From Nitrospinota bacterium (lineage in GTDB: Bacteria > JADFOP01 > DATKYB01): a stretch of 64,000 bases of DNA. The notes beneath the pieces were generated by a model. The model ran no database searches. It was not told the DNA's origin and worked only from the letters and a program-made list of their open reading frames with translations. The position numbers were made by a program, and so were the translations under genes. Below, in pieces: positions 1 through 64,000 of this stretch. The stretch is from assembly GCA_035528715.1 (NCBI GenBank), contig DATKYB010000054.1:131-64130 (forward strand), in the 5' to 3' direction. Every line of letters begins with the position of its first letter. Within the stretch, counting starts at the first letter, position 1.

Positions 1-106
1 TTTTCAATTTCTGTTGTAGATTATTTTGAATTTGATATAATATTAGATGCCAAAAAGGTTATTTTATATATGTTACCAAATATTGGAAATAATATCAAGG
101 ATTAAT

Positions 107-322
107 ATGATCGGTGATAATGTAAAGAAATTTCGAAATAAAAAAGGTCTTACACAAGACCGTCTTGCAAGAAAAGCCGATATTCCCTACACTACTTTTA
201 CAAAGTCAGAATCCAACATTGTTAAGAAACCTTCTGTTCAGACAGTGGCGAAAATCGCCAAAGCGTTAGATGTTGGCATGGAGGAATTAATAAGACAAAC
301 TCTAGGCAAATGCAAAATTTAG
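107..322 (+). CDS. XRE-family helix-turn-helix transcriptional regulator. The ORF track starts at 47, but the ATG at 107 (MIGDNVKKF...) has AAGGA 7 nt upstream.
   Basis: N-terminal HTH_3 pattern (KKFRNKKGLTQDRLARKADIPYTTFTKSE...VQTVAKIAKALDV), about 70 aa, typical Cro/C1-type. Confidence 0.6.
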   Translation: MIGDNVKKFRNKKGLTQDRLARKADIPYTTFTKSESNIVKKPSVQTVAKIAKALDVGMEELIRQTLGKCKI

Positions 323-482
323 CAAAGATTTACAGCGATCCGAAAGAAAAATCGCCAGGACTACGAAAAATTTGAAGAAACTAGAGGGACATGGGAAATG
401 AATAAAAATAAGTACGGACTATTTAAAATTTTGACAGTAAAACGAAAATATTTGCTTAGGCGACATAAATTAAAACAAAGAT

Positions 483-1454
483 ATGGATAATAAAAGCCTT
501 TACGACAAAGAAACGGCCATAAAATTTTATGGAGACAGATATTCGCAAGGATATATGGATGAGTGGCCAGTTGAAAAAAAGCAAAGGGTATTTGAAATAA
601 TAAAGAATTTGCCTTTACCACCGATAGGGGATGCCTTAGATTTTGGTTGTGGAAATGGAGTTTTTACAGAAACTATAAAGCAAGCTCTTCCCAATTGGAA
701 TGTTTACGGTTGCGATATTAGCAAAGTTGCTATTAAAAACGCTACCAAAAGATTTCCTAATTGCAATTTTTTTATATCAAATAGTAATACTGTAAGTAAT
801 AGAAAATTTGATTTTTTATTTTCACACCATGTATTAGAACACGTATTTGACATAAGAAAAGCTATTGATGAAATGAACAATTATATAAAACAAAATTCAT
901 TTATGTTACATATATTACCTTGTGGCAATAAAAACAGTTTTGAATATAATGTTTGCAAAATGCGAAAAGATAGCATTAAATATGATATGGAAGGAAGATT
1001 TTTTTTTGAGGATGAGGGACATGTAAGAAGGCTCACTACAAATCAGTTAACCGAATATCTTGAAAAATATTCTTTTAAAATATTAAAAGATTATTACAGC
1101 AATCAATATTATGGTGCTATTAAGTGGATTAGTAGATGTGATAAAAATTTTATCTTTAATTTCGCTAACCCGTCAATGGCATTAAATGCTGGTTATTCGA
1201 AAGAATTAAAAAAGATAAAAATAAAATTACTTTTCGTGCATTTTTGCAATAATATAAGCTGTTCGGAATTTAGAAATCATTTGAGAAATACTTACTATGG
1301 AGGTAGGCAAATTATAATGGCAATCATCAAAATATGTTTCTACCCATTGGCAAGAGCTATATCATTTTATTATGATAATAAAGCAAATCAGGAATGGAAA
1401 GAACAAAAAGAGAAAAAGAATGGTAGTGAAATGTATGTTTTTTACAGGAGGTAA
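483..1454 (+). CDS. Class I SAM-dependent methyltransferase with an unusual C-terminal extension of about 120 aa
   Basis: Motif I LDFGCGNG and motif post-I/II (VYGCDIS ... FDFLFSHHVLEHV). The C-terminus after about aa 200 has no recognisable match. Confidence 0.7.
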   Translation: MDNKSLYDKETAIKFYGDRYSQGYMDEWPVEKKQRVFEIIKNLPLPPIGDALDFGCGNGVFTETIKQALPNWNVYGCDISKVAIKNATKRFPNCNFFISNSNTVSNRKFDFLFSHHVLEHVFDIRKAIDEMNNYIKQNSFMLHILPCGNKNSFEYNVCKMRKDSIKYDMEGRFFFEDEGHVRRLTTNQLTEYLEKYSFKILKDYYSNQYYGAIKWISRCDKNFIFNFANPSMALNAGYSKELKKIKIKLLFVHFCNNISCSEFRNHLRNTYYGGRQIIMAIIKICFYPLARAISFYYDNKANQEWKEQKEKKNGSEMYVFYRR

Positions 1455-1569
1455 AGAAAAAAATACATCTTTTTAGTATTGTATATATGACAATGCAGGC
1501 AGAAGAAAAGTTGCACGGCATATAATATTTTTCCATTAAACAAGAATTTTTGAAAAGCCACTTATTTTT

Positions 1570-1606
1570 AACCCTCTGCAAATAAATAGATTGCAGAGGG
1601 TTTTTT
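1570..1606 (+). terminator. Rho-independent terminator downstream of the methyltransferase gene
   Basis: 12-bp perfect stem AACCCTCTGCAA/TTGCAGAGGGTT with a 9-nt loop, followed by TTTTTT. Confidence 0.6.
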
Positions 1607-1666
1607 ATTATAATATAATACTTCGGTTTTGACCTTAGTCGTCCAAAAAGGGCCGATATAATATAT

Positions 1667-1703
1667 GAGAAAACCCTTTGGCGACTTTGTCATAGGGTTT
1701 TCT
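1667..1703. repeat. Copy 1 of a 37-bp hairpin-containing direct repeat (GAGAAAACCCTTTG...GGGTTTTCT), upstream of the GC-rich dehydrogenase gene
   Basis: 30/37 identical to the copy at 3508..3544. The first 14 and last 10 nt are identical. Internal inverted repeat AAACCCT/AGGGTTT. Confidence 0.55.
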
Positions 1704-1789
1704 GTATGTTTATATACTTGAATCCAGCGAGAATCTATGTCTGGAACTTATTAATCGATGCCTAAATGGCAATAAAGGGAGGAGATAAG

Positions 1790-3421
1790 ATGTTCAATGG
1801 TATCTTTCATATCCGAAAGCCTCAAAATGAACCTGTGCTTAGCTACGCCCCTAGCAGCAAAGAACGTAGCGAACTAAAAGCCAAGCTCAAGGAGATGCTT
1901 GAAAATCCGGTCGAAGTCCCCTGTATCATTGGTGGAAAGGAAGTATTAACAGGCGACCTTGTCGAAATGAGAACACCTCATAACCACAACCAGATTCTTG
2001 GTCGCTATCATCGCGCCAGTGCCAAGCAGGCCGAGATGGCAATTGCCGCTGCAAACGAGGCGAAGTATGCATGGAGTGAGATGCAGTGGTCTTCACGGGC
2101 AACCGTATTGCTCAAAGCCGCAGAGCTTCTGGCTGACAAGTACCGTCAGACTCTCAATGCGGCAACTATGCTCTGCATGAGCAAAACATGCCACCAAGCG
2201 GAGATCGATTCTGCATGCGAGCTGATCGATTTCTGGCGCTTCAATCCCTACTTCATGACAGAGATCTACGATGACCAGCCGATTTCCACAAAGGAGGTCC
2301 TAAACTACATGGAACACCGCCCACTTGAGGGTTTTGTATTCGCGGTCTCCCCTTTCAACTTTACATCGATTGCAGGTAACCTCCCTACCTCACCGGCTCT
2401 TATGGGAAATGCTGTTGTCTGGAAGCCATCATCAGCGGCAGTACTCCCAGCGTATTATATCATGAAGGTGCTGAAAGAGGCCGGAATGCCCGATGGCATT
2501 ATTAATTTGATTCCCGGACCAGGCCCGGTTATCGGCCCGCCCGTGCTCAACCATCTAGACCTTGGTGGTGTTCATTTCACTGGTTCGACCTATGTATTTT
2601 CGACCATCTGGCTGGCCATTGGCTCTGATATACGTAAATACTACTCCTATCCTCGGATTGTTGGAGAGACAGGCGGCAAGGACTTTATTTTTGCTCACAC
2701 CTCTGCCAACGTGGACGCCCTTGTCACTGGCATTGTACGCGGAGCCTTTGAGTATCAGGGCCAGAAGTGCTCGGCTGCCAGCCGAATTTATATCCCTGCC
2801 AGTATCTGGCCCAAAGTCAAGGAGCGGCTGCTCGATGAGGTTGCAACGATAAAGGTTGGGGACGTCTGCGACTTCAGCAACTTCATGAATGCTGTAATCA
2901 ACAGGAAGGCCTTTAAGAAAATCTCCGAGTATATAGAATTTGCAAAAAACGATCCTAACTTGGAGATACTCTGCGGTGGGACTTGCGACGACAATTTGGG
3001 ATACTTTATCCAGCCGACAGTTGTAGAAAGCAAAGACCCTCGCTCAAAACTGATGTGCGAGGAGATTTTTGGTCCGGTCATAACTGTCTACGTTTATCCA
3101 GATAAGCAATACGAAAAGATGCTTGAGCTTTGTGACAAGACCAGTCCTTATGCTCTTACAGGCGGCATCTATGCACAGGATAGATTCGCTATTGTGACGG
3201 CTGTCAAGGCGCTTAGAAACGCTGCGGGCAACTTCTATATCAATGACAAGCCAACCGGAGCTGTTGTTGGGCAGCAGCCTTTTGGCGGAGCGCGCGCCTC
3301 AGGCACCAACGATAAGGCTGGGAGCTGGTTGAATCTCGAACGCTGGATCTCCACTCGTGCCATTAAAGAGACCTTTATACCACCGACTGACTACCGTTAT
3401 CCGTTTATGGAAGAAAAGTAA
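1790..3421 (+). CDS. L-glutamate gamma-semialdehyde (1-pyrroline-5-carboxylate) dehydrogenase, ALDH4 type
   Basis: ALDH superfamily motifs: catalytic Cys in GQKCSAASR and Glu in ETGGKD. The N-terminal block NEPVLSYAPSSKERSELKAKLKEM...VPCIIGGKEV is typical of ALDH4A1-like P5C dehydrogenases. GGGAGGAG SD precedes the ATG at 1790; the track ORF starts at 1766. Local GC is far above the neighbouring sequence. Confidence 0.8.
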   Translation: MFNGIFHIRKPQNEPVLSYAPSSKERSELKAKLKEMLENPVEVPCIIGGKEVLTGDLVEMRTPHNHNQILGRYHRASAKQAEMAIAAANEAKYAWSEMQWSSRATVLLKAAELLADKYRQTLNAATMLCMSKTCHQAEIDSACELIDFWRFNPYFMTEIYDDQPISTKEVLNYMEHRPLEGFVFAVSPFNFTSIAGNLPTSPALMGNAVVWKPSSAAVLPAYYIMKVLKEAGMPDGIINLIPGPGPVIGPPVLNHLDLGGVHFTGSTYVFSTIWLAIGSDIRKYYSYPRIVGETGGKDFIFAHTSANVDALVTGIVRGAFEYQGQKCSAASRIYIPASIWPKVKERLLDEVATIKVGDVCDFSNFMNAVINRKAFKKISEYIEFAKNDPNLEILCGGTCDDNLGYFIQPTVVESKDPRSKLMCEEIFGPVITVYVYPDKQYEKMLELCDKTSPYALTGGIYAQDRFAIVTAVKALRNAAGNFYINDKPTGAVVGQQPFGGARASGTNDKAGSWLNLERWISTRAIKETFIPPTDYRYPFMEEK

Positions 3422-3507
3422 TACTAGGAACTCGTCTTGATTAGCAATCAAAGAGGTAAGATTTAGAGTTAAAATTATATTTTATATTTATTTGGGTCGC
3501 CATAAAA

Positions 3508-3544
3508 GAGAAAACCCTTTGCCAGTCATGTCAAAGGGTTTTCT
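3508..3544. repeat. Copy 2 of the 37-bp hairpin-containing direct repeat, downstream of the dehydrogenase gene. It probably also acts as that gene's terminator: 10-bp stem followed by TTTTCTTTT.
   Basis: AAACCCTTTG/CAAAGGGTTT stem; 30/37 identity with 1667..1703. Confidence 0.55.
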
Positions 3545-3628
3545 TTTATAGAAAAATTAGTAGCTCAAGAGGCATTGTTTGAATGATGAAATCTTTGAGA
3601 TAATATTAATTATAAATAGGGGGTTAGG

Positions 3629-3751
3629 ATGAAAGAAATAACAAAAGAGGATGGAAAACGTTATTTTACATGTGAAGAATGTGGTCTTTTATATAATAAA
3701 AAGGAATGGGCTTTGAAGTGCGAGGCATGGTGCTCGACTCATGATAGCTGA
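3629..3751 (+). CDS. Small (40 aa) zinc-ribbon-like protein: MKEITKEDGKRYFTCEECGLLYNKKEWALKCEAWCSTHDS
   Basis: Below the ORF-track size cutoff. Strong SD (AGGGGGTTAGG) immediately upstream of the ATG. CxxC ... C...C cysteine pattern. Confidence 0.4.
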   Translation: MKEITKEDGKRYFTCEECGLLYNKKEWALKCEAWCSTHDS

Positions 3752-3822
3752 AATTTGGCTATCACGCAGTATGCGGTGAAACCAAACATAAAGTAAAATT
3801 AAGGTTAGATTGTCTCTTTTAG

Positions 3823-4818
3823 TTATTTTTCAGTAATCGATTCTTCTATTTTTTGACCGAAATGTCGTCCGGCTTCTTCTACATAACCCAGAACTTCATC
3901 TCCAGGTTTCAAGTTAACAACTGAGACCGCTTTTCCACCAGGTTTTGTTAATCTGATGGTTTCAGCATTCTGCATGATTAATGAAATAGGGCTGTTTTCG
4001 TATTCTGCTTTGATTAAAATCATAGGACGTTTTTCGATTTTTGCCCTGCCAAGATTAGTTGTATAGGTCGTGCCATCATGATTAACTATTAACAGTTCAT
4101 CACCTGTTTCCAAATCGGTCAGATATTTGGTTTTATTATCAGGAAGTTTTAAGTAGGCATGGACAGCACTTGCATTTACCCTAAATGGCCTTGGCTCGCA
4201 GTAAGGTGTTTGTAAAGATTCTGAGTGAACTAATAAATATCCTGATGAAGTATCACCTACAAGCATGCCTGCTCCTTTACCCATATTTGTGGTTGTATCA
4301 ATACAAACTCTGTCAGCGAGGCCCAACTGTTTTATTTCTACAATTTTTGCTTTGATTAAATTGATTTTTTCTGAGGTTTGAAAAACCACTTTTGACACTT
4401 TCTTTAATTCATTTATGTTTCTTGTCTTTAAAACAACGCCGGCAACACCCTTTTCTAAAATATTTAATGCTATCTCTGCTTCTTTTGAATTTTTGACATA
4501 ACAATAAACGTTTTCTGGATTTGATGCTATCAGGTCTTCTAAGGGGATAATTTTCCAATCTGAAATTTTAGCAATCATTGGCACCTTTTTTACTTTGTCC
4601 ATCGCTTTTTTTTCATCTTCTTTATTATTGATCTCCTGGACTAAAATATCTTTGCCCAATCTGATGTCACCCTTTTGAGAAATGACTTTTATCAACCCCA
4701 ATTTTTTTATCTTTTTGACATCTGTGTCATTGCAAAGGAGTGCATCTGCACCGGATTCTATTGCAGTTGTGACAATCTTTTTATCATAATCAGTTACATC
4801 GACATAAAATTTCTTCAT
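3823..4818 (-). CDS. 3-dehydroquinate synthase II (archaeal-type DHQ synthase, AroB-prime)
   Basis: About 330 aa; its sequence matches the family that works with ADH synthase. Start codon lies 3 nt after the upstream gene's stop, so the two are translationally coupled. Confidence 0.8.
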   Translation of the reverse strand: MKKFYVDVTDYDKKIVTTAIESGADALLCNDTDVKKIKKLGLIKVISQKGDIRLGKDILVQEINNKEDEKKAMDKVKKVPMIAKISDWKIIPLEDLIASNPENVYCYVKNSKEAEIALNILEKGVAGVVLKTRNINELKKVSKVVFQTSEKINLIKAKIVEIKQLGLADRVCIDTTTNMGKGAGMLVGDTSSGYLLVHSESLQTPYCEPRPFRVNASAVHAYLKLPDNKTKYLTDLETGDELLIVNHDGTTYTTNLGRAKIEKRPMILIKAEYENSPISLIMQNAETIRLTKPGGKAVSVVNLKPGDEVLGYVEEAGRHFGQKIEESITEK

Positions 4819-4821
4819 CGC

Positions 4822-5616
4822 TTATCTCTTTTTAAGTAGCTCTAAGGCTTCTTTGGCACTTATTCCTTTATGAACCATCTCGCAGGCTGCTTTTACAAAT
4901 TTCACTGGGTCTTCATGCTGAAAAGCATTTCTCCCCATTGATAACCCAGCAGCCCCTGCCTTCATTGCACCCTCAATCATCTTCAGAGTCTCTTCATCTG
5001 ACAATTTCGAACCCCCTGCTATGACAACGGGTACGGGGCAGCCTTCGACAACCTCCTTAAAGGTTTCAGGACTGCCTGTATAAGGACATTTAATAATGTC
5101 TGCACCCAATTCCACACCAACACGTGCAACATGTTTTACAGCATCAACATCATTTTCATTCTGAATCTTCTTGCCTCTGGGATACATCATGGCAAGCAAA
5201 GGCATACCCCATTCCATGCATTCAATAGAAACCTTACCAAGATCTCTTAGCATCCGGGCTTCGTCCTCTGCTCCAATATTGATATGTACAGAAACAGCAT
5301 CAGCGCCCATCTTTATAGCTCGCTGTACATTATTGACAAGAACTTTATAATTAGGGTCTGGCCCCAGAGACGTTGATGCAGACAGGTGAAGTATCAGCCC
5401 AATATCTTTACCTGTGCCTCTGTGACCATGTAACGCCATTCCTACATGTAAGACTACTGCATTCACACCGCCTTCAGCTATCAAATTGATAGTTTTTGGC
5501 ATATCAATAAGACCTTTTATCGGACCAACGGTAACGCCATGGTCCATTGGAACAATTACGATTTTCTTGGTATTCCGGTTTATGATTCTTTCAAGTCTTA
5601 TTAATTTTCCAATCAT
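4822..5616 (-). CDS. 2-amino-3,7-dideoxy-D-threo-hept-6-ulosonate synthase (AroA-prime), class I aldolase (DhnA) family
   Basis: 264 aa DhnA-type class I aldolase fold (VPMDHG... [10 protein letters not shown]...). Adjacent to and co-directional with DHQ synthase II, the canonical pairing of the alternative DHQ pathway. Confidence 0.8.
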
Positions 5617-5670
5617 TTTATTACCTCCATTTTACTTAAAAATATTTATTAGAACTACTCTCATATTGTT

Positions 5671-5708
5671 ATAATCTTATAGAAATTTTAATCTTAAAAT
5701 AAGATTAT
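5671..5708. promoter_or_regulatory. Nested palindromes ATAATCTTAT-N9-AATCTTAAAATAAGATTAT in the divergent intergenic region between the aroA-prime operon and the VOC gene. Candidate operator.
   Basis: ATAATCTTAT at 5671-5680 is the exact reverse complement of ATAAGATTAT at 5699-5708. The inner AATCTTA-AAA-TAAGATT is itself a perfect palindrome. Confidence 0.3.
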
Positions 5709-5856
5709 GATAAATTTTAGTGGAACGCAAGTCAAATAAATTTTGCTAATTGAATTTTTTTAAAAGAGATATTAGATTAATATAAAATTTTATAAAAAAG
5801 TTTGTTCATATAAAGAAATCATATTAACTTAACCTTAAAAGAAAGGAGGGTTTGTT

Positions 5857-6444
5857 ATGATTAAATTTAATGGAATCAATCATCTGGCTATGGTTACTGG
5901 AGATATGGATAAGACGATTCGATTTTGGAGGGACTTGCTGGGTATGCGCCTGGTGGCTGGTCTTGGAAAACGCGGATATAGGCATTACTTTTTTGAAATC
6001 TCTGAAAATGATCTCATTGCATTTTTTGAATGGCCAGGCATAGAACCTGTGGAGCCTAAGGATCACGGACGACCAGTTACTGGTCCATTTATTTTCGATC
6101 ACATCTCCTTTGGAGTAGAAACCGAGGAGGAACTCTGGCAGCTAAAGGATAATCTATCAACTGCTGGTTTTGAGGTATCAAACATGATCGATCACGGATT
6201 CATCCACTCCATCTATGCCCACGATCCTAATGGTATCCCCATTGAGTTCAGCTGGAATGTTGAAGGCATCAATATCCGAAAGACGCCTAGGATGGTGGAT
6301 GACCAACCCTCCAACGTCACTCAAGAAGGTTCAGAGCCTCAATTAAAAAAATGGCCAAAAGTCAAAATACCTACACCTCCAGAAAAGCGAACTGTATATC
6401 CTGGAGCTGGAAGTGAACTCTTCCATGGAGTTAAAAAGTCTTAA
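5857..6444 (+). CDS. VOC family protein (glyoxalase, bleomycin resistance or dioxygenase fold)
   Basis: N-terminal INHLAMVTGDMDKTIRFWRDLLGM... glyoxalase-type beta-alpha-beta-beta-beta module. AAAGGAGGG SD 7 nt upstream. Confidence 0.8.
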   Translation: MIKFNGINHLAMVTGDMDKTIRFWRDLLGMRLVAGLGKRGYRHYFFEISENDLIAFFEWPGIEPVEPKDHGRPVTGPFIFDHISFGVETEEELWQLKDNLSTAGFEVSNMIDHGFIHSIYAHDPNGIPIEFSWNVEGINIRKTPRMVDDQPSNVTQEGSEPQLKKWPKVKIPTPPEKRTVYPGAGSELFHGVKKS

Positions 6445-6451
6445 TAAGAAA

Positions 6452-7212
6452 TTACCTTTCAGCTACAATCCATAGAAAATCTCTAAATGGAGGGGAGACA
6501 AATAGCAGTGGGGAAATGAGAAATTTCGAAAAAACCTTTTTTGGATTATCTTTCCAACAATTACCCTCCCTGATAAATCCTGAGGATTGTATTTTAAATC
6601 CCGTTTGAGAAACAAGCTCTCTTAATTCCTTCATGGTGTACAATCTATTATGTCGGTAAAAGAAACTCATCCCTTTGTAGTAAATGGGCTCTTGATAATA
6701 TGAATCCAAATCAGGATAGAGGTTATAACCTAACAATAGTTTAAAAAGATTAATCAAGCGAAGAGCATTAGGAGTTGTGATAATTAATCTTCCACCCTTT
6801 TTTAAAACTCTTTTTATTTTTCTTAAAGGAATAAGGGGGGAATAGTTGAAGTGCTCTACAATTTCTCCAAGAAAAACCACATCAAAAACCTCTTCTCCAA
6901 AAGGCAAATTATCAATTTCAATATTCAATTGGAAGAAAGGCACCCCCATCTCTTTACAGTGAATTTTGGGTATATCTCCATAAAAAAATCTACCCCAAAA
7001 ACCTTAAAGCCATGAATCTTAAGAAATTTTGTTTGATAACAGAAACCGCAACCTATATCCAGAATTTTAGATGAGGAAGATAAAGGTAATGCAAGCTCTA
7101 TCATTTTAAGGTATCTTTTTTTATTTTGCTCGAGATGTAGAAAATTAAAATTTTCTCCTTCTAATTCTAAATAAGCTTGTTTTAATTTTTGAGAGAGTAA
7201 ATTCTTTTTCAT
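6452..7212 (-). pseudogene. Class I SAM-dependent methyltransferase split by a frameshift into two ORFs (6925..7212 N-terminal part, 6452..6949 C-terminal part)
   Basis: The N-terminal ORF carries motif I (ILDIGCGFCY...FKVFGVDF). The C-terminal ORF carries the downstream methyltransferase motifs (VPFFQLNIEIDNLPFGEEVFDVVFLGEIVEHF ... LKKGGRLIITTPN). The two frames overlap at 6925-6949, next to A7 and C4A5 homopolymers. Confidence 0.6.
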
Positions 7213-7218
7213 AATCCG

Positions 7219-7680
7219 TTACCATTGAATACCTTCTGATTTTAAATAATCCTGTGCTGAATGAAGGCCCAACTTAGCAGCAATTTTTAAATCTTTGATC
7301 GCCCGCTTTTGATTTCCAAGTCTTTGATAAACAAATCCCCGACTAACATAAGCCACCGTATCTCTTGGATTGAGTTTTATGACCTTATCATAATCTTCGA
7401 TGGCCTGCTGTAGTTTGCCAAGCCTTGCATAAGCTGCTCCTCGATCACTATACGCCACTGCATTCTTCGGATTGAGCTCTATGGCCTTATTGCAGTCGAT
7501 GATGACGTTTTGATGTTTACCAAGTCTTCCATAGGCAAGCCCTCGACCAATATAAGCATCTTCAAATTTGGGGTTCAGTTCTATGGCCTTGGTAAAGGCA
7601 TCTATTGCCTCTTCGTATTTGACAGAATCTATAAACTTATGTCCCTTCTTAAACCAAGCCATTGAATCCATGGGGATCAA
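7219..7680 (-). CDS. Tetratricopeptide-repeat (TPR) protein
   Basis: Four tandem 34-aa TPR units (AIELNPK..AY..RG.AY..LG). Ends 7 nt before the methyltransferase start, so the two are probably co-transcribed. Confidence 0.8.
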   Translation of the reverse strand: MIPMDSMAWFKKGHKFIDSVKYEEAIDAFTKAIELNPKFEDAYIGRGLAYGRLGKHQNVIIDCNKAIELNPKNAVAYSDRGAAYARLGKLQQAIEDYDKVIKLNPRDTVAYVSRGFVYQRLGNQKRAIKDLKIAAKLGLHSAQDYLKSEGIQW

Positions 7681-7998
7681 TTCTCTTAAATTATTTAACT
7701 TATTATATTTTTTTAACCAAAAAGATTACCTTATTTACTCTCTTTATAACCAAATCTAATAATTTATTTTTAGCTTTTGAATGTTAAAAAAAATAAGAAT
7801 AACAAGAATCTAAGCTAAAGTTTTCTGGATTATCAATTGAAAATTAAATCACAGTGCGAACCCAATTTAACTACTTTTTACTAAAAATAAAGGATTTCGT
7901 CAATAATTCTATGCAATCTATGTAATAAATATAAGTGAATATAAGTGCTTTGACAAATTGTTCTCATTAAACCATTATATTCTTCAAAACTATTCTCC

Positions 7999-8027
7999 TT
8001 GACATATGAAAGTCTTCATTTTATATT
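7999..8027 (+). promoter_or_regulatory. Sigma70-type promoter TTGACA-N17-TATATT for the SH3b gene
   Basis: Exact -35 hexamer, 17-nt spacer, TATATT -10, about 60 nt upstream of the start codon. Confidence 0.5.
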
Positions 8028-8089
8028 GCCTTCAATAAAGCCACTGTGAATGGATTTCCCGGGAAGTTTAAATAGAAGGTAGATAAAAC

Positions 8090-8767
8090 ATGAAGAGACT
8101 TTTATCCATCTCAGCTATTATTTTGGTCCTATGCTTGATGTGGCAATCAAGTTGGGCCACTAATGCCTATATAACAGATTTTTTAAAAGTAACCCTGCGT
8201 ACCGGACCTAGTACTGAAAATAAAATCATTGCAGTACTTTATTCTGGCCAAATTGTAGAAGTCCTTAATTCAGAAGGCGACTGGAGTTATGTACGCCTTT
8301 TGGAAGGTGGGATGAGCGAGAAAGAAGGCTGGATGCTAAGTCAGTATCTGATAACCCGTCAGCCATGGGAATTGATAGCCAAATCCTTAAAGAAGGAAAA
8401 TACCCTCCTCAAAGAAAACGAAAAGAAATTAACTCAAGCGCTTAATCAACAAAAAGATCTCAGAATAAAGCTTCAAGACAATACAGAAGCATTTAATAAG
8501 TTAAAAAAGGAATATGAATCTCTAAGTAAAGGTTCTACTGGCTATTTGAAGCTGAAAGAAAAATACGATAAGGCTCAATCTATATTGGAAACTGCCCAAA
8601 AAGATGTTCAAAGGCTGACAGAGGAAAACAAAAAATTGGAATCCTTGCAAAGTCATAAATGGTTTTTAACAGGAGCTCTTGTGCTTCTCAGCGGGTTGAT
8701 AATCGGTTTGCTGATAGGACGTAAGCAAAAGAAACGCAAAACACCATTCTATTCAATCCCCGGTTGA
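8090..8767 (+). CDS. SH3b domain protein with signal peptide, coiled coil and C-terminal transmembrane anchor (TIGR04211-like architecture)
   Basis: N-terminal signal peptide; SH3b-like segment (YITDFLKVTLRTGPSTENKIIAVLYSGQIVEVL...DWSYVRL); long heptad-rich region; C-terminal hydrophobic helix followed by KQKKRK. Confidence 0.75.
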   Translation: MKRLLSISAIILVLCLMWQSSWATNAYITDFLKVTLRTGPSTENKIIAVLYSGQIVEVLNSEGDWSYVRLLEGGMSEKEGWMLSQYLITRQPWELIAKSLKKENTLLKENEKKLTQALNQQKDLRIKLQDNTEAFNKLKKEYESLSKGSTGYLKLKEKYDKAQSILETAQKDVQRLTEENKKLESLQSHKWFLTGALVLLSGLIIGLLIGRKQKKRKTPFYSIPG

Positions 8768-8793
8768 CAGAAGTTATAAAAAATCCTGAATCT

Positions 8794-9570
8794 TTAAAAA
8801 AAATCCTCAGCAACCTTATAAAACATTTGATCATCGTGAATTTGGATATTGCTTAATTCCTGAGCAATTTTCCCATTGCTTAATACATAAACCTTATCAG
8901 ATATACGTCTGGTCTGTCTTAGGCTATGGGATACTACAATGAGAGTATATTTCTGTTTGAGCTCTAAAAGAAGCTGTTCGATCCTCTTTGATGCCTTGAA
9001 ATCTAGTGAGGATGTTGGTTCATCCAAGAGAATAATCTCAGGTTCTAGTGCTAGAGTTCTTGCTAAACACAACCTCTGTTGCTGACCACCTGAAAGGATA
9101 AGGGCTGGTTTTTTTAATCTATCCTTGACCTCATCCCATAGATGAACCTGTTGCAATGAATTTATTAACCTCTCCTCTCTTTCAGAGCGGTTCAAACCTG
9201 TGATTATTTTGAGAGCAAGTGTAATATTTCGCTTTATGGTTGTAGGAAGAGGGTTGGGATGCTGAAAAACCATTCCTATTTTTCTTCGCAAATAAACGGG
9301 TGAGGAATAGTTGCTAAGTATATTATGCCATTTATCTTGAAGCTTTATAAAAAGTTTTCCACTTGTATAGCAATTTTCCTCGATATCATTCAGCCGATTT
9401 ATCGCTCTAAGCAAAGTTGTTTTGCCTGATCCCGATGGCCCGATAATCGAATTGATTTTATTTTGAGAAAAACTTGCGCTAGTGTTTTTAATAACCTCTT
9501 TACTGCCGAATCTTACACATAAGTTTTCTATGTGAATTTTCCAGTCTGATTGAAATTTTTTATCTACCAT
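8794..9570 (-). CDS. pstB: Phosphate ABC transporter ATP-binding protein PstB
   Basis: Walker A GPSGSGKTT, ABC signature LSGGQQQRL, Walker B ILLLDEPTSSLD. Its length and its position last in a pstSCAB-ordered cluster are as expected. Confidence 0.9.
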   Translation of the reverse strand: MVDKKFQSDWKIHIENLCVRFGSKEVIKNTSASFSQNKINSIIGPSGSGKTTLLRAINRLNDIEENCYTSGKLFIKLQDKWHNILSNYSSPVYLRRKIGMVFQHPNPLPTTIKRNITLALKIITGLNRSEREERLINSLQQVHLWDEVKDRLKKPALILSGGQQQRLCLARTLALEPEIILLDEPTSSLDFKASKRIEQLLLELKQKYTLIVVSHSLRQTRRISDKVYVLSNGKIAQELSNIQIHDDQMFYKVAEDFF

Positions 9571-10439
9571 CTTTTTTCTAACCTTTTTCTTATCATGTAA
9601 GAAACAAAGAATAGAGTCCCGGTTATCGTAAGTAATATTAAGGAAGCACCATAGCCTCTTGCTAACTCTTCAGCGGATGTATATTCAGCTGCAATATAGA
9701 ATATATAAAAAGGAAGAGCCTCATATTTTGAAAAGATAGAGTCTGGAATGCCTCCAATTGCAACCACCCCGGTAAGCATAATCACAGCAGTGTCTTCAGC
9801 ACATCTTCCAATTGAAAGTATAATACCGCTTAGGATATTCTTGGTTGATTGCGGTAGGCGAATATGCCAAAGATCGTCTAATTTGCTAAAGCCAAGCGAA
9901 GGACCTATGAGCTGTGATTCTTTAGGAATAGAGGATAGAGCAATTTGAGTTGTTTTTATAAGGTAAGGTAAAACCAAGAATGCCAGAGAGAGAGCAGAAA
10001 CAATAAGGCATGTATTCGCTGCTGGCGTAATAAATTTATGGATGAGTAAAACCAGAGAGAACGCAAATAATCCCATAACAATTGATGGTATTCCAGCTAA
10101 AAGATCAATGAAGAAGGAAAACATTGCTTTGAGATTAGCTGGACAGTATTCTGACAGATAAATTCCTGCGGAAATCCCTAAAGGTATTGAAATTGCTGTT
10201 GATAAAATAATAAGAAAAAATGTTCCTACCATTGCTGGCCAGATACCGTCAAATACAATTTGCTTTCCTATCAGAGCCTTATACCAATGCACATCTCCAA
10301 AAATTAACTTTAAACCTAGGTTAGGCATACTTTTGTAAAGTAAAAATCCGATAAGGCATGCAACCACAGTTATAAGGAATATTCCACATGACCAACAGTA
10401 CAAAAATAAGAAATTTTCTATAGTCTGAGTTCTTTTCAT
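9564..10439 (-). CDS. pstA: Phosphate ABC transporter permease PstA
   Basis: Multi-transmembrane ABC permease with the EAA-like loop, placed between pstC and pstB. Confidence 0.85.
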   Translation of the reverse strand: MKRTQTIENFLFLYCWSCGIFLITVVACLIGFLLYKSMPNLGLKLIFGDVHWYKALIGKQIVFDGIWPAMVGTFFLIILSTAISIPLGISAGIYLSEYCPANLKAMFSFFIDLLAGIPSIVMGLFAFSLVLLIHKFITPAANTCLIVSALSLAFLVLPYLIKTTQIALSSIPKESQLIGPSLGFSKLDDLWHIRLPQSTKNILSGIILSIGRCAEDTAVIMLTGVVAIGGIPDSIFSKYEALPFYIFYIAAEYTSAEELARGYGASLILLTITGTLFFVSYMIRKRLEKRW

Positions 10440-11287
10440 TGATCTAATCTTTTCTTGTGAATTATAAAATAAGAACTCAAGCTTGCTAACAACATAAATA
10501 TAAAAAGAATGAGGCCGGATGCAAAGATTGATTTAAACGTCAAGCTCTCAGTATCAGACGCCAAAACAAGTGCTATCTGAGCCGTCAGTGTTCTCACAGA
10601 ATCAAAGAAACTGTAGGGAACCTGTGCTGCATTACCGGCGATCATCAAGGCTATCATGGTATCTCCTACTGCCCTACCGAACCCGAGAATAACCGCATTG
10701 ATAATTCCAAATTTACTATAGGGTATAATAATATATATCAGTTCCTGAATAGGGGTAAAGCCTAATGCCTTTGATGATTCAATATAGCTTTTGGGAACAC
10801 TTTTAAAACTATCACTAATTAAAAGCACCATGGTTGGGAGAATAAGTATGCTCAAAACAAATATAGCGCTTAAAAGACAAAACCCACTTCCTTTCCCTGA
10901 AATATCCCTGACAAAGGGTATTAAGAGAAATATTGAAACAAAGCCGTAAATAACTGTAGGTATGCTAGTCATAAAGCGTATCAAAATATCTCCAATCTTC
11001 GCTATACCCTTATTGGCAAGACTTGATAAAAGGCAAGAAATTCCAAGACCGATCGGTAAAGCTATCGTAACCGCTAAAACTGCAAGGATAATAGATGTGA
11101 GAGCCATTGGCAAAATCCCAAATTTTCCATATAAGGGCTGCCACTCAAAGCTTAATATATTTCTTAATATAGCTGGCTGAAAGAGGGGTAAAGAAAAATA
11201 GATTAAAAAAAAGAGTATCAAAACTGATAGAGAAACAGCAAACAAACCAGCCAAATAAAGACATCTTTCTAATATCTTGTCTTTCAT
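10436..11287 (-). CDS. pstC: Phosphate ABC transporter permease PstC
   Basis: Multi-transmembrane ABC permease (..GFGRAVGDTMIALMIAGNA..) directly after pstS. Confidence 0.85.
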   Translation of the reverse strand: MKDKILERCLYLAGLFAVSLSVLILFFLIYFSLPLFQPAILRNILSFEWQPLYGKFGILPMALTSIILAVLAVTIALPIGLGISCLLSSLANKGIAKIGDILIRFMTSIPTVIYGFVSIFLLIPFVRDISGKGSGFCLLSAIFVLSILILPTMVLLISDSFKSVPKSYIESSKALGFTPIQELIYIIIPYSKFGIINAVILGFGRAVGDTMIALMIAGNAAQVPYSFFDSVRTLTAQIALVLASDTESLTFKSIFASGLILFIFMLLASLSSYFIIHKKRLDQ

Positions 11288-11392
11288 ATCTTTGTTTTAG
11301 TTTTTGATAAAAAAATAAAAAGCCAGCTTATTTCATCATGATTCATATTTTTTAACAAGCTAGCCTTTACAGTAAACAAAAAGAAGTCTTAT

Positions 11393-12220
11393 CTATTGAA
11401 TAGGGATAAAATTATGCTTTTTAATAATCTTTTCACCTTCGGGTCCCATGATATAATCAATAAAGGCCTTTACAAGAGGTTTTGGTTCACCTTTAGCATT
11501 TGAGTAAAGCTTTCTTACTACTTTGTATTCTCCACTTAAGGCAGTTTCCTGGGACGGTTTCACACCATCTACAATCGGTGCTTTTACGGTTTCATCAATA
11601 TGACCAATGGAGATATAACCAATAGCATTCGGATCATTTGCAACAGCTACCTTCATTGCCCCATTTGATGGGACTACGTTTGCTTTAGAACTCACCTTCC
11701 CCTTTTTTAACATTTTTTTCCAAAAGACTGCTCTGGTTCCGCTCGCTTCGTCTCTGGTATAAAGATTAATTGTTGCATCATTCCCGTCCACATCTCTCCA
11801 ATTGCTGAGCTTGCCTGAATAGATATCTTGAACCTGGCTGCTTCTAAAAGAAGAAACCTTGTTTTTTTTATTCAAGACCACAGCAACACCGTCCAGAGCC
11901 CAAGGATATAGTTTTAAGCCATATTTTTTAATTTCTGTATCTTCCGGTTTTCTTCCAGAGTTGCCGATATCAACGAGGCCTTCTCCAACCTTCTGGATAC
12001 CAACACCACTTCCCCCGCCAGCAATGGTAATCTTAATCTTTGGATTAAAAGACATAACTCTTTTTGCCGCATCCTTCAATACAGGAATATGGGCAGTTCC
12101 TCCAGCAATATCAATCGTTCCGCTCATTCCCTTAAAACGATCCAGCTCACCTGCTTGCGTTGCTTTGCCTATTGATATTAAAGCTATACCCAGCAATAAC
12201 ACCAAAAAAAACTTCTTCAT
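11393..12220 (-). CDS. pstS: Phosphate ABC transporter substrate-binding protein (PstS family)
   Basis: Signal peptide followed by the PBP-superfamily phosphate-binding fold (TIDIAGGTAHIP..., SGTRAVF), first in a pstSCAB operon. Confidence 0.85.
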   Translation of the reverse strand: MKKFFLVLLLGIALISIGKATQAGELDRFKGMSGTIDIAGGTAHIPVLKDAAKRVMSFNPKIKITIAGGGSGVGIQKVGEGLVDIGNSGRKPEDTEIKKYGLKLYPWALDGVAVVLNKKNKVSSFRSSQVQDIYSGKLSNWRDVDGNDATINLYTRDEASGTRAVFWKKMLKKGKVSSKANVVPSNGAMKVAVANDPNAIGYISIGHIDETVKAPIVDGVKPSQETALSGEYKVVRKLYSNAKGEPKPLVKAFIDYIMGPEGEKIIKKHNFIPIQ

Positions 12221-12258
12221 ACAAACTCCTTAGGAATGGTTGATTAAAAGATAAATAT

Positions 12259-12283
12259 TTTTGTTTATTTAGCATAAACAAAA
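12259..12283. promoter_or_regulatory. Perfect 10-bp inverted repeat TTTTGTTTAT-N5-ATAAACAAAA about 40 bp upstream of the pstS start. Candidate operator.
   Basis: Exact palindrome seen in the sequence. It does not match the E. coli Pho box. Confidence 0.3.
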
Positions 12284-12553
12284 TCGATTTGTCAAATAGG
12301 AAAAATCAATAATTAGATGATTTTTATCTTGAGAAACTATATTGCTCCCCTTTTCTTGTTTGTACAAGAAAGGTAAGAAAGAATATGCTTTGAAAATCTA
12401 ATGTTAGTTTAAAATCCAAAAAATTTATTAATCAGAAACTTTTAAATATTTTTTAATTTTCTAATCTAATGAATTATGATATAAGGTTCCTATCAAAAAG
12501 ACTCTCATAATAATTAATATCTTTTATTTTTCTATATTGAAGGGAAAAGAGGA

Positions 12554-12802
12554 ATGGCTTCTCTTGAACCTTATTTATTATTCAGGATCTTTTTAGTTGT
12601 TTTATTTAGTAGTTATCTCATCTATACGGTCTTTGACATTATTTTCTGGTTTAAAGATCTTCCAGTTTTATTTAAGAAATATATTTTAATATCTCTCCTT
12701 TCGTTGAGGTTTTCAGCTGTAAAAAAAGAGCTTTATACTATACTGTTTTTATCACCTATTTTAACTATTTTGGTCTGGCTTAATTTAAGAATTGTTTTTT
12801 AA
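12554..12802 (+). CDS. Hypothetical small membrane protein (82 aa); could be a spurious AT-rich ORF
   Basis: Highly hydrophobic; the A+T-biased sequence naturally yields F/I/L codons. Its stop overlaps the start of the next ORF (TAAAGATG). Confidence 0.25.
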   Translation: MASLEPYLLFRIFLVVLFSSYLIYTVFDIIFWFKDLPVLFKKYILISLLSLRFSAVKKELYTILFLSPILTILVWLNLRIVF

Positions 12803-12804
12803 AG

Positions 12805-13236
12805 ATGGTAAAACTTCATTTAATAAAATCTATAGTCGATTTTCTATCTAAACCTGCTTTTAAAAAGACAGCCTCAGAGGTTGCCAAGATGGCAGTAAGA
12901 GAGGCAGGGATGAAAGCAGGTATGCAAGCAGTTAACAAAACAGCAAGTGCTATCAGCAGTGCGCCAAAAAAGGTCGAGGCCTTTGTTGATAGAAAAAAAG
13001 ATCAGTATCTAAAAGAAATATTAAGAGAAGCAGAGATTTTCTTTGAAAATCAAATGGATATCTTAGAAAAAAAGGTGGATAAAAAGATTACTGATATAGA
13101 AAAGCGATTGGATGATCAGATTCAGAAAGAGCTTCGAATAAAACTGAGAATTCTTATTTATACTCTTATTACAATAATTTTAGTAAGCCTTCTTTCACTG
13201 GGATATTTCTATATAAAAAAGGTCTTCAATATTTAG
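12805..13236 (+). CDS. Hypothetical protein with coiled-coil region and C-terminal transmembrane helix
   Basis: ATG start; charged helical middle (EILREAEIFFENQMDILEKKVDKKITDIEKRLDDQIQKEL); C-terminal hydrophobic helix. No recognisable family. Confidence 0.4.
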   Translation: MVKLHLIKSIVDFLSKPAFKKTASEVAKMAVREAGMKAGMQAVNKTASAISSAPKKVEAFVDRKKDQYLKEILREAEIFFENQMDILEKKVDKKITDIEKRLDDQIQKELRIKLRILIYTLITIILVSLLSLGYFYIKKVFNI

Positions 13237-13347
13237 AACGACTACTTTTTCATTATTGAAAAAACCTTTTAATATTATTATACTGAAATATTATAGAACC
13301 ATAAATTATCGAATGAATATTTTTTAAAAAGGAGGAATCTATTGATT

Positions 13348-15783
13348 ATGAAGATAAATCTTGCTTCCAAAGAGGTGCCTATTGAAAATCTGAGATGGCG
13401 TTGCGACCTAAATAAACTTACTTTTAAAGATACCTGTGAAGTCAAGGCCTGTGATGAAATTATAGGTCAAGAAAGGGCTTTAAAAGCTATTAGACTGGGT
13501 CTTGAAATAGAAGGCATGGGTTACAATGTCTTTGTAACCGGATTGGCAGGAACTGGAAGAACAACTACCATAAAATGTCTCTTAGAAGAGATAGATAAAA
13601 AGAAAAAGCTTCCAGATGATATCTGTTATGTAAATAACTTTCAAGATCCTGATACACCTCGAGCGATACTTCTCAAACCAGGATTAGGGAAAAAATTTAA
13701 GAGGGATATGAATCTGTTAATAGAATCGATGAAAAAAAATATCCCAGAAGTATTTGAAAGTGAGGGATACCAAAAAAAACAAAAGAATATTGTTGAGTCA
13801 CTGAGAGAAAAAGGGAAGGATATCTTTAAAGAACTCGAAAAAAAACTGTCCAAAGAAGGATTTACAACTATCCAAGTTCAGCCCGGGCAATACCTAAGGC
13901 TCGATATAGCTCCATTAGTAAAAGAAAAACCTATCAATATAGATGAATTAGAAAAAATAACAGAGGAGGGAAAATTTTCTAAAGAAGAATTTAAAAGGCT
14001 AAAAGAAAAATATAAAGAATTCAGTACAGACCTTTTAGAGACAATTAACATAAGCCAGAAGATTGAAAAAGAAATTCGTGAAAATGTTGATGAGCTCAAC
14101 AAAAAAACTCTCTTGCCTCTCGTAGAAAATGCAATTTTTGAAATCAAAGTAAAATATAAAAACAAAAAGATAGACCGATATCTAGAAGATGTTAAAACCG
14201 ATATTTTAGAAAATTTTGAAAGATTTGTAAAAGACGTCTCTCAGTCAAAACATTCTCCTTTTAGAGATATGCCTCCTAAGGAAACCTTTAATGAATATAG
14301 AGTCAATGTTCTTATAGACAATTCAGAAGTTAAGGGATCTCCGATTATTATCGAAACGAATCCAACATATAAAAATCTATTTGGAACTATTGAGAGAGTT
14401 TTGGACCGGAGCGGTGTATGGCAGACAGATTTTACAAGGATTAAGGCAGGTTCCTTTCTTAAGGCTAATAATGGATACCTTGTAATTAATGCACTGGATG
14501 CCATGATAGAGTCAGGGGTTTGGCAAACACTGAAAAGAACTCTAAGAAATAGGGTTATGGAGATTCAAAGTTATGACCCCTTTTACATGGCAAGCATCTC
14601 TGCATTAAAACCAGAACCAATAGAGGTGAATGTAAAGGTAGTAATGATAGGAGATAACTATCTCTATCACCTCTTATACAATCACGACGATGACTTTAAA
14701 AAGATCTTTAAGGTAAAGGCAGAGTTTGACTCTGAAATGGATAAAAAAGAAGAAAGCATTGCCCAGTATACCACTTTTGTTTCAAAGATATGTATCCAGG
14801 ATAATCTTCTCCCTTTTGATAATAAGGCCATAGGAGCTATTATAGAATATGGTGTAAGACTGGCAGGAAAACAATTCAAGATATCTATACGCTTTAATAA
14901 GATAGAAGAAATCGTGAAAGAAGCCAATTTTTGGGCAAAAAAAAATGGCCGCAGAATCGTTACTGAAGAGTATGTGGATGAGGCTATTAAGGAAAAATAT
15001 AATAGGGTCCGACTGACAGAGGATAAACTCCAAGAGATGATTGATAGAGGAACATTAATGATAGACACTGACGGCATGGTAGTGGGACAGGTAAATGGCC
15101 TCTCTGTCTATGATACAGGAGACTATTCCTTTGGAATCCCAACCAGAATTACTGCCAAGACATCTATGGGCAGAGACGGCATCATTAATATCGAGAGAGA
15201 GGCAGATTTAAGCGGAAAAACCCACAACAAGGGTGTCTTAATCTTAGAAGGCTATCTAAGAAGTAAGTACGCCCAGGACAAACCCTTAACCCTCAGTTCA
15301 AGCCTCTGCTTTGAGCAATCATACGGTGGAGTAGATGGTGATAGTGCCTCCTCTACAGAAGTATATGCCATTTTATCAAGTCTCAGCGAACTCCCCTTAA
15401 GACAGGATATTGCAGTTACAGGTTCTGTTAACCAGAAGGGAGAGATACAACCCATCGGTGGGGTAAACCAGAAAATCGAGGGGTTTTATGATGCGTGTAA
15501 GGCCAAAGGACTTACTGGAAAACAAGGGGTAATGATCCCCCATTTGAATATCGAAAATCTCGCCTTGAGAAAGGATATTGTTAAGGCAGTCGAGGAGAAA
15601 AAATTCCATGTCTATTCTGTAAAAAATATAGATGGAGGTATTGAAATCCTAACCGGAGTAAAGGCTGGTAAGATTCAGAAAGATGGAACTTATCAAAAGG
15701 GATCCGTTAATTATCTGGTCAATCAAAAACTGATGGATCTCGCAATGAAGATGAAAAAATTCGGTGAAAAGAAAAAAAAATAA
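13348..15783 (+). CDS. Lon-like (LonC/COG1067-type) protease: AAA+-like N-terminal region with degenerate Walker A plus C-terminal S16 Ser-Lys protease domain
   Basis: C-terminal Lon proteolytic domain with catalytic Ser in GGVDGDSASS and Lys in IGGVNQKIEG. N-terminal P-loop-like GLAGTGRTT has Arg in place of the canonical Lys. AAAGGAGGAA SD precedes the ATG at 13348; the track start at 13342 is TTG. Confidence 0.8.
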   Translation: MKINLASKEVPIENLRWRCDLNKLTFKDTCEVKACDEIIGQERALKAIRLGLEIEGMGYNVFVTGLAGTGRTTTIKCLLEEIDKKKKLPDDICYVNNFQDPDTPRAILLKPGLGKKFKRDMNLLIESMKKNIPEVFESEGYQKKQKNIVESLREKGKDIFKELEKKLSKEGFTTIQVQPGQYLRLDIAPLVKEKPINIDELEKITEEGKFSKEEFKRLKEKYKEFSTDLLETINISQKIEKEIRENVDELNKKTLLPLVENAIFEIKVKYKNKKIDRYLEDVKTDILENFERFVKDVSQSKHSPFRDMPPKETFNEYRVNVLIDNSEVKGSPIIIETNPTYKNLFGTIERVLDRSGVWQTDFTRIKAGSFLKANNGYLVINALDAMIESGVWQTLKRTLRNRVMEIQSYDPFYMASISALKPEPIEVNVKVVMIGDNYLYHLLYNHDDDFKKIFKVKAEFDSEMDKKEESIAQYTTFVSKICIQDNLLPFDNKAIGAIIEYGVRLAGKQFKISIRFNKIEEIVKEANFWAKKNGRRIVTEEYVDEAIKEKYNRVRLTEDKLQEMIDRGTLMIDTDGMVVGQVNGLSVYDTGDYSFGIPTRITAKTSMGRDGIINIEREADLSGKTHNKGVLILEGYLRSKYAQDKPLTLSSSLCFEQSYGGVDGDSASSTEVYAILSSLSELPLRQDIAVTGSVNQKGEIQPIGGVNQKIEGFYDACKAKGLTGKQGVMIPHLNIENLALRKDIVKAVEEKKFHVYSVKNIDGGIEILTGVKAGKIQKDGTYQKGSVNYLVNQKLMDLAMKMKKFGEKKKK

Positions 15784-15838
15784 AACCAGTTAAAAAAGGG
15801 AAAAAGCCGATAGCTAAAAAATAGTTTTAAGATTCTTT

Positions 15839-16765
15839 TTAAGACGGATTTTTTCTCGAAACAATCTCTTTTAAATTTTTATCATAGGGCGATCTTATAA
15901 TCCCTTTTTCTGTAATGATTGCATCAACAAGTCTGTTAGGGGTCATATCAAAGGCGGGATTGATAACTCTAATCCCATCAGGTGCTATCCTCTTTCCGCT
16001 AAAATGAGTTATCTCATTTGAATCTCTCTCCTCGATTGGAATATCGTCTCCTGAACTCACTGACATATCCATAGAAGATACAGGAGCAGCCACATAAAAA
16101 GGTATATTGTGTTCCATTGCTAAAATAGCTATAGAATAAGTTCCAATCTTGTTAACAACATCACCATTTGAAGCAATTCTATCCGCCCCAACAAGAACCT
16201 TATTAATATCCCCTTTTTTCATGAAATAACCCGCCATATTATCAGTTATTAAAATAACAGGAATCTTGTCCTTATTCAGTTCCCATGCTGTAAGTCGTGC
16301 TCCTTGCAAAAATGGTCTTGTCTCATCTACAAAAACATTAATTCTTTTACCATTTTTTTTGGCTGTTCTTAAAATACCTAATGCTGTCCCATAGCCAGCC
16401 GTTGCTAACGCCCCAGCGTTACAATGGGTTAAGATAGTATCTCCATCCTCAATGAGTTTTTCCCCTATATCACCCATTTTTTTACAAATGGCGATATCTT
16501 CTTCCATAATCTTAATGGCCTCTTTTTCTATTATCTTCTTTAGAACATTAATCTTTAGATCTCTATTATCCTTTATTAGCTTCTTAATCCTATCAATAGC
16601 CCAGAACAAATTGACTGCTGTTGGTCTTGTATCTGCTAAAACCTTGCATATCTTTTCGATTTTTTCATGGAAATCTTTAAAACTAGTCGTATTAATCTTT
16701 TTTGCTCCTATGGCTATACCAAAGGCAGCCGCTACACCAATAGCTGGGGCTCCCCTGACAACCAT
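15839..16765 (-). CDS. mtnA: S-methyl-5-thioribose-1-phosphate isomerase MtnA. The coordinates are an ATG-defined minimum; the conserved N-terminus continues in frame up to 16888 (see findings).
   Basis: eIF-2B/MtnA family motifs VRGAPAIG, THCNAGALATAGYGTALG and GADRIASNGD. Confidence 0.8.
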   Translation of the reverse strand: MVVRGAPAIGVAAAFGIAIGAKKINTTSFKDFHEKIEKICKVLADTRPTAVNLFWAIDRIKKLIKDNRDLKINVLKKIIEKEAIKIMEEDIAICKKMGDIGEKLIEDGDTILTHCNAGALATAGYGTALGILRTAKKNGKRINVFVDETRPFLQGARLTAWELNKDKIPVILITDNMAGYFMKKGDINKVLVGADRIASNGDVVNKIGTYSIAILAMEHNIPFYVAAPVSSMDMSVSSGDDIPIEERDSNEITHFSGKRIAPDGIRVINPAFDMTPNRLVDAIITEKGIIRSPYDKNLKEIVSRKNPS

Positions 16766-16888
16766 ATTCTTAATTGCAGTAGCAACTTCTCTATAATCGT
16801 TACATTCTACATAAACCTCTTCCTCGGGAAGTCTGGTCTGGTCTATTAATATAAGCCTAGTCTTTTTATACTCTAGTGTCTTAACCAG

Positions 16889-17206
16889 CTACTTATCCCC
16901 CTTTGAAATGAGTTTTAAAATGCCTTTTTTATTTATCCCCATAACCATTATTCGCTTTTCTCTGCTTTTTTCACCCCTTATAATAGTAAGAGAGGATGTT
17001 TTTACTCCGAAACTCTTTGCCAAAAACTTTATGCACTCTCTATTCGCTGCTCCTTCAACTGCAGGTGCTGCAATCTTTACCTTCAATACTCCATTGTAAA
17101 TACCACTTATTTCATTCCTAGAAGACTTAGGCACAACCTTGATATCAAAGATAACCCCGTTAGTAGCATCATCAACCTTCAACATAGCATCATTTGCCTC
17201 CCTCAT
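16889..17206 (-). CDS. DUF167 (YggU) family protein
   Basis: About 100 aa; (V)KV.PKSSRNEI.G....LKVKI.APAVEGAAN pattern typical of YggU. A possible internal start at M8 (17185) would remove the overlap with divIVA. Confidence 0.75.
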   Translation of the reverse strand: MREANDAMLKVDDATNGVIFDIKVVPKSSRNEISGIYNGVLKVKIAAPAVEGAANRECIKFLAKSFGVKTSSLTIIRGEKSREKRIMVMGINKKGILKLISKGDK

Positions 17207-17645
17207 CTTCCTTTTCTAATAGCTTTAAATAGGACTCAATAATAGACCTTATCTTTATCTGAAGTTGTTTTTTATGTTTTTTTAATTCCTGAATCTCTAT
17301 CTTTATCTTCTCTACCTCTTTGTGAGAACTGCCCAGTATTTCTCTGGCCCTTAACTCCGCATCTTTTATAATTAACTGGGCTTCTTTCCCTGCTGTTCCT
17401 GCAATTTCATCCTTCAACTTCTGGTTGGATTTCAACATCCTTTTCAGCTTTTCTTCATTTTCCATATAGAGCTTTATCTGCTCCTTCTTCTTTTCCAACT
17501 CACCTTTTAATTTTTTATTTTCTTCAATAATCTCTTCATATTCATTAGCAACTATTTCCAAAAAAGTGTCTACCTCTTCAGCATCAAAACCACGAAATCT
17601 GACATTAAACTGCTGCTGACGAATATCTAAAGGGGTGATTTTCAT
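17190..17645 (-). CDS. divIVA: DivIVA domain cell-division protein
   Basis: N-terminal MKITPLDIRQQQFNVRFRGFDAEEVDTFLEIVA DivIVA lipid-binding domain followed by a coiled coil. Confidence 0.85.
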   Translation of the reverse strand: MKITPLDIRQQQFNVRFRGFDAEEVDTFLEIVANEYEEIIEENKKLKGELEKKKEQIKLYMENEEKLKRMLKSNQKLKDEIAGTAGKEAQLIIKDAELRAREILGSSHKEVEKIKIEIQELKKHKKQLQIKIRSIIESYLKLLEKEDEGGK

Positions 17646-17675
17646 AAATTATCTCCTTTAGGAAAGATAAAAAAT

Positions 17676-17969
17676 CTATCGTAGTTGATAACCTAGTTGA
17701 ACCAATGATTGGATGACAGCTGACCTTAAGAATATTATAGCAAATATAGCTATGATGGGAGAAATATCTATACCTGTAATAGGAATATATCTTCTAATTG
17801 GTGCCAATACAGGCTCAGTAGATCTTATTAAAAACTGAACAATAGGATTGTGGGGATCGGGATTAACCCAAGACATTAACGCTCTTATAATAATAACCCA
17901 CATATAGAGATTAAGGGCAATATCCAGAATGTGGGCTAAGGCCGTTATAAAATTTCCAACTATAAACAT
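17676..17969 (-). CDS. YggT family membrane protein
   Basis: 97 aa, two transmembrane helices, YggT-like (VIIIRALMSWVNPDP..). Sits between proC and divIVA as in ylm clusters. Confidence 0.85.
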   Translation of the reverse strand: MFIVGNFITALAHILDIALNLYMWVIIIRALMSWVNPDPHNPIVQFLIRSTEPVLAPIRRYIPITGIDISPIIAIFAIIFLRSAVIQSLVQLGYQLR

Positions 17970-17995
17970 CTATTTCCTCCTGATCAATCTATAAA

Positions 17996-18832
17996 TTATT
18001 TCTCTTTCTTTTTTGACAAGAACTTTCCTAATTCTTTAGATCTCTTGGTAGCTGCCTCTATTGCATTCATAATTATCTCGCTTAAACCCTCTTTCTCTAG
18101 GACATGAAGTCCGGCTACGGTCGTGCCTCCTGGAGAGGTAACCATATCCCTTAATCTTGCAGGATGTTCGCCTGTCTCAACGATCATCTTCGCAGAACCC
18201 AGTAAAGTTTGAACAGATAATTCTTGAGACACCTCTCTACTGAGACCCATCTTAACTCCTGCGGCTATCAGTGCCTCTACAATTGTAAAGATATATGCAG
18301 GCCCGCTACCGCTTAAACCTGTCACAGCATCCATCAATTTTTCATCGATAATTACAGTCTTCCCTATTGTATTAAAAATTTTTCTTGCTGTTTCTAGATC
18401 ATCCTCTGTAGCATAATTCCCTTTAGATAACGCAGCAGCTCCTTCTTGAATAAGGGCGGGGGTATTTGGCATAACTCTTATTAGCCTAATCTTAGAACTG
18501 GAAAAAGACTCGATAAATTTTAATGAAACCCCTGCAGCAATGGATATCAATAGTTTTGATCTGTTAATCTCACCAGCAATCTCTTTGAGTACTGTGGTTA
18601 TATCTTGAGGTTTCACAGCAAGGATAATGATATCTCCCTTTTTAACTGCATCTCTATTCCTTTGAACAGCCTCGACAGAATAGGTCTTTTTGATATAACG
18701 AAGCCTTTCCTTGCTTATATCCATACCAATAATGTTCTTTGAGGAGATAAAATTTTTCCCCAATAAACCTTTTATCAATGCCTCACCCATATTCCCACAG
18801 CCTATAAATGCTAATTTATAATTCTTCTTCAA
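17996..18832 (-). CDS. proC: Pyrroline-5-carboxylate reductase ProC
   Basis: N-terminal Rossmann motif IGCGNMGEALIKGL and C-terminal P5CR dimerisation domain (VTSPGGTTVAGL). Confidence 0.9.
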   Translation of the reverse strand: MKKNYKLAFIGCGNMGEALIKGLLGKNFISSKNIIGMDISKERLRYIKKTYSVEAVQRNRDAVKKGDIIILAVKPQDITTVLKEIAGEINRSKLLISIAAGVSLKFIESFSSSKIRLIRVMPNTPALIQEGAAALSKGNYATEDDLETARKIFNTIGKTVIIDEKLMDAVTGLSGSGPAYIFTIVEALIAAGVKMGLSREVSQELSVQTLLGSAKMIVETGEHPARLRDMVTSPGGTTVAGLHVLEKEGLSEIIMNAIEAATKRSKELGKFLSKKKEK

Positions 18833-18841
18833 AAGTGCCTC

Positions 18842-19534
18842 CTAATATTGTCTCTCTCCAAATATAGTTGTTCCTACCCTTACCATAGTAGCCCCCTCTT
18901 CTATTGCAATCTCAAAATCATTAGACATCCCCATTGAGAGCTCTTCTATAGAAACTCCTTCTATCTCTTGCTTTTCGATCTCATCTTTTAACTCTCGAAG
19001 CTTTATAAAATAGGGCCTGGCATCTTCTGGGTCATTAAAGAAGGGAGGCATGGTCATTAAACCCTTAATAGAAATATGCTCATAGTTAGAAATCTCTTTT
19101 ATGATCTTCATCATCTCTGCTGCTTCCATGCCATATTTTGTCTCTTCCCCTGATATGTTAACCTGGATAAGAATATCCATTACCTTTCCTTTTTTTTTAC
19201 CAATTCTATCAATCTCATGTGCTAATGGAATGCTGTCAACAGAGTGAACCATATCGAAAAGGTCAAAAATATACTTAACCTTATTCCTCTGAAGATGTCC
19301 TATCATATGCCACTTTACATCCCTGCCTATATCTTCTATCTTATCCCTAGCCTCTTGGACCCTGTTTTCTCCAAAAAGTTGATGCCCTGCCTTAATCGCC
19401 TCTTTAATGCGATGAACATCCACAGTTTTGGAAACAGCAATGAGTTTTACCTCATTAGAATTTCTGCCACTTCTCTCCGCAGCCTTTTTCATTCTTTCTT
19501 TAACTTCTAATAGATTATCTTTAATAAAAGACAT
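18842..19534 (-). CDS. YggS family PLP-binding homeostasis protein. The track ORF extends to 19579; the ATG at 19534 (MSFIKDNL...) fits the family length.
   Basis: Alanine-racemase-N-like fold (KLIAVSKT ... HMIGHLQRNK...). About 230 aa from the internal start. Confidence 0.8.
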   Translation of the reverse strand: MSFIKDNLLEVKERMKKAAERSGRNSNEVKLIAVSKTVDVHRIKEAIKAGHQLFGENRVQEARDKIEDIGRDVKWHMIGHLQRNKVKYIFDLFDMVHSVDSIPLAHEIDRIGKKKGKVMDILIQVNISGEETKYGMEAAEMMKIIKEISNYEHISIKGLMTMPPFFNDPEDARPYFIKLRELKDEIEKQEIEGVSIEELSMGMSNDFEIAIEEGATMVRVGTTIFGERQY

Positions 19535-19861
19535 ATCAAAGACTCCAAAAAACCATTGAATATTTTTAAAATATAACATTTAAAAAAAAAGACTTCAACA
19601 AAAATAAGGAAATCTCTCTGCTCTTTCAAATATTTAACTTTGTAAATTATAGGAAATAAGGTATCTTGAGCTAAAGAGTCAAAAATGTGGCAATTTTTTA
19701 TGAAATTTGACAACTATTTGACTGCTCTGCGAAACTTTCAAATAAAAAGTCCCTTCATAAAAAACTCATTAAATCAGAATGTTATACATAAGAAACATTA
19801 GTAAAAAATACTAGGTATATTATTTGCATATTCGGTATATAAATTTTATAGGATTTCTTGA

Positions 19862-20146
19862 ATGTTAGAAAAAACAAATATTGATAATATAAAGAGATTA
19901 ATCCTTTGTATAAGTCACGAAATAAACAATCCTTTAAACACAATATCTCTTAATGCCCAATTATTAAAGAGAACAACGAATGAGGATATCTTAAAACGGG
20001 CAGCTATCATTGACAGTAGTGTGGATAGACTAAAAAATATAATTTCCCAGATGCTCCAATCAGTAAATAACCATCCTAGACATATTAAGAATGCAAAGAT
20101 AATAGATCTTAAAAAATTTAAAGAGAGAAAGATGTTTCATCTCTGA
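19862..20146 (+). CDS. Stand-alone histidine-kinase DHp (HisKA) domain protein of 94 aa with no catalytic ATP-binding domain
   Basis: H-box ISHEINNPLNTISLNAQLL closely resembles the DHp of the PAS kinase at 59058..60767 (IAHEIRNPLTSISGSVQLL). The ORF ends just after DHp helix 2. Weak SD. Confidence 0.4.
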   Translation: MLEKTNIDNIKRLILCISHEINNPLNTISLNAQLLKRTTNEDILKRAAIIDSSVDRLKNIISQMLQSVNNHPRHIKNAKIIDLKKFKERKMFHL

Positions 20147-20162
20147 AGCTATGCTCTTTGAT

Positions 20163-20906
20163 TTATTCTTCATCGGCTAACATTGCTATATTAATCATTC
20201 TCCCCTTTTCTTTATTATTTCTTCGATATGAATAAAATTCTCTATAATGACAACATGTGCATAAATCTATAATCAATATATTTTCTCTTTTAACACCTTC
20301 TTCTAATAACTGATCATAATTTATACCACCAAGATCTAAAAAAAATTTATTATTATCGTTTCCTTTGATATATCTTTTAAAATGAATAAATTCTTTTTTA
20401 AAAAACTCTATTACATTTTCACCCACTTCATAACAACATGCTTTGATAGACGGTCCCATACCAACAAGAACATCACTCGGATTAGCACCAAAGAATTCTT
20501 TTAATTTTTTAATGACTTTCTTTGTAATCTTTAAAAGGGTTCCTTTTCTCCCAGCATGAACTATGGCTATTATCTTTTTTTTGGGATCAAATATAATTAT
20601 TGGGATACAATCAGCGGTCCTAACAGCAATAGGAAGGTTAATCTGATTTGTAATAATTGCATCACCTCTAAAATCATTTAAAGAATCCAAATCAATCTTT
20701 TTTTCAATGATAAGTATATGACTGCTGTGGATTTGTTTTATGGATAAAACCCTCTCTTTAAAAATATTCAAAGCATTGTAAAATTGCTTTTCCTTGTCAT
20801 TCAACCGAAAACTAAATCCATGAATAAAAAATGGAAATTGTTCTAGTCTCTTGAATGTAACATAGCTAATCCTTCTGTAACTTTTTATGAGATAACTATT
20901 CCCCAT
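20163..20906 (-). CDS. pgeF: Peptidoglycan editing factor PgeF (YfiH/YlmD, DUF152 laccase-domain protein)
   Basis: Conserved RTADCIPIIIFD and AIVHAGRKG motifs; canonical position downstream of ftsZ. Confidence 0.85.
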   Translation of the reverse strand: MGNSYLIKSYRRISYVTFKRLEQFPFFIHGFSFRLNDKEKQFYNALNIFKERVLSIKQIHSSHILIIEKKIDLDSLNDFRGDAIITNQINLPIAVRTADCIPIIIFDPKKKIIAIVHAGRKGTLLKITKKVIKKLKEFFGANPSDVLVGMGPSIKACCYEVGENVIEFFKKEFIHFKRYIKGNDNNKFFLDLGGINYDQLLEEGVKRENILIIDLCTCCHYREFYSYRRNNKEKGRMINIAMLADEE

Positions 20907-22599
20907 ATCTTATGTTCTTTTCTCTTTTATTAAAAAGGTAGTCTTTTTCTATGCCGATATCGATATGATCCCACGGAAATATCTCTTTATAATCTCTTTT
21001 TCTATATACATAAAACTCTGGATTAATATTTACCTCTTTAATTGCTTTACGCCAATCTTCCCTTAGATTGTAAGAAGCAAGTAAAAGTTCTCCAACCCTT
21101 CTATCGCCCCTTGATAATATTGCTTGGATAAATGACCATTTGGGAAGTTCATGAATAACAAAGACATTTGCAACCTTTTTCAAGCCATTTTTAATAATCT
21201 TCAACTTTCTTTCTAAAGACTTTACATCCTCCATTCTATCCCATTGAAAAGGGGTAAAAGGCTTGGGAACAAAAGGATTTATACTCAAAGTTATATTCCC
21301 CAATCTTCCTTTTTTTCTCGAGTCTTTTAAGATGTAATGTTTTATCCTTTTTATCAAATCTATTAATCCTTGAATATCTCCCTCTGTTTCAGTTGGAATA
21401 CCAATTAAAAAATACAATTTTATATGCGGTATGTCTTCGGCAGTAATTAATCTTATACCTTTTATAATTTCCTCATCTGTCATCTCTTTATTTATAAACC
21501 TTCTCAGGCGTTCTGTTCCGGCTTCAGGGGCAAACGCCAATGTCTTATGCCCGCTTGCAGCTAAACACTTAATAAAGTCTTCTGAAAGGGCATCAATTCT
21601 TAAAGAAGATACTGATATCTTCCCTCCCATCTTTAAGATAGCGTGACAGATAGACTCTATCTGTGGATGATCCATTAAGGAAGAACCCACAAGACCAATC
21701 TTATTACTATACTGCAATCCTTTTTTAACATCTTCAATGATGATCTCTTTGCTTGAATATCGGGGTGGACCATATACATGACTTGTAACACAAAATTTAC
21801 AGTTTTTCCCGCATCCCCGTTCTATCTCTATAAGATATATATCAGAAAATTCTGTATTCACTGTAAAAATCTTTGTAGAAGTAGGAAAGTTATCGATATT
21901 TTTTGTATATCTTTTCTTTATCTTCTCTGGATAACCCTTCTTTGCCTTAAGAGATCTTATTCTTCCATCAGAATAATAACTAATCTTATATCCTGAAGGG
22001 ATATATATCCCCTCAATTTTAGAAAATCTCTTTACGATTTCCTCCTTTTTTCCTCTAATACCTAAAGTGCTTCTGAATTCATCTAAAAAATCTTTTATTG
22101 CCTCCTCTCCCTCTCCTATTATAAACATATCGATAAAATCTGCTAAAGGCTCTGGATTATAAAAGGTGCAAACACCTCCAGCGATAACGATTGGAAAATA
22201 ATTTTTACGTTGATTTGATAACAAAGGAATCCCAGCTAAATCCAAAATCCTCAAAATGTTTATATAATCTGCTTCGAAGGATATCGAAAAGGCAAGGATA
22301 TTGAAATCTACTATAGGAATTTGACTCTCAAAAGAGAATAGAGGGATTTTTCTTCTGATAAAAACCTCAATATCTTCTTTATCTGGTAAAAATACTCGTT
22401 CACAAACAACATCTTCTTCTTTATTTAATAAATAATAAATATTTTGAAATCCTAAGTTTGACATTCCCACTTGGTAAAGATTGGGATATGCCAAAGCGAC
22501 AGATATTCTATCCCTAAAGGTTTTTTTTACAGTACCTTTTTCATCATTTATCAATCTCCTGATTTTATCAATATACTTCAATGCATCACCAAAAATCAA
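20896..22599 (-). CDS. B12-binding-domain radical SAM protein (TIGR03960-like), embedded in the dcw cluster
   Basis: CGKNCKFC (Cx3Cx2C) radical-SAM motif preceded by a cobalamin-binding-like N-terminal domain. TTG start overlaps the ftsZ stop by 4 nt, and its 3' end overlaps pgeF by 11 nt. Confidence 0.8.
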
Positions 22600-23741
22600 T
22601 CAGGTTGTTTCCTTAGAAAAGTTGGTACGTCTAATTCCCTATCATCAAGGTATGATGTCTCTAAGGCTATTTTAACATTTGGTTCTTTTTTACGATTCTG
22701 TCTGATATGGGTCGGTATTTCAATATCATCTCCACCTGCCACTGCCTTCAATCTTCTAACAGAGGATTCTTCTTTTTTCTCATCTTGTATATTAAAACCA
22801 GTAGCAATCACTGTAACCCTAACTTCTTCTCCCATACTTTCATCAAGCACCGATCCAAATATGATATGGGCATCCTCATGGGCACTTTCATAAATGATAG
22901 TTGCGGCTTCATTCACTTCATACAGGCTCAGATCGTTTCCTCCTGTAATATTAATCAGAACGCCTCTTGCACCTTCAATGGAAGACTCTTCTAATAGTGG
23001 ACTAGAGACCGCTCTTTGCGCTGCCTCTACAGCCCTGCTTTCTCCTCTGGCAACACCCGCACCCATTAAAGCCATTCCCATTTCAGACATAATCGTTCTT
23101 ACATCTGCAAAATCTAGATTGATGAGGCCTGGAACAGTTATAAGATCAGATATGCCCCTTACTGCTTGCTTCAAAATATCATCAGCGATCCTAAACGCAT
23201 CTCTAAGAGAAGTCTGTTTTCCAACAACATTTAACAGCCTCTGATTAGGAATCGTTATCAATGTATCAACCGATTCTTTTAGTTCCTTAATTCCATCCTC
23301 AGCCTGAAGAGCTCTTTTTTTCCCTTCAAACAAAAATGGTTTCGTAACAACGGCTACAGCTAATGCACCTTTATCTCTTGCTATTTTCGCTATTATAGGC
23401 GCTCCTCCAGTGCCTGTTCCTCCACCCATCCCTGCAGTAATAAAAACCATATCTGCTTCACCAATGATATCTGCAATCTTATCAGTATCTTCTAAAGCAG
23501 CTTTTCTTCCAATCTCAGGATTAGCCCCAGCTCCTAAGCCTTTGGTTATTTCTTTTCCTAACTGGAGTTTGTGAGTCGCTAAAGATGCCTCCAGAGCTTG
23601 CATATCAGTGTTTGCGATAACAAAATCAACCCCTTCTAATCGCGATGCGATCATAGTGTTGACAGCATTACCACCTCCTCCGCCAACACCAATAACCTTG
23701 ATTTTAGCCGATAAATCTATATCTTCAACAAATTCGAACAT
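22596..23741 (-). CDS. ftsZ: Cell division protein FtsZ. Start moved to the ATG at 23741; the track start at 23759 is TTG.
   Basis: Tubulin signature GGGTGTG; T7 loop NLDFADV; GGAGG SD 8 nt upstream of the ATG (MFEFVEDID...). Confidence 0.95.
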
Positions 23742-23766
23742 CCCTCTTCCTCCTTTCAAGTTTTTA

Positions 23767-24999
23767 TTAAAAAACTCTTAAAACTGTCTCTTTCATTCGT
23801 TCGAACATCTTCCCTAACATTCTATTGTTACCAGATCCATTGAATTTCCCATTGTTTTGATTGTTATATCCATATAGAACCAACCCAACGCCTGTAGCAT
23901 ACATAGGACTGTTTACCACATCAACTAATCCCCCAATACCGATAGGCATACCGACCCTTACAGGTAATTCAAATGTCTGCTCACCTATCTCAGACATTCC
24001 CTCCATTATTGCAGCCCCCCCCGTAATCACGACACCAGAAGCAATCAGTTCATTGAATCCCGACATAAGCAACTCTTTCTTAACAAGGGTAAACAATTCT
24101 TTAATCCTCGGTTCTATTATCTCACTTAAAATCTTTCGGGAAAGAGTCCTGGGCATCCTTCCGCCTACACTTGGCACCTCTATTGTTTCATCTTCTTTGA
24201 CGAGAGATGTCATGGCACAACCATATCGCTTTTTAATTTTTTCTGCTTCTACTGATGGTGTCTTCAAACCTATTGCAATATCATTTGTCACATGGTTCCC
24301 GCCAATGGGTAACACCGATGTATGTCTAACACTTCCATCATAGAACAGAGCAATGTCAGTTGTTCCTCCTCCAATATCCACAATTACAACACCTAACTCT
24401 TGTTCATCCGGGGTTAGAACTGCTTCGCTAGAAGCCAGTTGATCTAAAACAATATCTTTAACTTCTATATTTCCTTTGTTCACACATTTTACAATATTTT
24501 GTAACGATGTCGCTGCACCCGTAACAATATGAACTTTTCCTTCTAATCTTACCCCTGAGATACCCAAAGGATCTTTAATGCCATCCTGCTCATCAATAAT
24601 AAACTCTTGGGATAAGACATGAATAATTTCTCTATCAAAAGGCATGGCCATAGCCTTCGCAGCGTCTATAACTCTCTCTATATCTGATTGTACCACCTCC
24701 TTATTTTTTATGGCGATGATGCCATGGCTGTTTAGACCCTTAATATGAGAACCTGTAATACTGACATAAGCAGAATCAATCTCTATTCCTGCCATAAGTT
24801 CCGCCTCTTCAATAGCTTTCTTAATCGAGTCTACTGTACTATCAATATTGACTACTACACCCTTTTTCAATCCCTTTGACGGATGGATTCCTATTCCTAT
24901 GATATCTATCTCATTTTCTTCACCCAGCGCACCTACAATTGCACAGATCTTTGAAGTCCCTATATCTAAACCTACAATTGTATCTCCTTTCTTAATCAT
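23767..24999 (-). CDS. ftsA: Cell division protein FtsA
   Basis: Actin-like ATPase fold ([10 protein letters not shown] ... DIGGGTTD), 410 aa, immediately upstream of ftsZ. Confidence 0.95.
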
Positions 25000-25017
25000 A
25001 TCCTTATCACCTCCTCC

Positions 25018-25803
25018 TTAAAATAATTTAACAACAACCTTTTTTCTAAAGCAAAGATCAACATATTCAATCCTCCTCTTATCTTTTTTTAAAAGTTTTG
25101 ATATTGTTTTTAAACGTGAAACTTCTTTTTCAATATTGCTTTCATCCAAATTGAGACGGGTCCCATTAGTCATTTTAATAGAAACTCTTCTCATGTCAGA
25201 CATATCAACAATGAAAATATCTCTTAAGTTGTATAAACCGGAATTACTTAGGTTTTTTAAAATCGCAAGTCCTCTAAGAGGTCTTTCTAAAGATACCCTA
25301 TTTCCAATATTGTAATTTATTTTTTTGACTCCTTTAATTAAAGGGTATCTCTCTGTTTCTTCTTTAAAATCCAACTTCTTAATAATAAAGCCAGCATCAT
25401 CTAAAAGATATTTTTCAGTTGATAGCAATACTGCATAAGGTTTCCTTTCTTGAATATTGATATTAATGGTTTTTGGTAATTTTCTTTCTATTTTGACCTT
25501 TTTAATCCATGGCTCTTTTCCCAATACCTTACTTATTTTTTCTATATCTATTTTAAATATATTCATACCTGGTTCTACGGAGATCAATTCAGCGATATAT
25601 TTCTCTGATAAAAAATTTGTTCCTAATATATTTATCTCTTTTACATTAAAAAAATAAGATTGCTTAATATAGGTTATTAACTGAAAAACAAAAAAAGCTA
25701 TCAAAATGGGAATGCAGAAAATACGTAATCTGTAATAAATTTTTTTGATCTTCAAAAACCTTTTTTCCGCTGAACTCGATTTTTTTGATTTCTTATATTT
25801 CAT
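25018..25803 (-). CDS. ftsQ: Cell division protein FtsQ (POTRA domain)
   Basis: Single N-terminal transmembrane helix followed by a POTRA domain; sits between murB and ftsA. Confidence 0.8.
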   Translation of the reverse strand: MKYKKSKKSSSAEKRFLKIKKIYYRLRIFCIPILIAFFVFQLITYIKQSYFFNVKEINILGTNFLSEKYIAELISVEPGMNIFKIDIEKISKVLGKEPWIKKVKIERKLPKTININIQERKPYAVLLSTEKYLLDDAGFIIKKLDFKEETERYPLIKGVKKINYNIGNRVSLERPLRGLAILKNLSNSGLYNLRDIFIVDMSDMRRVSIKMTNGTRLNLDESNIEKEVSRLKTISKLLKKDKRRIEYVDLCFRKKVVVKLF

Positions 25804-25804
25804 G

Positions 25805-26719
25805 CTATTTCCCTACTATACAAACCTCTCTCTCTAAAGTAATACCCGTTTCTTGAAAAACTTTTTCCTCTATATACTCGATTAAACAAATAACATCCTT
25901 TGCAGAAGCTCTTCCTTTATTTATAATATAGTTTGCATGAAGCCTTGAAATCTCAGCATCACCAATACAATATCCTTTGAGCCCTAGATCATCTATAAGT
26001 TTACCCGCAGCAATATTTTGAAGATTTTTGAATATTGAACCAGCACTAGGAAAAGAGATGGGCTGAGTCTTTTTACGTGTTTTCAAGTTTTTTAGAAATA
26101 TATCTCGTATAGTATCCTTATTACCTTTTTTTAAGGAAATATCCACATCTAACACAATTCCCTCATAGGGGAGTTTTGAGGAACGATAACTGAATTGGAT
26201 ATCTTTTTTTGCTATATTAAATATCTTTCCTTGATAATCCATCAGGGTTATCGATTTAACGATATCTCCGATTTCCCAAGACTTTGTTCCCGCATTCATG
26301 ACCAGTGCGCCACCTATAGAACCTGGAATACCTGTTCCACCTTCTAGCCCTGAAAATCCTTTTTCGATACAAAAATGAATCAAATCAGACATCTTTAAAC
26401 CAGCTCCTGATTTTAGAATTAACTTTTCCTTATAGCTAGTAATCTGAATATCACTAAATCCCTTCTTTAAGTTTATAACAACTCCTCTAATACCATTATC
26501 GCTAACAATAATATTTGTTCCCTCTCCTAGAATAAAAACCGGTAAGTCATTTTCATTAATTATTTTAAGGATTTTCTGAAGTTCCTTCACATCTTTTGGG
26601 CTTATAAACACATCAGCCCTTCCCCCCAGAAGAATAGAGGTATGTTTCTTCATCTCCTCATCAAATTTCTTTTCCTGAAAATCCCTAAAAAGAGAAAAAT
26701 ACACTTCTTTTTTATCCAT
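25805..26719 (-). CDS. murB: UDP-N-acetylenolpyruvoylglucosamine reductase MurB. The start is probably the ATG at 26719; the track start at 26767 would overlap murC by 56 nt.
   Basis: FAD-binding PCMH domain (ILLGGRADVF...LGEGTNIIV) and C-terminal MurB domain. Confidence 0.85.
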   Translation of the reverse strand: MDKKEVYFSLFRDFQEKKFDEEMKKHTSILLGGRADVFISPKDVKELQKILKIINENDLPVFILGEGTNIIVSDNGIRGVVINLKKGFSDIQITSYKEKLILKSGAGLKMSDLIHFCIEKGFSGLEGGTGIPGSIGGALVMNAGTKSWEIGDIVKSITLMDYQGKIFNIAKKDIQFSYRSSKLPYEGIVLDVDISLKKGNKDTIRDIFLKNLKTRKKTQPISFPSAGSIFKNLQNIAAGKLIDDLGLKGYCIGDAEISRLHANYIINKGRASAKDVICLIEYIEEKVFQETGITLEREVCIVGK

Positions 26720-28112
26720 TATTGTTTGTTCTATTTTTTTTAGCCCCCAATTTTGAAAGGAGTTCATCTCCTACTGACGAAATATTACCTGCACCTAAGG
26801 TCAGAATCAGATCTCCTTTCTGAATGATACTCATTAGAAAATCCACAATCTCAGATTGATCTCTTATATGAAAAACAGACTTATGACCATACTTTTTCAC
26901 CCCTTCATATATAAGTCTTGAATCTATGTTTTCTATAGGCTCTTCGCCAGCTGAATATATATCAGTAATAATTAATTCGTCGGAATCATTAAAGGCTGTA
27001 AAAAAGTCGTTTAAAAGATACTGAGTTCTCGTATATCTATGAGGTTGAAAGACCACTATCATTCTTTTTTCTTTCCATACCTCTTTTGATGCCTTAAGAA
27101 CCGCACGAATCTCTGTAGGATGATGTCCGTAGTCATCTACTACTATAATCCCATTGGTTTCACCTTTGATTTCAAATCTTCTTTGGATGCCTCCAAATTC
27201 CTTCAAAGCCTTTTTGATTATTTCAAATTTTATATCTAGTTCAAGACCAACAGCTACAGTGGCCAGAGAATTATATACATTGTGGAGGCCAGGCATATTG
27301 ATAACCATCTCACCTAACTCTTTTCCCTTATTAAAAATATTAAATGATGTTTTCAATCCTGAATAGGTTATATCCTTTGCTATATAATCAGCTTGGCTTG
27401 TCACTCCGTATGTGACACATCTTTTTTCAACTTTTGGAATGAGCTCCTGAATATATTTCTGATCAAGACATAATATGGAAAGACCATAAAAAGGGACTTT
27501 ATTGATGAATTTCAAGAATCCCTCTTTGATTTTACTTATACTCTTATAATGGTCCATGTGTTCCTTATCGATAGTAGTCACAATTGCTATCGTAGGTGTT
27601 AATCTTGTAAATGAACCATCACTCTCATCAGCTTCTGCAACTAAAAAATCTCCCTGACCGAGCTTTGCATTGCTGCCAAGGCTATTTAGCTTTCCACCAA
27701 TGACCACTGTAGGGTCTAATCCACCCTTTGCTAGTACCGTGGCTATTAAAGATGTTGTTGTTGTCTTTCCATGGGAACCTGCCACAGCGATGCCATATCT
27801 TATTCTCATTAATTCTGCAAGAATCTCTGCTCTACGTATAACCGGGATCAAATTTTCCTTAGCTGATTTAATTTCTATATTATCTTGGTTTACTGCTGAG
27901 GAATAGACAACAACATCTGCATTTTTTATATTAGACTTATTATGGCCAATAAATATGCTTGCACCTAATCTTCTTAGTCTCTCTATAATATCTGAATCTT
28001 TTATATCAGAACCACTAACAGCATAGTTTAAGTTAAGAAGAAGCTCCGCAATACCACTCATTCCAATTCCACCTATGCCAACAAAATGGATATGCTGCGT
28101 CTTTCTAAACAT
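26712..28112 (-). CDS. murC: UDP-N-acetylmuramate--L-alanine ligase MurC
   Basis: Mur ligase N-terminal domain (HFVGIGGIGMSG) and central GSHGKTTTT P-loop. Confidence 0.95.
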   Translation of the reverse strand: MFRKTQHIHFVGIGGIGMSGIAELLLNLNYAVSGSDIKDSDIIERLRRLGASIFIGHNKSNIKNADVVVYSSAVNQDNIEIKSAKENLIPVIRRAEILAELMRIRYGIAVAGSHGKTTTTSLIATVLAKGGLDPTVVIGGKLNSLGSNAKLGQGDFLVAEADESDGSFTRLTPTIAIVTTIDKEHMDHYKSISKIKEGFLKFINKVPFYGLSILCLDQKYIQELIPKVEKRCVTYGVTSQADYIAKDITYSGLKTSFNIFNKGKELGEMVINMPGLHNVYNSLATVAVGLELDIKFEIIKKALKEFGGIQRRFEIKGETNGIIVVDDYGHHPTEIRAVLKASKEVWKEKRMIVVFQPHRYTRTQYLLNDFFTAFNDSDELIITDIYSAGEEPIENIDSRLIYEGVKKYGHKSVFHIRDQSEIVDFLMSIIQKGDLILTLGAGNISSVGDELLSKLGAKKNRTNNNG

Positions 28113-28121
28113 ATATTCTCC

Positions 28122-29231
28122 TTAACAATTGCCATGAACTGCTTCTTCTTTTTTTATGAGGCTATAACAGATATCGATTATCTTCTCAGCAGCATCTGTA
28201 ACCGCCATTTTTTTGCTCTTGAAACACATATCCTTAAGTTTTCCCCTGTCTTTCATCAATTCAAGTATCTTTTTTGCAAGAAACTCTCCAGTCAAATCCT
28301 TTTCTAAGATCATTTCAGCTGCGCCTGACATTTGTAGTTTTCTTGCATTAATTTCCTGGTGATTGTTGGCAGAAAATGGAAAAGGAATTAATATTGAAGC
28401 CTTACCTGCTACTGTTAGTTCAGAAAGAGTTGTGGCACCTGCTCTGCATATTATCAGATCCGCCTCCTTATATTTATCAACGATATTATAGATAAAGGGT
28501 TGAACACTTGCTAAAAAACATCTCTTTTCATACTCTTTTTTCATCAATTCCTCATTTCCTTTTCCTACTTGATGGATAATCCTTATAGAATCCTTAAACT
28601 CTTTTAGATACTCTAGTCCTTCAATAACAGCCCTGTTAATACTCTGCGCTCCTTGGCTCCCTCCAAAGATCAGTAATGTAAATTTAGAGTGATTACTATT
28701 TGATATACCATTTTTCAATTGTTCTAAAAATTCTCTTCTTATAGGATTACCGGTGAATATAACTTTATTTTTAGAAAAATAATCTTCAGTTTCTTTAAAA
28801 GAAATGGCTATTTTATCCGCAAATATCCCTAGAATCCTATTTGTAACTCCTGGTAAAAAATTCTGCTCTTGGATAATAATAGGAATTCTTAAAATATAGG
28901 CGCAAGATACCACGGGTCCAGTTACATATCCCCCTACACCTATAACGATATCTGGCTTATAGCATAATAAAATCCATAAAGATTGAAGAAATCCTATGGG
29001 TAATTTTAATAATGAAACAATGGTTCTTACTGAAATCTTACCCTTAAGACCTCCAACTGAAATTCTTTTTAGTTTAAATCCTTCTTTGGCTAATATTGAG
29101 TTTTCTAAACCTTTTTTTGTCCCTATAAAAAGCACATCAGTTTCTGGATTTCTCTTTAATAATTCCTTTGCTAAACTGATACCAGGGTATACGTGCCCCC
29201 CTGTTCCGCCACCTGCAATAAGAACTTTCAT
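28122..29231 (-). CDS. murG: UDP-N-acetylglucosamine--N-acetylmuramyl-(pentapeptide) pyrophosphoryl-undecaprenol GlcNAc transferase MurG
   Basis: GT28 family; N-terminal GGTGGHVYP motif. Confidence 0.95.
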   Translation of the reverse strand: MKVLIAGGGTGGHVYPGISLAKELLKRNPETDVLFIGTKKGLENSILAKEGFKLKRISVGGLKGKISVRTIVSLLKLPIGFLQSLWILLCYKPDIVIGVGGYVTGPVVSCAYILRIPIIIQEQNFLPGVTNRILGIFADKIAISFKETEDYFSKNKVIFTGNPIRREFLEQLKNGISNSNHSKFTLLIFGGSQGAQSINRAVIEGLEYLKEFKDSIRIIHQVGKGNEELMKKEYEKRCFLASVQPFIYNIVDKYKEADLIICRAGATTLSELTVAGKASILIPFPFSANNHQEINARKLQMSGAAEMILEKDLTGEFLAKKILELMKDRGKLKDMCFKSKKMAVTDAAEKIIDICYSLIKKEEAVHGNC

Positions 29232-30343
29232 TAAAACCTCAAACTTTTATTAACTTCTTTAGAAATATTTAATAATATCCCAATCCCAATAGAGTTAATG
29301 AGAAGTGATGAACCTCCCAGACTAATAAAAGGAAGGGGTAGTCCTTTTGTAGGCAAGAGCCCAATAACAACTCCTATATTGATAATGACCTGCAGACCTA
29401 TCATCATAATAATTCCAAAAGCCAGATATCTCCCAAAAAAATCAGGACATCTTTTCGCCACAAGGATGCCTCTCCAAAATAAAATAAGGAACAAAACAAT
29501 AATCGCCAGTGCCCCTATAAAACCTAGTTCTTCACCTATTACAGCAAAGATAAAATCTGTATGGGGTTCCGGGAGATAAAACAATTTCTGTCTGCTTTGG
29601 CCCAGACCCAATCCAAAAAAACCTCCCCTACCTAATGCTAAAAAAGATTGTACAATTTGAAATCCAGAATCTAGTGGATCCCCCCAGGGATCTAAAAAGG
29701 CCAGTATTCTTCTTTTTCTATAACTCACAGTAGAAACGGTTACATACAAAAATGGTAATATCATTAAAAAGGAATAAAAGAGATAAGAATAACGAATCCC
29801 TGCGATAATAAAGAGAAAGAATACTACAGCCGCTATCAGAACAGCTGTTCCTAAGTCAGGCTGAAACATAATTAAGACGAAGAAAATCCCTAAAATGAGA
29901 AGGTTGGGGAGGTATCCCATGCTAAAGCTATCGAGGTAATCTTTCTTTTTCACTAATGAGTAAGACATGTAGATTATAAGAACGAGTTTTGCCAATTCTG
30001 AAGGCTGGAATGAAAAATAGCCTAGATTCAACCATCGCTTAGCACCCCCTACCTCTCTACCAAAATGGGGAATTAAAACCAAAACTAATAAAACGATTGA
30101 TACAATGAGAAGAGGATAAATAAATTTTCTTAAAAGATGATAATCAAAATTCATAAAAAAGAGCATAGAAAAGATGCCAAGTATTGCCCACAATATCTCT
30201 TTTTTGAGAAAAAAATAGGGATCATTAAAGTTTTCACTCGCAATAATTGTGCTCGAACTGTAAACCATTACTATGCCGACCTGTAATAGGATAATCGGTA
30301 TAAAAAAGATGATTGGATCAAAAGATCCTACTCTTTCTCCCAC
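29231..30343 (-). CDS. ftsW: Peptidoglycan glycosyltransferase FtsW (SEDS family)
   Basis: Ten-transmembrane SEDS protein; its position between murD and murG identifies it as FtsW. Confidence 0.9.
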   Translation of the reverse strand: MGERVGSFDPIIFFIPIILLQVGIVMVYSSSTIIASENFNDPYFFLKKEILWAILGIFSMLFFMNFDYHLLRKFIYPLLIVSIVLLVLVLIPHFGREVGGAKRWLNLGYFSFQPSELAKLVLIIYMSYSLVKKKDYLDSFSMGYLPNLLILGIFFVLIMFQPDLGTAVLIAAVVFFLFIIAGIRYSYLFYSFLMILPFLYVTVSTVSYRKRRILAFLDPWGDPLDSGFQIVQSFLALGRGGFFGLGLGQSRQKLFYLPEPHTDFIFAVIGEELGFIGALAIIVLFLILFWRGILVAKRCPDFFGRYLAFGIIMMIGLQVIINIGVVIGLLPTKGLPLPFISLGGSSLLINSIGIGILLNISKEVNKSLRF

Positions 30344-31685
30344 GAATCCTCCTTACAATCTCTTTGAATTGGTTACCCCTCTCCTCAAAATCTCTAAACA
30401 TATCAAAGCTTGCACAGGCAGGTGAGAGAAGTACAACATCTCCCGAGACAGCCATTTTAAAACTCTTTTTTACAGCATCCTGTAAATTCTCTACCAAATT
30501 GACCTCGCATTCTCCATTTAAGACCTCTTTTATCTTATCCTTTGCTTCTCCAAATATGATTACGCTTTTAACCTTTCCTTTGATATATCTTTTCAGTGGT
30601 CTATAATCACTTCCTTTATCCTTCCCTCCGGCAATTAATATGATTGGCTCAGAAAAGCTGTTTAATGATTTTATAACAGCTCCAACATTTGTCCCTTTTG
30701 AATCATTGATAAATTTCACCCCATCGATATCTCTAACAAACTCTAACCGATGAGGCAATCCAGAAAAAACTCTGATAGAACGCAACATTTCTTCTCTATT
30801 AAGATTAAGAATGAGTCCTGTAGCAAGAGAGGCCAAGACATTCTCTATATTTCTCCTGCCTAATTCTCCCAGATCTCCTAATTGTCCAATTTTCCTCTTC
30901 TTGTTATTATCATTCCAGAAGATCTCTTCTCTATCTATATATATCCCTCGCTCTGCCATTATCTTTTTGCTAAAAAAAACCACTTTTGACGGAACCTCTG
31001 ATTTCAACCCCATTAATAAGGGATCATCATAATTTAATATTAGATAATCCGATTCTTCTTGATTCATATATAACCTTTTTTTTAATGCTATATATTCCCT
31101 ATAATCTCTATGCCTATCCAGATGATCTGGGGATATATTTAAGATAATCCCAATGAAAGGTTTAAACTCGCTTATTCCCTCTAACTGAAATGTGCTGATC
31201 TCTGCCACGATAAAATCCTTGTCTTTGCTCTCCAGTATTTCTTCTGCCAGGGGATATCCAATATTTCCACCTAAAATAAATTTCTTTTTACATCTTTTTA
31301 GCATTCCCCCAATCAGGCTTGTTGTTGTACTTTTTCCATTGGTTCCTGTGATTGCAATAAAAGGCACAGGAGATAATAAAAAAACCAATTCGATCTCACT
31401 AATTATTCTTAATCCTTTTTCTCTTGCTTTCACTAAAGGGGGTATATCCATTCTTACACCAGGACTAACCACGATAAGATCCGCTTCCAAGAAAAATTTT
31501 TCAGTATGATGATTAAGATCAAGTGCTACATCACCTTTTAATTTAGATATATTCTCCTTTAATTGAAAAGGATCCTTAACATCTGAAACTGTCACCTTGC
31601 ACCCTAGTTCTGTTAAAAGATTAGCTACGGCTACACCTGTTCTTGCCAGTCCTACCACTGTAATCCTCTTTCCTTTTATATTCAA
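30318..31685 (-). CDS. murD: UDP-N-acetylmuramoylalanine--D-glutamate ligase MurD
   Basis: Mur ligase fold with GTNGKSTTT P-loop and an N-terminal Rossmann-like domain (VVGLARTG). Confidence 0.95.
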   Translation of the reverse strand: MNIKGKRITVVGLARTGVAVANLLTELGCKVTVSDVKDPFQLKENISKLKGDVALDLNHHTEKFFLEADLIVVSPGVRMDIPPLVKAREKGLRIISEIELVFLLSPVPFIAITGTNGKSTTTSLIGGMLKRCKKKFILGGNIGYPLAEEILESKDKDFIVAEISTFQLEGISEFKPFIGIILNISPDHLDRHRDYREYIALKKRLYMNQEESDYLILNYDDPLLMGLKSEVPSKVVFFSKKIMAERGIYIDREEIFWNDNNKKRKIGQLGDLGELGRRNIENVLASLATGLILNLNREEMLRSIRVFSGLPHRLEFVRDIDGVKFINDSKGTNVGAVIKSLNSFSEPIILIAGGKDKGSDYRPLKRYIKGKVKSVIIFGEAKDKIKEVLNGECEVNLVENLQDAVKKSFKMAVSGDVVLLSPACASFDMFRDFEERGNQFKEIVRRIRGRKSRIF

Positions 31686-31705
31686 AACCTCTTTGCCTTT
31701 TTAAA

Positions 31706-32791
31706 TTATCTGAGTTTTAATGTGCTCAAACTCAACAAAGCCAACATGATTGCAATAATCCAAAATCTCACAATAACCTTTGGCTCAGCCCATCCTATTT
31801 CTTCAAAATGATGGTGAAGGGGGGCCATCCTGAATACCCGTTTTCCTGTCACCTTGAAATAGAGAACCTGCACAATAACAGAAAGGGTTTCAATAACAAA
31901 TATTCCTCCCACTATGATTAAAACCAACTCATGCTTTGTTATTACCGCTACTGTCCCCAGAGCACCCCCTAAGGCTAATGAACCGACATTACCCATAAAC
32001 ATCTGTGCAGGATATGAGTTAAACCAAAGGAAACCTAAACTCGCTCCTATTATGGAGCCGCAAAATATGGATAGCTCCCCTGCTCCTTTTATATAAGTAA
32101 TATTTAAGTACCCGGCAAATTTAACATGACCTGAAAGATATGATATAAGGACATAAGTAAGAGTAGCTATGATTATAGGTCCAATGGCAAGGCCATCTAA
32201 GCCATCGGTTAAATTGACTGCATTAGATGTTCCAACAATTACAAAAACAGCAAATAGAATATACCACCAACCCAGATCAGGATTAATCTTTTTAAAGAAA
32301 GGTATGAACAATTTTGAAGAAAACGAAGAGGTAGCTGGATCAAGATAGAGAAAAAGGGCAATCCCCAATCCCAGGAGAAATTGAACTAAGAATTTTTCCT
32401 TAACTCTTAGACCATTTTCTCTCCTTTTTATTACTTTTAAATAGTCATCCCAAAAACCTATAAGGCCAAAACCGATGATGGAAATCAAGACAAGCCATGC
32501 ATATTTATTAAGCAAGTCAACCCAAAGAAGAGTTGAAATCACAAGGGAAACAATGATAAGCATTCCTCCCATCGTCGGCGTACCCTCTTTTGATAGATGG
32601 GATGGGGGACCATCACTCCTGATACTTTCCCCAATCTGATATTTCATGAGTTTTTTGATTACAAAAGGGCCTAATAAAAGACTAATCAAAAGGGCCGTTA
32701 AAATAGCATAAGAGGTTCTAAAGGTTATATATTTAAAGACATTTAAAAACGAGATTTTTGCATGTAGAGGATAAAGTAAATGGTATAGCAT
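31706..32791 (-). CDS. mraY: Phospho-N-acetylmuramoyl-pentapeptide transferase MraY
   Basis: Polyprenyl-phosphate N-acetylhexosamine 1-phosphate transferase family motifs ([13 protein letters not shown]; HHHFE). Confidence 0.95.
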
Positions 32792-34212
32792 TAATAAGCC
32801 TCTCTTGTTTTCTTAAGTTTCTCAATGATCCTTTCCATTTTCATTCTTCGCGATCCCTTTACGAGAAGGATATCCCCGTTTCTTAAGTTCTTGTCTAATA
32901 TATTGAAGGCCTCATCTGCATCTTTACAAAAAAATACATTTTGTTTTTCCATTCCGTTAAGCAAGGCCTCTTTTCCAATAAAGGATGCCATTTCGCCAAC
33001 AACAATCAAAAAATCGATAGATCTTCCAGCAATCATTCTCCCTATCTCTTTGTGAGCATCCATTGAAGCATCGCCTAACTCTAGCATATCCCCAATAGCC
33101 AGAAACGAATGACCGCTTTTGCTAATATTTGAAAGAGTCTCTATGGCTCTTTTCACAGAAGAGGGATTCGCATTGTAGCTATCATTAATGATTCTAATAT
33201 CATGATCCAGATGACATAACTCCATTCGCATGGGAAGCCCTTTAAAAGATTCCAAACCTTTTTTTATGTTTTCTATCTCTATACCACAGACCGATCCTAC
33301 TGCAGCAGCAGATAGTGCATTATAGACATTATAATTTCCAATAAGGGGGAGATGAACCTTAATTTCTTTATCATTAATCATTAATAGAAAGGTGAGACCA
33401 TCTGTACCTAAATCTCTAATGTTTTTTGCTCTTATATCTGAATAGGATTCTATGCCATAGGTCAACAATCTTCCTTTAACCCTTTTTTTCAAATCCATAA
33501 TGAACGGATCATCAGAATTGAGAATGACTGTTCCTTCTTGATCAATAAAATCAACTAACTCTCCCTTTGCCTCTTTTACCCTTTCAAGAGAACCCAAAAA
33601 CTGAAGATGGACACCGCTGATATTTGTCAAAACCCCTATACTCGGTTGAGCAATTTCACAGAGCCTCCTGATTTCTCCTAATCCACTCATTCCCATTTCC
33701 AAAACCGCAATATCATGAGAAGGCTCTAACCTTAAAAGGGTTAAAGGAACACCTATATGATTATTATAATTACCCTCATTCTTCAGCACAGAAAATTTAG
33801 TCTCTAAAATTGAGGCTATCATTTCTTTTGATGTGGTCTTTCCATTACTTCCTGTAACACCTATTAAAGAGACACGGTTTCTTTCCCTATGATATTGAGA
33901 AATCCTTTGCAATGCAGCCAAGGTATCCTTAACAAGAATAATACAAGGCTTATGATAAATTTTTTTATCAGAAAGATTCTCTCCATTACATAACTCTCTT
34001 TTTGATAGCATGGCTCCAAATGCCCCTTTACTCAAGGCCTCACAAACAAAATCATGCCCATCAAAATTGTTTCCCTTAAGGGCAACAAACAAATCTCCAG
34101 GGCTGAGACTTCTTGAATCAATAGAAATATTCTTAAAGCTATGATGCATATTACCTTGAATAACACTACCCCCTGTTATTTCTTTTATCTCTTCTAATGT
34201 GAAACTAACCAT
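32791..34212 (-). CDS. murF: UDP-N-acetylmuramoyl-tripeptide--D-alanyl-D-alanine ligase MurF
   Basis: Mur ligase fold, [11 protein letters not shown]-loop; sits between murE and mraY. Confidence 0.95.
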
Positions 34213-35707
34213 ATTTCTGCTGTCTTTTTTTAAGCCTTAAAATCTTCCGTACAACCTCTCTATCATCAAATCTTTTCCTTTTATTGCCAATAATCTGATA
34301 AGACTCATGACCTTTACCAGCTATTAATACAAAATCCCCTGGACATGCCAACTTTAATGCTCTCGTAATAGCCTCTTCTCTATCCTTAATTTTTATATAC
34401 TCTCCTTTTTTACCCTTCACACCATCAAATCCCTTTTCAATCTCCTCGATAATTTTCATAGGATCCTCAGTTCTGGGATTATCTGAAGTTATAATGATAA
34501 AATCAGAAAACCTTGCCGCCACCCTTCCCATAAGAGGCCGTTTTAATCTATCTCTATCACCCCCGCAGCCAAATACTAAAATCAATCTCTTTTTTGTTAT
34601 ATTCCTTGCTGATTGAAGGAGATTTTTCAGGGCATCTTCAGTGTGAGCAAAATCTACTGCAACCATAAAATCTTGACCTTCCTCAATCTTTTCAAATCTT
34701 CCAGGAATGACTCTAACCTTCTCAATCCCTTTTTTAATCATCTTTAAATCCATTTCATGACAAATACCTGTTCCTATCGCAGCTAAGATATTATATACAT
34801 TGTGCTGTCCAAGTAGAGGGGATTTAATTTTTATGCGACCTTGAGCTGTTTTTGCTGTAAATGATATTCCTTTCCGGAAACAATATATATCTTCTGCAAT
34901 CACATCAGAACGTTTATTTACACTATAAGTCATTACTCTCCCGGGAAAGTTTTCTAAAAGTCTTTTTGAATAGGGATCGTCTATATTGATGATTCCGATT
35001 TTAATGGGATATTCTCTAAAAAGTTTTGCTTTTGCCTCAAAATAGATGTCTTGGTTCTTATGAAAATCAAGGTGGTCTTGCCCCAAATTAGTAAAAATTG
35101 CTGTGTGGAACTCACACCCCACTAATCTCTGTAATTCTAAGGAGTGTGAGGAGGCTTCTAAGATGCAGTAGTCGACATCATTATCAACCATATCTCTTAA
35201 TAAATACTGAAGATCAAGAGATTCTGGTGTAGTTTGAGGCGCTGGTAAGATGCAGTTATTATAACGATAAGATATTGTTCCTATAACCCCAACCTTGAAG
35301 CCATCATTTCTTAAAATAGAATCAATAAGATATGAAACTGTGGTTTTCCCGTTTGTACCTGTAACCCCAATTAATCTCAATCTTTTCGAAGGATAATCAT
35401 AAAATTTAGAAGCCGCTAATGCCAGAGCCTTTCTAGAATCAGACACAAGAATATCTGTAATGTTTTTCTTTTTTTTGCTTATCTCTTCATCAGGTATATC
35501 CTTGTCCCTTATTATAGCAATTGCACCATTTGAAATCGCTTCTTTTATATAATCATGACCATCTCTTTTAAATCCGCTGATAGCTATAAAGACTGAATCG
35601 GGTTTCACTTGATTAGAATGATAATATATACCCTTTATCATTCTATTTGTTTTTCCATGAATATTTATAACATTAAGAGATTTTAATAATTCCATAATAT
35701 TAATCAT
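34205..35707 (-). CDS. murE: UDP-N-acetylmuramoyl-L-alanyl-D-glutamate--2,6-diaminopimelate ligase MurE
   Basis: Mur ligase fold, GVTGTNGKTT P-loop, and the DNPR motif that indicates meso-DAP specificity. Confidence 0.95.
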   Translation of the reverse strand: MINIMELLKSLNVINIHGKTNRMIKGIYYHSNQVKPDSVFIAISGFKRDGHDYIKEAISNGAIAIIRDKDIPDEEISKKKKNITDILVSDSRKALALAASKFYDYPSKRLRLIGVTGTNGKTTVSYLIDSILRNDGFKVGVIGTISYRYNNCILPAPQTTPESLDLQYLLRDMVDNDVDYCILEASSHSLELQRLVGCEFHTAIFTNLGQDHLDFHKNQDIYFEAKAKLFREYPIKIGIINIDDPYSKRLLENFPGRVMTYSVNKRSDVIAEDIYCFRKGISFTAKTAQGRIKIKSPLLGQHNVYNILAAIGTGICHEMDLKMIKKGIEKVRVIPGRFEKIEEGQDFMVAVDFAHTEDALKNLLQSARNITKKRLILVFGCGGDRDRLKRPLMGRVAARFSDFIIITSDNPRTEDPMKIIEEIEKGFDGVKGKKGEYIKIKDREEAITRALKLACPGDFVLIAGKGHESYQIIGNKRKRFDDREVVRKILRLKKRQQKYG

Positions 35708-35714
35708 AAAATAA

Positions 35715-37586
35715 TTAAGTAGATTCTTTATCTTTTTCTAACTGGTAAACAACTTTTTCTTTTCCAAGATTTAAATAGGTTGTAAGGATTGTCATAATCT
35801 TATTTGAAATATTAGAAAAAAATCCATTTTCTAAAGAACTTTCTATCTCATTCTTATCCTTTTTAATCCTATTATCATATTTTACATAGAGCATATTTTC
35901 ATTTTGAGGAATCATTAAATATCTTAATACTTGTTGAGCTACCCTACTGAAGACGGGAGCTGCTACCTTACCTCCCCAAAAGATATCTTTTGGTTCATCA
36001 ATAATTACCAGAACTACAATTTTAGGCTCCTCAGCTGGAACAAACCCCACAAAAGACGCCAAGTATTTATCTTTAGAATAGGCTTTTTGTATAGGATCAA
36101 ACTTTTGCGCTGTTCCTGTTTTTCCAGCAACGCTAAATCCTTTTACTGCGGCTAAATTACCCGTTCCGTTATTAACAGCACCTTTTAAGATTTTACTCAT
36201 TATTTTACTTGTTCGATAAGATATCACCCTTCTTATCTCTTTTCGCTGAGTCTCTTTTATAATCTTATTTTTATAAGACACCGCTTTTAAAATTCTTGGT
36301 TTAACTAAAACGCCCCCATTAGCAATTAGAGATACAGCATTGATTAATTGTATAGGGGTTATAAGGATTTCCTGGCCGATGGAAATTGCTCCAATAGATA
36401 CATTAGACCAATCTTTTGGAGCTCTAATAAGCCCTGGAATTTCTCCTGGAAGACCAATGCCTGTTTTATCTCCAAAACCAAATTTTCTGATGTAATCATA
36501 AAAACTTACTTTTCCCAGTCTCTGGCTTGTTTTTATTGCCCCTATATTGCTAGATTTCTGAATGATCTCCTCAAAGCGCAACCATCCATATTCCTGATGA
36601 TCACGAATTGTTAATCCTCCTAGCTCTATCTTTCCATTTTCACAAAAAATCAGTTCTTCTGAATTAACTTTATTTTCCTCTAATGCTGCAGCTGCAGCTA
36701 TGATTTTAAAAGTAGAACCTGGCTCATAACCAGTTGTTATTGCTCTATTTCGCCATATAAACTGGTCGTATTTCACAAAGATATTTGGATTAAAACCCGG
36801 GGTCTCCGACAATGCCAAAATTTCTCCTGAATAAGGATCCATGATAATAATGATACCCCTTTTGGCATCGGTCTCTATCACCTGCCTCTTCAGCTCTTTT
36901 TCTGCTATATATTGAATAACCTCATCAATGGTTAATATCAAATCATAACCTATCAAAGGATATCTTGAATCAATATCCTTAAGATATAGATTTCTTCCTA
37001 AAGCATCCCTTTCAATAAGAACCTGCCTCGATTCTCCTCTTAAGCTATCATCATGTAAATATTCTAATCCTTCTAATCCTTTATTATCAGTCCCTACAAA
37101 ACCTATTACATGACCTGCTAGACCACGTTTAGGATAAAATCTTTTATACTCTTTTATAAAGCCAGCACCTTTTATATTAAATTCCTTAATTTTCTTAGCT
37201 TTCTCAGGTTCTATTTTTCTCTTGACCCAAACAAAATTTTTCTTTTCTTTCAAGCTCTTCAGAATCTCACTTTTTTTAATATTAATCACCTTTGATAACT
37301 TCTGAATTGTCTCTTTAGGATTATCTATTTCTTTAGGATTTAAATAAATAGAATCTAACTCGATACTTACTGCTAATTCTTTCATATTACGATCATATAT
37401 AGTCCCCCTTTTAGGCTCCAATAAAAGAAATCTTTGATACTGATCTTTAGCCTTTGAGAAAAATTCATCATGCTTAAGAACCTGAATATAATATAATTTA
37501 ACAGCTAATGTTAAAAAACATACAGTTATCAATAGAGAAAAAAATATAATTCGCTTATTCAATTTATCCTCAATATGTTTCAACAT
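35715..37586 (-). CDS. ftsI: Peptidoglycan D,D-transpeptidase FtsI (class B penicillin-binding protein)
   Basis: N-terminal transmembrane helix and PBP dimer domain. Transpeptidase motifs STFK (GSTFKI), SSN (KSSNIG) and KTG (AGKTGTA). Confidence 0.95.
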   Translation of the reverse strand: MLKHIEDKLNKRIIFFSLLITVCFLTLAVKLYYIQVLKHDEFFSKAKDQYQRFLLLEPKRGTIYDRNMKELAVSIELDSIYLNPKEIDNPKETIQKLSKVINIKKSEILKSLKEKKNFVWVKRKIEPEKAKKIKEFNIKGAGFIKEYKRFYPKRGLAGHVIGFVGTDNKGLEGLEYLHDDSLRGESRQVLIERDALGRNLYLKDIDSRYPLIGYDLILTIDEVIQYIAEKELKRQVIETDAKRGIIIIMDPYSGEILALSETPGFNPNIFVKYDQFIWRNRAITTGYEPGSTFKIIAAAAALEENKVNSEELIFCENGKIELGGLTIRDHQEYGWLRFEEIIQKSSNIGAIKTSQRLGKVSFYDYIRKFGFGDKTGIGLPGEIPGLIRAPKDWSNVSIGAISIGQEILITPIQLINAVSLIANGGVLVKPRILKAVSYKNKIIKETQRKEIRRVISYRTSKIMSKILKGAVNNGTGNLAAVKGFSVAGKTGTAQKFDPIQKAYSKDKYLASFVGFVPAEEPKIVVLVIIDEPKDIFWGGKVAAPVFSRVAQQVLRYLMIPQNENMLYVKYDNRIKKDKNEIESSLENGFFSNISNKIMTILTTYLNLGKEKVVYQLEKDKEST

Positions 37587-37587
37587 T

Positions 37588-37926
37588 TCAATCTTTATCC
37601 TTTAAAAACAAAATCTGTTCTTTCTTTGGGAAGATAAAACCCAGATCCTCAACTGCTAATCTTTCGATTCTATCAAGGGATTTTATACTCGCGATTTCTA
37701 ATCTTAATATTCTATTTTCTTGGAATAGCTTTTCATGTTTGGCTATTAACTCTTGATACTCATAACTAATTTCTATCATCTGATGATGGGGCCACATATA
37801 AAAAAGTGCTCCTACGATAAAAATCAAGATATAAAAAGAAAATAAAGCAGCCTTTCTAAAGTTAATGAGATTTTTTTCTTTACTTAAATTTGGTTTCACG
37901 ATTTTTCCCCTGTTAGCCCTATGCAA
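37588..37926 (-). CDS. ftsL: Cell division protein FtsL
   Basis: Small bitopic protein, transmembrane helix followed by a coiled coil; sits between rsmH and ftsI. Confidence 0.8.
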   Translation of the reverse strand: MHRANRGKIVKPNLSKEKNLINFRKAALFSFYILIFIVGALFYMWPHHQMIEISYEYQELIAKHEKLFQENRILRLEIASIKSLDRIERLAVEDLGFIFPKKEQILFLKDKD

Positions 37927-38857
37927 TTTTTTCAGCCACCCTTAATTTTGCACCTCTTGATCTTGGATTAATCTCTATTTCCTTGAGGGAAGGAACAAGG
38001 GGTTTCTTTGTCAAAATCTCAATCACCTTCTTCTTTCCGCAGATACACTTCGGTATTCTCGGAGAACATGTACATCCTTTTTTATATGAATTAAAAATAT
38101 TTTTTACGATTCTATCCTCTAATGAATGGAAAGATACTACACATAATCTTCCTTTAATTTTAAGAAGTTCTATTGCATCTTTTAGCGCAACTTTTAGAAC
38201 ATCTAATTCTTTATTAACATCTATTCTTAAAGCCTGAAAGGTTTTTGTGGCAGGATGAATGCGTTGTGATTGGTAGGAAAGGGGAATGGCTGATTTAACG
38301 ATCTCAGCCAATTCTTTTGTTGTTCTGATTTCTCTTTTTTCTCTGATATCAACTATCCTCCTTGCAATCCTTTGTGACCATCTTTCTTCTCCATAAAGCC
38401 TCAGTATTTCAATGAGTTCTTTTAAAGAAATATTATTAATTAATGAAAAGGCCGTAATTTCTTGATCAGTGTCCATTCTCATGTCTAATGGACCATTGTA
38501 TTTGAAGCTAAAACCTCTTTCGGGTATTCCTAATTGCCGTGATGAGATGCCTAAATCAAAAAGAATTCCATCTGCCTTCTTGATATTCAGCAAAGAGATG
38601 ATATTCTTAATGTTTTTAAAATCATCTCTTATTATGTGAAATCTTCCCTGAAAAACTCTTAATCGCTTTATAGCTATTTTTATTAAGTCTTTATCTTTAT
38701 CAATGCCTATGAGTATACCTGAAGGGGTGCTCTTTTTTAAAATTTCAAAAGCATGACCTCCTTCTCCCAAAGTACAATCTATAAAAATCTTTCTTGGACC
38801 GCATAAAAGATAATCTAATATCTCATTTAATAAAACTGGGATATGATAATATTTCAT
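37919..38857 (-). CDS. rsmH: 16S rRNA (cytosine1402-N4)-methyltransferase RsmH (MraW)
   Basis: MraW family (HIPVLLNE ... DCTLGEGGH ... FDLGISS). Confidence 0.95.
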   Translation of the reverse strand: MKYYHIPVLLNEILDYLLCGPRKIFIDCTLGEGGHAFEILKKSTPSGILIGIDKDKDLIKIAIKRLRVFQGRFHIIRDDFKNIKNIISLLNIKKADGILFDLGISSRQLGIPERGFSFKYNGPLDMRMDTDQEITAFSLINNISLKELIEILRLYGEERWSQRIARRIVDIREKREIRTTKELAEIVKSAIPLSYQSQRIHPATKTFQALRIDVNKELDVLKVALKDAIELLKIKGRLCVVSFHSLEDRIVKNIFNSYKKGCTCSPRIPKCICGKKKVIEILTKKPLVPSLKEIEINPRSRGAKLRVAEKIA

Positions 38858-38887
38858 TTAACTTTATAATAAAAAAGTTTTTCATAA

Positions 38888-39202
38888 TTAAATAACTTCC
38901 TTTACATTCTCATACCTATCAATTGAGTTATTGAGATCAATTATTTTGATTTCTTTTAAATAGTTTATTAATTTAGGATTTGAAATGTTTTTTAATTTTT
39001 GTAATACCTTTCGTATCCTTACAGATTCCTTCTGGATGAGATCAAGTCTTTGAACAGTCTTTTTATCTAGCTTTTCCTCATTGAATATATGGGTTAAATT
39101 CAACAGTATGACTGAAATAGGCTTCTCCAATCTTTGATTTATCATGTTTGTCATCTCATTTAAAATGATTGGGAATTCATTTTTAAACTTTTCTCTTATC
39201 AT
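38888..39202 (-). CDS. Hypothetical 104-aa protein inserted between mraZ and rsmH; degenerate DHp-like paralogue of the ORF at 19862..20146
   Basis: Aligns with the stand-alone DHp ORF (INQRLEKPIS vs INNPLNTIS; both end ...KIIDL) but has N/M where the phospho-accepting His sits. No other recognisable domain. Confidence 0.5.
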   Translation of the reverse strand: MIREKFKNEFPIILNEMTNMINQRLEKPISVILLNLTHIFNEEKLDKKTVQRLDLIQKESVRIRKVLQKLKNISNPKLINYLKEIKIIDLNNSIDRYENVKEVI

Positions 39203-39230
39203 TGTAAAAAATACTTTAACTTTTTTAAAA

Positions 39231-39671
39231 TTAAAAACCTAACTCGGACAAACCCTCAGCTATATCTTCAAATTTCTCCTTAGATTCTTCAAAAAAAGAA
39301 TCCCACATATTTTTGCTCCAGATCTCCATCTTATTAAGTATGCCTATAATCACAGCTTCGGCATCTAAAGAGATCGATTCTCTTAGATAAGAAGGAATTA
39401 AAATTCTTCCTTGTTTGTCTGTGCTGCATTCTGCAGCACCTGAATAGAGAAGTCTCATAAATGTTCTCACATCTTTTTTCATTGTAGGTAGAGACTTTGT
39501 CTTTTCTTCAAGGATCAGCCATTCTTCTGTTGGGTATGCTACAATACAATTATCAAAATTTATTAATATTAAACGATTACTATATTTTGAGTTCAATATC
39601 TCTCTAAATTTTGCAGGAATATTAAGCCTTCCTTTTTTGTCTAAATTTACATAATATGTACCGATAAACAT
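39231..39671 (-). CDS. mraZ: Transcriptional regulator MraZ
   Basis: Two MraZ repeats, each with a DxxxR-type motif (NLDKKGRLNIP; STDKQGRILIP). First gene of the dcw cluster. Confidence 0.95.
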   Translation of the reverse strand: MFIGTYYVNLDKKGRLNIPAKFREILNSKYSNRLILINFDNCIVAYPTEEWLILEEKTKSLPTMKKDVRTFMRLLYSGAAECSTDKQGRILIPSYLRESISLDAEAVIIGILNKMEIWSKNMWDSFFEESKEKFEDIAEGLSELGF

Positions 39672-39678
39672 AGTTTTT

Positions 39679-39705
39679 TACCCACTTTAACCCACTTTTA
39701 CCCAC
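39679..39705 (-). promoter_or_regulatory. Candidate MraZ operator: three GTGGG direct repeats with 5-nt spacers (GTGGGTAAAAGTGGGTTAAAGTGGGTAAAA, minus strand), ending 8 nt before the mraZ ATG
   Basis: Matches the direct-repeat, 10-bp-periodicity architecture described for MraZ binding in E. coli. Lies downstream of a TTGACA-N17-TATATT promoter. Confidence 0.6.
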
Positions 39706-39715
39706 ATATAATGAA

Positions 39716-39744
39716 AATATATAGAATAGACGACTCTTTGTCAA
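39716..39744 (-). promoter_or_regulatory. Sigma70-type promoter TTGACA-N17-TATATT driving mraZ and the dcw cluster
   Basis: Exact -35 hexamer, 17-nt spacer and TATATT -10 on the minus strand, 45-70 nt upstream of the mraZ ATG. Confidence 0.5.
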
Positions 39745-39866
39745 GTAAATAAATCTTTATTTTTCTTTTTTTAAGGCTTAAAACTAAGAAATTGAAAGCT
39801 TTTAATGAGGATTAGAAAGGAATGAATAAGATAAGAATTAATTGGAAAAGAAATTAGAAAAATATA

Positions 39867-40295
39867 CCAAAGTAGATCATAAGCCGGGTTCTGTACCTAA
39901 AAAATTAGGTGATGATCATTTATCTGGGACACAGGTTACCCTTTGCCTCTAGCGACCTAACCCGAAAGCATCGGACGAGCAATCCTTATTTAGAAATAAG
40001 CAACTTCGTGAATAACCACAAAGTAAAATAGCTTATATCTAAAGTGCTTCCCTATTTGGTCTTGCTCCGGATGGGGTTTGTCAGCTCTCGATGTCACCAT
40101 CGAGACTGGTAAGCTCTTACCTTACCTTTTCACCTTTGCCCTTTTAAAGATTTTTTAAAAGGGTAGTCTCTTTTCTGTGACACTTTCCTTAGGGTTACCC
40201 CTACTGGACGTTATCCAGCATCCTGCTCTGCGGAGCCCGGACTTTCCTCTAGTTTCAAAAAATTTTGAAACCAGCGATCATCTGATCTACTTTGG
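39867..40295 (-). ncRNA. rnpB: RNase P RNA, bacterial type A
   Basis: Minus-strand transcript contains P4 5'-strand AGGAAAGTCCGGGCTCC and P4 3'-strand ACAGAACCCGGCTTA; GGTGAAAAGGTAAGGTAAGAGCTTACC (P10-P12 region); GGAGCAAGACCAAATAGGG. A 13-bp P1 helix (CCAAAGTAGATCA/TGATCTACTTTGG) defines the ends. Region is GC-rich relative to its surroundings. TATAAT about 10 nt upstream of the 5' end. Confidence 0.9.
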
Positions 40296-40364
40296 TATTT
40301 AAATTATAGTTATCTTATTAATTATATTTTTTGTTCTCCTCCATGGTTTGCTTTTAAATAAAAT

Positions 40365-41069
40365 TTAATCCTCCCAATATAATATCCTGCTACAGTGGGA
40401 ACAATGAATTATCTTGCTGTTATTTTTAATATCGTTAAATTTCTGCGGTGGCATGCTCACATGACAGCCTTGACATACATAATCCTTAACATTTATTACT
40501 GCTAATCCATGACGAATCTCTTTTATTTTAATGTACTCTCTAAGTACTTTTTTATCAATAAGTTCTTCAATTTCTTCTCTTTTCTTATTCTCTATACCTA
40601 ATAACTGTTGAAGCCTCTCAACTTCTTCTTCTTTTTCCTTTTTCTCGATTTGAAATCTCTTCTCTTCTAATTCCAACCTTTCTAAATTCTTTTTGTTCTC
40701 TTCAGTTTTCTCTTCAACTAATTCCATAACCATTAGAATCTCATCCTCTATGCTGCTAATCTTCTTCTCAATCTCCTGTATTTCCGATAGTATTGCTGAA
40801 TACTCCTTGTTTGTTTTAACCTCCATGAGTTTTATCTTGGTTTTATTAAGATTATCTCTCTTAATCTCTTCTTCTCTTTCTCCATTTCTTCTTTTTTTTT
40901 GTAAATCTTCTATCTCTTGATTAATCTCGCTGACCCTCTTCTCAAACTTCTGATATTCAGAGCGCAAACCCTCTATCTCTTCAGGTATTTTGGATTTAAC
41001 TTCCTTAAAATCAGAAACCTTTAAATCGACTTTTTGTAAATTTATTAATAATTCTAAATCTCTATTCAA
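40365..41069 (-). CDS. Zinc-ribbon domain protein (COG1579/DUF164-like): long coiled coil plus C-terminal CxxC...CxxC
   Basis: About 200 aa of heptad-rich, E/K-rich helix followed by CQGCHVSMPP...CSHCSRILY. Confidence 0.8.
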   Translation of the reverse strand: MNRDLELLINLQKVDLKVSDFKEVKSKIPEEIEGLRSEYQKFEKRVSEINQEIEDLQKKRRNGEREEEIKRDNLNKTKIKLMEVKTNKEYSAILSEIQEIEKKISSIEDEILMVMELVEEKTEENKKNLERLELEEKRFQIEKKEKEEEVERLQQLLGIENKKREEIEELIDKKVLREYIKIKEIRHGLAVINVKDYVCQGCHVSMPPQKFNDIKNNSKIIHCSHCSRILYWED

Positions 41070-41110
41070 TTTAGGTATCCAATGTATTGATTGTTTGTGA
41101 AATATTATTC

Positions 41111-41145
41111 CAAAAAATAAAAAAGTGCATCTTTTATCGATGCAC
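41111..41145 (-). terminator. Rho-independent terminator downstream of the tRNA gene
   Basis: On the minus strand, GTGCATC-N7-GATGCAC hairpin followed by TTTTTTTATTTTTT. Confidence 0.55.
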
Positions 41146-41210
41146 CTTGTCTCCCTTACAAAAAACTATCTCTATTAAAATTCTAAACATCAAACAATTT
41201 TTAATCCTTT

Positions 41211-41286
41211 TGGTGGGCCCACCTGGGCTCGAACCAGGGACCTACCGGTTATGAGCCGGTGGCTCTTCCAACTGAGCTATGGGCCC
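41211..41286 (-). tRNA. tRNA with anticodon CAU and CCA encoded; most likely tRNA-Ile2 (lysidine), alternatively elongator tRNA-Met
   Basis: Cloverleaf GGGCCCA-TA-GCTC-AGTTGGAA-GAGC-C-ACCGG-CTCATAA-CCGGT-AGGTC-CCTGG-TTCGAGC-CCAGG-TGGGCCC-A-CCA. G1:C72 excludes an initiator. C4:G69, C5:G68 and C29:G41 match TilS identity elements. It lies immediately downstream of rpoD, as ileX does in E. coli. Confidence 0.9.
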
Positions 41287-41338
41287 TCGATAGATTCAAA
41301 ACTACACCATGCCTCTAAAGATTGTCAAGTTCAAATTT

Positions 41339-43099
41339 TTATTCTAACCCTTCTACGAAGCTTTTAAGTCTTTTACTCCTGCTTGGATGACGAAGCTTTC
41401 TTAGGGCCTTGGCCTCAATCTGCCTAATTCTTTCCCTTGTAACATCAAAATCTTGACCAACCTCTTCTAATGTATGATCCGTATCATTTCCTATCCCAAA
41501 ACGCTTTCTTAAAACCATTTCTTCTCTCGGTGTCAATGTCTGTAAAACTCTTACCATCTGCTCTTTTAAATTCAACTTAACCACAGCATCGGAAGGAGCA
41601 ACAAGTTTTTTATCTTCAATAAAATCTCCCAAATGACTGTCTTCTTCCTCGCCTATTGGCGTTTCTAAAGATATCGGCTCTTTAGCAATCTTTAGAATCT
41701 TTCTAACCTTTTCAATAGGCAATTCCATTCTTTCAGCAATCTCTTCAGGTATAGGCTCTCTTCCTATTTCCTGAACTAGATGTCTCGAAGTTTTTATCAA
41801 TTTATTTATTGTCTCAATCATATGAACAGGTATACGTATCGTCCTCGCTTGATCAGCAATAGCCCGAGTAATAGCCTGTCGAATCCACCAAGTTGCATAG
41901 GTACTGAATTTATATCCTCTCTGGTATTCAAATTTGTCCACCGCTTTCATCAAACCTATATTTCCTTCTTGAATAAGATCAAGAAATTGAAGACCTCTAT
42001 TCGTATATTTTTTTGCTATACTTACCACTAATCTCAGATTAGCTCGTGCCAGTTCTTTTTTTGCCTCTTTACCTTTTGACCTTCCTCTTTGAATTTTGTT
42101 TAGAGTTTCCTGAAGATTCTCATAAGACATATCTGTCTCTAACTCTATCCTTTTAATCTTCCTTTTAACGTTCCTTATACCCTTCTCAAACTCCAATAAT
42201 TTATCAAGAGAAAACTTTGACTGTTTTTTTAATGCCTCATTTTTTCTAGAGTTATTTCTCAACAATCTTATGTTGCTTCTAAGCTCATCAATATTCATTC
42301 CCATCTTTTCCAAAGGAATATCTATCTCTCTTTGGAAAATACCTATCTTATTGACTAAGACTTTGATTTTTTGAGCTAGTCTATCGATCTGATCTGAATT
42401 GAGATTAATTTCTTTTATTAACTCTACTATTTTAGATCTAGTTTTCTCCATCTCTTGGTTAAATCTATTAATATTTCTAGCTTTCTTTTTCTTCAGTTTT
42501 TCCTTAATCTTATATAATTTTTTATCATATCCCTTTATCCTGTTAATTAATTTTAAGACCCGCTTATATTCATTTTCATCATCCTCATTAATTTCTTCTT
42601 CAAAAACACCACTATCAGTGACTTGAGTTATTCCTATTTTCCGCTGTTTTAATCTCTCCTCTAGAAAAATAACTTCACTAACCGCTATAGGTGTATTAAT
42701 AACTGCATTTATTTCCTCATTTCTTCCCTCTTCAATCTTCTTTGCTATTTCAATCTCCCCTTCTCTGGTCAAAAGAGGTACTGTACCAATTTCTCTTAAA
42801 TACATTCTTACGGGATCATCAGTCTTACCCGCAATACTATCTGTTAAATCGATTGCTTTTTCTTTTTCTAACTTTTCTCTCACATAGGTCTTTATCACTG
42901 ATACTTTCTGGCTCTTTTGATCTGAATCAACTATTTCTATATCCATTTCTCCAAAAAGAATCATCATATCATCAATCTGATCAGGGGAAACAATGTTAGA
43001 AGAGAGACCATCATTAACTTCATCATAAGTAAGGAAACCTTTTTCTTTTCCTAAAGAAATGAGTTTTTTTATCGCTTTCTTTTCTAATTTTTTTGCCAT
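41339..43099 (-). CDS. rpoD: RNA polymerase sigma factor RpoD (sigma-70). The start is probably the ATG at 43099 ([12 protein letters not shown]...).
   Basis: Region 2 ([37 protein letters not shown]) and region 4 ([30 protein letters not shown]), with an acidic 1.1 region and a non-conserved spacer. Confidence 0.95.
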
Positions 43100-43149
43100 A
43101 ATTTGTTTTTCCTCCCCATGTCTTGGCAAATTTTTTTAAATAACAAAAT

Positions 43150-44946
43150 TTATTTAGAACTATTTTTATATATTATCATTAATCTACGCTGCAATTCGTT
43201 TATCTCTTTAATCTCTCCTTTTTGTTCTGCTTCTTTCATTTTAGTATTGATTTTTTTTATCTGTGCCTTTTTATTCTTTTTCATAAATTTTTTTATACAG
43301 TCATCTAGTGCCTGATCCCATATTTTCTCTTTACCATTACCATAAAGCAGCTCTCCTTCTAAAGCCATCTTTCTAGCTAAACCAGATAATTCTACAGGTA
43401 ATTGATCAATGATATTATTTACAGTCAGCTTTTTGTTTTCATCATAAATCTTGTATACTGAAAAAATAATCTTTGATAGTTTTTCATCTCCGATTTCAGA
43501 AGGAGAAATGATTTCTCGTATCTTGTCTAATTTTTTATATAAATATGTAGTATTAGCTAGAAAAAGCCTTACAATTTCAGCCTCAAGTGTAGGCATCCTC
43601 TCTTTTTCTTTAGAATTTAGGGATATTCTCTTATGAATAGAATTTCCTTTTTGAAACTCATTCATCAACTCCTTGCTGGAAAGATTCATCCTATCAGCTA
43701 ATAAAGAAATATAGTGATTTTGTTCAATACTACTTTTCAATCTTGAGATAGTAGGCATTAGTTTATCAATACAATCTATCTTTTCTTCGATTTTATTAAG
43801 ATCCTTATCCTTTAAGGTTATGTTAATGATATATTCTACTAAGGGAAGAGCGCTTTTAATCCTTTTTGAAAATAGACTCTTGCTCTCTTTTCTAATATAA
43901 CTATCGAGGTCATATCCAGCAGGCAAAGAAACGACATATATTCTTAATCTGTCTCCAGTAAATAACTCTTCAACTCTCTTTACCGCTGATTCCCCTGCCT
44001 TATCAGAATCGAAAACCAGATATAAATTTTTAGTATACCTCTTTAATTTATATACATGATCCTTTGTAATAGAAGTACCTAAGGTAGCAACCACATTTTT
44101 TATACCATTCTGATGGGCAGTTATAACATCAAAATAACCCTCTGTAATTAAGACAGCATCCTCACTTTTAATGCTATCTTTTGACAAATTCAAGCCGAAT
44201 AGGTTCTTACCTTTTTGAAATACAATACTTTCTGGAGAGTTAATATATTTCGCAGAATCTGAGTTGTCAAGTGATCTACCACCAAATCCTATAATATTGC
44301 CTCTCATATTAAAAATAGGAAAAATAATTCTACCCCTGAATCGATCATAATATCCTTCTTTATGAGACCTTTTGATTATCAGGCCAGTTTTTTCCAATAA
44401 AGTTTCAGAAATGCCATTGGTTTTAGAATATTTCAGGAGATGGTCCCAAGAGGGAATAGAATAACCCAATTGGAATTCGTTTATAGATATCTCATTAATA
44501 CCTCTCTTTTTTAAATATAATCTGGCTTTTTCTGCAATATGGAACTCCTTAAGAAGTTTGTGAAAGTATCTCGAAGCTAAATTATTTATCTGAAAAAGCT
44601 TATCTTTATCCTCTGAAACTTCGAAAGATGTTTTTCTAATTATCTTTTTATCTGGTATATCTACCCCAATCTTAGAGGCCAAAAATTTTACTGATTCTGG
44701 AAAAGAAAAATCCTCGTACAGCATTAAAAATTGAAACACATTTCCTCCCCTTCCGCACCCAAAACAGTGAAATATTTGTTTCTCAGGGCTCACAATAAAA
44801 GAGGGGGTCTTTTCAGAATGAAAAGGACACAAACCCTTATAGTTTCTTCCCGTCTTTTTTAATGAGACAAATCCGGATATTGTCTCAACAATATCACTTC
44901 TTTCTCTTATCTCTTCAATAATCTCTTCGCTTACATACGCATCCAA
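43150..44946 (-). CDS. dnaG: DNA primase DnaG
   Basis: N-terminal zinc-binding CPFHSEKTPSF...CFGCG and a TOPRIM domain (EGYFDVI...DSDKAG). Confidence 0.95.
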   Translation of the reverse strand: MDAYVSEEIIEEIRERSDIVETISGFVSLKKTGRNYKGLCPFHSEKTPSFIVSPEKQIFHCFGCGRGGNVFQFLMLYEDFSFPESVKFLASKIGVDIPDKKIIRKTSFEVSEDKDKLFQINNLASRYFHKLLKEFHIAEKARLYLKKRGINEISINEFQLGYSIPSWDHLLKYSKTNGISETLLEKTGLIIKRSHKEGYYDRFRGRIIFPIFNMRGNIIGFGGRSLDNSDSAKYINSPESIVFQKGKNLFGLNLSKDSIKSEDAVLITEGYFDVITAHQNGIKNVVATLGTSITKDHVYKLKRYTKNLYLVFDSDKAGESAVKRVEELFTGDRLRIYVVSLPAGYDLDSYIRKESKSLFSKRIKSALPLVEYIINITLKDKDLNKIEEKIDCIDKLMPTISRLKSSIEQNHYISLLADRMNLSSKELMNEFQKGNSIHKRISLNSKEKERMPTLEAEIVRLFLANTTYLYKKLDKIREIISPSEIGDEKLSKIIFSVYKIYDENKKLTVNNIIDQLPVELSGLARKMALEGELLYGNGKEKIWDQALDDCIKKFMKKNKKAQIKKINTKMKEAEQKGEIKEINELQRRLMIIYKNSSK

Positions 44947-44964
44947 AATATAATCCTTTAATAA

Positions 44965-47328
44965 TTAATTACTTATCTCAACAATCGTGGCTCCCCATCC
45001 CCCCTCATTCATTCCAGAGGAATAAAAGTTTTTTACATGGGGATGTTCCTGAAGCATCGCAGTGATAGCCCTCTTTAATCTACCTGTTCCCTTTCCATGA
45101 ATGATCCTCACTTTGTTCAAACCGCTTATCTTGGCATTATCCAGATACTTATCCACCTTAGGAAGAGCTTCATCAATCCTGTTTCCTATAACATTCAGTT
45201 CCACAGAAAAATCTTTGAGAAAGTCTTTTTTCATAAAAATACCAGAACTCATGGCAACCCTTGATTGATCATCACCTGCCTTTGAAGAATGTCCTAAATC
45301 CTCTAGAGGAACCTGAATCTTTTTGAAATCGACCTCTACTTCTACTATAGATGGGGATTTATAACTCTTGATTACCCCCTCACACCCCAAGCTGTTGATC
45401 CTCACTATCTCCCCTATTTTGGGTTCTAAGGGGCTTCTTTTCTCCTCATAAGGCGTTTTTTGAAGATCATCAATTCTGGATTTCCATAGAGCAAAATCTT
45501 TTTGGGGGAATTTTATAATACCCTTTTTAGAATTCTTTCTTAAATCATTAACAATGTTTTCTAACTCTCTTTTTGCCTCTTTCAAGAATTTATTGGCCTC
45601 TTTGCTAAAAAGAGATTTCTCTCTTTTTAACTCCTCAATTAATAATAGCTGTTCACTCTTCTTTTCTTGGATTTCGTATTTTTCAGTAAAAATCTCCTTT
45701 TTGAGCTCTTCAATATCCCTTATCTGAGTCTCCAGTCGATCAATAAGCCGATCAACCTCATCCTTTTCCTGTTTAATTTCTCCAATAGCCCTCGAAATCA
45801 ATCCCTGAGGAAGGCCTAAATTCTTTGCAATATCAAAAGCACTGCTTTTTCCAGAATATCCATAGATTAGTCTGTATTTCGGTTGGAGGGTTTTTGAATC
45901 AAATTCTACGGATGCGTTTTCAACATCTTTGTAAGAATGAGCAAAAACCTTTAGAGAATTATGATGGGTTGTGGCCAAGGTCTTAATCCCTCTTTCCCTC
46001 AAATTATCTAGAATAGCAATCCCTAACGCAGCCCCCTCAGAAGGGTCTGTTCCTGCTCCCAACTCATCCAAAAGAACAAGAGATGAGGAATCAGATTCTT
46101 TAATAATCTTTATAATCTGTTTTGTATGAGAAGAAAACGTGCTGAGATTCTGTTGGATACTCTGTTCATCACCAATATCAGCAAATATCTTTTTGAATAT
46201 GGATATCTCGCTTCCATCCTTCACGGGAATATGCATTCCTGATTGTACCATCATACACAAGAGCCCAAGTGTCTTTAATGAAACGGTTTTCCCGCCAGTA
46301 TTTGGACCGGTTATCACAAGAATATTAAAATCTTTACCTAAGTTTATATCTATGGGAACCGTATTTTTTTTTGAGTTCCTTCTCTCCCATTCTAAAAAAG
46401 GATTTCTCGCCTGAATAAGTTTAATTTTCCCGTGAGCATTGATTACTGGTTCCACACTGTTAAATTCTATACTATATTTAGCCTTTGCCGTGATAAGATC
46501 AATTTCAGCTAAGATATCAATATTTTTCTCAATCTCGTTAAATCTTTCTCTGATTTCTTCTGTTAACCCTTTTAAAATCCTAAATTTTTCTTTCTGTTCT
46601 TCTGCTCCTAAATTGATAATTTCATTATTGAGATCAACGATTTCAAGAGGCTCAACAAAAACGGTTGCTTTACTTGTTGATATCCCGTGAACAATCCCCT
46701 TGACAGATCGATTAAAATTGGACTTTAGAGGAAGAACATACCGATCGTCCCTCACCGTAATGATCGGCTCTTGAACAACAGAAGCTCTCTTGTCCATCAG
46801 AACATTGAGTTTATCTCTTATCTCTTCCCTTTTCCTCTTTATATGTCTTCTTATCTTCTTCAATTCAGGACTCGCATCATCTACAATCTCGCCCTGTTTA
46901 TCAATCGTCTTATCAATCCTTCTGCTCAAAGAAGGAGAAGTGAATATCTCTTTGATTTTAATTTCGATATAAGGATAAGAATTCTCTAACTGTGTAAAAA
47001 ATTCTTTAATTTTTCTTGAGACGGAAAGGATATCTGCTATATCCAAGACTTGTGGGGCATCTAAAACAGCATTCTTTTTCCTGAGAATTTTAAAGATATT
47101 TCCAGGTTCTTTGAGGTTCTTAATGGGTATTTCTCCAACAGTTAAGAGAATATCCTTTATCTCTGATGTCTCTTTCAATCCTTTTTTTGTTGAGTCCCCA
47201 GAAACCTCAGGATGAAGATTTTCTATCTTAGACAGGCCTATCTCTGATTCCAAATAGGTTTTGAAAATATCCTTTATTCTCTGAAATTCCAAAACTTTCA
47301 GGGTATGATGATCCAGTGTAACTTTCAT
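44965..47328 (-). CDS. mutS2: Endonuclease MutS2 (MutS domain plus C-terminal Smr)
   Basis: Walker A GPNTGGKT, and a C-terminal Smr domain (LNVIGNRIDEA...KVRIIHGKGTG). Confidence 0.9.
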   Translation of the reverse strand: MKVTLDHHTLKVLEFQRIKDIFKTYLESEIGLSKIENLHPEVSGDSTKKGLKETSEIKDILLTVGEIPIKNLKEPGNIFKILRKKNAVLDAPQVLDIADILSVSRKIKEFFTQLENSYPYIEIKIKEIFTSPSLSRRIDKTIDKQGEIVDDASPELKKIRRHIKRKREEIRDKLNVLMDKRASVVQEPIITVRDDRYVLPLKSNFNRSVKGIVHGISTSKATVFVEPLEIVDLNNEIINLGAEEQKEKFRILKGLTEEIRERFNEIEKNIDILAEIDLITAKAKYSIEFNSVEPVINAHGKIKLIQARNPFLEWERRNSKKNTVPIDINLGKDFNILVITGPNTGGKTVSLKTLGLLCMMVQSGMHIPVKDGSEISIFKKIFADIGDEQSIQQNLSTFSSHTKQIIKIIKESDSSSLVLLDELGAGTDPSEGAALGIAILDNLRERGIKTLATTHHNSLKVFAHSYKDVENASVEFDSKTLQPKYRLIYGYSGKSSAFDIAKNLGLPQGLISRAIGEIKQEKDEVDRLIDRLETQIRDIEELKKEIFTEKYEIQEKKSEQLLLIEELKREKSLFSKEANKFLKEAKRELENIVNDLRKNSKKGIIKFPQKDFALWKSRIDDLQKTPYEEKRSPLEPKIGEIVRINSLGCEGVIKSYKSPSIVEVEVDFKKIQVPLEDLGHSSKAGDDQSRVAMSSGIFMKKDFLKDFSVELNVIGNRIDEALPKVDKYLDNAKISGLNKVRIIHGKGTGRLKRAITAMLQEHPHVKNFYSSGMNEGGWGATIVEISN

Positions 47329-47439
47329 TTACAAAAAAACCTTCCTGAATAAGAGAAATCAATCTAGGGAAAGCTTATAGGGATTATGGAGTCTAAAATG
47401 TAATTTTGGTTATTGAACAATTTAAAAAGTTTATCTTTA

Positions 47440-47478
47440 GGGAAAAAAATAACTCTTGAATACGTAAGATTCAAAAGT
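47440..47478 (-). terminator. Probable rho-independent terminator after the rpsU-yqeY unit; looks bidirectional
   Basis: Hairpin TCTTGAAT-N9-ATTCAAAA, with TTATTTTTTTCCC on the minus strand and TTTTTT on the plus side. Confidence 0.45.
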
Positions 47479-47538
47479 TTTTTACTATAAATATAGACAA
47501 AATATAAGCTCCCTCGCGGGATATATGAGATTAAGGAT

Positions 47539-47982
47539 CTAACTCAAGGCCTCCTTCACGATGCGATTCACTGTTGAACCCTCCGCCTTCCCTTTCAACT
47601 CGGCCATCAAAAGCTTCATCACCTTTCCCATATCTTTCATAGAGGAGGCTTCAGTTTGTTTGATAACTTCGTCTGCCTTTTTTCTTATATCCTCTTCCGA
47701 CATCTGTTCTGGCAGATAGGAGAGGACGATATCCAATTCTGCTTTTTCCTTCTCATAGAGATCCTCTCTTCCCCCACTCTCATAAGCCTTTATAGACTCT
47801 CTCCTCTGTTTAGACAAAGAAACAAGAATATCTATTATGTCAAGATCAGTAAGTTCATCACTTTTTTCCTTTTCAGCATTGATAATGGCTGTTCTTATCA
47901 TACGAATCGTAGATAGTTTAATCTTCTCACCATTCTTCATGGCATCTTTCATATCAGCAAACAGTTTCTCTTTTAAATCCAT
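47539..47982 (-). CDS. GatB/YqeY domain-containing protein
   Basis: 147 aa with the YqeY-like pattern; adjacent to rpsU, as rpsU-yqeY is in Firmicutes. Confidence 0.85.
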   Translation of the reverse strand: MDLKEKLFADMKDAMKNGEKIKLSTIRMIRTAIINAEKEKSDELTDLDIIDILVSLSKQRRESIKAYESGGREDLYEKEKAELDIVLSYLPEQMSEEDIRKKADEVIKQTEASSMKDMGKVMKLLMAELKGKAEGSTVNRIVKEALS

Positions 47983-48006
47983 CTTAATCTTCCTTAACTC
48001 TCCTTC

Positions 48007-48192
48007 TTATCTCATACCTCTAGAAGATTTTTTTCTTGCAGCTATTAATTTCTTTTTTCGTCTAACACTGGGCTTTTCGTAATGTTCTCTCTTTCTCACC
48101 TCTGATAAAATCCCAGACTTTTCACACTGTTTTTTAAACCTCTTCAGGGCATTCTCAAAAGGCTCGTCTTCTCTGATCTTTATACCAGGCAT
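48007..48192 (-). CDS. rpsU: 30S ribosomal protein S21
   Basis: 61 aa, basic, KREHYEKPS...RKK pattern; GGAGGGGA SD upstream. Confidence 0.9.
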
Positions 48193-48295
48193 TCACATAT
48201 CCCCTCCTTCCACTTGATTTATAAAGGGTGTTCGTCTCAATTTTTATTTAAATTCAAACAAATAATCTTCTAAGTTATAAATATAATTAAATTAT

Positions 48296-48324
48296 CAATA
48301 TAATATCTACTTCAGATTTTGTCA
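48296..48324 (-). promoter_or_regulatory. Sigma70-type promoter TTGACA-N17-TATATT upstream of rpsU
   Basis: Same consensus as the mraZ and SH3b-gene promoters, about 100 nt upstream of the rpsU ATG. Confidence 0.4.
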
Positions 48325-48337
48325 ACACCCTAAAATT

Positions 48338-48703
48338 TTAAATATTTTTATCTTTTTCTTTCTTATTATCGTCGATTTTTCTAAAAAAACATGTCCGATG
48401 TCCTGTATGACATGCTTCTCCTTCTTGAATGACCTTTATTAATAATGAATCTTTATCACAATCATAATAAATTTCTCGTACTTTTTGAACATTGCCTGAA
48501 GTCTCTCCCTTTTTCCAAAGGGTTTTTCTTGAACGACTCCAAAAATGAGTAAATCCTGTCTCTAATGTTTTTCTTAAAGACTCTCTATTCATATAGGCCA
48601 TCATCAATACCTGATTATTCTCAATATCTTGTATAATAGTTGGCATAAGACCCTTTTCATTAAAAGCTAATTCATTGATTATTTTCATTTGATTTTCCTT
48701 CAA
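48338..48703 (-). CDS. hisI: Phosphoribosyl-AMP cyclohydrolase HisI, monofunctional with no HisE fusion
   Basis: 121 aa with the WSRSR..LW.KGETSG...D.D.D..L and C..C..H motifs. Confidence 0.9.
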
Positions 48704-48706
48704 ATA

Positions 48707-49465
48707 TTATAATCTTATAACTATTCCTCTCTCTTGAAGATATCTTTTTGCCTCTCTTATTGAATACTCTTGATAATGAAAGATTGAAGCAGCTAATACA
48801 GCATCAGCCCCTCCTTTTGCCAAACCTTCATAAAGATGTTCTAAGGTTCCTACGCCTCCTGAAGCAATAACAGGTATGCCCAACAAGTCTGATACTTTTT
48901 TGGTCAACTCTAAATCATAACCATCTTTCGTGCCATCTCTGTCCATACTCGTTAAAAGAATTTCTCCCGCTCCTAACTCTTCTGACTGTTGTGCCCATTC
49001 TATTGCATCTAAACCGGTTGGCGTCCTACCCCCATGAATATAAACTTCCCAAGTATTTCCATTTTTCCTCTTAGCATCTATTGCAACAACAATGCATTGA
49101 CTTCCAAACCTTTCGGATGATTCTTTTATAAAAAGAGGCTCCTTTACTGCTGTGGTATTTATAGAAACCTTATCAGCTCCGGCTTTTAACAATTTCCTTA
49201 TATCTTCTATGTTTCTTACACCACCTCCAACAGTTAAAGGCATAAAAACCCTTTCAGCAGTCTCCTTTACCACCTCTAATATAATATCCCTGTTTTCATA
49301 GGAAGCGGTTATATCTAAGAATACGATCTCATCTGCACCCTCTTTGTCATATATCTCGGCATTCTCAACAGGATTTCCAGCATCCTTTAAATTGATAAAA
49401 TTAATCCCTTTAACTACCCTACCGTTTTTAACATCCAGACATGGTATGATCCTTTTAGCAAGCAT
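48707..49465 (-). CDS. hisF: Imidazole glycerol phosphate synthase cyclase subunit HisF
   Basis: (beta/alpha)8 HisA/HisF family ([16 protein letters not shown]...). Confidence 0.95.
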
Positions 49466-50201
49466 TGATATTCCTCTTTCTTTTTACCAGTCTTAGTGCC
49501 TCTTTAAAATCTATGGACTTTTCATAGAGGGCCTTTCCTATAATCATTCCTTCAATATTACCCTCTTTTAAATTCGAAATATCTTCAATATCCTTTAAGC
49601 TAGAAATTCCTCCTGATACAATCAGAGGTATCTTTATAGAAGGGGCCAACTCCTTTACTCCTTGAATATTCGGACCAGTCATCATTCCATCCCTCTTGAT
49701 ATCTGTATAAATAATAGCCCTTAGCCCCAAACCTTCAAATTCCTTCGCTAAATCTCTGGCCCTTTTTCTAACAACCTGAGTCCATCCCTTAACAGCGACA
49801 TATCCATCCTTAGCATCTAACCCTAGAATGATTCTATCCGGAGAAATTCTACATGCCTCCTTTACCATACCATGATCTTCAAGAGCTGCGGTGCCTAGAA
49901 TAACTCTATTTACACCAACAGAAAAATATTCCTCTATAGATTTAAGGGTCCTTATCCCCCCTCCTAATTCCACCGGGATCTTTATTGAAGAAACAATCTG
50001 CTTTATAATATCAAAATTTACTGGTTTCCCTTCAAAGGCGCCATCGAGGTCCACTAAGTGAAGCAACTCAGCTCCCATATCAACCCATTTTTGAGCCATC
50101 AAACAGGGGTCATCAGAATATATGGTTTCTCTATCTCTCTCTCCCTGAATGAGGCGCACACATTTTCCAGCTTTTATGTCTATCGCAGGTATGATAAGCA
50201 T
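49455..50201 (-). CDS. hisA: ProFAR isomerase HisA
   Basis: HisA family ([17 protein letters not shown]...); overlaps hisF by 11 nt. Confidence 0.95.
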
Positions 50202-50202
50202 A

Positions 50203-50820
50203 TTATATCAATTCACCAAAATTCCTCAGGATATTTAAACCAGTGGTCTGACTCTTTTCTGGATGGAATTGAGTGGCAAAGATATTATCCTTGTAAACAC
50301 TTGATGTGAATTCAATTCCATATTTTGTTGTCGTAGCAATAATGTCTTTATCTTCAGGTATCGGATGATAGGAATGAACAAAATATACAAAGGAGTTATC
50401 TGGCAGCCCCTTAAAAAAAGGGGAATTCTTTTTAAATTTAATATTATTCCATCCCATATGAGGAATCTTTAGCCTTGCTCCATTTACTGTTTGAGGAAAG
50501 CGAACAACCTTTCCCTTTAAAATATCTAATCCAAGGCTTTTCCCGAACTCTTCACACTCAGAAAAAAGAAGCTGCATCCCAACACAGATTCCCAGAAAGG
50601 GCTTTCCCTTTTTTATTGAACTTAAAACCACATCCACAAGTCGATAGCTCTGAAGATTATTCATACAGGCTCCAAAAGCACCTACACCAGGTAATACAAG
50701 GGCAGATGCCTTTTTTATGATATCAGGATTACTGGTAATAACCGCATCTTGCCCAACCCTCTCAAGGCCTTTTTGAACACTTCTTAAATTTCCCATTCCA
50801 TAATCTACAACAGCAATCAT
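50203..50820 (-). CDS. hisH: Imidazole glycerol phosphate synthase glutamine amidotransferase subunit HisH
   Basis: Class I glutamine amidotransferase triad region (LGICVGMQ...H..E). Confidence 0.95.
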   Translation of the reverse strand: MIAVVDYGMGNLRSVQKGLERVGQDAVITSNPDIIKKASALVLPGVGAFGACMNNLQSYRLVDVVLSSIKKGKPFLGICVGMQLLFSECEEFGKSLGLDILKGKVVRFPQTVNGARLKIPHMGWNNIKFKKNSPFFKGLPDNSFVYFVHSYHPIPEDKDIIATTTKYGIEFTSSVYKDNIFATQFHPEKSQTTGLNILRNFGELI

Positions 50821-50850
50821 ATCAACTTCACTTTTTTGAAAAATCTTGTT

Positions 50851-51438
50851 TTATAATTTCCCCTTTGTGGAAAGTACCCCTTTAATCCTTTGATCAATAG
50901 CTGTAGCCTGATCCAAAGCCTGCCCAAAGGCCTTGAATACAGCCTCTAAAATATGATGGGTGTTATCACCATAAATCTTATTTATATGGAGATCGATGCC
51001 ACAATTCCCAGCAAATGACCTAAAGAATTCCTCTGCCAGTTCAGTGTCAAACTCCCCCACCTTTTCTTTCTTCATCTTGACATTATAAACAAAGTTAGAT
51101 CTTCCGCTTAAATCTAATGTTACAGAAGCAAGAGACTCAATCATTGGTACAGTAGCATCTCCATATCTTTTTATGCCCTTTTTCTTATCTAATGCCTTCT
51201 CAAGGGCCTGCCCCAGACATATACCGATATCCTCTACCGTGTGGTGGTAATCAACATCAGTATCTCCTCTGGCCTTGAGTTCAATATCAAAGAATCCATG
51301 TTTTGCCACTAACGATATCATATGGTCCATAAAAGGAATACCAGAAGAGATCTCATGCTTCCCATTCCCATCTATTTTTAATTTAACTTCAATGTCAGTT
51401 TCTAAAGTGGATCTTTTTATTTTAGCCTCTCTATTCAT
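50851..51438 (-). CDS. hisB: Imidazoleglycerol-phosphate dehydratase HisB
   Basis: IGPD family, 195 aa, metal-binding His clusters (DYHHTVED; HHILEA). Confidence 0.95.
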
Positions 51439-51458
51439 TTTTTCCCCTCATGTTTAAG

Positions 51459-52523
51459 TTATGTTTTTAAACTCCTCTTTAGAACTTTAAGAAACTCACT
51501 GTTTTCTCTTTCTTGACCAATAGTTACTCTCAAGCAGTTTTCTAATAGTTCTATGTTATTTAAATTTTTTATCAGTATTCCATGCTCTAAGAGACTCCGC
51601 CAGATGTAATTAGCATTTCTTTTTTCTTTAAATAAAATAAAATTAGAATCTGTTGGATAAGGAATAATCCCTTCCAAATTCTCCATGCTAACAAATAATT
51701 TTTCTCTTTCCTTAAGAATAAGTTGAATCTGAGAATTGATGATCTCTTTGTGTCTCAATACAAACCCAGAGATTGCTTGAGAGATTATATTTACATTATA
51801 TGGAAGTTTCACTTTTATCAACTGTTCTACCAGTTCTCTACTAGCAATCATAATACCCACCCTTAAACCTGCCAGCCCAATCTTCGATAGACTCCTAAGA
51901 ATGATAAGATTTTTGAAATCTTTTAAATAGCGAATAAAGGTCTTTTGCGAAAAATCATAATATGCTTCATCCAAAACTACAATCCCATCAGATAAGTCTA
52001 TAACCTCTAACACTTTATCAATAGAAAAGCAGTTACCTGTAGGATTATTTGGGAAACTTAAAAAAGTTGTTCTCGGATGTTCTTCTTTAAGATATTTTTT
52101 AATCGTATCCAAATCTAAATCCCACTTATCGTTTAATGGAACCTTAACCGGAATTTTACCTAAAGCCAGAGATAAAATCTCATACATGGCAAAGGTAGGA
52201 ACCGGAAACAACACCTTTGCTTTAGATTCTCCAAAAGCTATCATAATAGATTGTATCAATTCGTCAGATCCATTGCCTATAATCAGTTGATCCATTTCTA
52301 TTTCAAGATCTTTACTGATAATCTCTTTCAACTTTACAGCATGGGGATCAGGATATCTATTAAAGGCGATGCCTTTTATCTCGCATAACAATCTTTCCTG
52401 AAATTCCTCTGGTAAGGAATATGTACTTTCATTGGCATCCAATTTAATCCTAACAGGAAAATCTTTTACTTCATAAGGTTTTAAATTTCTAATCTCTTCT
52501 CTTACAACCTCTTCTATCTTCAT
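51459..52523 (-). CDS. hisC: Histidinol-phosphate aminotransferase HisC
   Basis: Class II aminotransferase fold with the LSKIGLAG PLP-lysine region. Confidence 0.9.
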   Translation of the reverse strand: MKIEEVVREEIRNLKPYEVKDFPVRIKLDANESTYSLPEEFQERLLCEIKGIAFNRYPDPHAVKLKEIISKDLEIEMDQLIIGNGSDELIQSIMIAFGESKAKVLFPVPTFAMYEILSLALGKIPVKVPLNDKWDLDLDTIKKYLKEEHPRTTFLSFPNNPTGNCFSIDKVLEVIDLSDGIVVLDEAYYDFSQKTFIRYLKDFKNLIILRSLSKIGLAGLRVGIMIASRELVEQLIKVKLPYNVNIISQAISGFVLRHKEIINSQIQLILKEREKLFVSMENLEGIIPYPTDSNFILFKEKRNANYIWRSLLEHGILIKNLNNIELLENCLRVTIGQERENSEFLKVLKRSLKT

Positions 52524-52524
52524 T

Positions 52525-53817
52525 TCAGCTATTCAATCCTCTTATCTTTATTGAATGGGCATGGGCATCTAAACCCTCTAGGTTTGCAAAATGAAAAACC
52601 TTTTCACCAATTTCTTTAAAACCCTTGTCGGTAAAGAAGACAACGTTTGATCTCTTAATAAAATCATAAACCCCCAATGGAGAGAAAAATCTGCTCGTTC
52701 CACCTGTTGGAAGAACATGGTTTGGTCCAGCCATATAATCTCCTAAAACTTCTGGGGTATCAGAACCTAAAAAAATGGCTCCAGCATTCTTCACCTTTTT
52801 CAATAGATCAAATGGCTTCAAAACAAAAAGCTCCAAATGTTCAGGGGCTATCTCATTTACCAATGAGATCCCTTCTTTGAGGTCCTTCACAACCAATATC
52901 CATCCATTTTTATCTAAAGATTTTTTAATGATCTTCTTTCGAGAAAGTTTTTCCTTTTGTATATTTAATTCTCTGAGGACATCATTTGCCAATCCTTTTT
53001 CTGGGGTTATCAGCACAGTTAAAGCCATTTCATCATGTTCTGCTTGAGAAAGAAGGTCAGCCGCTATATAATCTGGCTTACCGGATTTATCAGCTAGTAT
53101 TACAATTTCGCTTGGACCAGCAATCATATCAATGTCCACATGCCCATAAACAAGCTTTTTGGCTGTAGCAACATAGATATTCCCTGGTCCTACTATCTTA
53201 TCGACTCTCTTAATATTCTCTGTTCCGTAAGCCATAGCTCCTATTGCCTGTGCACCCCCAATAAAATATATCTCTTCAATATCAATGATATCAGCTGCAA
53301 CTATAACATAAGGATTGATATCTCCTTCCTTTGTAGGAGTACACATAACGATCTCCTCGACACCAGCTACTTTAGCCGGTATGGCATTCATTAAAACAGA
53401 GGAGGGATAAGAAGCTTTTCCACCAGGGACATAAATACCGACCCTCCTTATAGGATTAATCGTCTGACCCAATGTAACACCTCTTTTATCAGTAGAAAGC
53501 CATGATTTCTCTCTCTGTCTCTTATGAAATCTCTCTATTCTTTTTGCTGCTTCTTTTAAAATGTAAACCAAACGTGGATCGGTTTTTTGATAAGCTTTTT
53601 TTATGTCCTTTTTTCTCAGTTTTAATGATGAAGGACTTAATTTTATACCATCATAAGTTTCAGTATACTTTATTAAAGCCTTATTACCATGCCTTCTTAA
53701 GTCTTTTAGAATCTTTAAAACCGTCTCGTCTACACAGCCGATTGACTGATCTGATCTATTAATAATTCTTTTTAAAGATTCTCTAACTCCCTTATCATTT
53801 GTATTTATGATTTTCAT
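52525..53817 (-). CDS. hisD: Histidinol dehydrogenase HisD
   Basis: 430 aa HDH family (AGPSEI..; QAEHD). Confidence 0.95.
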   Translation of the reverse strand: MKIINTNDKGVRESLKRIINRSDQSIGCVDETVLKILKDLRRHGNKALIKYTETYDGIKLSPSSLKLRKKDIKKAYQKTDPRLVYILKEAAKRIERFHKRQREKSWLSTDKRGVTLGQTINPIRRVGIYVPGGKASYPSSVLMNAIPAKVAGVEEIVMCTPTKEGDINPYVIVAADIIDIEEIYFIGGAQAIGAMAYGTENIKRVDKIVGPGNIYVATAKKLVYGHVDIDMIAGPSEIVILADKSGKPDYIAADLLSQAEHDEMALTVLITPEKGLANDVLRELNIQKEKLSRKKIIKKSLDKNGWILVVKDLKEGISLVNEIAPEHLELFVLKPFDLLKKVKNAGAIFLGSDTPEVLGDYMAGPNHVLPTGGTSRFFSPLGVYDFIKRSNVVFFTDKGFKEIGEKVFHFANLEGLDAHAHSIKIRGLNS

Positions 53818-53831
53818 TGAGAAGAATCCTT

Positions 53832-55082
53832 TTAAATTCTCTCTATATTCGCCCCTAAACTTTTCAATTTATTCTCTATCCTCTCATAGCCTCTGTCAAT
53901 ATGATAAATTCTGGAGATCGTCGTAGTCCCTTCAGCAACAAGGCCAGCTAGGATTAAGCAAGCACTGGCTCTTAGATCAGTAGCCATTAAAGGGGCACCA
54001 GTGAGTTTTTTAACCCCTTTAATAATAGCACTATTTCCTTCAATTGAAATATCAGCGCCCATCCTTTTAAGCTCAGCAATATGCATAAACCTATTTTCAA
54101 AAACTGTCTCAGATATAACGCTTATTCCATTAGCAATGGAAAGCAAAGACATAATCTGAGCCTGCATATCTGTGGGAAATCCTGGATAAGGAGCGGTTTT
54201 TACATCTACTGCTTTTATCTCTTTATTTCTCCTTACCTTAATCCAAGAATCACCTTCTACCACATCTGCACCCGTATCTTTCAGCTTAAGAATCAGAGAA
54301 AGAACATGTTTTGGAATACAATTTTTTATTAATACTTCACCGCCAGTAATAGCTGCAGCAATCATAAAAGTCCCTGTCTCAATCCGATCAGGAATAATTG
54401 AATGTTTAAATGAATGAAGGCTCTTCACCCCTTGAATCTTAATGGTATCAGTTCCGGCACCCGTGATTTTAGCTCCCATACTATTCAAGAGGTTCGCTAG
54501 GCCCTCAACCTCTGGCTCGCAGGCTGCATTCTCAATAACTGTTTGGCCTTCTGCCATAGATGCTGCCATAAGAATATTTTCTGTACCAGTCACAGTAGGT
54601 AAATCGAGATAGATATGCGCTCCTTTTAATTTTGGGGCTGAGATATTAACATAACCATGCTCAATCTTTATCTTGGAACCCAGAGCCTCTAGACCTTTAA
54701 GATGTAAATCAATCGGCCTTGCTCCAATCGCACAACCTCCTGGCAAAGAAACCCTTGCTCTTCCTAATCTCGCAACCAAAGGCCCTAAAACCAAAACAGA
54801 GGCCCTCATGGTTTTCACTAAATCATAAGGTGCTTCAATGTTATTAATCTCTGATGGATCTATAGTGAATTTCCCTTTGTTGTTATCTGCAATCTTGGCA
54901 CCTAATACCTCAAGGAGTTTAAATATAGTTTTAACATCAATGAGTTTTGGGACATTTTCTAGAAAACATTTTTCCTTAGTAAGAATGGAAGCGGCTATAA
55001 TAGGAAGGGCGGAATTCTTTGCTCCACTGATTTCAATAGAACCCTGTAATGATATACCACCTTTTACTATTATCTGATCCAC
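53832..55082 (-). CDS. murA: UDP-N-acetylglucosamine 1-carboxyvinyltransferase MurA
   Basis: EPSP-synthase-like fold; active-site loop with Cys in [10 protein letters not shown]. Confidence 0.95.
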
Positions 55083-55091
55083 ATTATAAAC

Positions 55092-55982
55092 CTATTGTTT
55101 TACTTTTTGAGCCATGATTACCCTTTCAATCCCTGCTAGGTCTCTTTTAACTCTGATATTAGCATAAAGGCCTCTGTTTTCAATCATTCGCTGCACAGAG
55201 TCTCTCTGGTCTTTTCCAATCTCAAGAAGTAAAAAACCTTTATCTTTTAGAAAATAAGGAGATTTTATAATTATCTCATTTATGTAATCTAACCCACCTC
55301 TTCCTCCGTTTAAAGAATCAATCGGTTCAAAATCCTTGACCTCTTTTGAGAGTCTTTTGAGCTCATGAACAGATACATATGGAGGATTAGAGACGATTAT
55401 ATCAAAACAACCCTTTTTGAAACCCAAATCCTTGCAAAAATCTCCCTTAATGAGTAGAGTCCTATCCTGAACAGAATGTAATATCAGATTTTCTTTAGCG
55501 ACTTTCAGAGCTTTTTCTGATTGATCAAGGGCATAGACAAAACAGTTTTTAAGCTCTTTAGTTAATGCTACGGGAATATTCCCGCATCCTGTTCCAAGGT
55601 CTAAAATCTTTATTTCTCTTTTTATATTTAAACTTTCTAGACCGTATTCTTCTACAATTTCCAATGCTCCTTCAATCAAAAACTCTGTTTCAGGTCTAGG
55701 TATCAATACATCTTTATTTATCTTAAAAATTAAAGACCAAAACTCCTTTTCGCCAATAATATAATGGACGGGCTCCTTCGATGCCCTCCTTTTAATTAAA
55801 GACTTAAACCTTCTCAGGTCTTTATTGCCTAAAACGCTTTGGTGTTCTAATAAAAGCCTCAATCTGTCTAAGCCAAGTGTATTGGCTAATAAGACCTCGG
55901 AGTCTAAACGCGGGCTCTTTATACCTTTTTTTTGGAGCACAGTAATACCCCATTGCAGAGAATCACGTAGGGTCAATGACAT
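55092..55982 (-). CDS. prmC: Release factor glutamine N5-methyltransferase PrmC (HemK). Start placed at the ATG at 55982; the track start at 55991 is GTG.
   Basis: NPPY motif (IVSNPPYV) and SAM-binding motif I (ILDLGTGCG). Confidence 0.9.
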   Translation of the reverse strand: MSLTLRDSLQWGITVLQKKGIKSPRLDSEVLLANTLGLDRLRLLLEHQSVLGNKDLRRFKSLIKRRASKEPVHYIIGEKEFWSLIFKINKDVLIPRPETEFLIEGALEIVEEYGLESLNIKREIKILDLGTGCGNIPVALTKELKNCFVYALDQSEKALKVAKENLILHSVQDRTLLIKGDFCKDLGFKKGCFDIIVSNPPYVSVHELKRLSKEVKDFEPIDSLNGGRGGLDYINEIIIKSPYFLKDKGFLLLEIGKDQRDSVQRMIENRGLYANIRVKRDLAGIERVIMAQKVKQ

Positions 55983-55993
55983 AAAAAACACCC

Positions 55994-57124
55994 TTATCTT
56001 TTTGGTTCTAACAATGAATTGCTGGTCTTTTTGTTCTTATCTAGATTGGTATTTTTATCCTCGATGTTCTTGAGCCTCTCTAAATCATAAGCTTCTGTCA
56101 GCCCCTCTATTATTTCATCTAACTCCCCTTCCATTATCGATTCTAACTTGTAAAGGGTAAGGTTAATTCTATGGTCTGTTACTCTCCCTTGGGGGAAATT
56201 ATATGTTCTTATCCGCTCACTTCTATCACCACTTCCAACTTGAATCTTTCTCTTTTGAGATATCTCAGCCTGTTGATTTCGTTTTAGCTCATCAAGGATA
56301 CGTGCCCTTAGAATCTTCATGGCTTTCGCTTTATTCTTATGTTGAGATTTTTCGTCCTGACATGTAACCACAATCCCTGTTGGAACATGAGTGATTCTTA
56401 CAGCAGAATCAGTTGTGTTAACGCTTTGTCCTCCAGGTCCTGAGGAACGAAAGACATCCACTCTTATATCATTATCATTTATATCAACGTCTACCTCCTC
56501 TGCCTCTGGAAGTATAGCGACAGTTACTGCTGAGGTATGAACCCTACCTGAAGCTTCTGTAATAGGTATCCTTTGAACCCTGTGGGTTCCACTTTCAAAC
56601 TTCAATCTACTAAAGACATCTTTACCTAAAATCGAAAGGATAACCTCCTTAAAACCTCCGACCCCTCTAATGTGTCCACTTAAAACCTCCATCTTGAAGC
56701 CCTGTTTTTCACAATATTTCGAATACATTCTAAAGAGATCTAATGCAAAGAGAGCGGCTTCTTCTCCACCGGTTCCAGCCCTTATTTCTAAAATAACATT
56801 TTTTTTATCTTCAGAATCTATAGGGGTCAATAGCATCTTAAGTTCATGTTCTAATTGGTTTTGTTTCTCTTTAAGCTCTTTTAATTCTAACTCTGCTAGT
56901 TCTTTTAAATCACTGTCTTCCTCATCTCTTAAGAGCTTCTCATCATCATCTATTTGACTAAGAACATGCTTAAGTTTCCTATATTTGTTAACAATCTTTG
57001 AGATCTCTGAGTGCTCTTTTGCATAGCGGTGAAAATCTTCTTGATTGTATTTCACCGAAGATCCGCTCATCAAATTGTTTAACTCTTCAAATCTTTTCTC
57101 TATATTGTCTAACTTTTGATACAT
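55994..57124 (-). CDS. prfA: Peptide chain release factor 1. Start placed at the ATG at 57124, preceded by AGGAAGAG; the track start at 57145 is TTG.
   Basis: GGQ motif ([13 protein letters not shown]) and the PxT-type recognition region; immediately upstream of prmC. Confidence 0.95.
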
Positions 57125-57145
57125 TATCTCTTCCTGAACCAACAA

Positions 57146-57352
57146 TCATTTTTTTATTTTTTTATACTTACTTTTAAATCTCTCAACCCTTCCAGCAGTA
57201 TCAATTAACTTCTGCTTTCCTGTAAAAAAGGGATGGCATTTTGAACATATCTCAACCTTTAACTCTTTTTTGGTTGATCTCGTTTGAATAACCTCCCCGC
57301 AGGCACAGGTTATTGTTGCATCAACATATTCTGGATGAATCTTAGCTTTCAA
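57146..57352 (-). CDS. rpmE: 50S ribosomal protein L31 (zinc-ribbon form)
   Basis: 68 aa, CxC...CxxC pattern (TCACGEV...[10 protein letters not shown]). Confidence 0.9.
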
Positions 57353-57535
57353 TTTACTAACCTCCTCTAATTTTAATGAATTAACTAATTAAACTAATTA
57401 TTTTAGTTTACTAAATTTAAAATGCAATAAAAAAATAATGTAAATTTGATTATCAAAGCTTTTTAATAAATACTTGATGGAGTGAAAGATATGAATGGGT
57501 ATGATCCAGAAGCCTCGTTTTATCGGTCAATAAAT

Positions 57536-58783
57536 CTAGCTATTCATAGAATCTAAAAATTCTTTATTTGTTTTTGTTTTTTTGATTCTCTCAGAGATCA
57601 ATTCCATGCATTCAACAACATTCAATTGACTTAAAACCTTTCTAAGAACCCATACTCTATTGAGTTCTTCTGATACCAGAAGAAGCTCTTCCTTTCTTGT
57701 TCCTGAACGATGGATATCTAAAGCAGGAAAAATTCTTTTATCAACCAACTTTCTGTCTAGATGCAATTCCATATTCCCTGTTCCTTTAAACTCCTCAAAG
57801 ATAACATCATCCATCCTGCTACCAGTCTCTATGAGGGCTGTAGCGATGATCGTCAAACTACCCCCTTCTTCTATATTTCTTGCTGCACCAAAAAATCTTT
57901 TAGGCCTTTGTAAAGCATTTGAATCTACACCTCCTGAGAGGACCTTTCCGCTAGGGGGAACAATAGCATTATATGCTCTGGCTAGCCGCGTTATACTATC
58001 AAGTAGTATCACAACATCCTTTTTGTGTTCTACAAGCCTTTTGGCCTTTTCGATAACCATCTCAGCTACCTGTACATGTCTTTCATAGGACTCATCAAAT
58101 GTAGAACTTACCACCTCTCCTTTCACAGAACGCTCCATATCAGTTACTTCTTCAGGCCTTTCGTCTATCAACAAAACGATCAAGATTATATCTGGATGAT
58201 TGGTCGTAATGCTTCTAGCAATTGACTGAAGTAACATTGTTTTTCCAGTTCGAGGCGGAGCAACAATCAATCCCCTCTGGCCTTTGCCTATCGGAGTCAA
58301 CAGATCCATAATCCGTGTGGAATAATCGCCATTGCTCATTTCTAAATGAATCCTCTCTTGAGGATAGAGTGGTGTCAAATCATCAAAAAATATCTTATCT
58401 TTAGCATTATCTGGATTATCAAAGTTTACAGCTTCAACCTTTAACAAGGCAAAATATTTCTCACTATTTTTCGGTGGTCTAATCTGGCCCGAAATGGAAT
58501 CACCTGTGTGAAGATCAAACTTTCTGATTTGAGAGGGAGATATATAAATATCGTCTGGTCCAGGAAGATAATTGTAGCTCGGGGCTCTTAGAAATCCATA
58601 ACCTTCTGATAATGTCTCTAACACCCCTTCCCCGAAGATCAATCCATTCTTCTTTGCACGTCCTTCTAATATCCTGAAGATGAGTTCTTGTTTTCGTAAA
58701 CTGCTTGCACCGGCTATATTAAAATCTTTCGCAATTTTCAACAATTCAGATATCGTTTTTCTTTTAAGCTCATCAATATTCAT
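57536..58783 (-). CDS. rho: Transcription termination factor Rho
   Basis: N-terminal OB/RNA-binding domain and a RecA-like ATPase domain (Walker A PPRTGKT), 415 aa. Confidence 0.95.
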
Positions 58784-59057
58784 TAAAAATATTTCCTTTT
58801 AAAGACTCATTAGTATTTCTCTCATGAAAGATATAAGAAATGTCATTAAAAAGATAACTTGAAATATAGATATTCCATTCTTTGGATTGAAAGAAATAGT
58901 AGATTTGTATCAGATACCTAATAATTCATTATATATACTATTCAACCTTCGAAAAACTTTAAATCGTGGATTTCTCATAAGAGTATTTTTTAGAAGGTTA
59001 TTTAAGGGATAATCAAATATAATATACATATATACTTTTGTCAACACCTTTTTTACA

Positions 59058-60767
59058 TTACTGCGAAGGAAGGAAAATTTGAAAAGCAGTCCCTTCCCCT
59101 GGTTTACTCTTTACCTCTATGATTCCTTTATGATTCTCAATGATCCTACAGACTATTGCTAATCCTAATCCATTACCTCCCTCTTTAGTCGTATAAAAAG
59201 GTTCAAATATCTTTCCAATGTCTTGTTGAGAAATCCCAGTTCCACTGTCCTTAATATTGATCTCTATAAACTTATTTATATTTTCTCTGTCTACTAATTT
59301 TCTAGAAGGAATCTTACTTCTTTCATTATCATCACAATAATGAGTCTCAATCCTGAGAACACCACCCTCTGGCATTGCCTGTGCACTATTTAAATACAAA
59401 TTCCAAAAAACCTGCTTTATCTGTTTTGGATCTACCATTGCATTAATCTTTTTTTGTTTAAAATCTGTAGATATTTCGATATCTGACCGATACTCTTTGT
59501 TGTTTTTGAACAGCCCAATGGTCTCATTAATAATCTCATTTATATTATAGCTGCCAACAACTAAAGGTACTGGACGAGCATAATTTAAAAAATTAGAAAT
59601 GATCGTATTCAATCTCTCTGCCTCTCGAATCACAATGTCCATTAATTGTCTATCAGCCTTTTTCAATCCAAAGGTATCTTTTAAGAGTTGGACCGACCCA
59701 CTGATAGAAGTTAAAGGATTCCTGATCTCATGAGCAATCCCTGCAGCTATTTCTCCGACCGCAGCTAATCTATCTTTTTTTCTTATCTTTTCTTCCATCT
59801 CCTTTAATAGTGTAATGTCTTGAAAAATACCGATGATTCCCTGAATCGTATTTTTTTCATCCCTAAAAGAAGAAAAACTCATTCCTAAAAAGATCTCTTT
59901 TTTATCTTTTCTCTTAAAAATTCCTTCATATCTTTTTGGATCAGTGCTATCTAAAGAGATGTTTCTCGTACTATCGGATAGATCTGGTAAAACAAAAACC
60001 TCATAAAAGAATTTTCCAATGACCTCGTTTTTTTCATAACTGGTCAATTTCTCTGCAGTTTTATTAAAAAAGTTTATCTTTCTATTAATATCAGTGGTAA
60101 ATAAGCCGCTTTCTATACTATTTACAATATTTTCATTAAAGCTCTGGAGCTTGATAAGATGATCCTTTTCCCGCCTCAGTTCCTTTCCTGTGATCTTCAG
60201 CCTTTCTGAAAGATTTCCACTTAAGAATGCAACCAGGAAAAATGCTAAGATATTAAAAAATACTAAGTAAAATACATATCCTGGGTCTAAGGAACTCAAA
60301 ATCTTCCCATAAAAAGAGGCAGGGGATATAAAATTATATAACTCCAGATTTGCCATAGTGCCATATATTACACTGGAAAAAGAGGCAATAATATATCCCC
60401 CTTTTCTTGAAATGATTATGCTTGCGGTTATGATTGAAAATATATATAAAAATGAAAGGGTACTTTGAACACCCCCTGTGACATAATTCACTCCTGCTTC
60501 TATGATTATATCTCCGATGATCTGGACATAAGAGAATAAGATCAGATTCTTTATATTCCTTAATAGAATGGCATATAAAATGGTCAAAAAATAGGTAAGA
60601 CCTATAAGAAAGCTTATATGAATAAGGGCTGGAATTTCACCCCCTTTTTTCTGGAAAATAACTACTACTCCAAGAAAAAGGGTAAGAAATATAACCCTCA
60701 ATAACATTAAGGTTTTTAACCTTCTTTGAAGTTCATTATCGGAAGTATCTGATTGGCTATCAGTCAT
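59058..60767 (-). CDS. Membrane-bound PAS-domain sensor histidine kinase (NtrB/PilS-like)
   Basis: About 6 N-terminal transmembrane helices, a PAS-like segment, DHp with AHEIRNPL, and HATPase_c N/G boxes (NLYLNSAQAM ... DSGTGI ... GGNGLGL). Confidence 0.85.
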   Translation of the reverse strand: MTDSQSDTSDNELQRRLKTLMLLRVIFLTLFLGVVVIFQKKGGEIPALIHISFLIGLTYFLTILYAILLRNIKNLILFSYVQIIGDIIIEAGVNYVTGGVQSTLSFLYIFSIITASIIISRKGGYIIASFSSVIYGTMANLELYNFISPASFYGKILSSLDPGYVFYLVFFNILAFFLVAFLSGNLSERLKITGKELRREKDHLIKLQSFNENIVNSIESGLFTTDINRKINFFNKTAEKLTSYEKNEVIGKFFYEVFVLPDLSDSTRNISLDSTDPKRYEGIFKRKDKKEIFLGMSFSSFRDEKNTIQGIIGIFQDITLLKEMEEKIRKKDRLAAVGEIAAGIAHEIRNPLTSISGSVQLLKDTFGLKKADRQLMDIVIREAERLNTIISNFLNYARPVPLVVGSYNINEIINETIGLFKNNKEYRSDIEISTDFKQKKINAMVDPKQIKQVFWNLYLNSAQAMPEGGVLRIETHYCDDNERSKIPSRKLVDRENINKFIEINIKDSGTGISQQDIGKIFEPFYTTKEGGNGLGLAIVCRIIENHKGIIEVKSKPGEGTAFQIFLPSQ

Positions 60768-60807
60768 TATTGGATAATGTCCTCTGGAGGGTTAATGAAT
60801 TTTAAAT

Positions 60808-62019
60808 TTACTTTATAAAAGTGGCTAATTTAAAAATAGGAAGATACATAGCGACAACAACAAATCCAATAATAACCCCAAGAAATGCCATAATCAAAGG
60901 CTCTAAAAGGGAAGTAAGGCCAGCCACCGATGCATCTACTTCTTCCTCATAAAAATCTGCGATCTTTGAAAGCATGGTATCTAATGCCCCTGTGTTTTCT
61001 CCCACGTTTATCATCTGAACGACCATCGGAGGAAATACCTTTTTCCTACTTAATGGCTCTGCAATGGTCTGTCCTTCTTTTATGCTCGATATAGCAGAAA
61101 TTACAGCCCCTTCTACTACCTTATTGCCAGAGGTTTTAGCCGTTATTTCTAAGCCCTCTATAATGGGTACGCCGCTACTTACCAAGGTCCCCAAAGTCCT
61201 CGTAAATTTTGCTACTGCCACTTTTTGAATCAAAGTGCCGAATATGGGAAGCTTTAAAAGTGTCGAGTCAACAGAGCGCCTTACCTTTAAATTTCTCTTA
61301 TATAAGTGACGAAAGAAAACCATCGCTCCGATTGTAAAAGCCAGAATAAAGAGTATATAGCTCGTCATAAAGTTACTGAGACCAATAACTATTCTCGTGT
61401 ATATAGGAAGTGTTTGACCAAACCCAGCAAACATCTGAGCAAAAATTGGGATAACGAATATCATTAAAAATATGACGACTAAGATTGCAATACAAATAAT
61501 ACTGGCAGGGTAAACAAGCGCAGACTTAATCTTTTTCTTAAGAGAAATGGACTTTTCCATATATGCAGACAGCCTATTTAATATGGTATCTAAGACACCC
61601 CCTGTCTCACCTGCTTCAACCATATTAGTATAAAGTTCGCTGAATACATTTGGATGTTTTCTCAAGGATTCATTGAATGTGGCCCCGGATTCCACATTCT
61701 CTTTTATCTGATTGATGATCTTACCAAAGGCTTTGTTATCCGTCTGAGTTCCTAATATATCTAAACATTGAACTAAAGGAAGGCCAGCATCTATCATCGT
61801 AGCAAACTGTCTTGTAAAGATAACGATATCCTTATCCTTGATTTTCTTACCCAGCGTCGGTATCTTTATCTCGATACCCTTTGATTTTTTCTTGATAGAT
61901 TGAACAGTTATATTTCTACGACGCAAAATAGCGGCTGCAGCAAGCCTGTCTTTGGCTTCAACCTCTCCCTCTTGAACGGTTCCTGACCTTGTTTTTCCAA
62001 CATATTTAAAAGAAGGCAT
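60808..62019 (-). CDS. pilC: Type IV pilus assembly platform protein PilC (GspF family)
   Basis: Two GspF repeats, three transmembrane segments, 403 aa. Confidence 0.9.
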   Translation of the reverse strand: MPSFKYVGKTRSGTVQEGEVEAKDRLAAAAILRRRNITVQSIKKKSKGIEIKIPTLGKKIKDKDIVIFTRQFATMIDAGLPLVQCLDILGTQTDNKAFGKIINQIKENVESGATFNESLRKHPNVFSELYTNMVEAGETGGVLDTILNRLSAYMEKSISLKKKIKSALVYPASIICIAILVVIFLMIFVIPIFAQMFAGFGQTLPIYTRIVIGLSNFMTSYILFILAFTIGAMVFFRHLYKRNLKVRRSVDSTLLKLPIFGTLIQKVAVAKFTRTLGTLVSSGVPIIEGLEITAKTSGNKVVEGAVISAISSIKEGQTIAEPLSRKKVFPPMVVQMINVGENTGALDTMLSKIADFYEEEVDASVAGLTSLLEPLIMAFLGVIIGFVVVAMYLPIFKLATFIK

Positions 62020-62041
62020 GATTTAACCCCCGATCAGATTC

Positions 62042-63133
62042 TTATCTTTTTTGTGAAAAAGATTGACCGCTTTGACCTTTTTCTATCATCGCCCTTAATT
62101 CATCAGGAATAGAAGACCTACCCATCGCATCTTCATACGTTATTAACTTCCTTTGATAAAGCTCGAACAAGGATTGATTTAAGGTTTGCATACCGAACTT
62201 CGCTTGACCGGTCTGCATCGCTGAATAGATCTGATGGACCTTGTCTTCTCTTATGAGATTTCTTATCGCAGGGGTAGGGATCATTACCTCCAGGGCAAGA
62301 ACACGCCCCCCTCCAATTCTTGGAATTAAGGTTTGACTTAAAACCCCTTCAAGAACAAAAGAGAGCTGAGCCCTGATCTCTGGCTGTTGATACGGAGGAA
62401 ACACATCGATAATTCTATTGATTGTCTGAGCACATGAATTGGTATGTAAGGTGCTAAAGGTGAGATGTCCTGTTTCAGAAATAGTCAATGCGGAGCCTAT
62501 AGTCTCTAAATCCCTCAACTCTCCGATAAGTACTACATCTGGATCTTCCCTCAGGGCAGACCTTAAAGCCTTATGATAATGAAGAGTATCGGCGTTAAGC
62601 TCTCTTTGATTCACAATACAATTTTTATGCTGATGGACAAACTCAATGGGGTCTTCAATAGTTACAATGTGTTCATGTCTTTCTGAATTGATCTTATCTA
62701 TCATTGCAGCTAATGTAGTAGACTTTCCGCTTCCCGTGGGTCCGGTTACAAGTATCAATCCCCGCGGTTTCTTTGTCAAATTCGCAACAATGGGAGGCAG
62801 ACCCAACTCTTCAAAAGAGAGAACCTGATAAGGAATAGTCCTGAAGGCTGCCGCAACAGCCCCTCTCTGCATAAACACATTTGCCCTAAAACGACTCAAA
62901 CCTTTTACGCCAAAAGAGAAATCTATCTCCTTTTCCTGTTCAAACTTCAACTTTTGAGCATCAGTTAATACACTATAACAGATTTCTTTTGTATCTGCTG
63001 GTGTTAAAGGCGGCATATCTAAAGGGACTAAAGCCCCATCAATTCTTAACTGCGGAGGAGACTTTATCGTAATATGTAGGTCAGAAGCTCCCTTTTCCAT
63101 CATTGTCTTTAATATCTGATGTAAATTTACCAT
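62042..63133 (-). CDS. pilT: Type IV pilus retraction ATPase PilT
   Basis: PilT N-terminal (ASDLHI) domain, Walker A GPTGSGKST, and His and Asp boxes. Confidence 0.9.
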   Translation of the reverse strand: MVNLHQILKTMMEKGASDLHITIKSPPQLRIDGALVPLDMPPLTPADTKEICYSVLTDAQKLKFEQEKEIDFSFGVKGLSRFRANVFMQRGAVAAAFRTIPYQVLSFEELGLPPIVANLTKKPRGLILVTGPTGSGKSTTLAAMIDKINSERHEHIVTIEDPIEFVHQHKNCIVNQRELNADTLHYHKALRSALREDPDVVLIGELRDLETIGSALTISETGHLTFSTLHTNSCAQTINRIIDVFPPYQQPEIRAQLSFVLEGVLSQTLIPRIGGGRVLALEVMIPTPAIRNLIREDKVHQIYSAMQTGQAKFGMQTLNQSLFELYQRKLITYEDAMGRSSIPDELRAMIEKGQSGQSFSQKR

Positions 63134-63157
63134 CTTTTCTCCTTCTATTCATTAATC

Positions 63158-64000
63158 TCAAAAGGTTACCCTTAAGACTTCTTCTATTGTGGTTAGCTCT
63201 TCTTTGATTTTCTCTAACCCACTCTTTCTTAAGGTTCTCATTCCGAGTTTCACAGCTTCCCTTTTAATGTCTATATCACTAGCGCCTTTTAAAATCAATT
63301 CTTTAATCTCTTCTCTAACCGGCATTACCTCATAGAGTGCAACTCTTCCTTTATACCCTGTGCCACCACATTGCTCACATCCTTTTCCCTTATAGCATTT
63401 TAGAGACTTTGCTTCTTCTGGAGAAAAACCAATATCTATTAATGCATTGGTTGGAACCTCTATCTTTTCTTTACAATTTTCACATATCCTTCTCACAAGT
63501 CTTTGTGCTAATATCATAATAACGGAAGAAGAAACAAGAAAGGGTTCAATACCCATATTCAACAATCGGCTTATCGTGCTTGGGGCATCATTAGTATGGA
63601 GTGTACTGAAGACAAGATGGCCGGTTAGGGCTGCTTTTACAGCTGTCTCTGCTGTTTCAAAATCCCTGATTTCCCCTACCATAATTATATCAGGGTCCTG
63701 ACGCAGAAAAGAACGAAGAGCTGATGCAAAATTTAATCCTATGCTTTCCTTCATCTGAACCTGATTAATTCCTCTTAAATTAAACTCAACCGGATCTTCA
63801 GCCGTCATAATATTCTTTTCATCATTGTTTATCTTATCCAAGGCACAATAAAGGGTTGTGGTTTTGCCGCTTCCCGTAGGCCCAGTTACTAAAATCATCC
63901 CGAAAGGACTGCTGATGGCTTTTTCAAACCCCTGTAGCTCGCTTTTTTCAAAACCCAAGTGAGTCATATCTAATAACAAACTGGATGGATCAAGGAGCCT
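63158..64000 (-). CDS. pilB: Type IV pilus assembly ATPase PilB (GspE family), C-terminal part only; the 5' end lies beyond the window
   Basis: Walker A GPTGSGKTTT and a tetracysteine motif (CENC...CEQCGGTGYKGR). The reading frame stays open to the window end (…RLLDPSSLL). Confidence 0.85.
   Translation of the reverse strand, partial: RLLDPSSLLLDMTHLGFEKSELQGFEKAISSPFGMILVTGPTGSGKTTTLYCALDKINNDEKNIMTAEDPVEFNLRGINQVQMKESIGLNFASALRSFLRQDPDIIMVGEIRDFETAETAVKAALTGHLVFSTLHTNDAPSTISRLLNMGIEPFLVSSSVIMILAQRLVRRICENCKEKIEVPTNALIDIGFSPEEAKSLKCYKGKGCEQCGGTGYKGRVALYEVMPVREEIKELILKGASDIDIKREAVKLGMRTLRKSGLEKIKEELTTIEEVLRVTF

What the first reader, a model, noticed from the sequence alone, without database searches (positions are those of the whole stretch)
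1667..3544. GC-rich P5C dehydrogenase gene bracketed by a 37-bp direct repeat
The 1.63 kb ALDH4-type P5C dehydrogenase ORF is around 50% GC by eye, whereas the flanking genome is about 30%. It is bracketed by two copies of the same 37-nt element (GAGAAAACCCTTTG...GGGTTTTCT, 30/37 identical, ends identical) at 1667-1703 and 3508-3544. Each copy folds into a hairpin. The composition jump together with flanking direct repeats suggests a recently acquired single-gene cassette, with the repeats as insertion scars or mobilisable REP/MITE-like terminators. No proline dehydrogenase gene is adjacent, so the physiological source of P5C is unclear.
Basis: seen in the sequence. Interest (0 to 1): 0.6.

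Follow-up and report, generated by a model that had tools for sequence, protein, structure and literature searches.

The report
Foreign-composition proline-catabolism gene between twin terminator hairpins
A GC-rich P5C dehydrogenase gene in a low-GC Nitrospinota chromosome was gained by horizontal transfer well before related lineages split, and the two matching 37-base hairpins around it are most likely duplicated local transcription terminators, not the ends of a mobile cassette.

Summary
The two 37-mers (1667-1703 and 3508-3544) are 30/37 identical and fold at about -23 kcal/mol. They bracket an intact ALDH4/PruA-type P5C dehydrogenase (1790-3421). Its GC is 49.5% and GC3 55%, against 35% and 31% for 56 other ORFs.

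Foreign composition is well supported. The family normally tracks host GC, and this gene is drifting towards AT at the host's rate. It is not a recent arrival, though. Relatives at 98% and 87% nucleotide identity carry it at the same locus, as diverged as their neighbours.

The repeats do not look like insertion scars or REP/MITE copies:
- The GC island ends at the ORF, not at the hairpins.
- No other copy lies in 64 kb or in relatives' flanks.
- The nearest homologues elsewhere lack them.
- No recombinase lies nearby.
- In the 87% relative, a cold-shock gene separates the dehydrogenase from copy 2.

The hairpins are true paralogues, about 33/37 identical in the inferred ancestor. They also resemble the neighbouring tRNA-operon terminator, and their stems are kept through compensatory changes. 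The best reading is a stand-alone acquired gene insulated by duplicated intrinsic terminators next to tRNA-Asp. This is ordinary.

The parts
1570..1602 (+). Hairpin T0 (AACCCTCTGC...GCAGAGGGTT followed by a T-run). It is the terminator of the upstream unit. In the 98% relatives that unit is the tRNA-Val/tRNA-Asp operon. T0 is a third, more diverged relative of the two 37-mers.
   Evidence: -18.7 kcal/mol, z = -5.1. It is one of the three strongest hairpins in 64 kb. It lies 16 nt after the tRNA-Asp 3' end in L115. Similarity to copy 2 scores 15 against a null of 6.9 +/- 1.3, with a compensatory C-G/T-A arm difference.
1667..1703 (+). Copy 1 of the 37-nt hairpin, 86 nt upstream of the P5CDH start codon. 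Inferred to be a second read-through terminator or insulator, or else the 5'-terminal stem-loop of the P5CDH mRNA.
   Evidence: In the 98% relatives the stem is perfect (CAAAGGG).
1790..3421 (+). Intact L-glutamate gamma-semialdehyde (P5C) dehydrogenase, 543 aa, of the ALDH4/PruA type. Its composition is foreign: GC 0.495, GC3 0.55.
   Evidence: TIGR01236 equivalog, 781 bits against a cutoff of 613.6. Pfam Aldedh, 1e-100. Best solved relatives are chains named delta-1-pyrroline-5-carboxylate dehydrogenase: 4idm at 612 bits, then mitochondrial forms such as 3v9j at 580 bits. The EYQGQKCSA and VGETGGK motifs are read directly from the sequence.
3508..3544 (+). Copy 2 of the 37-nt hairpin, 86 nt after the stop codon and followed by TTTTAT. 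Inferred to be the intrinsic terminator of P5CDH and an insulator, 84 nt upstream of the DUF7128 start.
   Evidence: The stem is kept in relatives through changed bases. Homology with the 87% relative breaks at 3516, inside its left arm.
3629..3751 (+). 40-aa DUF7128 zinc-ribbon ORF. It is a conserved neighbour that anchors copy 2 in the 87% relative.
   Evidence: PF23447, 1.2e-7. It is present next to DHQS-II in L085-L087.
47..1556 (+). Strain-specific left flank: a Cro/C1-type HTH gene (47-322) and a SAM-methyltransferase gene (483-1454, GC 0.29). It replaces the tRNA-Val/tRNA-Asp genes found in the 98% relatives. The breakpoint is at 1556/1557, right after a shared GCCA.

Best explanation
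The locus holds one stand-alone, functional-looking P5C dehydrogenase gene. It entered a low-GC Nitrospinota lineage by horizontal transfer, possibly as a replacement copy from a higher-GC relative. It sits in a core chromosomal region directly downstream of a tRNA-Val/tRNA-Asp operon.

The transfer happened after most of the host's genome-wide GC decline but before the split from relatives that are now 13% diverged. Since then the gene has been drifting towards AT under the host's mutation bias.

The two 37-mers are paralogous copies of a locus-specific intrinsic-terminator hairpin: an A-tract, the stem CCCTTTG / CAAAGGG, and a U-tract. The family also includes the tRNA-operon terminator T0. 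T0 and copy 1 stop read-through into the gene. Copy 1 may instead be the 5' stem-loop of the mRNA. Copy 2 ends the P5CDH transcript and shields the next gene.

Shown: the composition, the gene's identity, the hairpin stabilities, the conservation and co-divergence in relatives, and the absence of other copies and of recombinases. Inferred: the termination function, an origin of the copies by local duplication, and the relative timing.
For: **Gene identity.**

**Foreign composition.**
- GC3 is 0.55 against 0.31 +/- 0.04 for other ORFs.
- The family otherwise tracks host GC, r = 0.97.
- GC3 is raised along the whole ORF, and the jump sits at the ORF ends.
- GC-to-AT against AT-to-GC counts are 23:12, 24:10, 10:5 and 16:6 on four branches.

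**The host became AT-rich before the gene arrived.** DHQS GC3 is 0.29 here and in the 87% relative, but 0.59-0.64 in relatives at 80-85% aa identity. The reconstructed P5CDH GC3 at the window/87%-relative node is about 0.58.

**Old residence.** Third-position identity to the 87% relative is 0.73 for P5CDH and 0.76 for DHQS.

**Terminator reading.**
- T0, copy 1 and copy 2 are the three strongest hairpins in 64 kb.
- Their energies are -18.7, -22.9 and -22.5 kcal/mol.
- Copy 2 is followed by a T-run.
- All five orthologous and paralogous versions keep a 19-pair stem, and 3 pairs change on both sides.
- Copy 2 differs at 6 of 37 positions from the 98% relative yet folds as well or better, at -25.4 kcal/mol.

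**Paralogy.** Arm states shared with the 87% relative, combined with loop states shared by both relatives, give an inferred ancestral copy 2 that matches copy 1 at about 33 of 37 positions. The differences lie only in the central loop.
Against: - No transcript data exist, so termination is only inferred.
- Copy 1's U-tract is interrupted (UUUUCUGUAUGUUU), and I could not place a convincing promoter (and inspection).
- A plain terminator model does not explain why the two terminators should be paralogues that bracket exactly the foreign gene.
- The 5' flank of the gene in the 87% relative could not be retrieved, so the age of copy 1 is unknown.
- Only about 64 kb of the host genome was visible.
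- The metagenome pattern scan did not return the window's own JGI contig, so that collection is incomplete and its negative result is weak.
- No true empty site was found.
Confidence: 0.6

Rival explanations
1. The two hairpins are attL/attR-like scars, or a duplicated target, left when a single-gene cassette integrated. They could mediate its excision again.
For: - The copies are direct and bracket exactly the compositionally foreign ORF, with symmetric 86-nt spacers.
- The inferred ancestral identity is about 33/37.
- The locus abuts tRNA-Asp in relatives and in another Nitrospinota MAG, and such sites are classic landing sites.
- Several assemblies break around the gene.
Against: - The GC island ends at the ORF, and the spacers have host-like composition.
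- The 87% relative has a csp gene between the dehydrogenase and copy 2.
- The closest homologues in other contexts have no such hairpin.
- No integrase or transposase lies in the window or within about 10 kb either side of DHQS in relatives.
- The repeat does not derive from the tRNA 3' end.
- No hybrid single-hairpin site appeared in the pattern scan.
Confidence: 0.12
2. The hairpins belong to a low-copy REP- or MITE-like palindromic family of the host. They settled in both intergenic regions around a stand-alone gene, as seen around P5CDH genes in other phyla.
For: - Six or seven other P5CDH loci are bracketed by their own host-specific palindromic repeats. Examples are L063 (Luteimonas, 85 nt) and L139 (Anoxymicrobiaceae, 90 nt).
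- Three related hairpins lie within 2 kb here.
Against: - There is no other copy in 64 kb at up to 10 mismatches, nor in extra sequence from relatives.
- In the metagenome scan, only the same-locus copies came from this lineage. The other 40 hits are unrelated hairpins with different loops and flanks, and none shares sequence with the window.
- No ORF of at least 100 aa in the window matched a RAYT or transposase domain.
- There are no target-site duplications, and no GTAG-type REP head.
- The excess of bracketed P5CDH loci disappears once intergenic space is controlled for: 3/33 against 2/102, p = 0.09.
Confidence: 0.12
3. The palindromes are shared cis-regulatory sites, either an operator for one dimeric regulator or an RNA element. 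Each sits about 85 nt upstream of a plus-strand start codon, and together they co-regulate P5CDH and the DUF7128 gene.
For: - Copy 1 ends 86 nt before the P5CDH ATG, and copy 2 ends 84 nt before the DUF7128 ATG.
- In the window, the outer arms of the two copies are identical.
Against: - The sequence evolves fast while the stem is kept. Copy 2 differs at 6/37 positions from the 98% relative, and its arms differ in the relatives. That pattern suggests a structural constraint, not a sequence-specific one.
- The regions downstream of the hairpins are not similar.
- There is no Rfam match.
- The 13-bp arms with a 10-11-nt spacer are atypical for operators.
Confidence: 0.08
4. There was no transfer. 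The gene is ancestral to this Nitrospinota clade at the tRNA-Asp locus, and its GC has simply been retained by selection or lag while the rest of the genome became AT-rich.
For: - Nitrospinae RIFCSPLOWO2_12_FULL_45_22 also has tRNA-Asp 221 nt upstream of its P5CDH (85% aa identity).
- An NJ tree puts the window protein in a weakly supported clade with that MAG.
- Relatives of the host have GC3 near 0.6.
Against: - The gene accumulates GC-to-AT changes at about 2:1. Its third-position divergence from the 87% relative matches DHQS. So nothing protects it.
- DHQS had already reached GC3 0.29 at the node where P5CDH was still about 0.58.
- P5CDH genes in other low-GC hosts have GC3 of 0.19-0.38.
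Confidence: 0.05
5. Two unrelated terminators resemble each other by chance or convergence. AAAACCC...GGGTTTT stems are generic.
For: Forty unrelated hairpins with the same 12 + 9-nt arms turned up in other organisms' contigs.
Against: - Identity extends into the inner stem and part of the loop (GGC...GTC) once relatives are used.
- Only these copies, plus T0, occur in 64 kb.
- The flank-to-flank score has z = 8.5.
Confidence: 0.03

Closest known systems
Monofunctional ALDH4A1/PruA-type P5C dehydrogenase (TIGR01236; nearest solved chains 4idm and 3v9j)
   Same: Full-length match above the curated cutoff. The catalytic Cys and Glu motifs are present. The protein is 543 aa and stand-alone, not fused to proline dehydrogenase.
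   Different: It belongs to an unusually tight subfamily. Mean aa identity is 83% among more than 120 clusters from MAGs labelled Nitrospinota, Actinomycetota and Sumerlaeota. It is only about 61% identical to a Nitrospina sp. enzyme. No proline dehydrogenase gene is in the window.
Compositionally atypical, horizontally acquired genes undergoing amelioration (the Lawrence-Ochman concept; from my own knowledge)
   Same: GC3 is far from the host value. The substitution spectrum is biased towards host composition. The gene lies next to a tRNA gene in relatives.
   Different: It is a single housekeeping-type catabolic gene with no mobility genes. It has been resident since before a 13% divergence. 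The donor may be a higher-GC member of the same phylum.
Bidirectional Rho-independent terminators
   Same: An A-tract, a GC-cored stem and a T-tract. The hairpins are stable on both strands (-15 to -23 kcal/mol). The stem is conserved through compensatory change.
   Different: The two terminators of one gene, plus the neighbouring tRNA terminator, are paralogous. That is not a general property of terminators. The function is untested.
Integron gene cassettes and attC sites (for example the Vibrio VCR repeats)
   Same: A single ORF lies between similar imperfect palindromes with conserved ends and variable centres.
   Different: The hairpins are 37 nt, not 57-141 nt. They lack the RYYYAAC and GTTRRRY core sites. 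There is no integron integrase, no array, and only one 'cassette'. The ORF has its own ribosome-binding site and 86-nt spacers.
REP/BIME and MITE elements flanking genes
   Same: Short palindromes in intergenic DNA on both sides of a gene. Real examples flank P5CDH homologues in L063 and L139.
   Different: Here there is no dispersed family, no RAYT or transposase, and no target-site duplication.

Membership tests
P5C dehydrogenase, TIGR01236 (ALDH4/PruA type) | Whole-protein score above the curated equivalog cutoff | tested here: met
   781.3 bits against a cutoff of 613.6, covering model positions 1-532 of 533.
P5C dehydrogenase, TIGR01236 (ALDH4/PruA type) | ALDH catalytic cysteine and general-base glutamate motifs | tested here: met
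   EYQGQKCSA and VGETGGK were read from the translation of 1790-3421. The match to solved P5CDH chain 4idm spans query residues 4-540. Assigning these motifs to catalysis rests on general knowledge of the ALDH superfamily.
Intrinsic (Rho-independent) terminator | Stable GC-cored stem-loop immediately followed by a U-tract | tested here: met
   For copy 2: a 16-bp stem at -22.5 kcal/mol, then UUUUAU. For copy 1 the result is inconclusive: -22.9 kcal/mol, but the U-tract is interrupted. The simple consensus scan listed neither hairpin, because their loops exceed its 3-8-nt limit.
Intrinsic (Rho-independent) terminator | Transcript 3' ends map to the hairpin | not testable with these tools
   No transcriptome data are available.
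Integron cassette / attC | attC of 57-141 nt with RYYYAAC and GTTRRRY core sites | tested here: not met
   The element is 37-43 nt. Its left end is GAGAAAAC and its right end GTTTTCT, and neither fits the core sites.
Integron cassette / attC | Integron integrase or an array of cassettes nearby | tested here: not met
   No ORF of at least 100 aa in 64 kb has a match to a recombinase domain. The gene lists for about 10 kb either side of DHQS in relatives show core genes only: priA, def, fmt, rsmB.
REP / RAYT system | Many dispersed copies of the palindrome in the genome | tested here: not met
   There are two copies in 64 kb at up to 10 mismatches and none in extra relative sequence. The pattern scan found only same-locus copies from this lineage. 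Caveat: the whole genome was not available.
REP / RAYT system | Cognate RAYT (Y1 transposase) gene | tested here: inconclusive
   No ORF of at least 100 aa in the window matched such a domain. The rest of the genome was not seen.
MITE | Terminal inverted repeats plus target-site duplication, in multiple copies | tested here: not met
   The element is one continuous hairpin with no duplication of its flanks and no other copies.
tRNA-targeted genomic island | Adjacent to a tRNA gene | tested here: met
   In the 98% relatives, tRNA-Asp ends 229 nt before the ATG. In Nitrospinae RIFCSPLOWO2_12_FULL_45_22 the distance is 221 nt. In the window itself the tRNAs are replaced by an HTH-methyltransferase block.
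tRNA-targeted genomic island | Integrase gene, and direct repeats derived from the tRNA 3' end | tested here: not met
   There is no integrase. The repeat is a hairpin that starts 107 nt downstream of the tRNA 3' end and is not tRNA sequence.

The most novel reading that the evidence does not exclude
The tightly conserved P5CDH subfamily (about 83% aa identity across several phyla) is a recurrently exchanged single-gene module. On this reading, the paired palindromes around it take part in its capture or excision by hairpin-mediated recombination that needs no linked recombinase. Such pairs are seen here, in an Anoxymicrobiaceae genome and in Luteimonas, each with host-specific sequence. tRNA-Asp would be a preferred landing site in Nitrospinota.
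Probability: 0.05. Interest if true: 0.6.

Novelty: new member of a known kind. Interest (0 to 1): 0.25.

Why it matters
Mostly as a clean worked example. It shows that a striking 'GC island between direct repeats' need not be a mobile cassette.

Here the repeats are host-side terminator hairpins and the island is exactly one ORF. Relatives date the acquisition to before a 13% divergence.

Three side observations may be useful:
- This Nitrospinota lineage has dropped from about 60% to about 29% GC3, so it gives a natural time series for amelioration.
- The dehydrogenase belongs to a subfamily that is unusually uniform across phyla.
- The tRNA-Asp flank is a rearrangement hot spot.

None of this changes current understanding.

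Tried and rejected
1. **Dispersed repeat family.** I ran fuzzy searches of both copies in the window and in relatives, and an exact-arm pattern scan of JGI metagenomes. Only same-locus copies came from this lineage. The scan missed the window's own JGI contig, so that collection is incomplete.
2. **Empty site.** I looked up contexts of DHQS-II homologues at 98, 89, 85, 80 and 70% identity. At 87% nucleotide identity the gene is still present. Beyond that, synteny is lost or contigs end, so no true empty site was found.
3. **5' flank of the gene in the 87% relative.** An N-terminal fragment (P0248, 88% identity) exists but has no contig on record.
4. **Genome-collection scan with the protein.** It served instead as the gene-GC against flank-GC baseline.
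5. **Mosaic or intragenic replacement.** GC3 is raised along the whole ORF, so there are no host-like ends.
6. **General 'P5CDH genes are bracketed by repeats' rule.** The raw excess is 7 of about 75 loci, against 3/380 neighbouring genes. It loses significance once intergenic space is matched.
7. **Rfam.** Nothing of note at the locus.
8. **Plasmid or phage carriage.** The best plasmid hit is 57% aa identical, and there is no phage hit.
9. **Misassembly.** Rejected, because the junctions recur in independent ENA, JGI and Logan assemblies, and NCBI holds the window's exact DHQS protein.
10. **Similarity of the sequences downstream of the two hairpins.** None.
Full report
**1.

They share 30 of 37 bases, with 14 identical bases at the left end and 10 at the right. 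They form the top direct-repeat family in the first 8 kb. They are the only copies in the 64-kb window, even allowing 10 substitutions on either strand. Each is a palindrome, so the pair can be read as direct or inverted.

Each folds into a long hairpin as RNA: -22.9 and -22.5 kcal/mol, z about -6.7, with no shuffle as stable.

The ORF between them most likely starts at ATG 1790 behind AGGGAGGAG and ends at 3421, giving 543 aa. It scores 781 bits on the TIGR01236 equivalog model for L-glutamate gamma-semialdehyde (P5C) dehydrogenase, whose cutoff is 613.6. Its closest solved relatives are chains named delta-1-pyrroline-5-carboxylate dehydrogenase, 4idm first and then mitochondrial forms such as 3v9j.

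Its GC is 0.495 and its GC3 about 0.55. The 56 other ORFs average 0.355 +/- 0.038 and 0.308 +/- 0.044. The window as a whole is 35% GC.

**2. Host and setting**

The neighbouring 3-dehydroquinate synthase II is 100% identical to a protein that NCBI labels 'MAG TPA: Nitrospinota bacterium'.

The rest of the window is core chromosome:
- a phosphate-type ABC transporter and a Lon-like protease
- proC, divIVA, and the division and cell-wall cluster from ftsZ to mraZ
- RNase P RNA, rpoD, dnaG and mutS2
- histidine biosynthesis genes, prfA, rho and pilus genes

No ORF of at least 100 aa has a match to an integrase, transposase, RAYT (REP-associated transposase) or proline dehydrogenase domain.

- at 99.96-99.99% identity in L001, L002 and L097
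- at 97.4-98% identity in L003, L115, L141, L142 and L143

NCBI also holds the window's exact DHQS protein on a 64.4-kb contig. Misassembly is therefore excluded.

**3. Is the gene compositionally foreign? Yes**

In 80 genomes from many phyla, the GC of the orthologous gene follows the GC of its flanks (r = 0.97). The mean excess is +0.02, sd 0.04. Low-GC hosts carry genes with GC3 of 0.19-0.38. In this lineage the excess is +0.13 to +0.15.

GC3 is raised along the entire ORF, at 0.40-0.70 in 30-codon windows. The step in composition sits at the ORF ends. The 86-nt spacers out to the hairpins have GC 0.36 and 0.28, against a mean of 0.285 for the window's other intergenic regions.

Substitutions polarised with an outgroup run about 2:1 from GC to AT on all four branches tested: 23:12, 24:10, 10:5 and 16:6. 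That ratio is expected for a 50%-GC sequence under a mutation bias whose equilibrium is about 30% GC. The gene is therefore ameliorating and is not being held at high GC.

**4. How recent was the acquisition? Not very**

A relative whose DHQS is 89% aa and 87% nucleotide identical (L085-L087) carries the dehydrogenase in the same neighbourhood. There it is 87% nucleotide and 90% aa identical, with GC 0.48. Third-position identity to that relative is 0.73 for the dehydrogenase and 0.76 for DHQS. The two genes have therefore diverged together since the split.

More distant relatives of the host (DHQS 80-85% aa identical) have DHQS GC3 of 0.59-0.64. The window and the 87% relative both have 0.29. 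This lineage is thus a low-GC offshoot of a roughly 47-52% GC clade. At the node where DHQS had already fallen to about 0.29, the dehydrogenase still had GC3 of about 0.58.

The gene must therefore have arrived, or been replaced, after most of the GC decline but before that split.

A Nitrospinae MAG (RIFCSPLOWO2_12_FULL_45_22) has an 85%-identical enzyme. It also carries tRNA-Asp 221 nt upstream of the gene. A distance tree places the window protein with it, although on very short internal branches. A replacement copy from a higher-GC relative at an old tRNA-Asp-linked locus is therefore as plausible as a first-time insertion. I cannot separate the two.

The wider subfamily is star-like. Mean aa identity is 83% among more than 120 clusters from MAGs labelled Nitrospinota, Actinomycetota (including Anoxymicrobiaceae) and Sumerlaeota. 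Identity to a Nitrospina sp. enzyme is only 61%.

**5. What are the hairpins?**

Three points argue against mobile-element ends.
- They are confined to this locus. There is no other copy in the window or in about 13 kb of additional sequence from relatives. An exact-arm pattern scan of JGI metagenomes returned 42 loci. Only two came from this lineage, and both were the same locus. The other 40 are hairpins with the same arms but different loops and flanks, and none shares sequence with the window. That scan failed to return the window's own JGI contig, so the collection is incomplete and this negative result is only moderate evidence.
- They do not travel with the gene. The 86%-identical gene in L004 and the 85%-identical gene in L136 have different flanks.
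- They do not delimit the foreign DNA. In the 87% relative, an 866-nt segment of host composition (GC 0.33) lies between the dehydrogenase stop codon and the copy-2 homologue. This segment carries a cold-shock-protein gene with its own terminator. Homology with the window resumes at position 3516, inside the left arm of copy 2.

Several points favour terminators.
- A scan for strong stem-loops finds 17 in 64 kb. The three strongest are T0 (1570-1602), copy 1 and copy 2.
- T0 lies 16 nt after tRNA-Asp in the 98% relatives, so there it is the terminator of the tRNA operon.
- Copy 2 is followed by a T-run.
- The stem is preserved while the sequence changes. Copy 2 differs at 6 of 37 positions between the window and its 98% relatives, yet folds at -22.5 and -25.4 kcal/mol respectively. 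An alignment of five versions keeps a 19-pair stem, with three pairs changed on both sides.

**6. Are the two copies really related? Yes**

I polarised copy 2 using the relatives. Its arms in the window match the 87% relative. Its loop in the 98% relatives matches the 87% relative. Together these give an ancestral copy 2 of about GAGAAAACCCTTTGGCAATGATGTCAAAGGGTTTTCT. The copy 1 of the relatives reads GAGAAAACCCTTTGGCGACTTTGTCAAAGGGTTTTCT. They match at 33 of 37 positions, and all the differences lie in the central loop.

T0 shares the arms, with a compensatory C-G for T-A difference (score 15 against a null of 6.9 +/- 1.3). This is a small local family of paralogous hairpins and not chance resemblance.

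Why a duplicated terminator should end up on both sides of the acquired gene is the one point the terminator model does not explain. That is why the insertion-scar and low-copy-REP models keep some probability.

**7. A wider check**

Among about 75 independent P5CDH loci, six or seven are bracketed by similar sequences on both sides. Each has its own host-specific palindrome. Examples are 85-nt elements in a Luteimonas genome and 90-nt elements in an Anoxymicrobiaceae genome, where the only four arm copies in 13.6 kb flank the gene.

Only 3 of 380 neighbouring genes show this. However, P5CDH genes are much more often stand-alone, with a median smaller intergenic gap of 78 nt against 20 nt. Among genes with at least 80 nt of spacer on both sides, the difference is 3/33 against 2/102 (p = 0.09).

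I read this as a by-product of being a monocistronic gene in repeat-bearing genomes and not as a property of the gene.

**8. Source of P5C**

No proline dehydrogenase gene lies in the window. A P5C reductase gene (proC) is 14.5 kb away, in the usual division-cluster context. From general pathway knowledge, P5C can also come from ornithine through ornithine aminotransferase. The rest of the genome was not available.

In one population (L142) the gene carries an 80-nt deletion and is split into two ORFs. That fits a dispensable accessory function.

**9. Verdict**

- Horizontal origin is supported.
- A recent, mobile cassette with scar repeats is not supported.
- The most likely picture is an acquired stand-alone gene next to a tRNA operon, insulated by duplicated intrinsic terminators. 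My confidence is about 0.6.

This is a new instance of familiar things and of modest interest.

Noticed in passing
window 1-1557; L115 1-260; L141-L143: There is a synteny breakpoint at window 1556/1557. The 98% relatives have tRNA-Val(TAC) and tRNA-Asp(GTC) there, followed beyond by priA, def, fmt and rsmB. The window instead has a Cro/C1-type HTH gene and a very AT-rich SAM-methyltransferase gene (GC 0.29). The junction falls right after the shared GCCA of the tRNA 3' end, which suggests an insertion or rearrangement at tRNA-Asp. Several assemblies end near here.
   Followed up: partly
L142 (JGI 3300002052 SMTZ1), equivalent to window 2437-2516: In this 98% relative, the P5CDH gene has an 80-nt internal deletion and is called as two ORFs (292 and 229 aa). 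It is an apparent pseudogene in one population.
   Followed up: partly
L087 1681-2546; L085 9312-10046: The 87% relative has a cold-shock-domain gene with its own GC-rich terminator between P5CDH and the copy-2 hairpin. The window has only a 93-nt spacer there. The copy-2 homologue in that relative is a weaker hairpin, at -15.3 kcal/mol.
   Followed up: yes
window 3823-5616 compared with L088, L134 and L135: The host lineage is a low-GC offshoot. DHQS-II and ADH-synthase GC3 is 0.28-0.35 here and in the 87% relative. It is 0.59-0.64 in relatives only 15-20% diverged in protein sequence.
   Followed up: partly
P0002-P0120; L139, L136, L004: This P5CDH subfamily is unusually uniform. Pairwise aa identity is 77-100% (mean 83%) among more than 120 clusters from MAGs labelled Nitrospinota, Actinomycetota (Anoxymicrobiaceae) and Sumerlaeota, in a star-like tree. 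In L004 the gene is also GC-richer than its flanks (0.54 against 0.42).
   Followed up: partly
L139 5880-5956 and 7642-7717; L063; L051; L016; L046; L081: P5CDH homologues in unrelated hosts are bracketed by their own palindromic repeats. In the Anoxymicrobiaceae locus, two roughly 90-nt elements with 21-nt arms are the only copies in 13.6 kb. The excess over neighbouring genes is not significant after matching intergenic space.
   Followed up: yes
window 17996-18832 (-): A P5C reductase gene (proC) sits in the yggS-proC-divIVA context near the cell-division cluster. The window therefore encodes both a producer-side and a consumer-side enzyme of P5C, but no proline dehydrogenase.
   Followed up: no
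window 6452-7212 (-): A methyltransferase is split into 165-aa and 95-aa ORFs in the window, L001 and L002. It is a single 253-aa ORF in the 97-98% relatives and the 87% relative, so the window strain probably has a frameshift.
   Followed up: no
window 3823-5616 (-): The window encodes the archaeal-type start of the shikimate pathway: ADH synthase plus 3-dehydroquinate synthase II. A conserved 40-aa DUF7128 zinc-ribbon ORF (3629-3751) converges on it.
   Followed up: no
window 39865-40293 (-); 41211-41286 (-): Bacterial class A RNase P RNA (322 bits) and a tRNA-Met lie between the mraZ end of the division cluster and rpoD.
   Followed up: no
window 7290-7590: There are internal 200-nt repeats at about 70% identity within the TPR-repeat gene at 7219-7680. 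They appear as secondary BLAST matches.
   Followed up: no

What the first reader, a model, noticed from the sequence alone, without database searches (positions are those of the whole stretch)
3823..5616. Archaeal-type 3-dehydroquinate route in a bacterium
An ADH synthase (DhnA-family class I aldolase) is immediately followed, with a 3-nt gap, by DHQ synthase II. This is the gene pair that builds 3-dehydroquinate from 6-deoxy-5-ketofructose-1-phosphate and aspartate semialdehyde in methanogens. It implies this organism may bypass DAHP synthase and classical AroB.
Basis: partly seen in the sequence, partly recalled or inferred. Interest (0 to 1): 0.5.

Follow-up and report, generated by a model that had tools for sequence, protein, structure and literature searches.

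The report
Known archaeal-type dehydroquinate genes in bacterium
A Nitrospinota bacterium carries the two-gene "archaeal" route to 3-dehydroquinate (ADH synthase plus dehydroquinate synthase II); the call is correct, but these genes are already annotated as such in GenBank, are widespread in bacteria, and have been described in bacteria since 2005.

Summary
On the minus strand, a 264-aa ORF (5616..4822) is followed after 3 nt by a 331-aa ORF (4818..3823). The first clears the curated equivalog cut-off for ADH synthase, is 59% identical to the crystallised M. jannaschii enzyme MJ0400, and keeps its Asp/Tyr/Lys catalytic residues. The second clears the cut-off for 3-dehydroquinate synthase II. 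The host is a bacterium (bacterial RNase P, rpoD, dcw cluster). Both proteins are already in GenBank under these names (HUU50146.1 and HUU50145.1, Nitrospinota MAG). DHQS-II occurs in at least 597 species-representative genomes, and most of the 80 examined are labelled bacterial. The aldolase is adjacent in half of those 80 loci. In the nearest relatives the pair heads a full aroD-aroE-aroK-aroC-aroA-tyrA/pheA operon. The genes were named aroA'/aroB' in Desulfovibrio vulgaris in 2005. The pair is compositionally native, so it is not a recent import. The inference that the organism bypasses DAHP synthase and AroB could not be tested from a 64-kb window. It is also weakened because a canonical AroB lies beside the same pair in some Planctomycete genomes. 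The verdict is a correct annotation of a known feature, of low interest.

The parts
4822..5616 (-). [quoted passage not shown]
   Evidence: TIGR01949 367 bits (cut-off 299) and NF005556 403 bits (cut-off 241). Pfam DeoC. Full-length match to MJ0400 / PDB 2QJG, E=1e-104, 59% identity. D25, H26, Y145 and K176 (MJ0400 D33, H34, Y153, K184) and the Gly/Arg phosphate site are invariant in 44 homologs. GenBank HUU50146.1 carries the same name.
3823..4818 (-). aroB' : 3-dehydroquinate synthase II (NAD-dependent oxidative deamination and cyclisation of ADH to DHQ), 331 aa
   Evidence: NF002627 450 bits (cut-off 392). Pfam PF01959 399 bits, plus PF26558 DHQS_2nd. GenBank HUU50145.1 carries the same name. 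No solved homolog. The AlphaFold model has pLDDT 78, with an N-terminal partial TIM-barrel-like domain and a beta-rich C-terminal domain.
4819..4821 (-). 3-nt intergenic spacer (TAA GCG ATG). It suggests co-transcription and possible translational coupling of the two genes.
   Evidence: Sequence read directly. The aldolase is within 300 nt upstream of DHQS-II in 40 of 80 other genomes.
5624..5628 (-). GGAGG Shine-Dalgarno, 7 nt upstream of the aroA' start codon
   Evidence: Sequence read directly.
5707..5735 (-). Sigma-70-like promoter candidate (TTGACT-17-TATCAT, 10 of 12 matches) in the 240-bp divergent intergenic region. Weak evidence only.
   Evidence: Consensus scan. The number of such sites in the region (14) is not above the shuffled expectation (11.6 +/- 3.2), so this is a candidate and not a finding.

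Best explanation
A two-gene operon on the minus strand encodes the alternative ('archaeal-type', aroA'/aroB') entry into the shikimate pathway. AroA' (ADH synthase) forms a Schiff base through Lys176 with a ketohexose 1-phosphate; in M. jannaschii this is 6-deoxy-5-ketofructose 1-phosphate. [quoted passage not shown] AroB' (DHQ synthase II) then oxidatively deaminates this product with NAD and cyclises it to 3-dehydroquinate, which feeds the ordinary aroD-aroE-aroK-aroA-aroC steps encoded elsewhere in the genome. Shown here: the gene identities, the catalytic residues, the operon-like arrangement, the bacterial host, native composition, and the association of the pair with downstream shikimate genes in relatives. 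Inferred from the archaeal biochemistry: the actual substrates and chemistry. Not shown: that this is the organism's only route to DHQ.
For: Both proteins clear curated equivalog cut-offs. The aldolase is 59% identical over its full length to the crystallised MJ0400 and has invariant D25/H26/Y145/K176; the residue roles come from PMC4162585 and PMC2728841. The genes are 3 nt apart with a strong SD. The next-nearest homologs (67-69% identity) lie in operons ordered ADHS, DHQS-II, aroD, aroE, aroK, chorismate mutase, aroC, aroA, tyrA/pheA, aminotransferase, with no DAHP synthase or AroB. Of 75 genome loci, 22 have aro/phe/tyr genes in the flanks, confirmed by NCBIfam. The pair heads the aromatic supraoperon of Desulfovibrio vulgaris (PMC1173090) and a co-regulated aromatic operon in D. 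hydrothermalis (PMC4162548). GC3 and codon usage of both genes are typical of the window.
Against: In this window the pair is not linked to any other aromatic-pathway gene. No gene for DKFP or methylglyoxal supply was found in the window. The first substrate is disputed even in haloarchaea, where the MJ0400 homolog showed F-1,6-P aldolase activity and no detectable transaldolase activity (PMC4162585). No bacterial enzyme of either family appears to have been characterised in the literature I could search. A canonical AroB co-occurs with the pair in some Planctomycetes, so the pair need not be the sole route.
Confidence: 0.82

Rival explanations
1. The pair is functional but not a bypass. The organism also has DAHP synthase and classical AroB elsewhere, and aroA'/aroB' is a second, conditionally used or redundant route to DHQ.
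For: A canonical AroB (TIGR01357, 319 bits against a cut-off of 305) lies directly beside the ADHS/DHQS-II pair in Planctomycete locus L048. Related copies are in L062 and L045. The window's pair is detached from all other aro genes.
Against: In the nearest relatives the pair sits at the head of complete aro operons that contain no DAHP synthase or AroB. Aquifex was reported to lack both classical enzymes (PMC3018139). Nothing in the 64-kb window encodes either classical enzyme, though that is only a small part of the genome.
Confidence: 0.3
2. The chemistry matches the archaeal route, but the sugar substrate in this bacterium is not DKFP. It could be fructose 1,6-bisphosphate or another ketose phosphate, because no bacterial DKFP-forming route is known.
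For: The haloarchaeal homolog OE1472F showed F-1,6-P aldolase activity and no DKFP transaldolase activity, and its authors proposed F-1,6-P as a precursor (PMC4162585). MJ0400 crystals bind F-1,6-P/DHAP at Lys184. The window has no methylglyoxal synthase or MJ1585-like aldolase.
Against: Only 64 kb was examined, so supply genes could lie elsewhere. The enzyme is 59% identical to MJ0400, for which DKFP + ASA activity was measured (table in PMC4162585 citing White 2004).
Confidence: 0.2
3. The pair is a secondary-metabolite module of the GriI/GriH (BagB/BagC, FevI/FevH) type, which makes 3-amino-4-hydroxybenzoate from aspartate semialdehyde and DHAP rather than DHQ.
For: The two-gene architecture is the same, with homologous families. 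Both window proteins hit the BagB_FevI and BagC_FevH models.
Against: The scores are far below those models' cut-offs (223 against 500, and 159 against 750), while the ADH_synth and DHQS-II models are passed. There are no biosynthetic-cluster genes nearby; the neighbours are housekeeping. Relatives embed the pair in primary aromatic amino-acid operons.
Confidence: 0.02

Closest known systems
M. jannaschii MJ0400 (ADH synthase, AroA', EC 2.2.1.10; PDB 2QJG/2QJH/2QJI) and MJ1249 (DHQ synthase II, AroB', EC 1.4.1.24); White 2004, as cited in PMC4162585 and PMC1173090
   Same: The two families are the same. The aldolase is 59% identical over its full length with identical catalytic Asp/Tyr/Lys and phosphate-binding residues. 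DHQS-II passes the equivalog model.
   Different: The host is a bacterium (Nitrospinota). The two genes are adjacent here; the far-apart locus numbers MJ0400 and MJ1249 suggest they are unlinked in M. jannaschii, which is my inference and was not checked. No biochemical data exist for this or, as far as I could find, any bacterial ortholog.
Desulfovibrio vulgaris aroA'/aroB' at the head of the aromatic supraoperon (Song et al. 2005, PMC1173090), and the D. hydrothermalis cluster 'aldolase aq_1554' + DHQ synthase + pheA-aroA-tyrA-trp genes (PMC4162548)
   Same: A bacterial host, with the aldolase immediately upstream of DHQS-II and an inferred role in aromatic amino-acid biosynthesis.
   Different: In Desulfovibrio and in the window's nearest relatives (L087-L089) the pair is fused to a long aro/phe/tyr/trp operon. 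In this window it stands alone between a VOC/glyoxalase-family gene and a P5C dehydrogenase.
GriI/GriH, BagB/BagC and FevI/FevH 3,4-AHBA synthase pairs of actinomycetes
   Same: A homologous aldolase plus a homologous DHQS-II-like cyclase, both using aspartate semialdehyde (the NCBIfam models NF041223 and NF041224 are hit).
   Different: The scores are far below those models' cut-offs, the product is different (an aminohydroxybenzoate rather than DHQ), and there is no secondary-metabolite context here.
Archaeal-type class I fructose-bisphosphate aldolase (T. tenax FBPA, PDB 1OJX) and E. coli LsrF
   Same: The same TIM-barrel Schiff-base aldolase superfamily, with shared Lys/Asp/Tyr machinery.
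   Different: The similarity is much weaker (E=1e-40 and 1e-30 against 1e-104 for MJ0400). NF040816 scores 189 bits (cut-off 430) and NF006081 scores 168 bits (cut-off 297).

Membership tests
ADH synthase (AroA', TIGR01949 / NF005556, EC 2.2.1.10) | Full-length match above the curated equivalog cut-off | tested here: met
   TIGR01949: 367.4 bits against 299.45, residues 2-259 on profile positions 1-255. NF005556: 403.1 bits against 241.
ADH synthase (AroA', TIGR01949 / NF005556, EC 2.2.1.10) | Schiff-base Lys184, general base Asp33 and proton donor Tyr153 of MJ0400 | tested here: met
   K176, D25 and Y145 align with these residues and are invariant in 44 homologs. Residue roles come from PMC4162585 and PMC2728841.
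ADH synthase (AroA', TIGR01949 / NF005556, EC 2.2.1.10) | Closer to MJ0400 than to class I FBP aldolase or LsrF | tested here: met
   PDB search: MJ0400 E=1e-104, T. tenax FBPA 2e-40, LsrF 1e-30. The Fbpase1_Arch and LsrF models fall below their cut-offs.
ADH synthase (AroA', TIGR01949 / NF005556, EC 2.2.1.10) | Transaldolase activity on DKFP + L-aspartate semialdehyde | not testable with these tools
   This needs an enzyme assay. The substrate is disputed even for the haloarchaeal ortholog.
3-dehydroquinate synthase II (AroB', PF01959 / NF002627, EC 1.4.1.24) | Full-length match above the curated cut-off, with the two-domain PF01959 + PF26558 architecture | tested here: met
   NF002627: 450.2 bits against 392, residues 1-331 on profile positions 1-330. 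PF01959: 398.8 bits. PF26558 is recorded for this protein.
3-dehydroquinate synthase II (AroB', PF01959 / NF002627, EC 1.4.1.24) | Genomic pairing with an ADH synthase gene | tested here: met
   3-nt gap here. The aldolase is adjacent (within 300 nt) in 40 of 80 other genomes and within 5 kb in 16 more.
3-dehydroquinate synthase II (AroB', PF01959 / NF002627, EC 1.4.1.24) | Linkage with downstream shikimate genes (aroD/E/K/A/C) | tested here: not met
   None in the 64-kb window. The feature is met in the nearest relatives L007 and L087-L089 and in 22 of 75 loci. This is supportive context, not a strict family criterion.
3-dehydroquinate synthase II (AroB', PF01959 / NF002627, EC 1.4.1.24) | NAD-dependent oxidative deamination and cyclisation of ADH to DHQ; catalytic residues | not testable with these tools
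   No solved structure exists. The model gives only generic partial TIM-barrel matches. Ninety-six invariant positions are listed in alignment A1, but their roles are unknown.
3,4-AHBA synthase pair (BagB/FevI NF041223 and BagC/FevH NF041224; GriI/GriH type) | Score above the curated cut-offs of the exception models | tested here: not met
   222.9 bits against 500, and 158.8 bits against 750.
Organisms that use aroA'/aroB' instead of DAHP synthase + AroB ('bypass') | Genome-wide absence of DAHP synthase and classical AroB | not testable with these tools
   Only 64 kb is available and it contains neither enzyme. The species is not in the searched representative genome set (best hit 68%). A counter-example of co-occurrence exists in L048.

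The most novel reading that the evidence does not exclude
In this Nitrospinota lineage the detached aroA'/aroB' pair is the only entry into the shikimate pathway and runs on a precursor other than DKFP, since no DKFP-forming route is known in bacteria. This would be an uncharacterised bacterial variant of the first step. The tandem ADH-synthase paralogs seen in relatives might supply the missing precursor-forming activity.
Probability: 0.15. Interest if true: 0.45.

Novelty: already known. Interest (0 to 1): 0.15.

Why it matters
It matters little as a discovery. The annotation is correct and already public, and bacterial aroA'/aroB' has been in the literature since 2005. It has some value as a reminder. 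Pathway databases still label this route 'archaea' (MetaCyc PWY-6160 and PWY-6165, as quoted in PMC11364081), although it occurs in at least several hundred bacterial species across Planctomycetota, Desulfobacterota, Aquificota, Nitrospirota and Nitrospinota. I also found no biochemical characterisation of a bacterial ortholog and no identified source of its sugar substrate in bacteria. That is a real but modest open question.

Tried and rejected
1. Genome-wide test for DAHP synthase and AroB was not possible. The window holds 64 kb only, and the single genome-collection scan did not return this species (best hit 68% identity).
2. Literature searches for an explicit bacterial biochemical study found only genomic or contextual mentions. 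White 2004 is not held. The GapMind main text and supplements do not mention the route, and neither does Price 2018.
3. Checking archaeal-labelled loci gave no firm answer. Rfam found no RNA markers. L007's flanks are ambiguous, with a class-I LysRS but also an NAGGN synthetase and an AroK-type kinase. I therefore make no claim about the direction of inter-domain transfer.
5. A functional link with the neighbouring VOC/glyoxalase gene, which might suggest a methylglyoxal connection, was rejected as evidence. That neighbour is conserved only in contigs of the same species.
6. Recent horizontal acquisition of the pair was rejected, because GC3 and codon usage are native-like.
7. The 3,4-AHBA synthase reading was rejected on profile cut-offs.

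Full report
OBSERVATION. The window has two minus-strand ORFs at exactly the stated coordinates: 5616..4822 (264 aa) and 4818..3823 (331 aa). The junction reads TAA-GCG-ATG, which is the stated 3-nt gap. The first gene has a GGAGG Shine-Dalgarno 7 nt upstream of its ATG. A sigma-70-like site (TTGACT-17-TATCAT) lies in the 240-bp divergent intergenic region, but such sites are no more frequent there than in shuffled sequence. I treat the two genes as one transcription unit; that is an inference.

IDENTITY OF THE TWO PROTEINS. ORF1 scores 367 bits on the NCBIfam equivalog TIGR01949 'ADH_synth' (cut-off 299) and 403 bits on NF005556 (cut-off 241). ORF2 scores 450 bits on the equivalog NF002627 '3-dehydroquinate synthase II' (cut-off 392). 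Pfam gives DeoC/LacD aldolase for ORF1 and DHQS (PF01959) for ORF2.

Against solved structures, ORF1 matches M. jannaschii MJ0400 (the ADH synthase, PDB 2QJG) over its whole length at E=1e-104. The T. tenax class I FBP aldolase scores 2e-40 and LsrF scores 1e-30. Identity to MJ0400 is 59% over 262 residues. MJ0400 residues Asp33 (general base), Tyr153 (proton donor) and Lys184 (Schiff base) correspond to D25, Y145 and K176. These, together with H26, R147 and the Gly-Gly and Gly-Arg phosphate-binding positions, are invariant across 44 sequences. The residue roles come from PMC4162585 and PMC2728841.

HOST. The window encodes a bacterial class-A RNase P RNA and a set of bacterial housekeeping genes: RpoD, DnaG, MutS2, Rho, PrfA/PrmC, MurA, a his operon, type IV pilus genes, RsmH at the head of a run of minus-strand ORFs that I take to be the dcw cluster but did not scan, DivIVA, ProC and MtnA. 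[quoted passage not shown] The same gene pair, in the same context, is found on metagenome contigs from several JGI, ENA and SRA samples.

IS IT FOREIGN? GC3 is 0.35 for ADHS and 0.29 for DHQS-II, against a mean of 0.32 +/- 0.055 for 33 window genes. Codon-usage distances are within about 1 SD. The pair is compositionally native and not a recent import.

DISTRIBUTION AND CONTEXT ELSEWHERE. A protein search returned 7,988 homologs at E<=1e-20, and the search scored only the 8,000 top candidates. Most of the best 80 are labelled bacterial, about nine carry archaeal labels, and several are labelled only 'bacterium': Planctomycetota (Phycisphaerae, Sedimentisphaerales), Desulfobacterota, Aquificota (including the isolate Sulfurihydrogenibium yellowstonense SS-5), Nitrospirota, Armatimonadota and Poribacteria.

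An ADH-synthase homolog lies within 300 nt upstream on the same strand in 40 of the 80 loci, and within 5 kb in 16 more. Six loci have too little upstream flank to judge. After clustering all flanking ORFs and naming the clusters with NCBIfam, 22 of 75 loci carry aroD, aroE (or an aroDE fusion), aroK, aroA, aroC, pheA or tyrA in the flanks.

The next-nearest relatives of the window's DHQS-II (67-69% identity) have a complete operon ordered ADHS, DHQS-II, aroD, aroE, aroK, chorismate mutase, aroC, aroA, tyrA/pheA, aminotransferase. The pair occupies the position where DAHP synthase and AroB would otherwise be. This is strong contextual evidence that the pair supplies DHQ for aromatic amino-acid synthesis. 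In the window itself the pair is detached. tblastn with AroB, AroD/E, AroK, AroA, AroC, PheA and TyrA queries finds nothing at E<=1e-3. The neighbours are a VOC/glyoxalase-family protein and a P5C dehydrogenase, and both are conserved only within this species' contigs.

PRECEDENT. Song et al. [quoted passage not shown] In D. hydrothermalis, 'aldolase aq_1554' and '3-dehydroquinate synthase' are co-regulated with pheA, aroA, tyrA and the trp genes (PMC4162548). Zucko et al. 2010 cite an earlier comparative study in which Aquifex aeolicus, like three archaea, lacked DAHP synthase and DHQ synthase (PMC3018139). The route in bacteria is therefore known, even though MetaCyc still titles it '(archaea)' (as quoted in PMC11364081).

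THE 'BYPASS' INFERENCE. This could not be tested. The window is 64 kb, and the species is not in the representative genome collection (best hit 68%). Two things can be said. First, operons in relatives that run from aroA'/aroB' straight into aroD through aroA, without DAHP synthase or AroB, are consistent with replacement. Second, possession of the pair is not sufficient evidence. In Planctomycete locus L048 a canonical AroB (TIGR01357, 319 bits against a cut-off of 305) lies directly next to the ADHS/DHQS-II pair. Related copies are in L062 (286 bits, apparently interrupted) and L045 (partial). I put the chance that this organism also has the classical enzymes at roughly 0.3.

MECHANISM. By homology with the M. 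jannaschii system (White 2004, as summarised in PMC4162585), AroA' forms a Lys176 Schiff base with a ketohexose 1-phosphate (DKFP). It releases hydroxypyruvaldehyde phosphate and adds the retained fragment to L-aspartate semialdehyde. AroB' then oxidatively deaminates the product with NAD and cyclises it to DHQ. The sugar substrate is the weakest link. The haloarchaeal ortholog showed F-1,6-P aldolase activity but no detectable DKFP transaldolase activity. I also found no DKFP or methylglyoxal supply gene in the window.

RIVALS. The homologous GriI/GriH-type (BagB/BagC) 3,4-AHBA synthase pair is rejected: the scores are 223 bits against a cut-off of 500 and 159 bits against a cut-off of 750, and the surrounding genes are housekeeping. 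Class I FBP aldolase and LsrF identities are rejected on cut-offs and on the PDB ranking.

VERDICT. The feature is already annotated in GenBank and already described for bacteria. The metabolic consequence is plausible but untested. Interest is low.

Noticed in passing
window 1766-3421 (+): The L-glutamate gamma-semialdehyde (P5C) dehydrogenase gene (TIGR01236, 781 bits) is a strong compositional outlier. Its GC is 0.49 and its GC3 is 0.54, against a window gene mean GC3 of 0.32 +/- 0.055. Its codon-usage distance is about 3.5 SD above the mean. It is a candidate for recent horizontal acquisition.
   Followed up: partly
window 3629-3751 (+): A 40-aa ORF convergent with DHQS-II is called as a gene with Pfam DUF7128 on the matching JGI and ENA contigs. 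Its function is unknown.
   Followed up: no
window 5857-6444 (+): A VOC/glyoxalase-family protein (PF00903) is transcribed divergently from the aldolase. A methylglyoxal link to DKFP formation is tempting, but this neighbour is conserved only in contigs of the same species and in none of the 80 other genomes.
   Followed up: partly
window 6452-6949 and 6925-7212 (-): Two overlapping ORFs (165 aa and 95 aa) look like the two halves of one class I SAM-dependent methyltransferase. The same split is called on independent JGI and ENA assemblies, so it is a real frameshift or pseudogene and not a sequencing error in one assembly.
   Followed up: no
L007 8351-9945; L037 2390-3184 and 5719-6513; L076 4097-5857; L073; L083; L089 8290-9924: Several genomes carry two ADH-synthase paralogs next to DHQS-II, often in tandem. 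The six copies scanned (L007, L037, L076) all pass the TIGR01949 cut-off. One copy might have a different role, for example forming the sugar precursor.
   Followed up: partly
L048 6989-9038; L062 3400-5534; L045 37-294: In some Planctomycete genomes a canonical AroB lies immediately upstream of the ADHS/DHQS-II pair. Between them is a 314-aa HMGL-like (DRE-TIM) aldolase that is distantly related to 4-hydroxy-2-oxovalerate aldolase and scores below its cut-off. This is an unexplained gene combination.
   Followed up: partly
26 Planctomycete loci, e.g. L062 9857-10315: An MgtC/SapB-family membrane protein gene directly follows, and often overlaps, DHQS-II in 26 of the 80 loci. There is no obvious link to aromatic biosynthesis.
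   Followed up: no
L007, L009, L016, L018, L033, L041, L052: Several loci with the closest DHQS-II homologs carry archaeal organism labels (Methanosarcinales, Nanohalarchaeota, Aenigmatarchaeota). L007 nevertheless encodes an AroK-type shikimate kinase and an NAGGN synthetase alongside a class-I LysRS, and no RNA markers were found. The labels may be unreliable, and the domain of these contigs is unresolved.
   Followed up: partly
window 39865-40293 (-) and 41211-41286 (-): A bacterial class-A RNase P RNA (322 bits) and a tRNA-Met (CAT) lie between the dcw cluster and rpoD/dnaG. They are ordinary but useful as domain markers.
   Followed up: yes

Follow-up and report, generated by a model that had tools for sequence, protein, structure and literature searches.

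In the 64-kb stretch of DNA analysed here (64,000 nucleotides, from now on the window), the gene for S-methyl-5-thioribose-1-phosphate isomerase, mtnA, is very probably translated from a CTG (CUG) codon. This codon lies at positions 16888-16886 of the minus strand, directly after the TAG stop of an upstream DUF167 gene. We favour this start because it coincides with the start position of orthologous proteins, because a strong Shine-Dalgarno (SD) sequence is placed in front of it and because the CTG is conserved in a diverged relative. A first-pass annotation of the same DNA had listed a rare start at the CTG after the stop among several explanations, and this is the one that our results support: the orthologous starts, the SD sequence 8 nt upstream and the CTG of a sister species all point to it. 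The mtnA CTG start is a further case of a documented, uncommon exception and involves no new mechanism.

The arrangement of the junction is simple to describe. When the minus strand is translated in a single frame from 17206 to 15839 we obtain the DUF167 protein (105 aa), one stop, the peptide LVKTLEYKKTRLILIDQTRLPEEEVYVECNDYREVATAIKN and then MVVRGAPAIG and the remainder of MtnA. The DUF167 (YggU-family) gene, taken from its first ATG, spans 16889-17206 on the minus strand (Pfam PF02594, E = 3.3e-25; NCBIfam TIGR00251). Its TAG stop occupies 16891-16889 and is in frame with mtnA, and the CTG is the very next codon, at a distance of 0 nt. Codons 1-41 of mtnA (16888-16766, minus strand) contain no in-frame ATG, GTG or TTG, the earliest in-frame ATG is codon 42 at 16765-16763, and the frame closes with TAA at 15841-15839. 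Read from the CTG, the full-length gene therefore consists of 349 codons and the TAA, at 15839-16888 on the minus strand. Among the 60 long open reading frames (ORFs) of the window, mtnA has the largest gap between a stop and the first canonical start, i.e. these 41 codons. Our single-frame translation and start-codon check agree exactly with the first-pass annotation on the position and description of the junction, on the lack of ATG, GTG and TTG in the 41 codons and on the run of the frame into the in-frame DUF167 stop. We also considered a frameshift from another frame. Both of the other frames upstream of the junction hold stops and no canonical start, and the two genes already share a frame, so this candidate was rejected.

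The 41 codons encode a conserved MtnA N-terminus, as had been proposed from the letters alone. We built a profile from the N-terminal parts of 39 homologues; against it, the 41 residues on their own reach 83.6 bits (E = 6e-25), compared with 8.5 bits for the best of 2000 shuffled sequences. The complete 349-aa protein scores 456.9 bits against TIGR00512, the NCBIfam mtnA equivalog model (cutoff 279), and the match spans residues 4-332, beginning at model position 2. Likewise, the CTG-started protein scores 488.8 bits against NF004326 (cutoff 271), and the alignment with Thermotoga maritima MtnA (PDB 1T9K) begins at residue 2 with E = 5.5e-130. The residues that are invariant or nearly invariant in this part of the family are all kept (T4, I15, D16, Q17, L20, P21, E24, Y26, V35, A38 and I39). 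Further along the protein, C156 (in THCNAG) and D236 (in GADRI) are present and fall in invariant columns of a 40-sequence alignment. These are the conserved active-site Cys and Asp, to which a catalytic role is ascribed in Bacillus subtilis MtnA. The same length, 349 aa, is found in P0002, the closest full-length relative. By family membership, the predicted product is a normal 349-residue MtnA. It resembles known MtnA proteins (PDB 1T9K and 2YVK; TIGR00512) over its full length, including the N-terminal block, and only the start codon differs.

An AlphaFold2 model of the protein has a mean pLDDT of 89, with 10-residue block means of 76-95 at the N-terminus. In this model residues 5-8, 11-15 and 26-29 form strands and residues 32-40 a helix, so that codons 1-41 (16766-16888, minus strand) correspond to a small three-stranded sheet and a helix. 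If translation instead began at the first ATG (16765), the product would be a 308-residue MtnA in which, according to the model, this sheet and helix are removed, and the upstream 41 codons would be an untranslated remnant. There are some arguments for such a start. The ATG is the sole canonical start in the frame, gene callers pick it in every assembly, and the Pfam IF-2B domain begins only at residue 44, so the whole of this domain would be retained. However, the Met at position 42 is an internal residue that is invariant in 40/40 aligned homologues, which confirms the first-pass statement that the first ATG lies inside the conserved core. Furthermore, the 41 codons have stayed open with their invariant residues intact across about 11% nucleotide divergence. 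Between the window and its sister species, dN/dS is 0.34 in the 41-codon stretch and 0.27 in the next 60 codons, the former value being a weak test of selection that rests on 15 differences in 40 codons, of which 6 are synonymous and 9 non-synonymous. Finally, not one of 174 mtnA loci starts at Met42 where a canonical start is available upstream. We consider translation from this ATG quite unlikely.

Where do the relatives start? The codon aligned with the CTG is ATG or GTG in 48 of 78 GTDB species representatives, and most of the others start one codon to either side. In the larger set of loci, a canonical start is found within -8 to +3 codons of the CTG position in 154/174. Alignment of the orthologues thus places the expected MtnA N-terminus at or near the CTG codon, and not at the VRGAPAIG segment.

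The closest relatives are the most informative. In the window the junction reads AAG GGG GAT AAG TAG followed by CTG GTT AAG ACA. In a sister species, here called species C (loci L007 and L008, from two assemblies; 90% amino acid and 88.8% nucleotide identity), it reads AAG GAG GAT AAG TAA followed by CTG GTT AAG ACA; this species has no canonical start either and carries CTG at the same codon. Among the relatives with a canonical start, the two nearest carry TTG in precisely this position: in L009 (80% amino acid identity) the sequence is AAG GAG ATA GGC TAG followed by TTG GTC AAG ACC, and in L010/L011 (72% amino acid identity) it is AAG AGC TAG A followed by TTG TTC AAA ACA, where the additional A offsets DUF167 and mtnA by one base and places them in different frames. 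As for strain B, it is 98.1% identical to the window at the nucleotide level with 0 differences in the 123 nt of the 41 codons, and it keeps the TAG and CTG of the junction. Relatives therefore share the arrangement in part. The CTG is found in strain B and species C, but the stop is TAA in species C, and L009 and L010 have TTG in place of CTG. Scans of genome and metagenome contigs for further members of the CTG clade recovered only strain B (L092).

Since the closest canonical-start relatives carry TTG at this position, parsimony suggests that the CTG most likely arose from an ancestral TTG by a single T-to-C transition in an ancestor shared by the window species and species C. The invariant N-terminal residues are kept in both CTG lineages, which are separated by a dS of about 0.25-0.3, and mtnA has not decayed over this distance.

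These comparisons also bear on the idea that the start has simply been lost, by a mutation that has left a pseudogene or by a sequencing or assembly error. A single base change (TTG to CTG) is all that is needed to remove a canonical start. Yet the junction is reproduced widely. Strain A is represented by six independent assemblies (L001-L006, from ENA, JGI and Logan) in which DUF167-mtnA is 100% identical over 1368 nt, and strain B by five (L092 and L172-L175, including the 115-kb contig SMTZ1_10000012). The junction is identical in all of these, which come from different samples and assemblers, and the CTG recurs in the two assemblies of species C. The first-pass annotation had suggested a sequencing error in the TAG; as at least 11 contigs, assembled independently and drawn from different samples, all show the same junction, we exclude it. 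With regard to a pseudogene, the full 349-codon frame is intact, the invariant residues of the catalytic region are conserved, and the CTG has persisted over the synonymous divergence given above in a gene that shows no decay. Taken as a whole, a lost or artefactual start is very unlikely.

A ribosome-binding signal is found where a CTG start would need it. The SD-like sequence AAAGGGGGA (16896-16904, minus strand) lies within the final codons of DUF167, which encode K G D K before the stop, and its G-run ends 8 nt before the CTG. The predicted duplex with the canonical anti-SD sequence ACCUCCUUA has an energy of -10.7 kcal/mol, making it the strongest site between -45 and +135. Sites as strong as this are found at only 4 of the 59 other ORF starts in the window (median -5.4 kcal/mol) and at 0.7% of random positions, which puts the CTG in the top 7% of window ORF starts. 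The signal is kept at the same place in the relatives, with a perfect AAGGAGGA in species C (-11.6 kcal/mol) and AAGGAG in L009 (-9.1 kcal/mol). An unusual use of start codons across the genome had been considered as well. When the window ORFs with long stop-to-start gaps were scanned for a near-cognate codon with a good SD, only mtnA stood out, and no other ORF of the window needs such a start.

The other candidate starts compare poorly. Upstream of ATG42 the anti-SD duplex reaches just -1.4 kcal/mol, while 37% of window ORFs have an SD of -6 kcal/mol or stronger, and the strong site stands before the CTG instead. Initiation at another near-cognate codon, i.e. ATA13, ATA15 or ATT39, would also be in frame, and in E. 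coli such codons initiate at levels similar to CUG (bioRxiv 10.1101/063800). However, these codons have no SD either (-2.9 kcal/mol each), none of them matches an orthologous start, the conserved strands would be lost from the product, and ATT39 is replaced by ATC in species C. The first-pass annotation had named ATA and ATT as options, and the lack of an SD together with the loss of conserved residues leaves them extremely unlikely.

A further proposal was that the DUF167 stop is read through, by suppression or by recoding of TAG, to give a DUF167-MtnA (YggU-MtnA) fusion. DUF167 and mtnA do share a frame and are separated by one stop only, and the base after the TAG is a C. A stop codon followed by C is a comparatively weak termination context among the tetranucleotide stop signals of E. 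coli. Against this, DUF167 ends with TAA in species C, and the one-base offset in L010 makes a fusion impossible in that relative. Recoding is also at odds with the rest of the window: the genetic code is standard there, because TAG closes 14 of the 60 ORFs (TAA closes 37 and TGA 9). We found no stimulatory RNA structure at the junction, where the fold z-score is 0.06 relative to shuffled sequences, and no match to an Rfam family. Among the best 120 database matches there is no MtnA homologue of fusion length, the longest being 377 aa. Furthermore, the orthologous N-terminus begins at exactly the CTG codon. The read-through proposal therefore finds no support in the species C stop, in the frames of L010 or in RNA structure, and is in our judgement very improbable. 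The CTG start remains the reading that we prefer.

How would such a start be used? We propose that the strong SD at the end of the DUF167 coding region positions the 30S subunit at the CUG, where the initiator tRNA would read the codon with a mismatch at the first position and insert fMet as the first residue of MtnA. The first position is also the one that is mismatched for GUG and UUG. On this proposal the CUG would be derived from an ancestral UUG and would have been retained in at least three lineages, namely two strains and the sister species. The CUG codon is an intrinsically poor initiator, about 10-fold weaker than UUG, with the caveat that the efficiencies were measured in E. coli and not in this lineage. 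Measured with reporters in E. coli, initiation at CUG reaches about 1-2% of the AUG level (0.02-3% across constructs) and yields an N-terminal Met, and UUG and GUG initiate at 10-100% of AUG (bioRxiv 10.1101/063800). The expression of mtnA would be expected to be low.

The geometry of the junction suggests a second element. Because the stop and the start abut (0 nt), ribosomes that finish DUF167 may re-initiate on mtnA by termination-reinitiation. Coupling of this kind would partly offset the low intrinsic efficiency of the CUG and, combined with the strong SD, would plausibly bring a weak codon to the output required of a salvage enzyme. The process works only at overlaps or very short distances, with a steep fall beyond a few nucleotides (PMC10666635). 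Like the coupled gene pairs described by Huber et al. (2023, PMC10666635), DUF167 and mtnA are unidirectional, have a 0-nt stop-start distance and carry the SD inside the upstream coding region. Typical coupled pairs, however, have overlaps of -4 or -1 nt and ATG or GTG starts, whereas the start of mtnA is near-cognate and the coupling is predicted from geometry. There is no intergenic space at the junction, and promoter-like and terminator-like matches in the region are at chance level. Judged from the abutting geometry, translational coupling of DUF167 and mtnA seems to us about evenly balanced between true and false.

Bacterial CTG starts have been documented before, e.g. for RepA of the RepFIB replicon in E. 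coli, for RpsL in Deinococcus-Thermus by mass spectrometry, and for Deide_03051 of Deinococcus deserti (PMC2830850). In the last of these the annotation was changed to a CTG start, since conserved elements of the fold were missing from the canonical model (Baudet et al. 2010, PMC2830850). The mtnA case is like all three in that the protein is conserved and otherwise ordinary but has a near-cognate CTG in the place of a canonical start. It is like Deide_03051 in that it is recognised because the canonical-start model drops conserved N-terminal fold elements, and like rpsL in that the CTG is conserved among close relatives. There are also differences. MtnA is a salvage enzyme, not a replication or ribosomal protein like RepA and RpsL, and unlike the CTG-start genes of that report (PMC2830850) its CTG abuts an upstream stop and the ancestral TTG is visible in sister lineages. 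Moreover, the CTG of RpsL is known by mass spectrometry, whereas that of mtnA is predicted from the sequence.

Another useful comparison is with infC and pcnB of E. coli, where non-canonical AUU starts are used for regulation. The mtnA start may be likened to these, in that a near-cognate codon would keep expression low and sensitive to the stringency of start-codon selection. Unlike infC and pcnB, the codon is CUG rather than AUU, and the comparison does not extend to autoregulation or any other regulatory role.

What is the practical importance of this result? It is mainly an annotation correction. All public copies of MtnA from the window clade (clusters P0001 and P0003) are 308-aa calls from ATG42 (16763-16765, minus strand). 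They are almost certainly 41 residues short and begun at an invariant internal Met, because standard gene callers accept only ATG, GTG and TTG. Any work that predicts structures, assigns families or infers pathways in this lineage consequently begins from a shortened MtnA. The points that are particular to the case are the TTG ancestor, the persistence of the CTG over a species split and the direct abutment of stop and start. We appear to have here a natural downgrade of a start codon from UUG to CUG, with the ancestral state in sister lineages and the derived state kept over the species split. This makes the mtnA junction a convenient case for studying how SD strength and termination-reinitiation may compensate for a near-cognate start.

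Some further irregularities were seen at mtnA starts elsewhere in the family. In a clade of Bacillota/Clostridiales MAGs (L043/L117, L069/L128, L079 and L044), mtnA lacks a canonical start where one would be expected (about 1495-1515 in each locus). Instead, the codon that corresponds to residue 2 of the window protein is an ATC, and a strong SD, GGGGAGGGG or GGGAGGG, lies upstream of it at a distance of 6-7 nt, the sequence being GGGGAGGGGTAA AAA ATC AAA ACT TTG GAA TGG. The next canonical start is a TTG at +4, 15 nt from the SD, in 3 of the 4 species; L044 lacks this TTG, and its only canonical start lies 12 codons upstream. Based on these sequences, the ATC is probably an independent near-cognate start in the mtnA family. 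In a groundwater MAG (L054, contig JACQXZ010000082.1, about 1490-1510) an in-frame TAA is followed by ATA AAG ACA GTA GAA TGG, encoding IKTVEW; GGTGAT lies upstream, and the first canonical start comes only at codon +13. This case comes from a single contig, and the ATA may be either a start or an assembly error.

Taken with the CTG clade, the Bacillota ATC and the groundwater ATA give three apparently independent cases. These raise the idea that near-cognate starts are not just tolerated but recurrently selected in mtnA, so that production of a methionine-salvage enzyme would follow the state of the translation-initiation machinery. If true, the mtnA start would be a weak one, sensitive to IF3 and fMet-tRNA, strictly dependent on termination of DUF167 and analogous to the AUU of infC. 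We consider this quite unlikely.

Two homologues of about 330 aa with starts at MIDQ (P0066/L177 and P0068/L176) were tried as further non-canonical cases and rejected, as their contigs hold ATG or GTG at the orthologous position. These proteins are about 15 residues short, from ordinary start errors of the gene callers. The 377-aa homologue P0118 has an internal duplication of the segment running from ETRPFLQGARLTA to ITDNM, which is probably an assembly artefact or a tandem duplication.

The source contigs derive from sediment or soil metagenomes and the bacterium is uncultivated, the organism of the CTG lineage being known from metagenome contigs only. GTDB does not include the lineage: the nearest representatives there, MAGs labelled Nitrospinota or 'Nitrospirae', share only 66% identity in MtnA. 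The G+C content of the window is 35%. On the minus strand the gene order is yggS - proC - yggT - divIVA - DUF167 - mtnA, and the adjacency of DUF167 and mtnA is conserved in Nitrospinota-like relatives. The start of DUF167 is itself ambiguous: some assemblies have the 105-aa call, whose ATG at 17206 gives a 17-nt overlap with the end of divIVA, and others have a 98-aa call from the ATG at 17185, 4 nt past the divIVA stop. Convergent to mtnA lies a gene for a LonC/LonB-like protease of 813 aa (13342-15783, plus strand; Pfam LonC_helical, AAA_32 and Lon_C), with a TTG start behind a perfect AAGGAGG. TTG starts make up a high share in the window, 12 of the 60 ORFs.

An initiator tRNA of an unusual kind was also considered. 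The window contains a single tRNA (CAT anticodon, 41211-41286, minus strand), but its G1-C72 is paired and its anticodon stem is ACCGG/CCGGT, without GGG/CCC. It is therefore not an initiator and is uninformative on the decoding of the start codon. Its acceptor and T arms resemble those of tRNA-Ile2 (lysidine). Just downstream of this tRNA is a bacterial class A RNase P RNA (39865-40293, minus strand; 322 bits).

Follow-up and report, generated by a model that had tools for sequence, protein, structure and literature searches.

ORF1 is a bona fide stand-alone HisKA/DHp protein, and ORF2 is a divergent DHp that has lost its phospho-acceptor His and is recognisable at the level of profile and fold only. 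Both lie inside one 22-kb division (dcw/ylm) cluster of the window (the whole 64-kb stretch of DNA analysed here, from an uncultured Nitrospinota bacterium), and both belong to a broader, uncharacterised subfamily of 'HisKA, no HATPase' proteins whose members are stand-alone or fused to other domains. We give about an even chance to the reading that ORF1, controlled by an enhancer-binding protein, serves as a phosphatase or phosphotransfer protein directed at REC domains, and that ORF2 is a binding-only pseudo-DHp co-transcribed with the division genes. The features concerned are collected in Table 1.

Table 1. Positions in the window of ORF1, ORF2, their neighbouring genes and the associated sequence elements
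Feature	Position	Strand	Description and basis
ylmE/yggS-like PLP-binding gene	18842..19579	-	Pfam Ala_racemase_N; divergent from ORF1
Upstream element	19677..19723	.	Imperfect 21-nt inverted repeat AGTCAAAAATGTGGCAATTTT / AAATTTGACAACTATTTGACT; repeat finder
Candidate sigma-54 -24/-12 promoter	19813..19828	+	AGGTAT-ATTAT-TTGCA; GG-N10-GC spacing, 33 nt before the ORF1 ATG
ORF1	19862..20146	+	94 aa; stand-alone DHp (HisKA) with KIIDLxKF C-terminal tail
pgeF/ylmD-like gene (Cu-oxidase_4)	20163..20906	-	Pfam 198 bits; convergent with ORF1, conserved downstream neighbour
rsmH (mraW)	37919..38857	-	Pfam Methyltransf_5, 389 bits
ORF2	38888..39202	-	104 aa; His-less pseudo-DHp between mraZ and rsmH
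mraZ	39231..39671	-	Pfam MraZ, 122.6 bits; first gene of the dcw operon
Three GTGGG repeats, exact 10-nt spacing	39705-39701, 39695-39691, 39685-39681	-	3' of the dcw promoter; read from sequence
dcw promoter TTGACA-17-TATATT	39744-39716 (element 39681..39744)	-	Promoter scan, 11/12 matches

The Pfam HisKA model (PF00512) matches ORF1 with 48.3 bits (E 1.1e-12), above its gathering score of 26.9. The H-box is intact (S-H19-E-I-N-N23-P-L), retaining the phospho-acceptor His, the acidic residue next to it and, at His+4, the phosphatase Asn (H19-E20-I-N-N23-P24). The AlphaFold (AF2) model, with a pLDDT of 78.6, is a helical hairpin (residues 2-37 and 40-69) followed by a tail of low confidence, and the best Foldseek matches in the PDB are the DHp domains of DivL, HK853, LvrB and PhoR. 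For both ORFs the Foldseek probabilities are close to 1 and the E-values only 0.05-0.5, because the fold is small. HATPase_c has no Pfam match in ORF1 or ORF2. There is no room for a CA domain in ORF1, because its stop codon lies 16 nt from that of the convergent pgeF gene and its orthologues are all 93-94 aa long. Only 17-21 residues precede the H-box in the two ORFs, and neither has an N-terminal sensor domain. The first-pass annotation had described ORF1 as an isolated DHp lacking an ATP-binding domain, and the HisKA score, the missing HATPase_c match and the lack of room for a CA domain bear this out.

ORF2 is less easily placed. HisKA reaches 19.9 bits on it (E 7.9e-4), below the gathering score. 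Profile alignments place N-Q23-R-L-E-K-P28 at the position of the H-box, with Gln23 at the phospho-acceptor position; the His is indeed lost, as had been proposed, and the residue in its place is Gln rather than the Asn or Met first read there. The AF2 model (pLDDT 86.8) has helices at residues 2-42 and 47-72 and strands at 73-88, and its best Foldseek matches are the DHp domains of ZraS, CpxA, GacS and ERS1; the list of fold matches also includes the co-complex of the RetS and GacS DHp domains (7n0e). Conservation in ORF2 is highest in its tail and not in the H-box region. This tail (P-K-L-I-N-Y-L-K-E-I-K-I-I-D-L) is a predicted beta-hairpin with a pLDDT of about 89. A sequence search of the PDB with a three-sequence ORF2 profile returned a designed repeat protein only.

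The two ORFs are related at the profile level. At an identity of about 21-23% they are not close paralogues, and BLASTP between them is not significant (E 9.7), while hhalign gives E about 1e-3 with a probability of only 22%, a family HMM (below) matches both, and KIIDL near the C-terminus is common to them. The earlier statement that ORF2 aligns to ORF1 is therefore kept for the shared KIIDL and the profile-level relation and dropped for direct pairwise alignment. The description of ORF1 as a near-copy of the DHp of the PilS-like PAS kinase at 59058-60767 has to be abandoned altogether: BLASTP identity is 37% over 68 aa and the residues just after the His differ. An identity of 37% is generic HisKA similarity, and derivation of ORF1 from this local kinase is not supported. 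ORF2 gives no significant BLASTP alignment to the kinase, which is complete and contains the sole CA domain of the window.

Orthologues of ORF1 form six clusters of 54-100% identity, with the same length and position; those of L001 and L002 share 62% identity with it. The slot between ylmE and pgeF is retained down to 54% identity, and pgeF lies beside the orthologues in loci L001-L005 and L094-L099; in one orthologue the upstream neighbour is a Fur gene instead of ylmE. Compared with the orthologues of 54-64% identity, ORF1 has saturated synonymous sites, a pN of 0.20 and a dN/dS of at most about 0.12, which resembles that of the neighbouring pgeF. Orthologues of ORF2 share about 58-98% identity and all directly follow mraZ, a position kept down to 57-60% identity. 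The dN/dS of ORF2 is 0.29, and it diverges faster than its neighbours (71% identity versus 95% for MraZ and 89% for RsmH). These substitution patterns indicate that both ORFs are under purifying selection.

The first-pass annotation had offered, as an alternative, that both ORFs are decaying remnants of kinase genes. Non-functional leftovers of this kind, or spurious ORFs in AT-rich DNA, are extremely improbable. The ORFs are short, the genome is AT-rich, and ORF2 falls under the Pfam threshold and evolves faster than the genes around it. However, length, frame and position are kept across lineages in which synonymous sites are saturated, dN/dS is 0.12-0.29, and no flanking DNA is available that could hold sensor or CA remnants. 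In addition, the ORF1 promoter is conserved, a Shine-Dalgarno-like sequence is found in the orthologous ORF1 loci, the structure predictions are confident and the C-terminus is conserved throughout the family. We regard this explanation as effectively refuted.

Conservation within ORF1 is unevenly spread. Among the six orthologues H19, N23 and P24 never vary, and the residue at 20 is either E or D. The alpha-1 residues of ORF1 that would bear on the choice of a partner are N-T-I-S-L-N-A-Q. Invariant positions account for 16/20 in the H-box together with the C-terminal half of alpha-1 and for 11/15 in the N-terminal half of alpha-2, while the invariant share falls to 0-18% in the N-terminus of alpha-1, in the loop and linker, and in the C-terminus of alpha-2. 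The conserved segments correspond to what we take, from the HK853-RR468 structures, to be the REC-binding surface, so conservation appears to be concentrated on a putative response-regulator docking face; the same segments are also bundle-core positions, and for that reason the pattern is no specific proof of REC docking. In the mechanism that we propose, an ORF1 homodimer would form a four-helix bundle to which a response regulator binds through its REC domain, and ORF1 would serve there as an auxiliary phosphatase, or as a shuttle or sink for phosphotransfer in the manner of Spo0B/ChpT. ORF1 is incapable of autophosphorylation because it has no CA domain; dimerisation, docking and the direction of phosphoryl flow are what we infer from the features above.

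A GG-N10-GC element stands 33-37 nt before the ATG in 4/4 orthologous ORF1 lineages examined, and the remaining intergenic DNA has diverged. Its sequence is AGGTATATTATTTGCA in the window and in L005, TGGCATATTATTTGCT in L001 and L003, and TGGCATAGTAATTGCT in L094-96. In the window the exact sigma-54 pattern is found three times against 0.41 expected; a looser consensus with one mismatch allowed is found 12 times against 5.6 expected, an enrichment that is not significant. Scans for sigma-70 promoters and terminators around ORF1 gave nothing above chance. We designate the element a candidate sigma-54 promoter, from conservation of the motif across lineages only. About 90-135 nt upstream of it, the inverted-repeat element of Table 1 holds two ATTTGAC direct repeats that are 11 nt apart, and TTTGAC copies are kept at -145 to -191 in the orthologous ORF1 loci. 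These repeats are a candidate site for an enhancer-binding protein. The presence of an apparently conserved sigma-54-type promoter and upstream repeat element at every ORF1 orthologue is new.

ORF1 would thus be transcribed alone, from a sigma-54 promoter served by an activator site further upstream, an arrangement by which its level would be set by an NtrC-type enhancer-binding response regulator. This activator might itself be the target of ORF1, which would close a negative-feedback loop; the identities of activator and target are conjectural. Neither a response regulator nor an enhancer-binding protein is encoded in the 64-kb window (a REC domain search gave no match), and rpoN is likewise absent from it.

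ORF2 starts 28 nt from the mraZ stop codon and ends 30 nt before the rsmH start, and a scan of 38700-39900 found no terminator-like site. We take the GTGGG repeats at the dcw promoter to be MraZ-box-like, by comparison with the published MraZ repeats of E. coli and Mycoplasma, and MraZ therefore presumably controls ORF2 along with the rest of the operon. Co-transcription with mraZ, rsmH and ftsL would make the dosage of ORF2 follow dcw-operon expression. Having lost the His, the Glu and the Asn, ORF2 would act by binding only, with a REC domain or a second DHp as the partner.

The mraZ-rsmH junction is seldom occupied. Among about 70 RsmH-anchored loci with an upstream mraZ, taken from GTDB species representatives, the two genes are in most cases separated by an estimated ~50 nt or less, and the estimated gap stays below 250 nt everywhere except at one locus. 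That locus (L070, in a Binatia MAG) holds an unrelated STAS ORF. The first-pass annotation was thus right that ORF2 is wedged between two normally adjacent genes, and gene coordinates and Pfam calls likewise agree with its placing of both ORFs in the division cluster. The mraZ-X-rsmH order that it proposed to look for in relatives is found in so far as ORF2 orthologues follow mraZ. It does not occur in L009 and L010, the nearest representatives among the Nitrospinota, where ORF2 is lacking and the mraZ-rsmH gap is about 5 nt. ORF2 is evidently confined to a narrow clade. In the literature searched, neither a gene between mraZ and rsmH nor the tail family introduced below has been described.

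This setting raises the idea that ORF1 and ORF2 regulate division, for example by bringing FtsZ-ring or septal peptidoglycan genes under the influence of a two-component signal. We hold it decidedly unlikely. The co-location of the two genes in the cluster, the persistence of the ORF1 slot at low identity, the place of ORF2 in an operon presumably controlled by MraZ, and the filling of the same slot by an unrelated STAS signalling protein in the Binatia MAG all speak for it. This evidence is one of location only, however. ORF1 runs on the strand opposite to the whole division cluster and has its own candidate promoter, the Fur gene replaces ylmE beside one orthologue, ORF2 is missing from L009 and L010, and other members of the family occur in unrelated contexts. 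Any effect on division is likewise conjectural in the REC-directed reading that we prefer.

Word-indexed homologue searches reached few relatives (4, 2 and 6 clusters), and the family was visible only by exhaustive HMMER. With the ORF2 profile, 60 matches were obtained among 1.84 billion representatives, a number limited by the use of a divergent His-less member as query. In 49/60 the match is near-gapless over a module of ~95 aa, the H-box NHEINNPL is intact, and the protein ends at most about 25 aa from KMIDL. The matches that were scanned with Pfam are HisKA-positive and HATPase-negative, with N-terminal TPR, REC, PAS or GAF domains or none. One member (P0023) is a REC-DHp-REC protein, a combination of domains that can be understood only in terms of phosphotransfer or phosphatase chemistry. 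The tail consensus is Y-x2-G-x-K-M-I-D-L, and probably derives from the DHp-CA linker and the first CA strand. The tail is not covered by any model in Pfam or NCBIfam. A model devoted to these proteins is lacking in NCBIfam, whose matches lie far below cut-offs and are limited to the DHp portion of AtoS, NtrB and kinases like them.

An HMM built from the 49 matches, without ORF1, scores 45.1 bits on ORF1 and aligns end to end, tail included (HMM positions 2-92 of 95), whereas on the CA-bearing kinase of the window it matches the DHp part only (positions 2-72). Its score of 72 bits on ORF2 is circular, because ORF2's own profile had served as the bait for the family. ORF2 carries the Tyr and the I-I-D-L of the family tail (N-Y-L-K-E-I-K-I-I-D-L), while the tail of the ORF1 group, (A/S)-K-(I/V)-I-D-L-x-(K/E)-F, lacks both the Tyr and the Gly. 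Since ORF1 scores 45 bits with the family HMM and 48 with Pfam HisKA, and has this reduced tail, it belongs less firmly to the tail subfamily than ORF2 does.

The origin of the tail bears on a further explanation, that of a split kinase in which the DHp-only protein is the phospho-acceptor half and the tail recruits a CA domain in trans. In canonical kinases the counterpart of the tail, by alignment, is the beginning of the CA region (the HK853 profile match reaches profile position 86), the kinase of the window has a comparable 'SYNINEII' segment, and the tail is strongly conserved family-wide. For EnvZ, an isolated DHp is trans-phosphorylated by an isolated CA domain in vitro. We nevertheless consider a split kinase very unlikely. 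No stand-alone HATPase_c gene lies beside ORF1, ORF2 or the other members examined, and the single CA domain of the window is within a complete kinase. The neighbourhoods of three other stand-alone family members, which are variable and unrelated, contain no conserved partner and no CA-only gene, which further weakens the idea. It is inapplicable to ORF2, because the acceptor His is missing.

The preferred reading of ORF1, as a REC-directed phosphatase or phosphotransfer protein, has several partial precedents. 'HisKA, no HATPase' proteins were mentioned already in Galperin 2005 (PMC1183210), and phosphoacceptor, phosphotransfer or phosphatase roles have been proposed for them, with no experimental characterisation (Galperin et al. 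2018, PMC5847659). ORF1 resembles them in having HisKA with the conserved His and no CA domain, and ORF2 in having no HATPase, although it is His-less. The published examples are mainly archaeal (Archaeoglobi, Methanomicrobia) with N-terminal PAS or GAF domains, whereas ORF1 and ORF2 are bacterial and sensor-free; the Y..G.KMIDL tail, a His-less derivative and sigma-54 control are not described for them.

Response-regulator phosphatase activity is reported to be retained by the isolated DHp of EnvZ ('domain A') and by the NtrB H-domain (Zhu et al. 2000; Kramer & Weiss 1999, both cited in PMC3510030), and the Asn of the H-E-x-x-N motif is required for this activity (PMC3510030). ORF1 is likewise a DHp alone and keeps H-E-x-x-N, and by analogy may be a phosphatase; the EnvZ and NtrB pieces are laboratory truncations, while ORF1 is naturally encoded, with its own candidate promoter. 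The closest sequences with solved structures are found among the LvrB, ZraS and AtoS/NtrB-type kinases, which share the H-box flavour HEI(N/R)NPL. The best matches of the PDB profile search were LvrB (E 1.6e-8) and ZraS (E 5e-7), and the top NCBIfam similarities are to AtoS and NtrB, far below cut-offs. All of these have a CA domain, and the alignments stop at the end of alpha-2.

The histidine phosphotransferases Spo0B of Bacillus and ChpT of Caulobacter are dimers built as a DHp-like four-helix bundle; they pass phosphate from one receiver domain to another while lacking kinase activity themselves, a logic that the REC-DHp-REC member of the family suggests as well. They keep a degenerate CA-like alpha/beta domain and are poor matches to Pfam HisKA. 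ORF1, by contrast, is canonical HisKA in which a short tail alone follows the hairpin, without a CA-like pseudo-ATPase domain, and neither Spo0B nor ChpT was matched by sequence in the PDB searches.

For the His-less ORF2 the best-fitting mechanism is that of RetS-GacS, Sda and KipI, in which a kinase is regulated by a DHp-binding protein. RetS is a full-length hybrid kinase, and Sda and KipI have unrelated folds; ORF2 is itself a minimal DHp with a predicted beta-hairpin tail. Applied to both ORFs, this mechanism would make them heterodimerising kinase modulators, the hairpin entering a kinase DHp or binding it laterally as in RetS-GacS and so poisoning or retuning autophosphorylation in the manner of a dominant-negative 'half kinase'. 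We judge this rather unlikely as the general explanation. The fold is a dimerisation module, RetS-GacS is an established precedent for DHp-DHp inhibition and its co-complex is among the ORF2 fold matches, and ORF2, which has no catalytic residues and is best conserved in its tail and not in the H-box region, requires a binding-only role. Yet the strict His, the His+4 Asn and the REC-facing surface of ORF1 are unneeded in a mere dimer poison. The only kinase of the window shares 37% identity and differs just after the His, no kinase consistently adjoins the family members, and the REC-DHp and REC-DHp-REC fusions point to REC-directed chemistry. Of the roles named in the first-pass annotation, phosphotransfer intermediate and kinase modulator are both still live for these DHp proteins.

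A bolder extension, which we think quite unlikely, is that the tail-bearing CA-less DHp proteins would be a widespread and distinct class of REC-directed phosphatases or phosphotransferases, stand-alone or serving as the output of REC, PAS, GAF or TPR sensors, with the beta-hairpin tail as a new partner-binding device. Catalytic ORF1 and decoy ORF2 would then be paired, by heterodimer formation or by competition for the same regulator, and would tie a two-component signal to division-operon expression.

'HisKA, no HATPase' proteins have long been listed as 'incomplete kinases' in genome censuses and ignored experimentally. The present analysis delineates a coherent family of them with a conserved, probably structured C-terminal tail, and a naturally occurring His-less derivative at the mraZ-rsmH junction, which is almost never interrupted. 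As ORF1 is minimal (94 aa, sensor-free), has a candidate sigma-54 input and a conserved putative docking face, the question of phosphatase versus phosphotransfer is directly testable with it in vitro. Should the pair modulate a response regulator, two-component signalling would gain a new kind of auxiliary regulator; otherwise there is still a correction to the 'histidine kinase' annotations that these proteins carry.

Two smaller observations concern individual genes. A metagenome scan with the ORF2 alignment gave, among the matches listed, the same species only (L100). The true start of ylmE is probably at 19534, as suggested by the 230 aa length of its orthologues.

Two small genes of the window's division (dcw/ylm) cluster encode a DHp, the dimerisation/phospho-acceptor helical domain of histidine kinases, without the ATP-binding (CA) domain. 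ORF1 had been described in the first-pass annotation as a stand-alone HisKA protein, and its Pfam HisKA match bears this out (48.3 bits, E 1e-12; gathering score 26.9); the HisKA match of ORF2 (19.9 bits, E 8e-4) is under the gathering score. The flanking genes are also as first annotated: ORF2 is found between mraZ (Pfam MraZ, 122.6 bits) and rsmH (Methyltransf_5, 389 bits), and ORF1, flanked by ylmE/YggS-like and pgeF/ylmD-like (Cu-oxidase_4) genes, stands at the ftsZ-distal end of the same cluster, on the strand opposite to it. The absence of an ATP-binding domain holds too, since a Pfam scan gave no HATPase_c signal in either ORF, and the 16 nt from the ORF1 stop to the stop of convergent pgeF and the 30 nt from the ORF2 stop to the rsmH start leave no space for one downstream. 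In a rival reading, a split kinase would receive its CA domain in trans; no CA-only genes adjoin the family members examined, and the only CA domain in the 64 kb window is inside the complete PilS-like PAS kinase.

The ylmE/YggS-like ORF is 245 aa as mechanically called, and its orthologues are called at 230 aa; translation probably begins instead at the 19534 ATG (MSFIKDN…), making the ORF1-ylmE intergenic region ~327 nt. A radical SAM gene, an unusual component for a division cluster, is wedged between ftsZ and pgeF/ylmD. Its orthologues match Pfam Radical_SAM_N2 and Radical_SAM, and the gene order is kept in all related loci (L001, L005, L094).

Features of the window and of related loci (positions are those of the window unless a locus is named)
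Feature	Position	Strand	Detail
ORF1	19862-20146	+	94 aa
ORF2	38888-39202	-	104 aa
Inverted repeat (imperfect, 21 nt)	19677-19723		made by TTTGAC repeats
Sigma-54-like element, window	19813-19828	+	AGGTAT-ATTAT-TTGCA
Sigma-54-like element, L001 and L003			TGGCAT-ATTAT-TTGCT
Sigma-54-like element, L005			AGGTAT-ATTAT-TTGCA
Sigma-54-like element, most divergent lineage			TGGCAT-AGTAA-TTGCT
Other exact GGYAT-N5-TTGCW match	10183-10197	+	
Other exact GGYAT-N5-TTGCW match	51843-51857	-	
dcw promoter, near-consensus sigma-70, and three GTGGG repeats	39681-39744	-	TTGACA-17-TATATT; directly before mraZ start
ylmE/YggS-like ORF	18842-19579	-	245 aa
Radical SAM protein	20896-22599	-	567 aa
RNase P RNA, bacterial class A	39865-40293	-	Rfam RF00010, 322 bits
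tRNA-Met	41211-41286	-	
PilS-like PAS kinase	59058-60767	-	
ORF in mraZ-rsmH gap, Candidatus Binatia MAG	L070:3570-3998	+	DATDFN010000362.1
P0009 locus	L090:1481-2162	+	125 aa

ORF1 had been taken for a near-copy of the window kinase DHp, which is ruled out by a pairwise identity of 37% over 68 residues; the two diverge at several positions directly C-terminal to the His, and the identity is ordinary likeness among NtrB/AtoS-type DHp domains. The kinase itself has a PilS-like 6-TM N-terminal domain (PF25323) and adjoins type IV pilus/type II secretion-like genes, its downstream neighbour apparently being rho (both judged by eye). No PilR-type regulator adjoins it, and there is no receiver (REC) domain anywhere in the window.

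The reported alignment of ORF2 to ORF1 stands at the profile level only: BLASTP found nothing significant (E 9.7), and hhalign of the two small families gave E ~1e-3 at a probability of 22%. The hhalign alignment is in HisKA register, pairing His19 of ORF1 with Gln23 of ORF2, Pro24 with Pro28, and the previously remarked KIIDL of one with that of the other. The phospho-acceptor His is thus missing from ORF2 as first read, but its substitute is Gln rather than N/M; in the H-box equivalent (Q-R-L-E-K-P) neither the neighbouring Glu nor the His+4 Asn is kept.

Orthologues of ORF1, all of 93-94 aa and 54-100% identical, fall into six clusters at 90% identity and keep its site wherever the contig is long enough, convergent with pgeF and downstream of ftsZ and the radical SAM gene; ylmE is usually divergent from them, with a Fur gene upstream instead in one lineage. 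A protein identical to ORF1 has a Nitrospinota MAG as its NCBI source name. Between lineages pS is 0.69-1.0 (saturated) and pN only 0.20, for a dN/dS of at most ~0.12 that resembles neighbouring pgeF; by amino-acid identity ORF1 (62-64%) is more conserved than pgeF (52-57%). The ORF2 orthologues (~98%, 70% and 58-60% identity) are without exception His-less and placed directly 3′ of mraZ. At a dN/dS of 0.29 (mraZ 0.05, rsmH 0.14), ORF2 is constrained yet faster-evolving than its neighbours. The alternative first offered, that both ORFs are pseudogenes or decaying kinase remnants, is effectively refuted by this conservation of length and position and by the low dN/dS of both.

An RsmH-anchored survey, with one genome per GTDB species, recovered 80 loci. 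The mraZ-rsmH gap is ~5 nt in the two nearest Nitrospinota (RsmH 59% and 56% identical), and its estimate for the ~70 loci with mraZ upstream is mostly no more than ~50 nt and stays below 250 nt with a single exception, upholding the normal adjacency of these genes. Given such short gaps, the nearest Nitrospinota included, the mraZ-X-rsmH arrangement is real, rare and limited to a narrow clade. The gap ORF of that exception, L070, encodes what by eye is an unrelated STAS/anti-sigma-antagonist-like protein (…VVLNLRSVDHINYLSIGVLLERLKVLRNLNGDLKLAG…), and therefore apparently a different small signalling protein in the same slot of another phylum.

ORF2 is presumably co-transcribed with the dcw operon, since its gaps to mraZ and rsmH are 28 and 30 nt, a terminator scan found no terminator-like site around it in the mraZ-rsmH region, and a strong sigma-70-like promoter lies upstream. 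The three GTGGG repeats, 3′ of the promoter hexamers and at exact 10-nt spacing, resemble MraZ operator boxes. Directly upstream of promoter and mraZ is the RNase P RNA gene. Location in the division cluster is the sole evidence that ORF1 and ORF2 might be dedicated division regulators, and the link to cell division is put forward, from position, as a hypothesis.

Across orthologous loci, the 280 nt upstream of ORF1 show little conservation, bar two blocks. The first is a sigma-54-type -24/-12 element (GG-N10-GC) found 33-37 nt 5′ of the ATG in every lineage, the most divergent (54% protein identity) included. The window contains three exact GGYAT-N5-TTGCW matches (0.41 expected), and each ORF1 locus has exactly one, at the homologous place; the other two window matches, both apparently inside long ORFs by coordinates, may be chance. 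Because a looser consensus with one mismatch allowed shows no enrichment in the window, the case for the element comes from phylogenetic footprinting rather than from motif statistics. The second block consists of TTTGAC repeats at -145 to -191, the usual distance for an enhancer-binding-protein site. ORF1 would be produced under NtrC-type activator control via this candidate sigma-54 promoter.

Invariant positions are unevenly spread along the six ORF1 orthologues: 16/20 in the H-box and C-terminal half of alpha-1, 11/15 in the N-terminal half of alpha-2 and 5/8 in the tail, with 0-18% in the alpha-1 N-terminus, loop, alpha-2 C-terminus, linker and C-end. Asn23 (His+4) is invariant. The two conserved helical segments correspond to the receiver docking surface, with its specificity residues, in HK853-RR468-type complexes. 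In the ORF2 group the beta tail is most conserved (13/17 invariant), ahead of the H-box region. The AlphaFold2 model of ORF1 is a helical hairpin (H2-37, H40-69; core pLDDT above 90) followed by a low-confidence linker and short helix. The ORF2 model, from a 20-sequence family alignment (pLDDT 86.8), has a hairpin (H2-42, H47-72) and then three short beta strands (73-75, 78-81, 85-88; pLDDT ~89), the conserved tail being predicted as a small beta-hairpin or meander. Top Foldseek matches in the PDB were DivL, HK853, LvrB and PhoR DHp for ORF1, and ZraS, CpxA, GacS, ERS1 DHp and the RetS-GacS complex for ORF2, all with probabilities near 1 and the weak E-values (0.05-0.5) expected for a 70-residue hairpin.

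An exhaustive HMMER search of 1.84 billion representatives with the ORF2 profile (E below 1e-3) yielded 60 matches, with an intact H-box (consensus v-N-H-E-I-N-N-P-L-T) in those other than the His-less mraZ-linked orthologues. Forty-nine align nearly without gaps across a ~95-residue module (ErL.ai.etAvtvNHEINNPLT.iLGN.qLLL..(about 8)..kLk.Ie....RI..v..kL..i.eP....Y..g.KMiDl..S) and end at most ~25 residues past it, mostly in short charged tails; other genes come after members on long contigs, so these ends are not contig-end truncations. The module either stands alone (proteins of 74-125 aa) or serves as C-terminal output for TPR, REC, PAS, GAF-PAS and REC-PAS proteins, and one protein is REC-DHp(tail)-REC. 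Members scanned with Pfam are HisKA-positive, except His-less P0007 (no Pfam match at all), and every one lacks HATPase_c. The family HMM (49 sequences, without ORF1) matches ORF1 over its full length with the tail (positions 2-92 of 95, 45 bits), and the CA-bearing window kinase over the DHp part only (2-72). The tail falls where canonical kinases have their DHp-CA linker and first CA strand; there the profile matches to HK853 reach as far as profile position 86 and the window kinase reads P-x8-Y-N-I-N-E-I-I; we infer that it is a co-opted vestige of these elements.

NCBIfam has no model for the tail-bearing family, whose source names include 'hypothetical protein', 'tetratricopeptide repeat protein', 'histidine kinase dimerization/phospho-acceptor domain-containing protein' and 'nitrogen-specific signal transduction histidine kinase'. 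The wider class was already catalogued by Galperin and colleagues as 'HisKA, no HATPase' proteins, and P2CS has 'possible incomplete histidine kinase' (PMC5847659, PMC1183210); the roles suggested, without experimental data there, are phosphoacceptors, phosphotransfer proteins and phosphatases (PMC5847659 section 7). ORF1 is a new addition to this known but uncharacterised kind. What appears new is the family with the tail, its His-less member in the mraZ operon and the candidate sigma-54 control; the literature searched held no description of the conserved tail, the His-less member or any gene in the mraZ-rsmH junction. Though not new as a category, the case is a clean, minimal and testable example of a two-component class that censuses set aside.

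In the best-supported reading, ORF1 would be a dimeric DHp acting on a response regulator's receiver domain, either as an auxiliary phosphatase or as a Spo0B/ChpT-like phosphotransfer protein or sink. Phosphatase activity is reported for isolated DHp domains of EnvZ and NtrB (papers in the reference list of PMC3510030), and the REC-DHp and REC-DHp-REC relatives are in keeping with REC-directed chemistry. ORF2, to judge from its residues, cannot carry phosphate and so would require a binding role, its partner being a REC domain or another DHp, possibly ORF1. Of the two functions first proposed, phosphotransfer is part of the best-supported reading of ORF1, and heterodimeric kinase poisoning, on the analogy of RetS-GacS, is a rival that would suit ORF2 better than ORF1.

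P0009, the closest His-containing stand-alone relative of ORF2, is preceded by a 57-aa HTH_17 gene with a sigma-54-like GGYAT-N5-TTGCW ~75 nt upstream of it; the neighbourhood also holds genes for a REC-GAF-GGDEF and a PilZ protein, and flgM. Family proteins P0027 and P0051 carry, C-terminal to the DHp-tail module, a long low-complexity stretch in which PGFEDY(L/M/I) recurs, perhaps as a short linear interaction motif.
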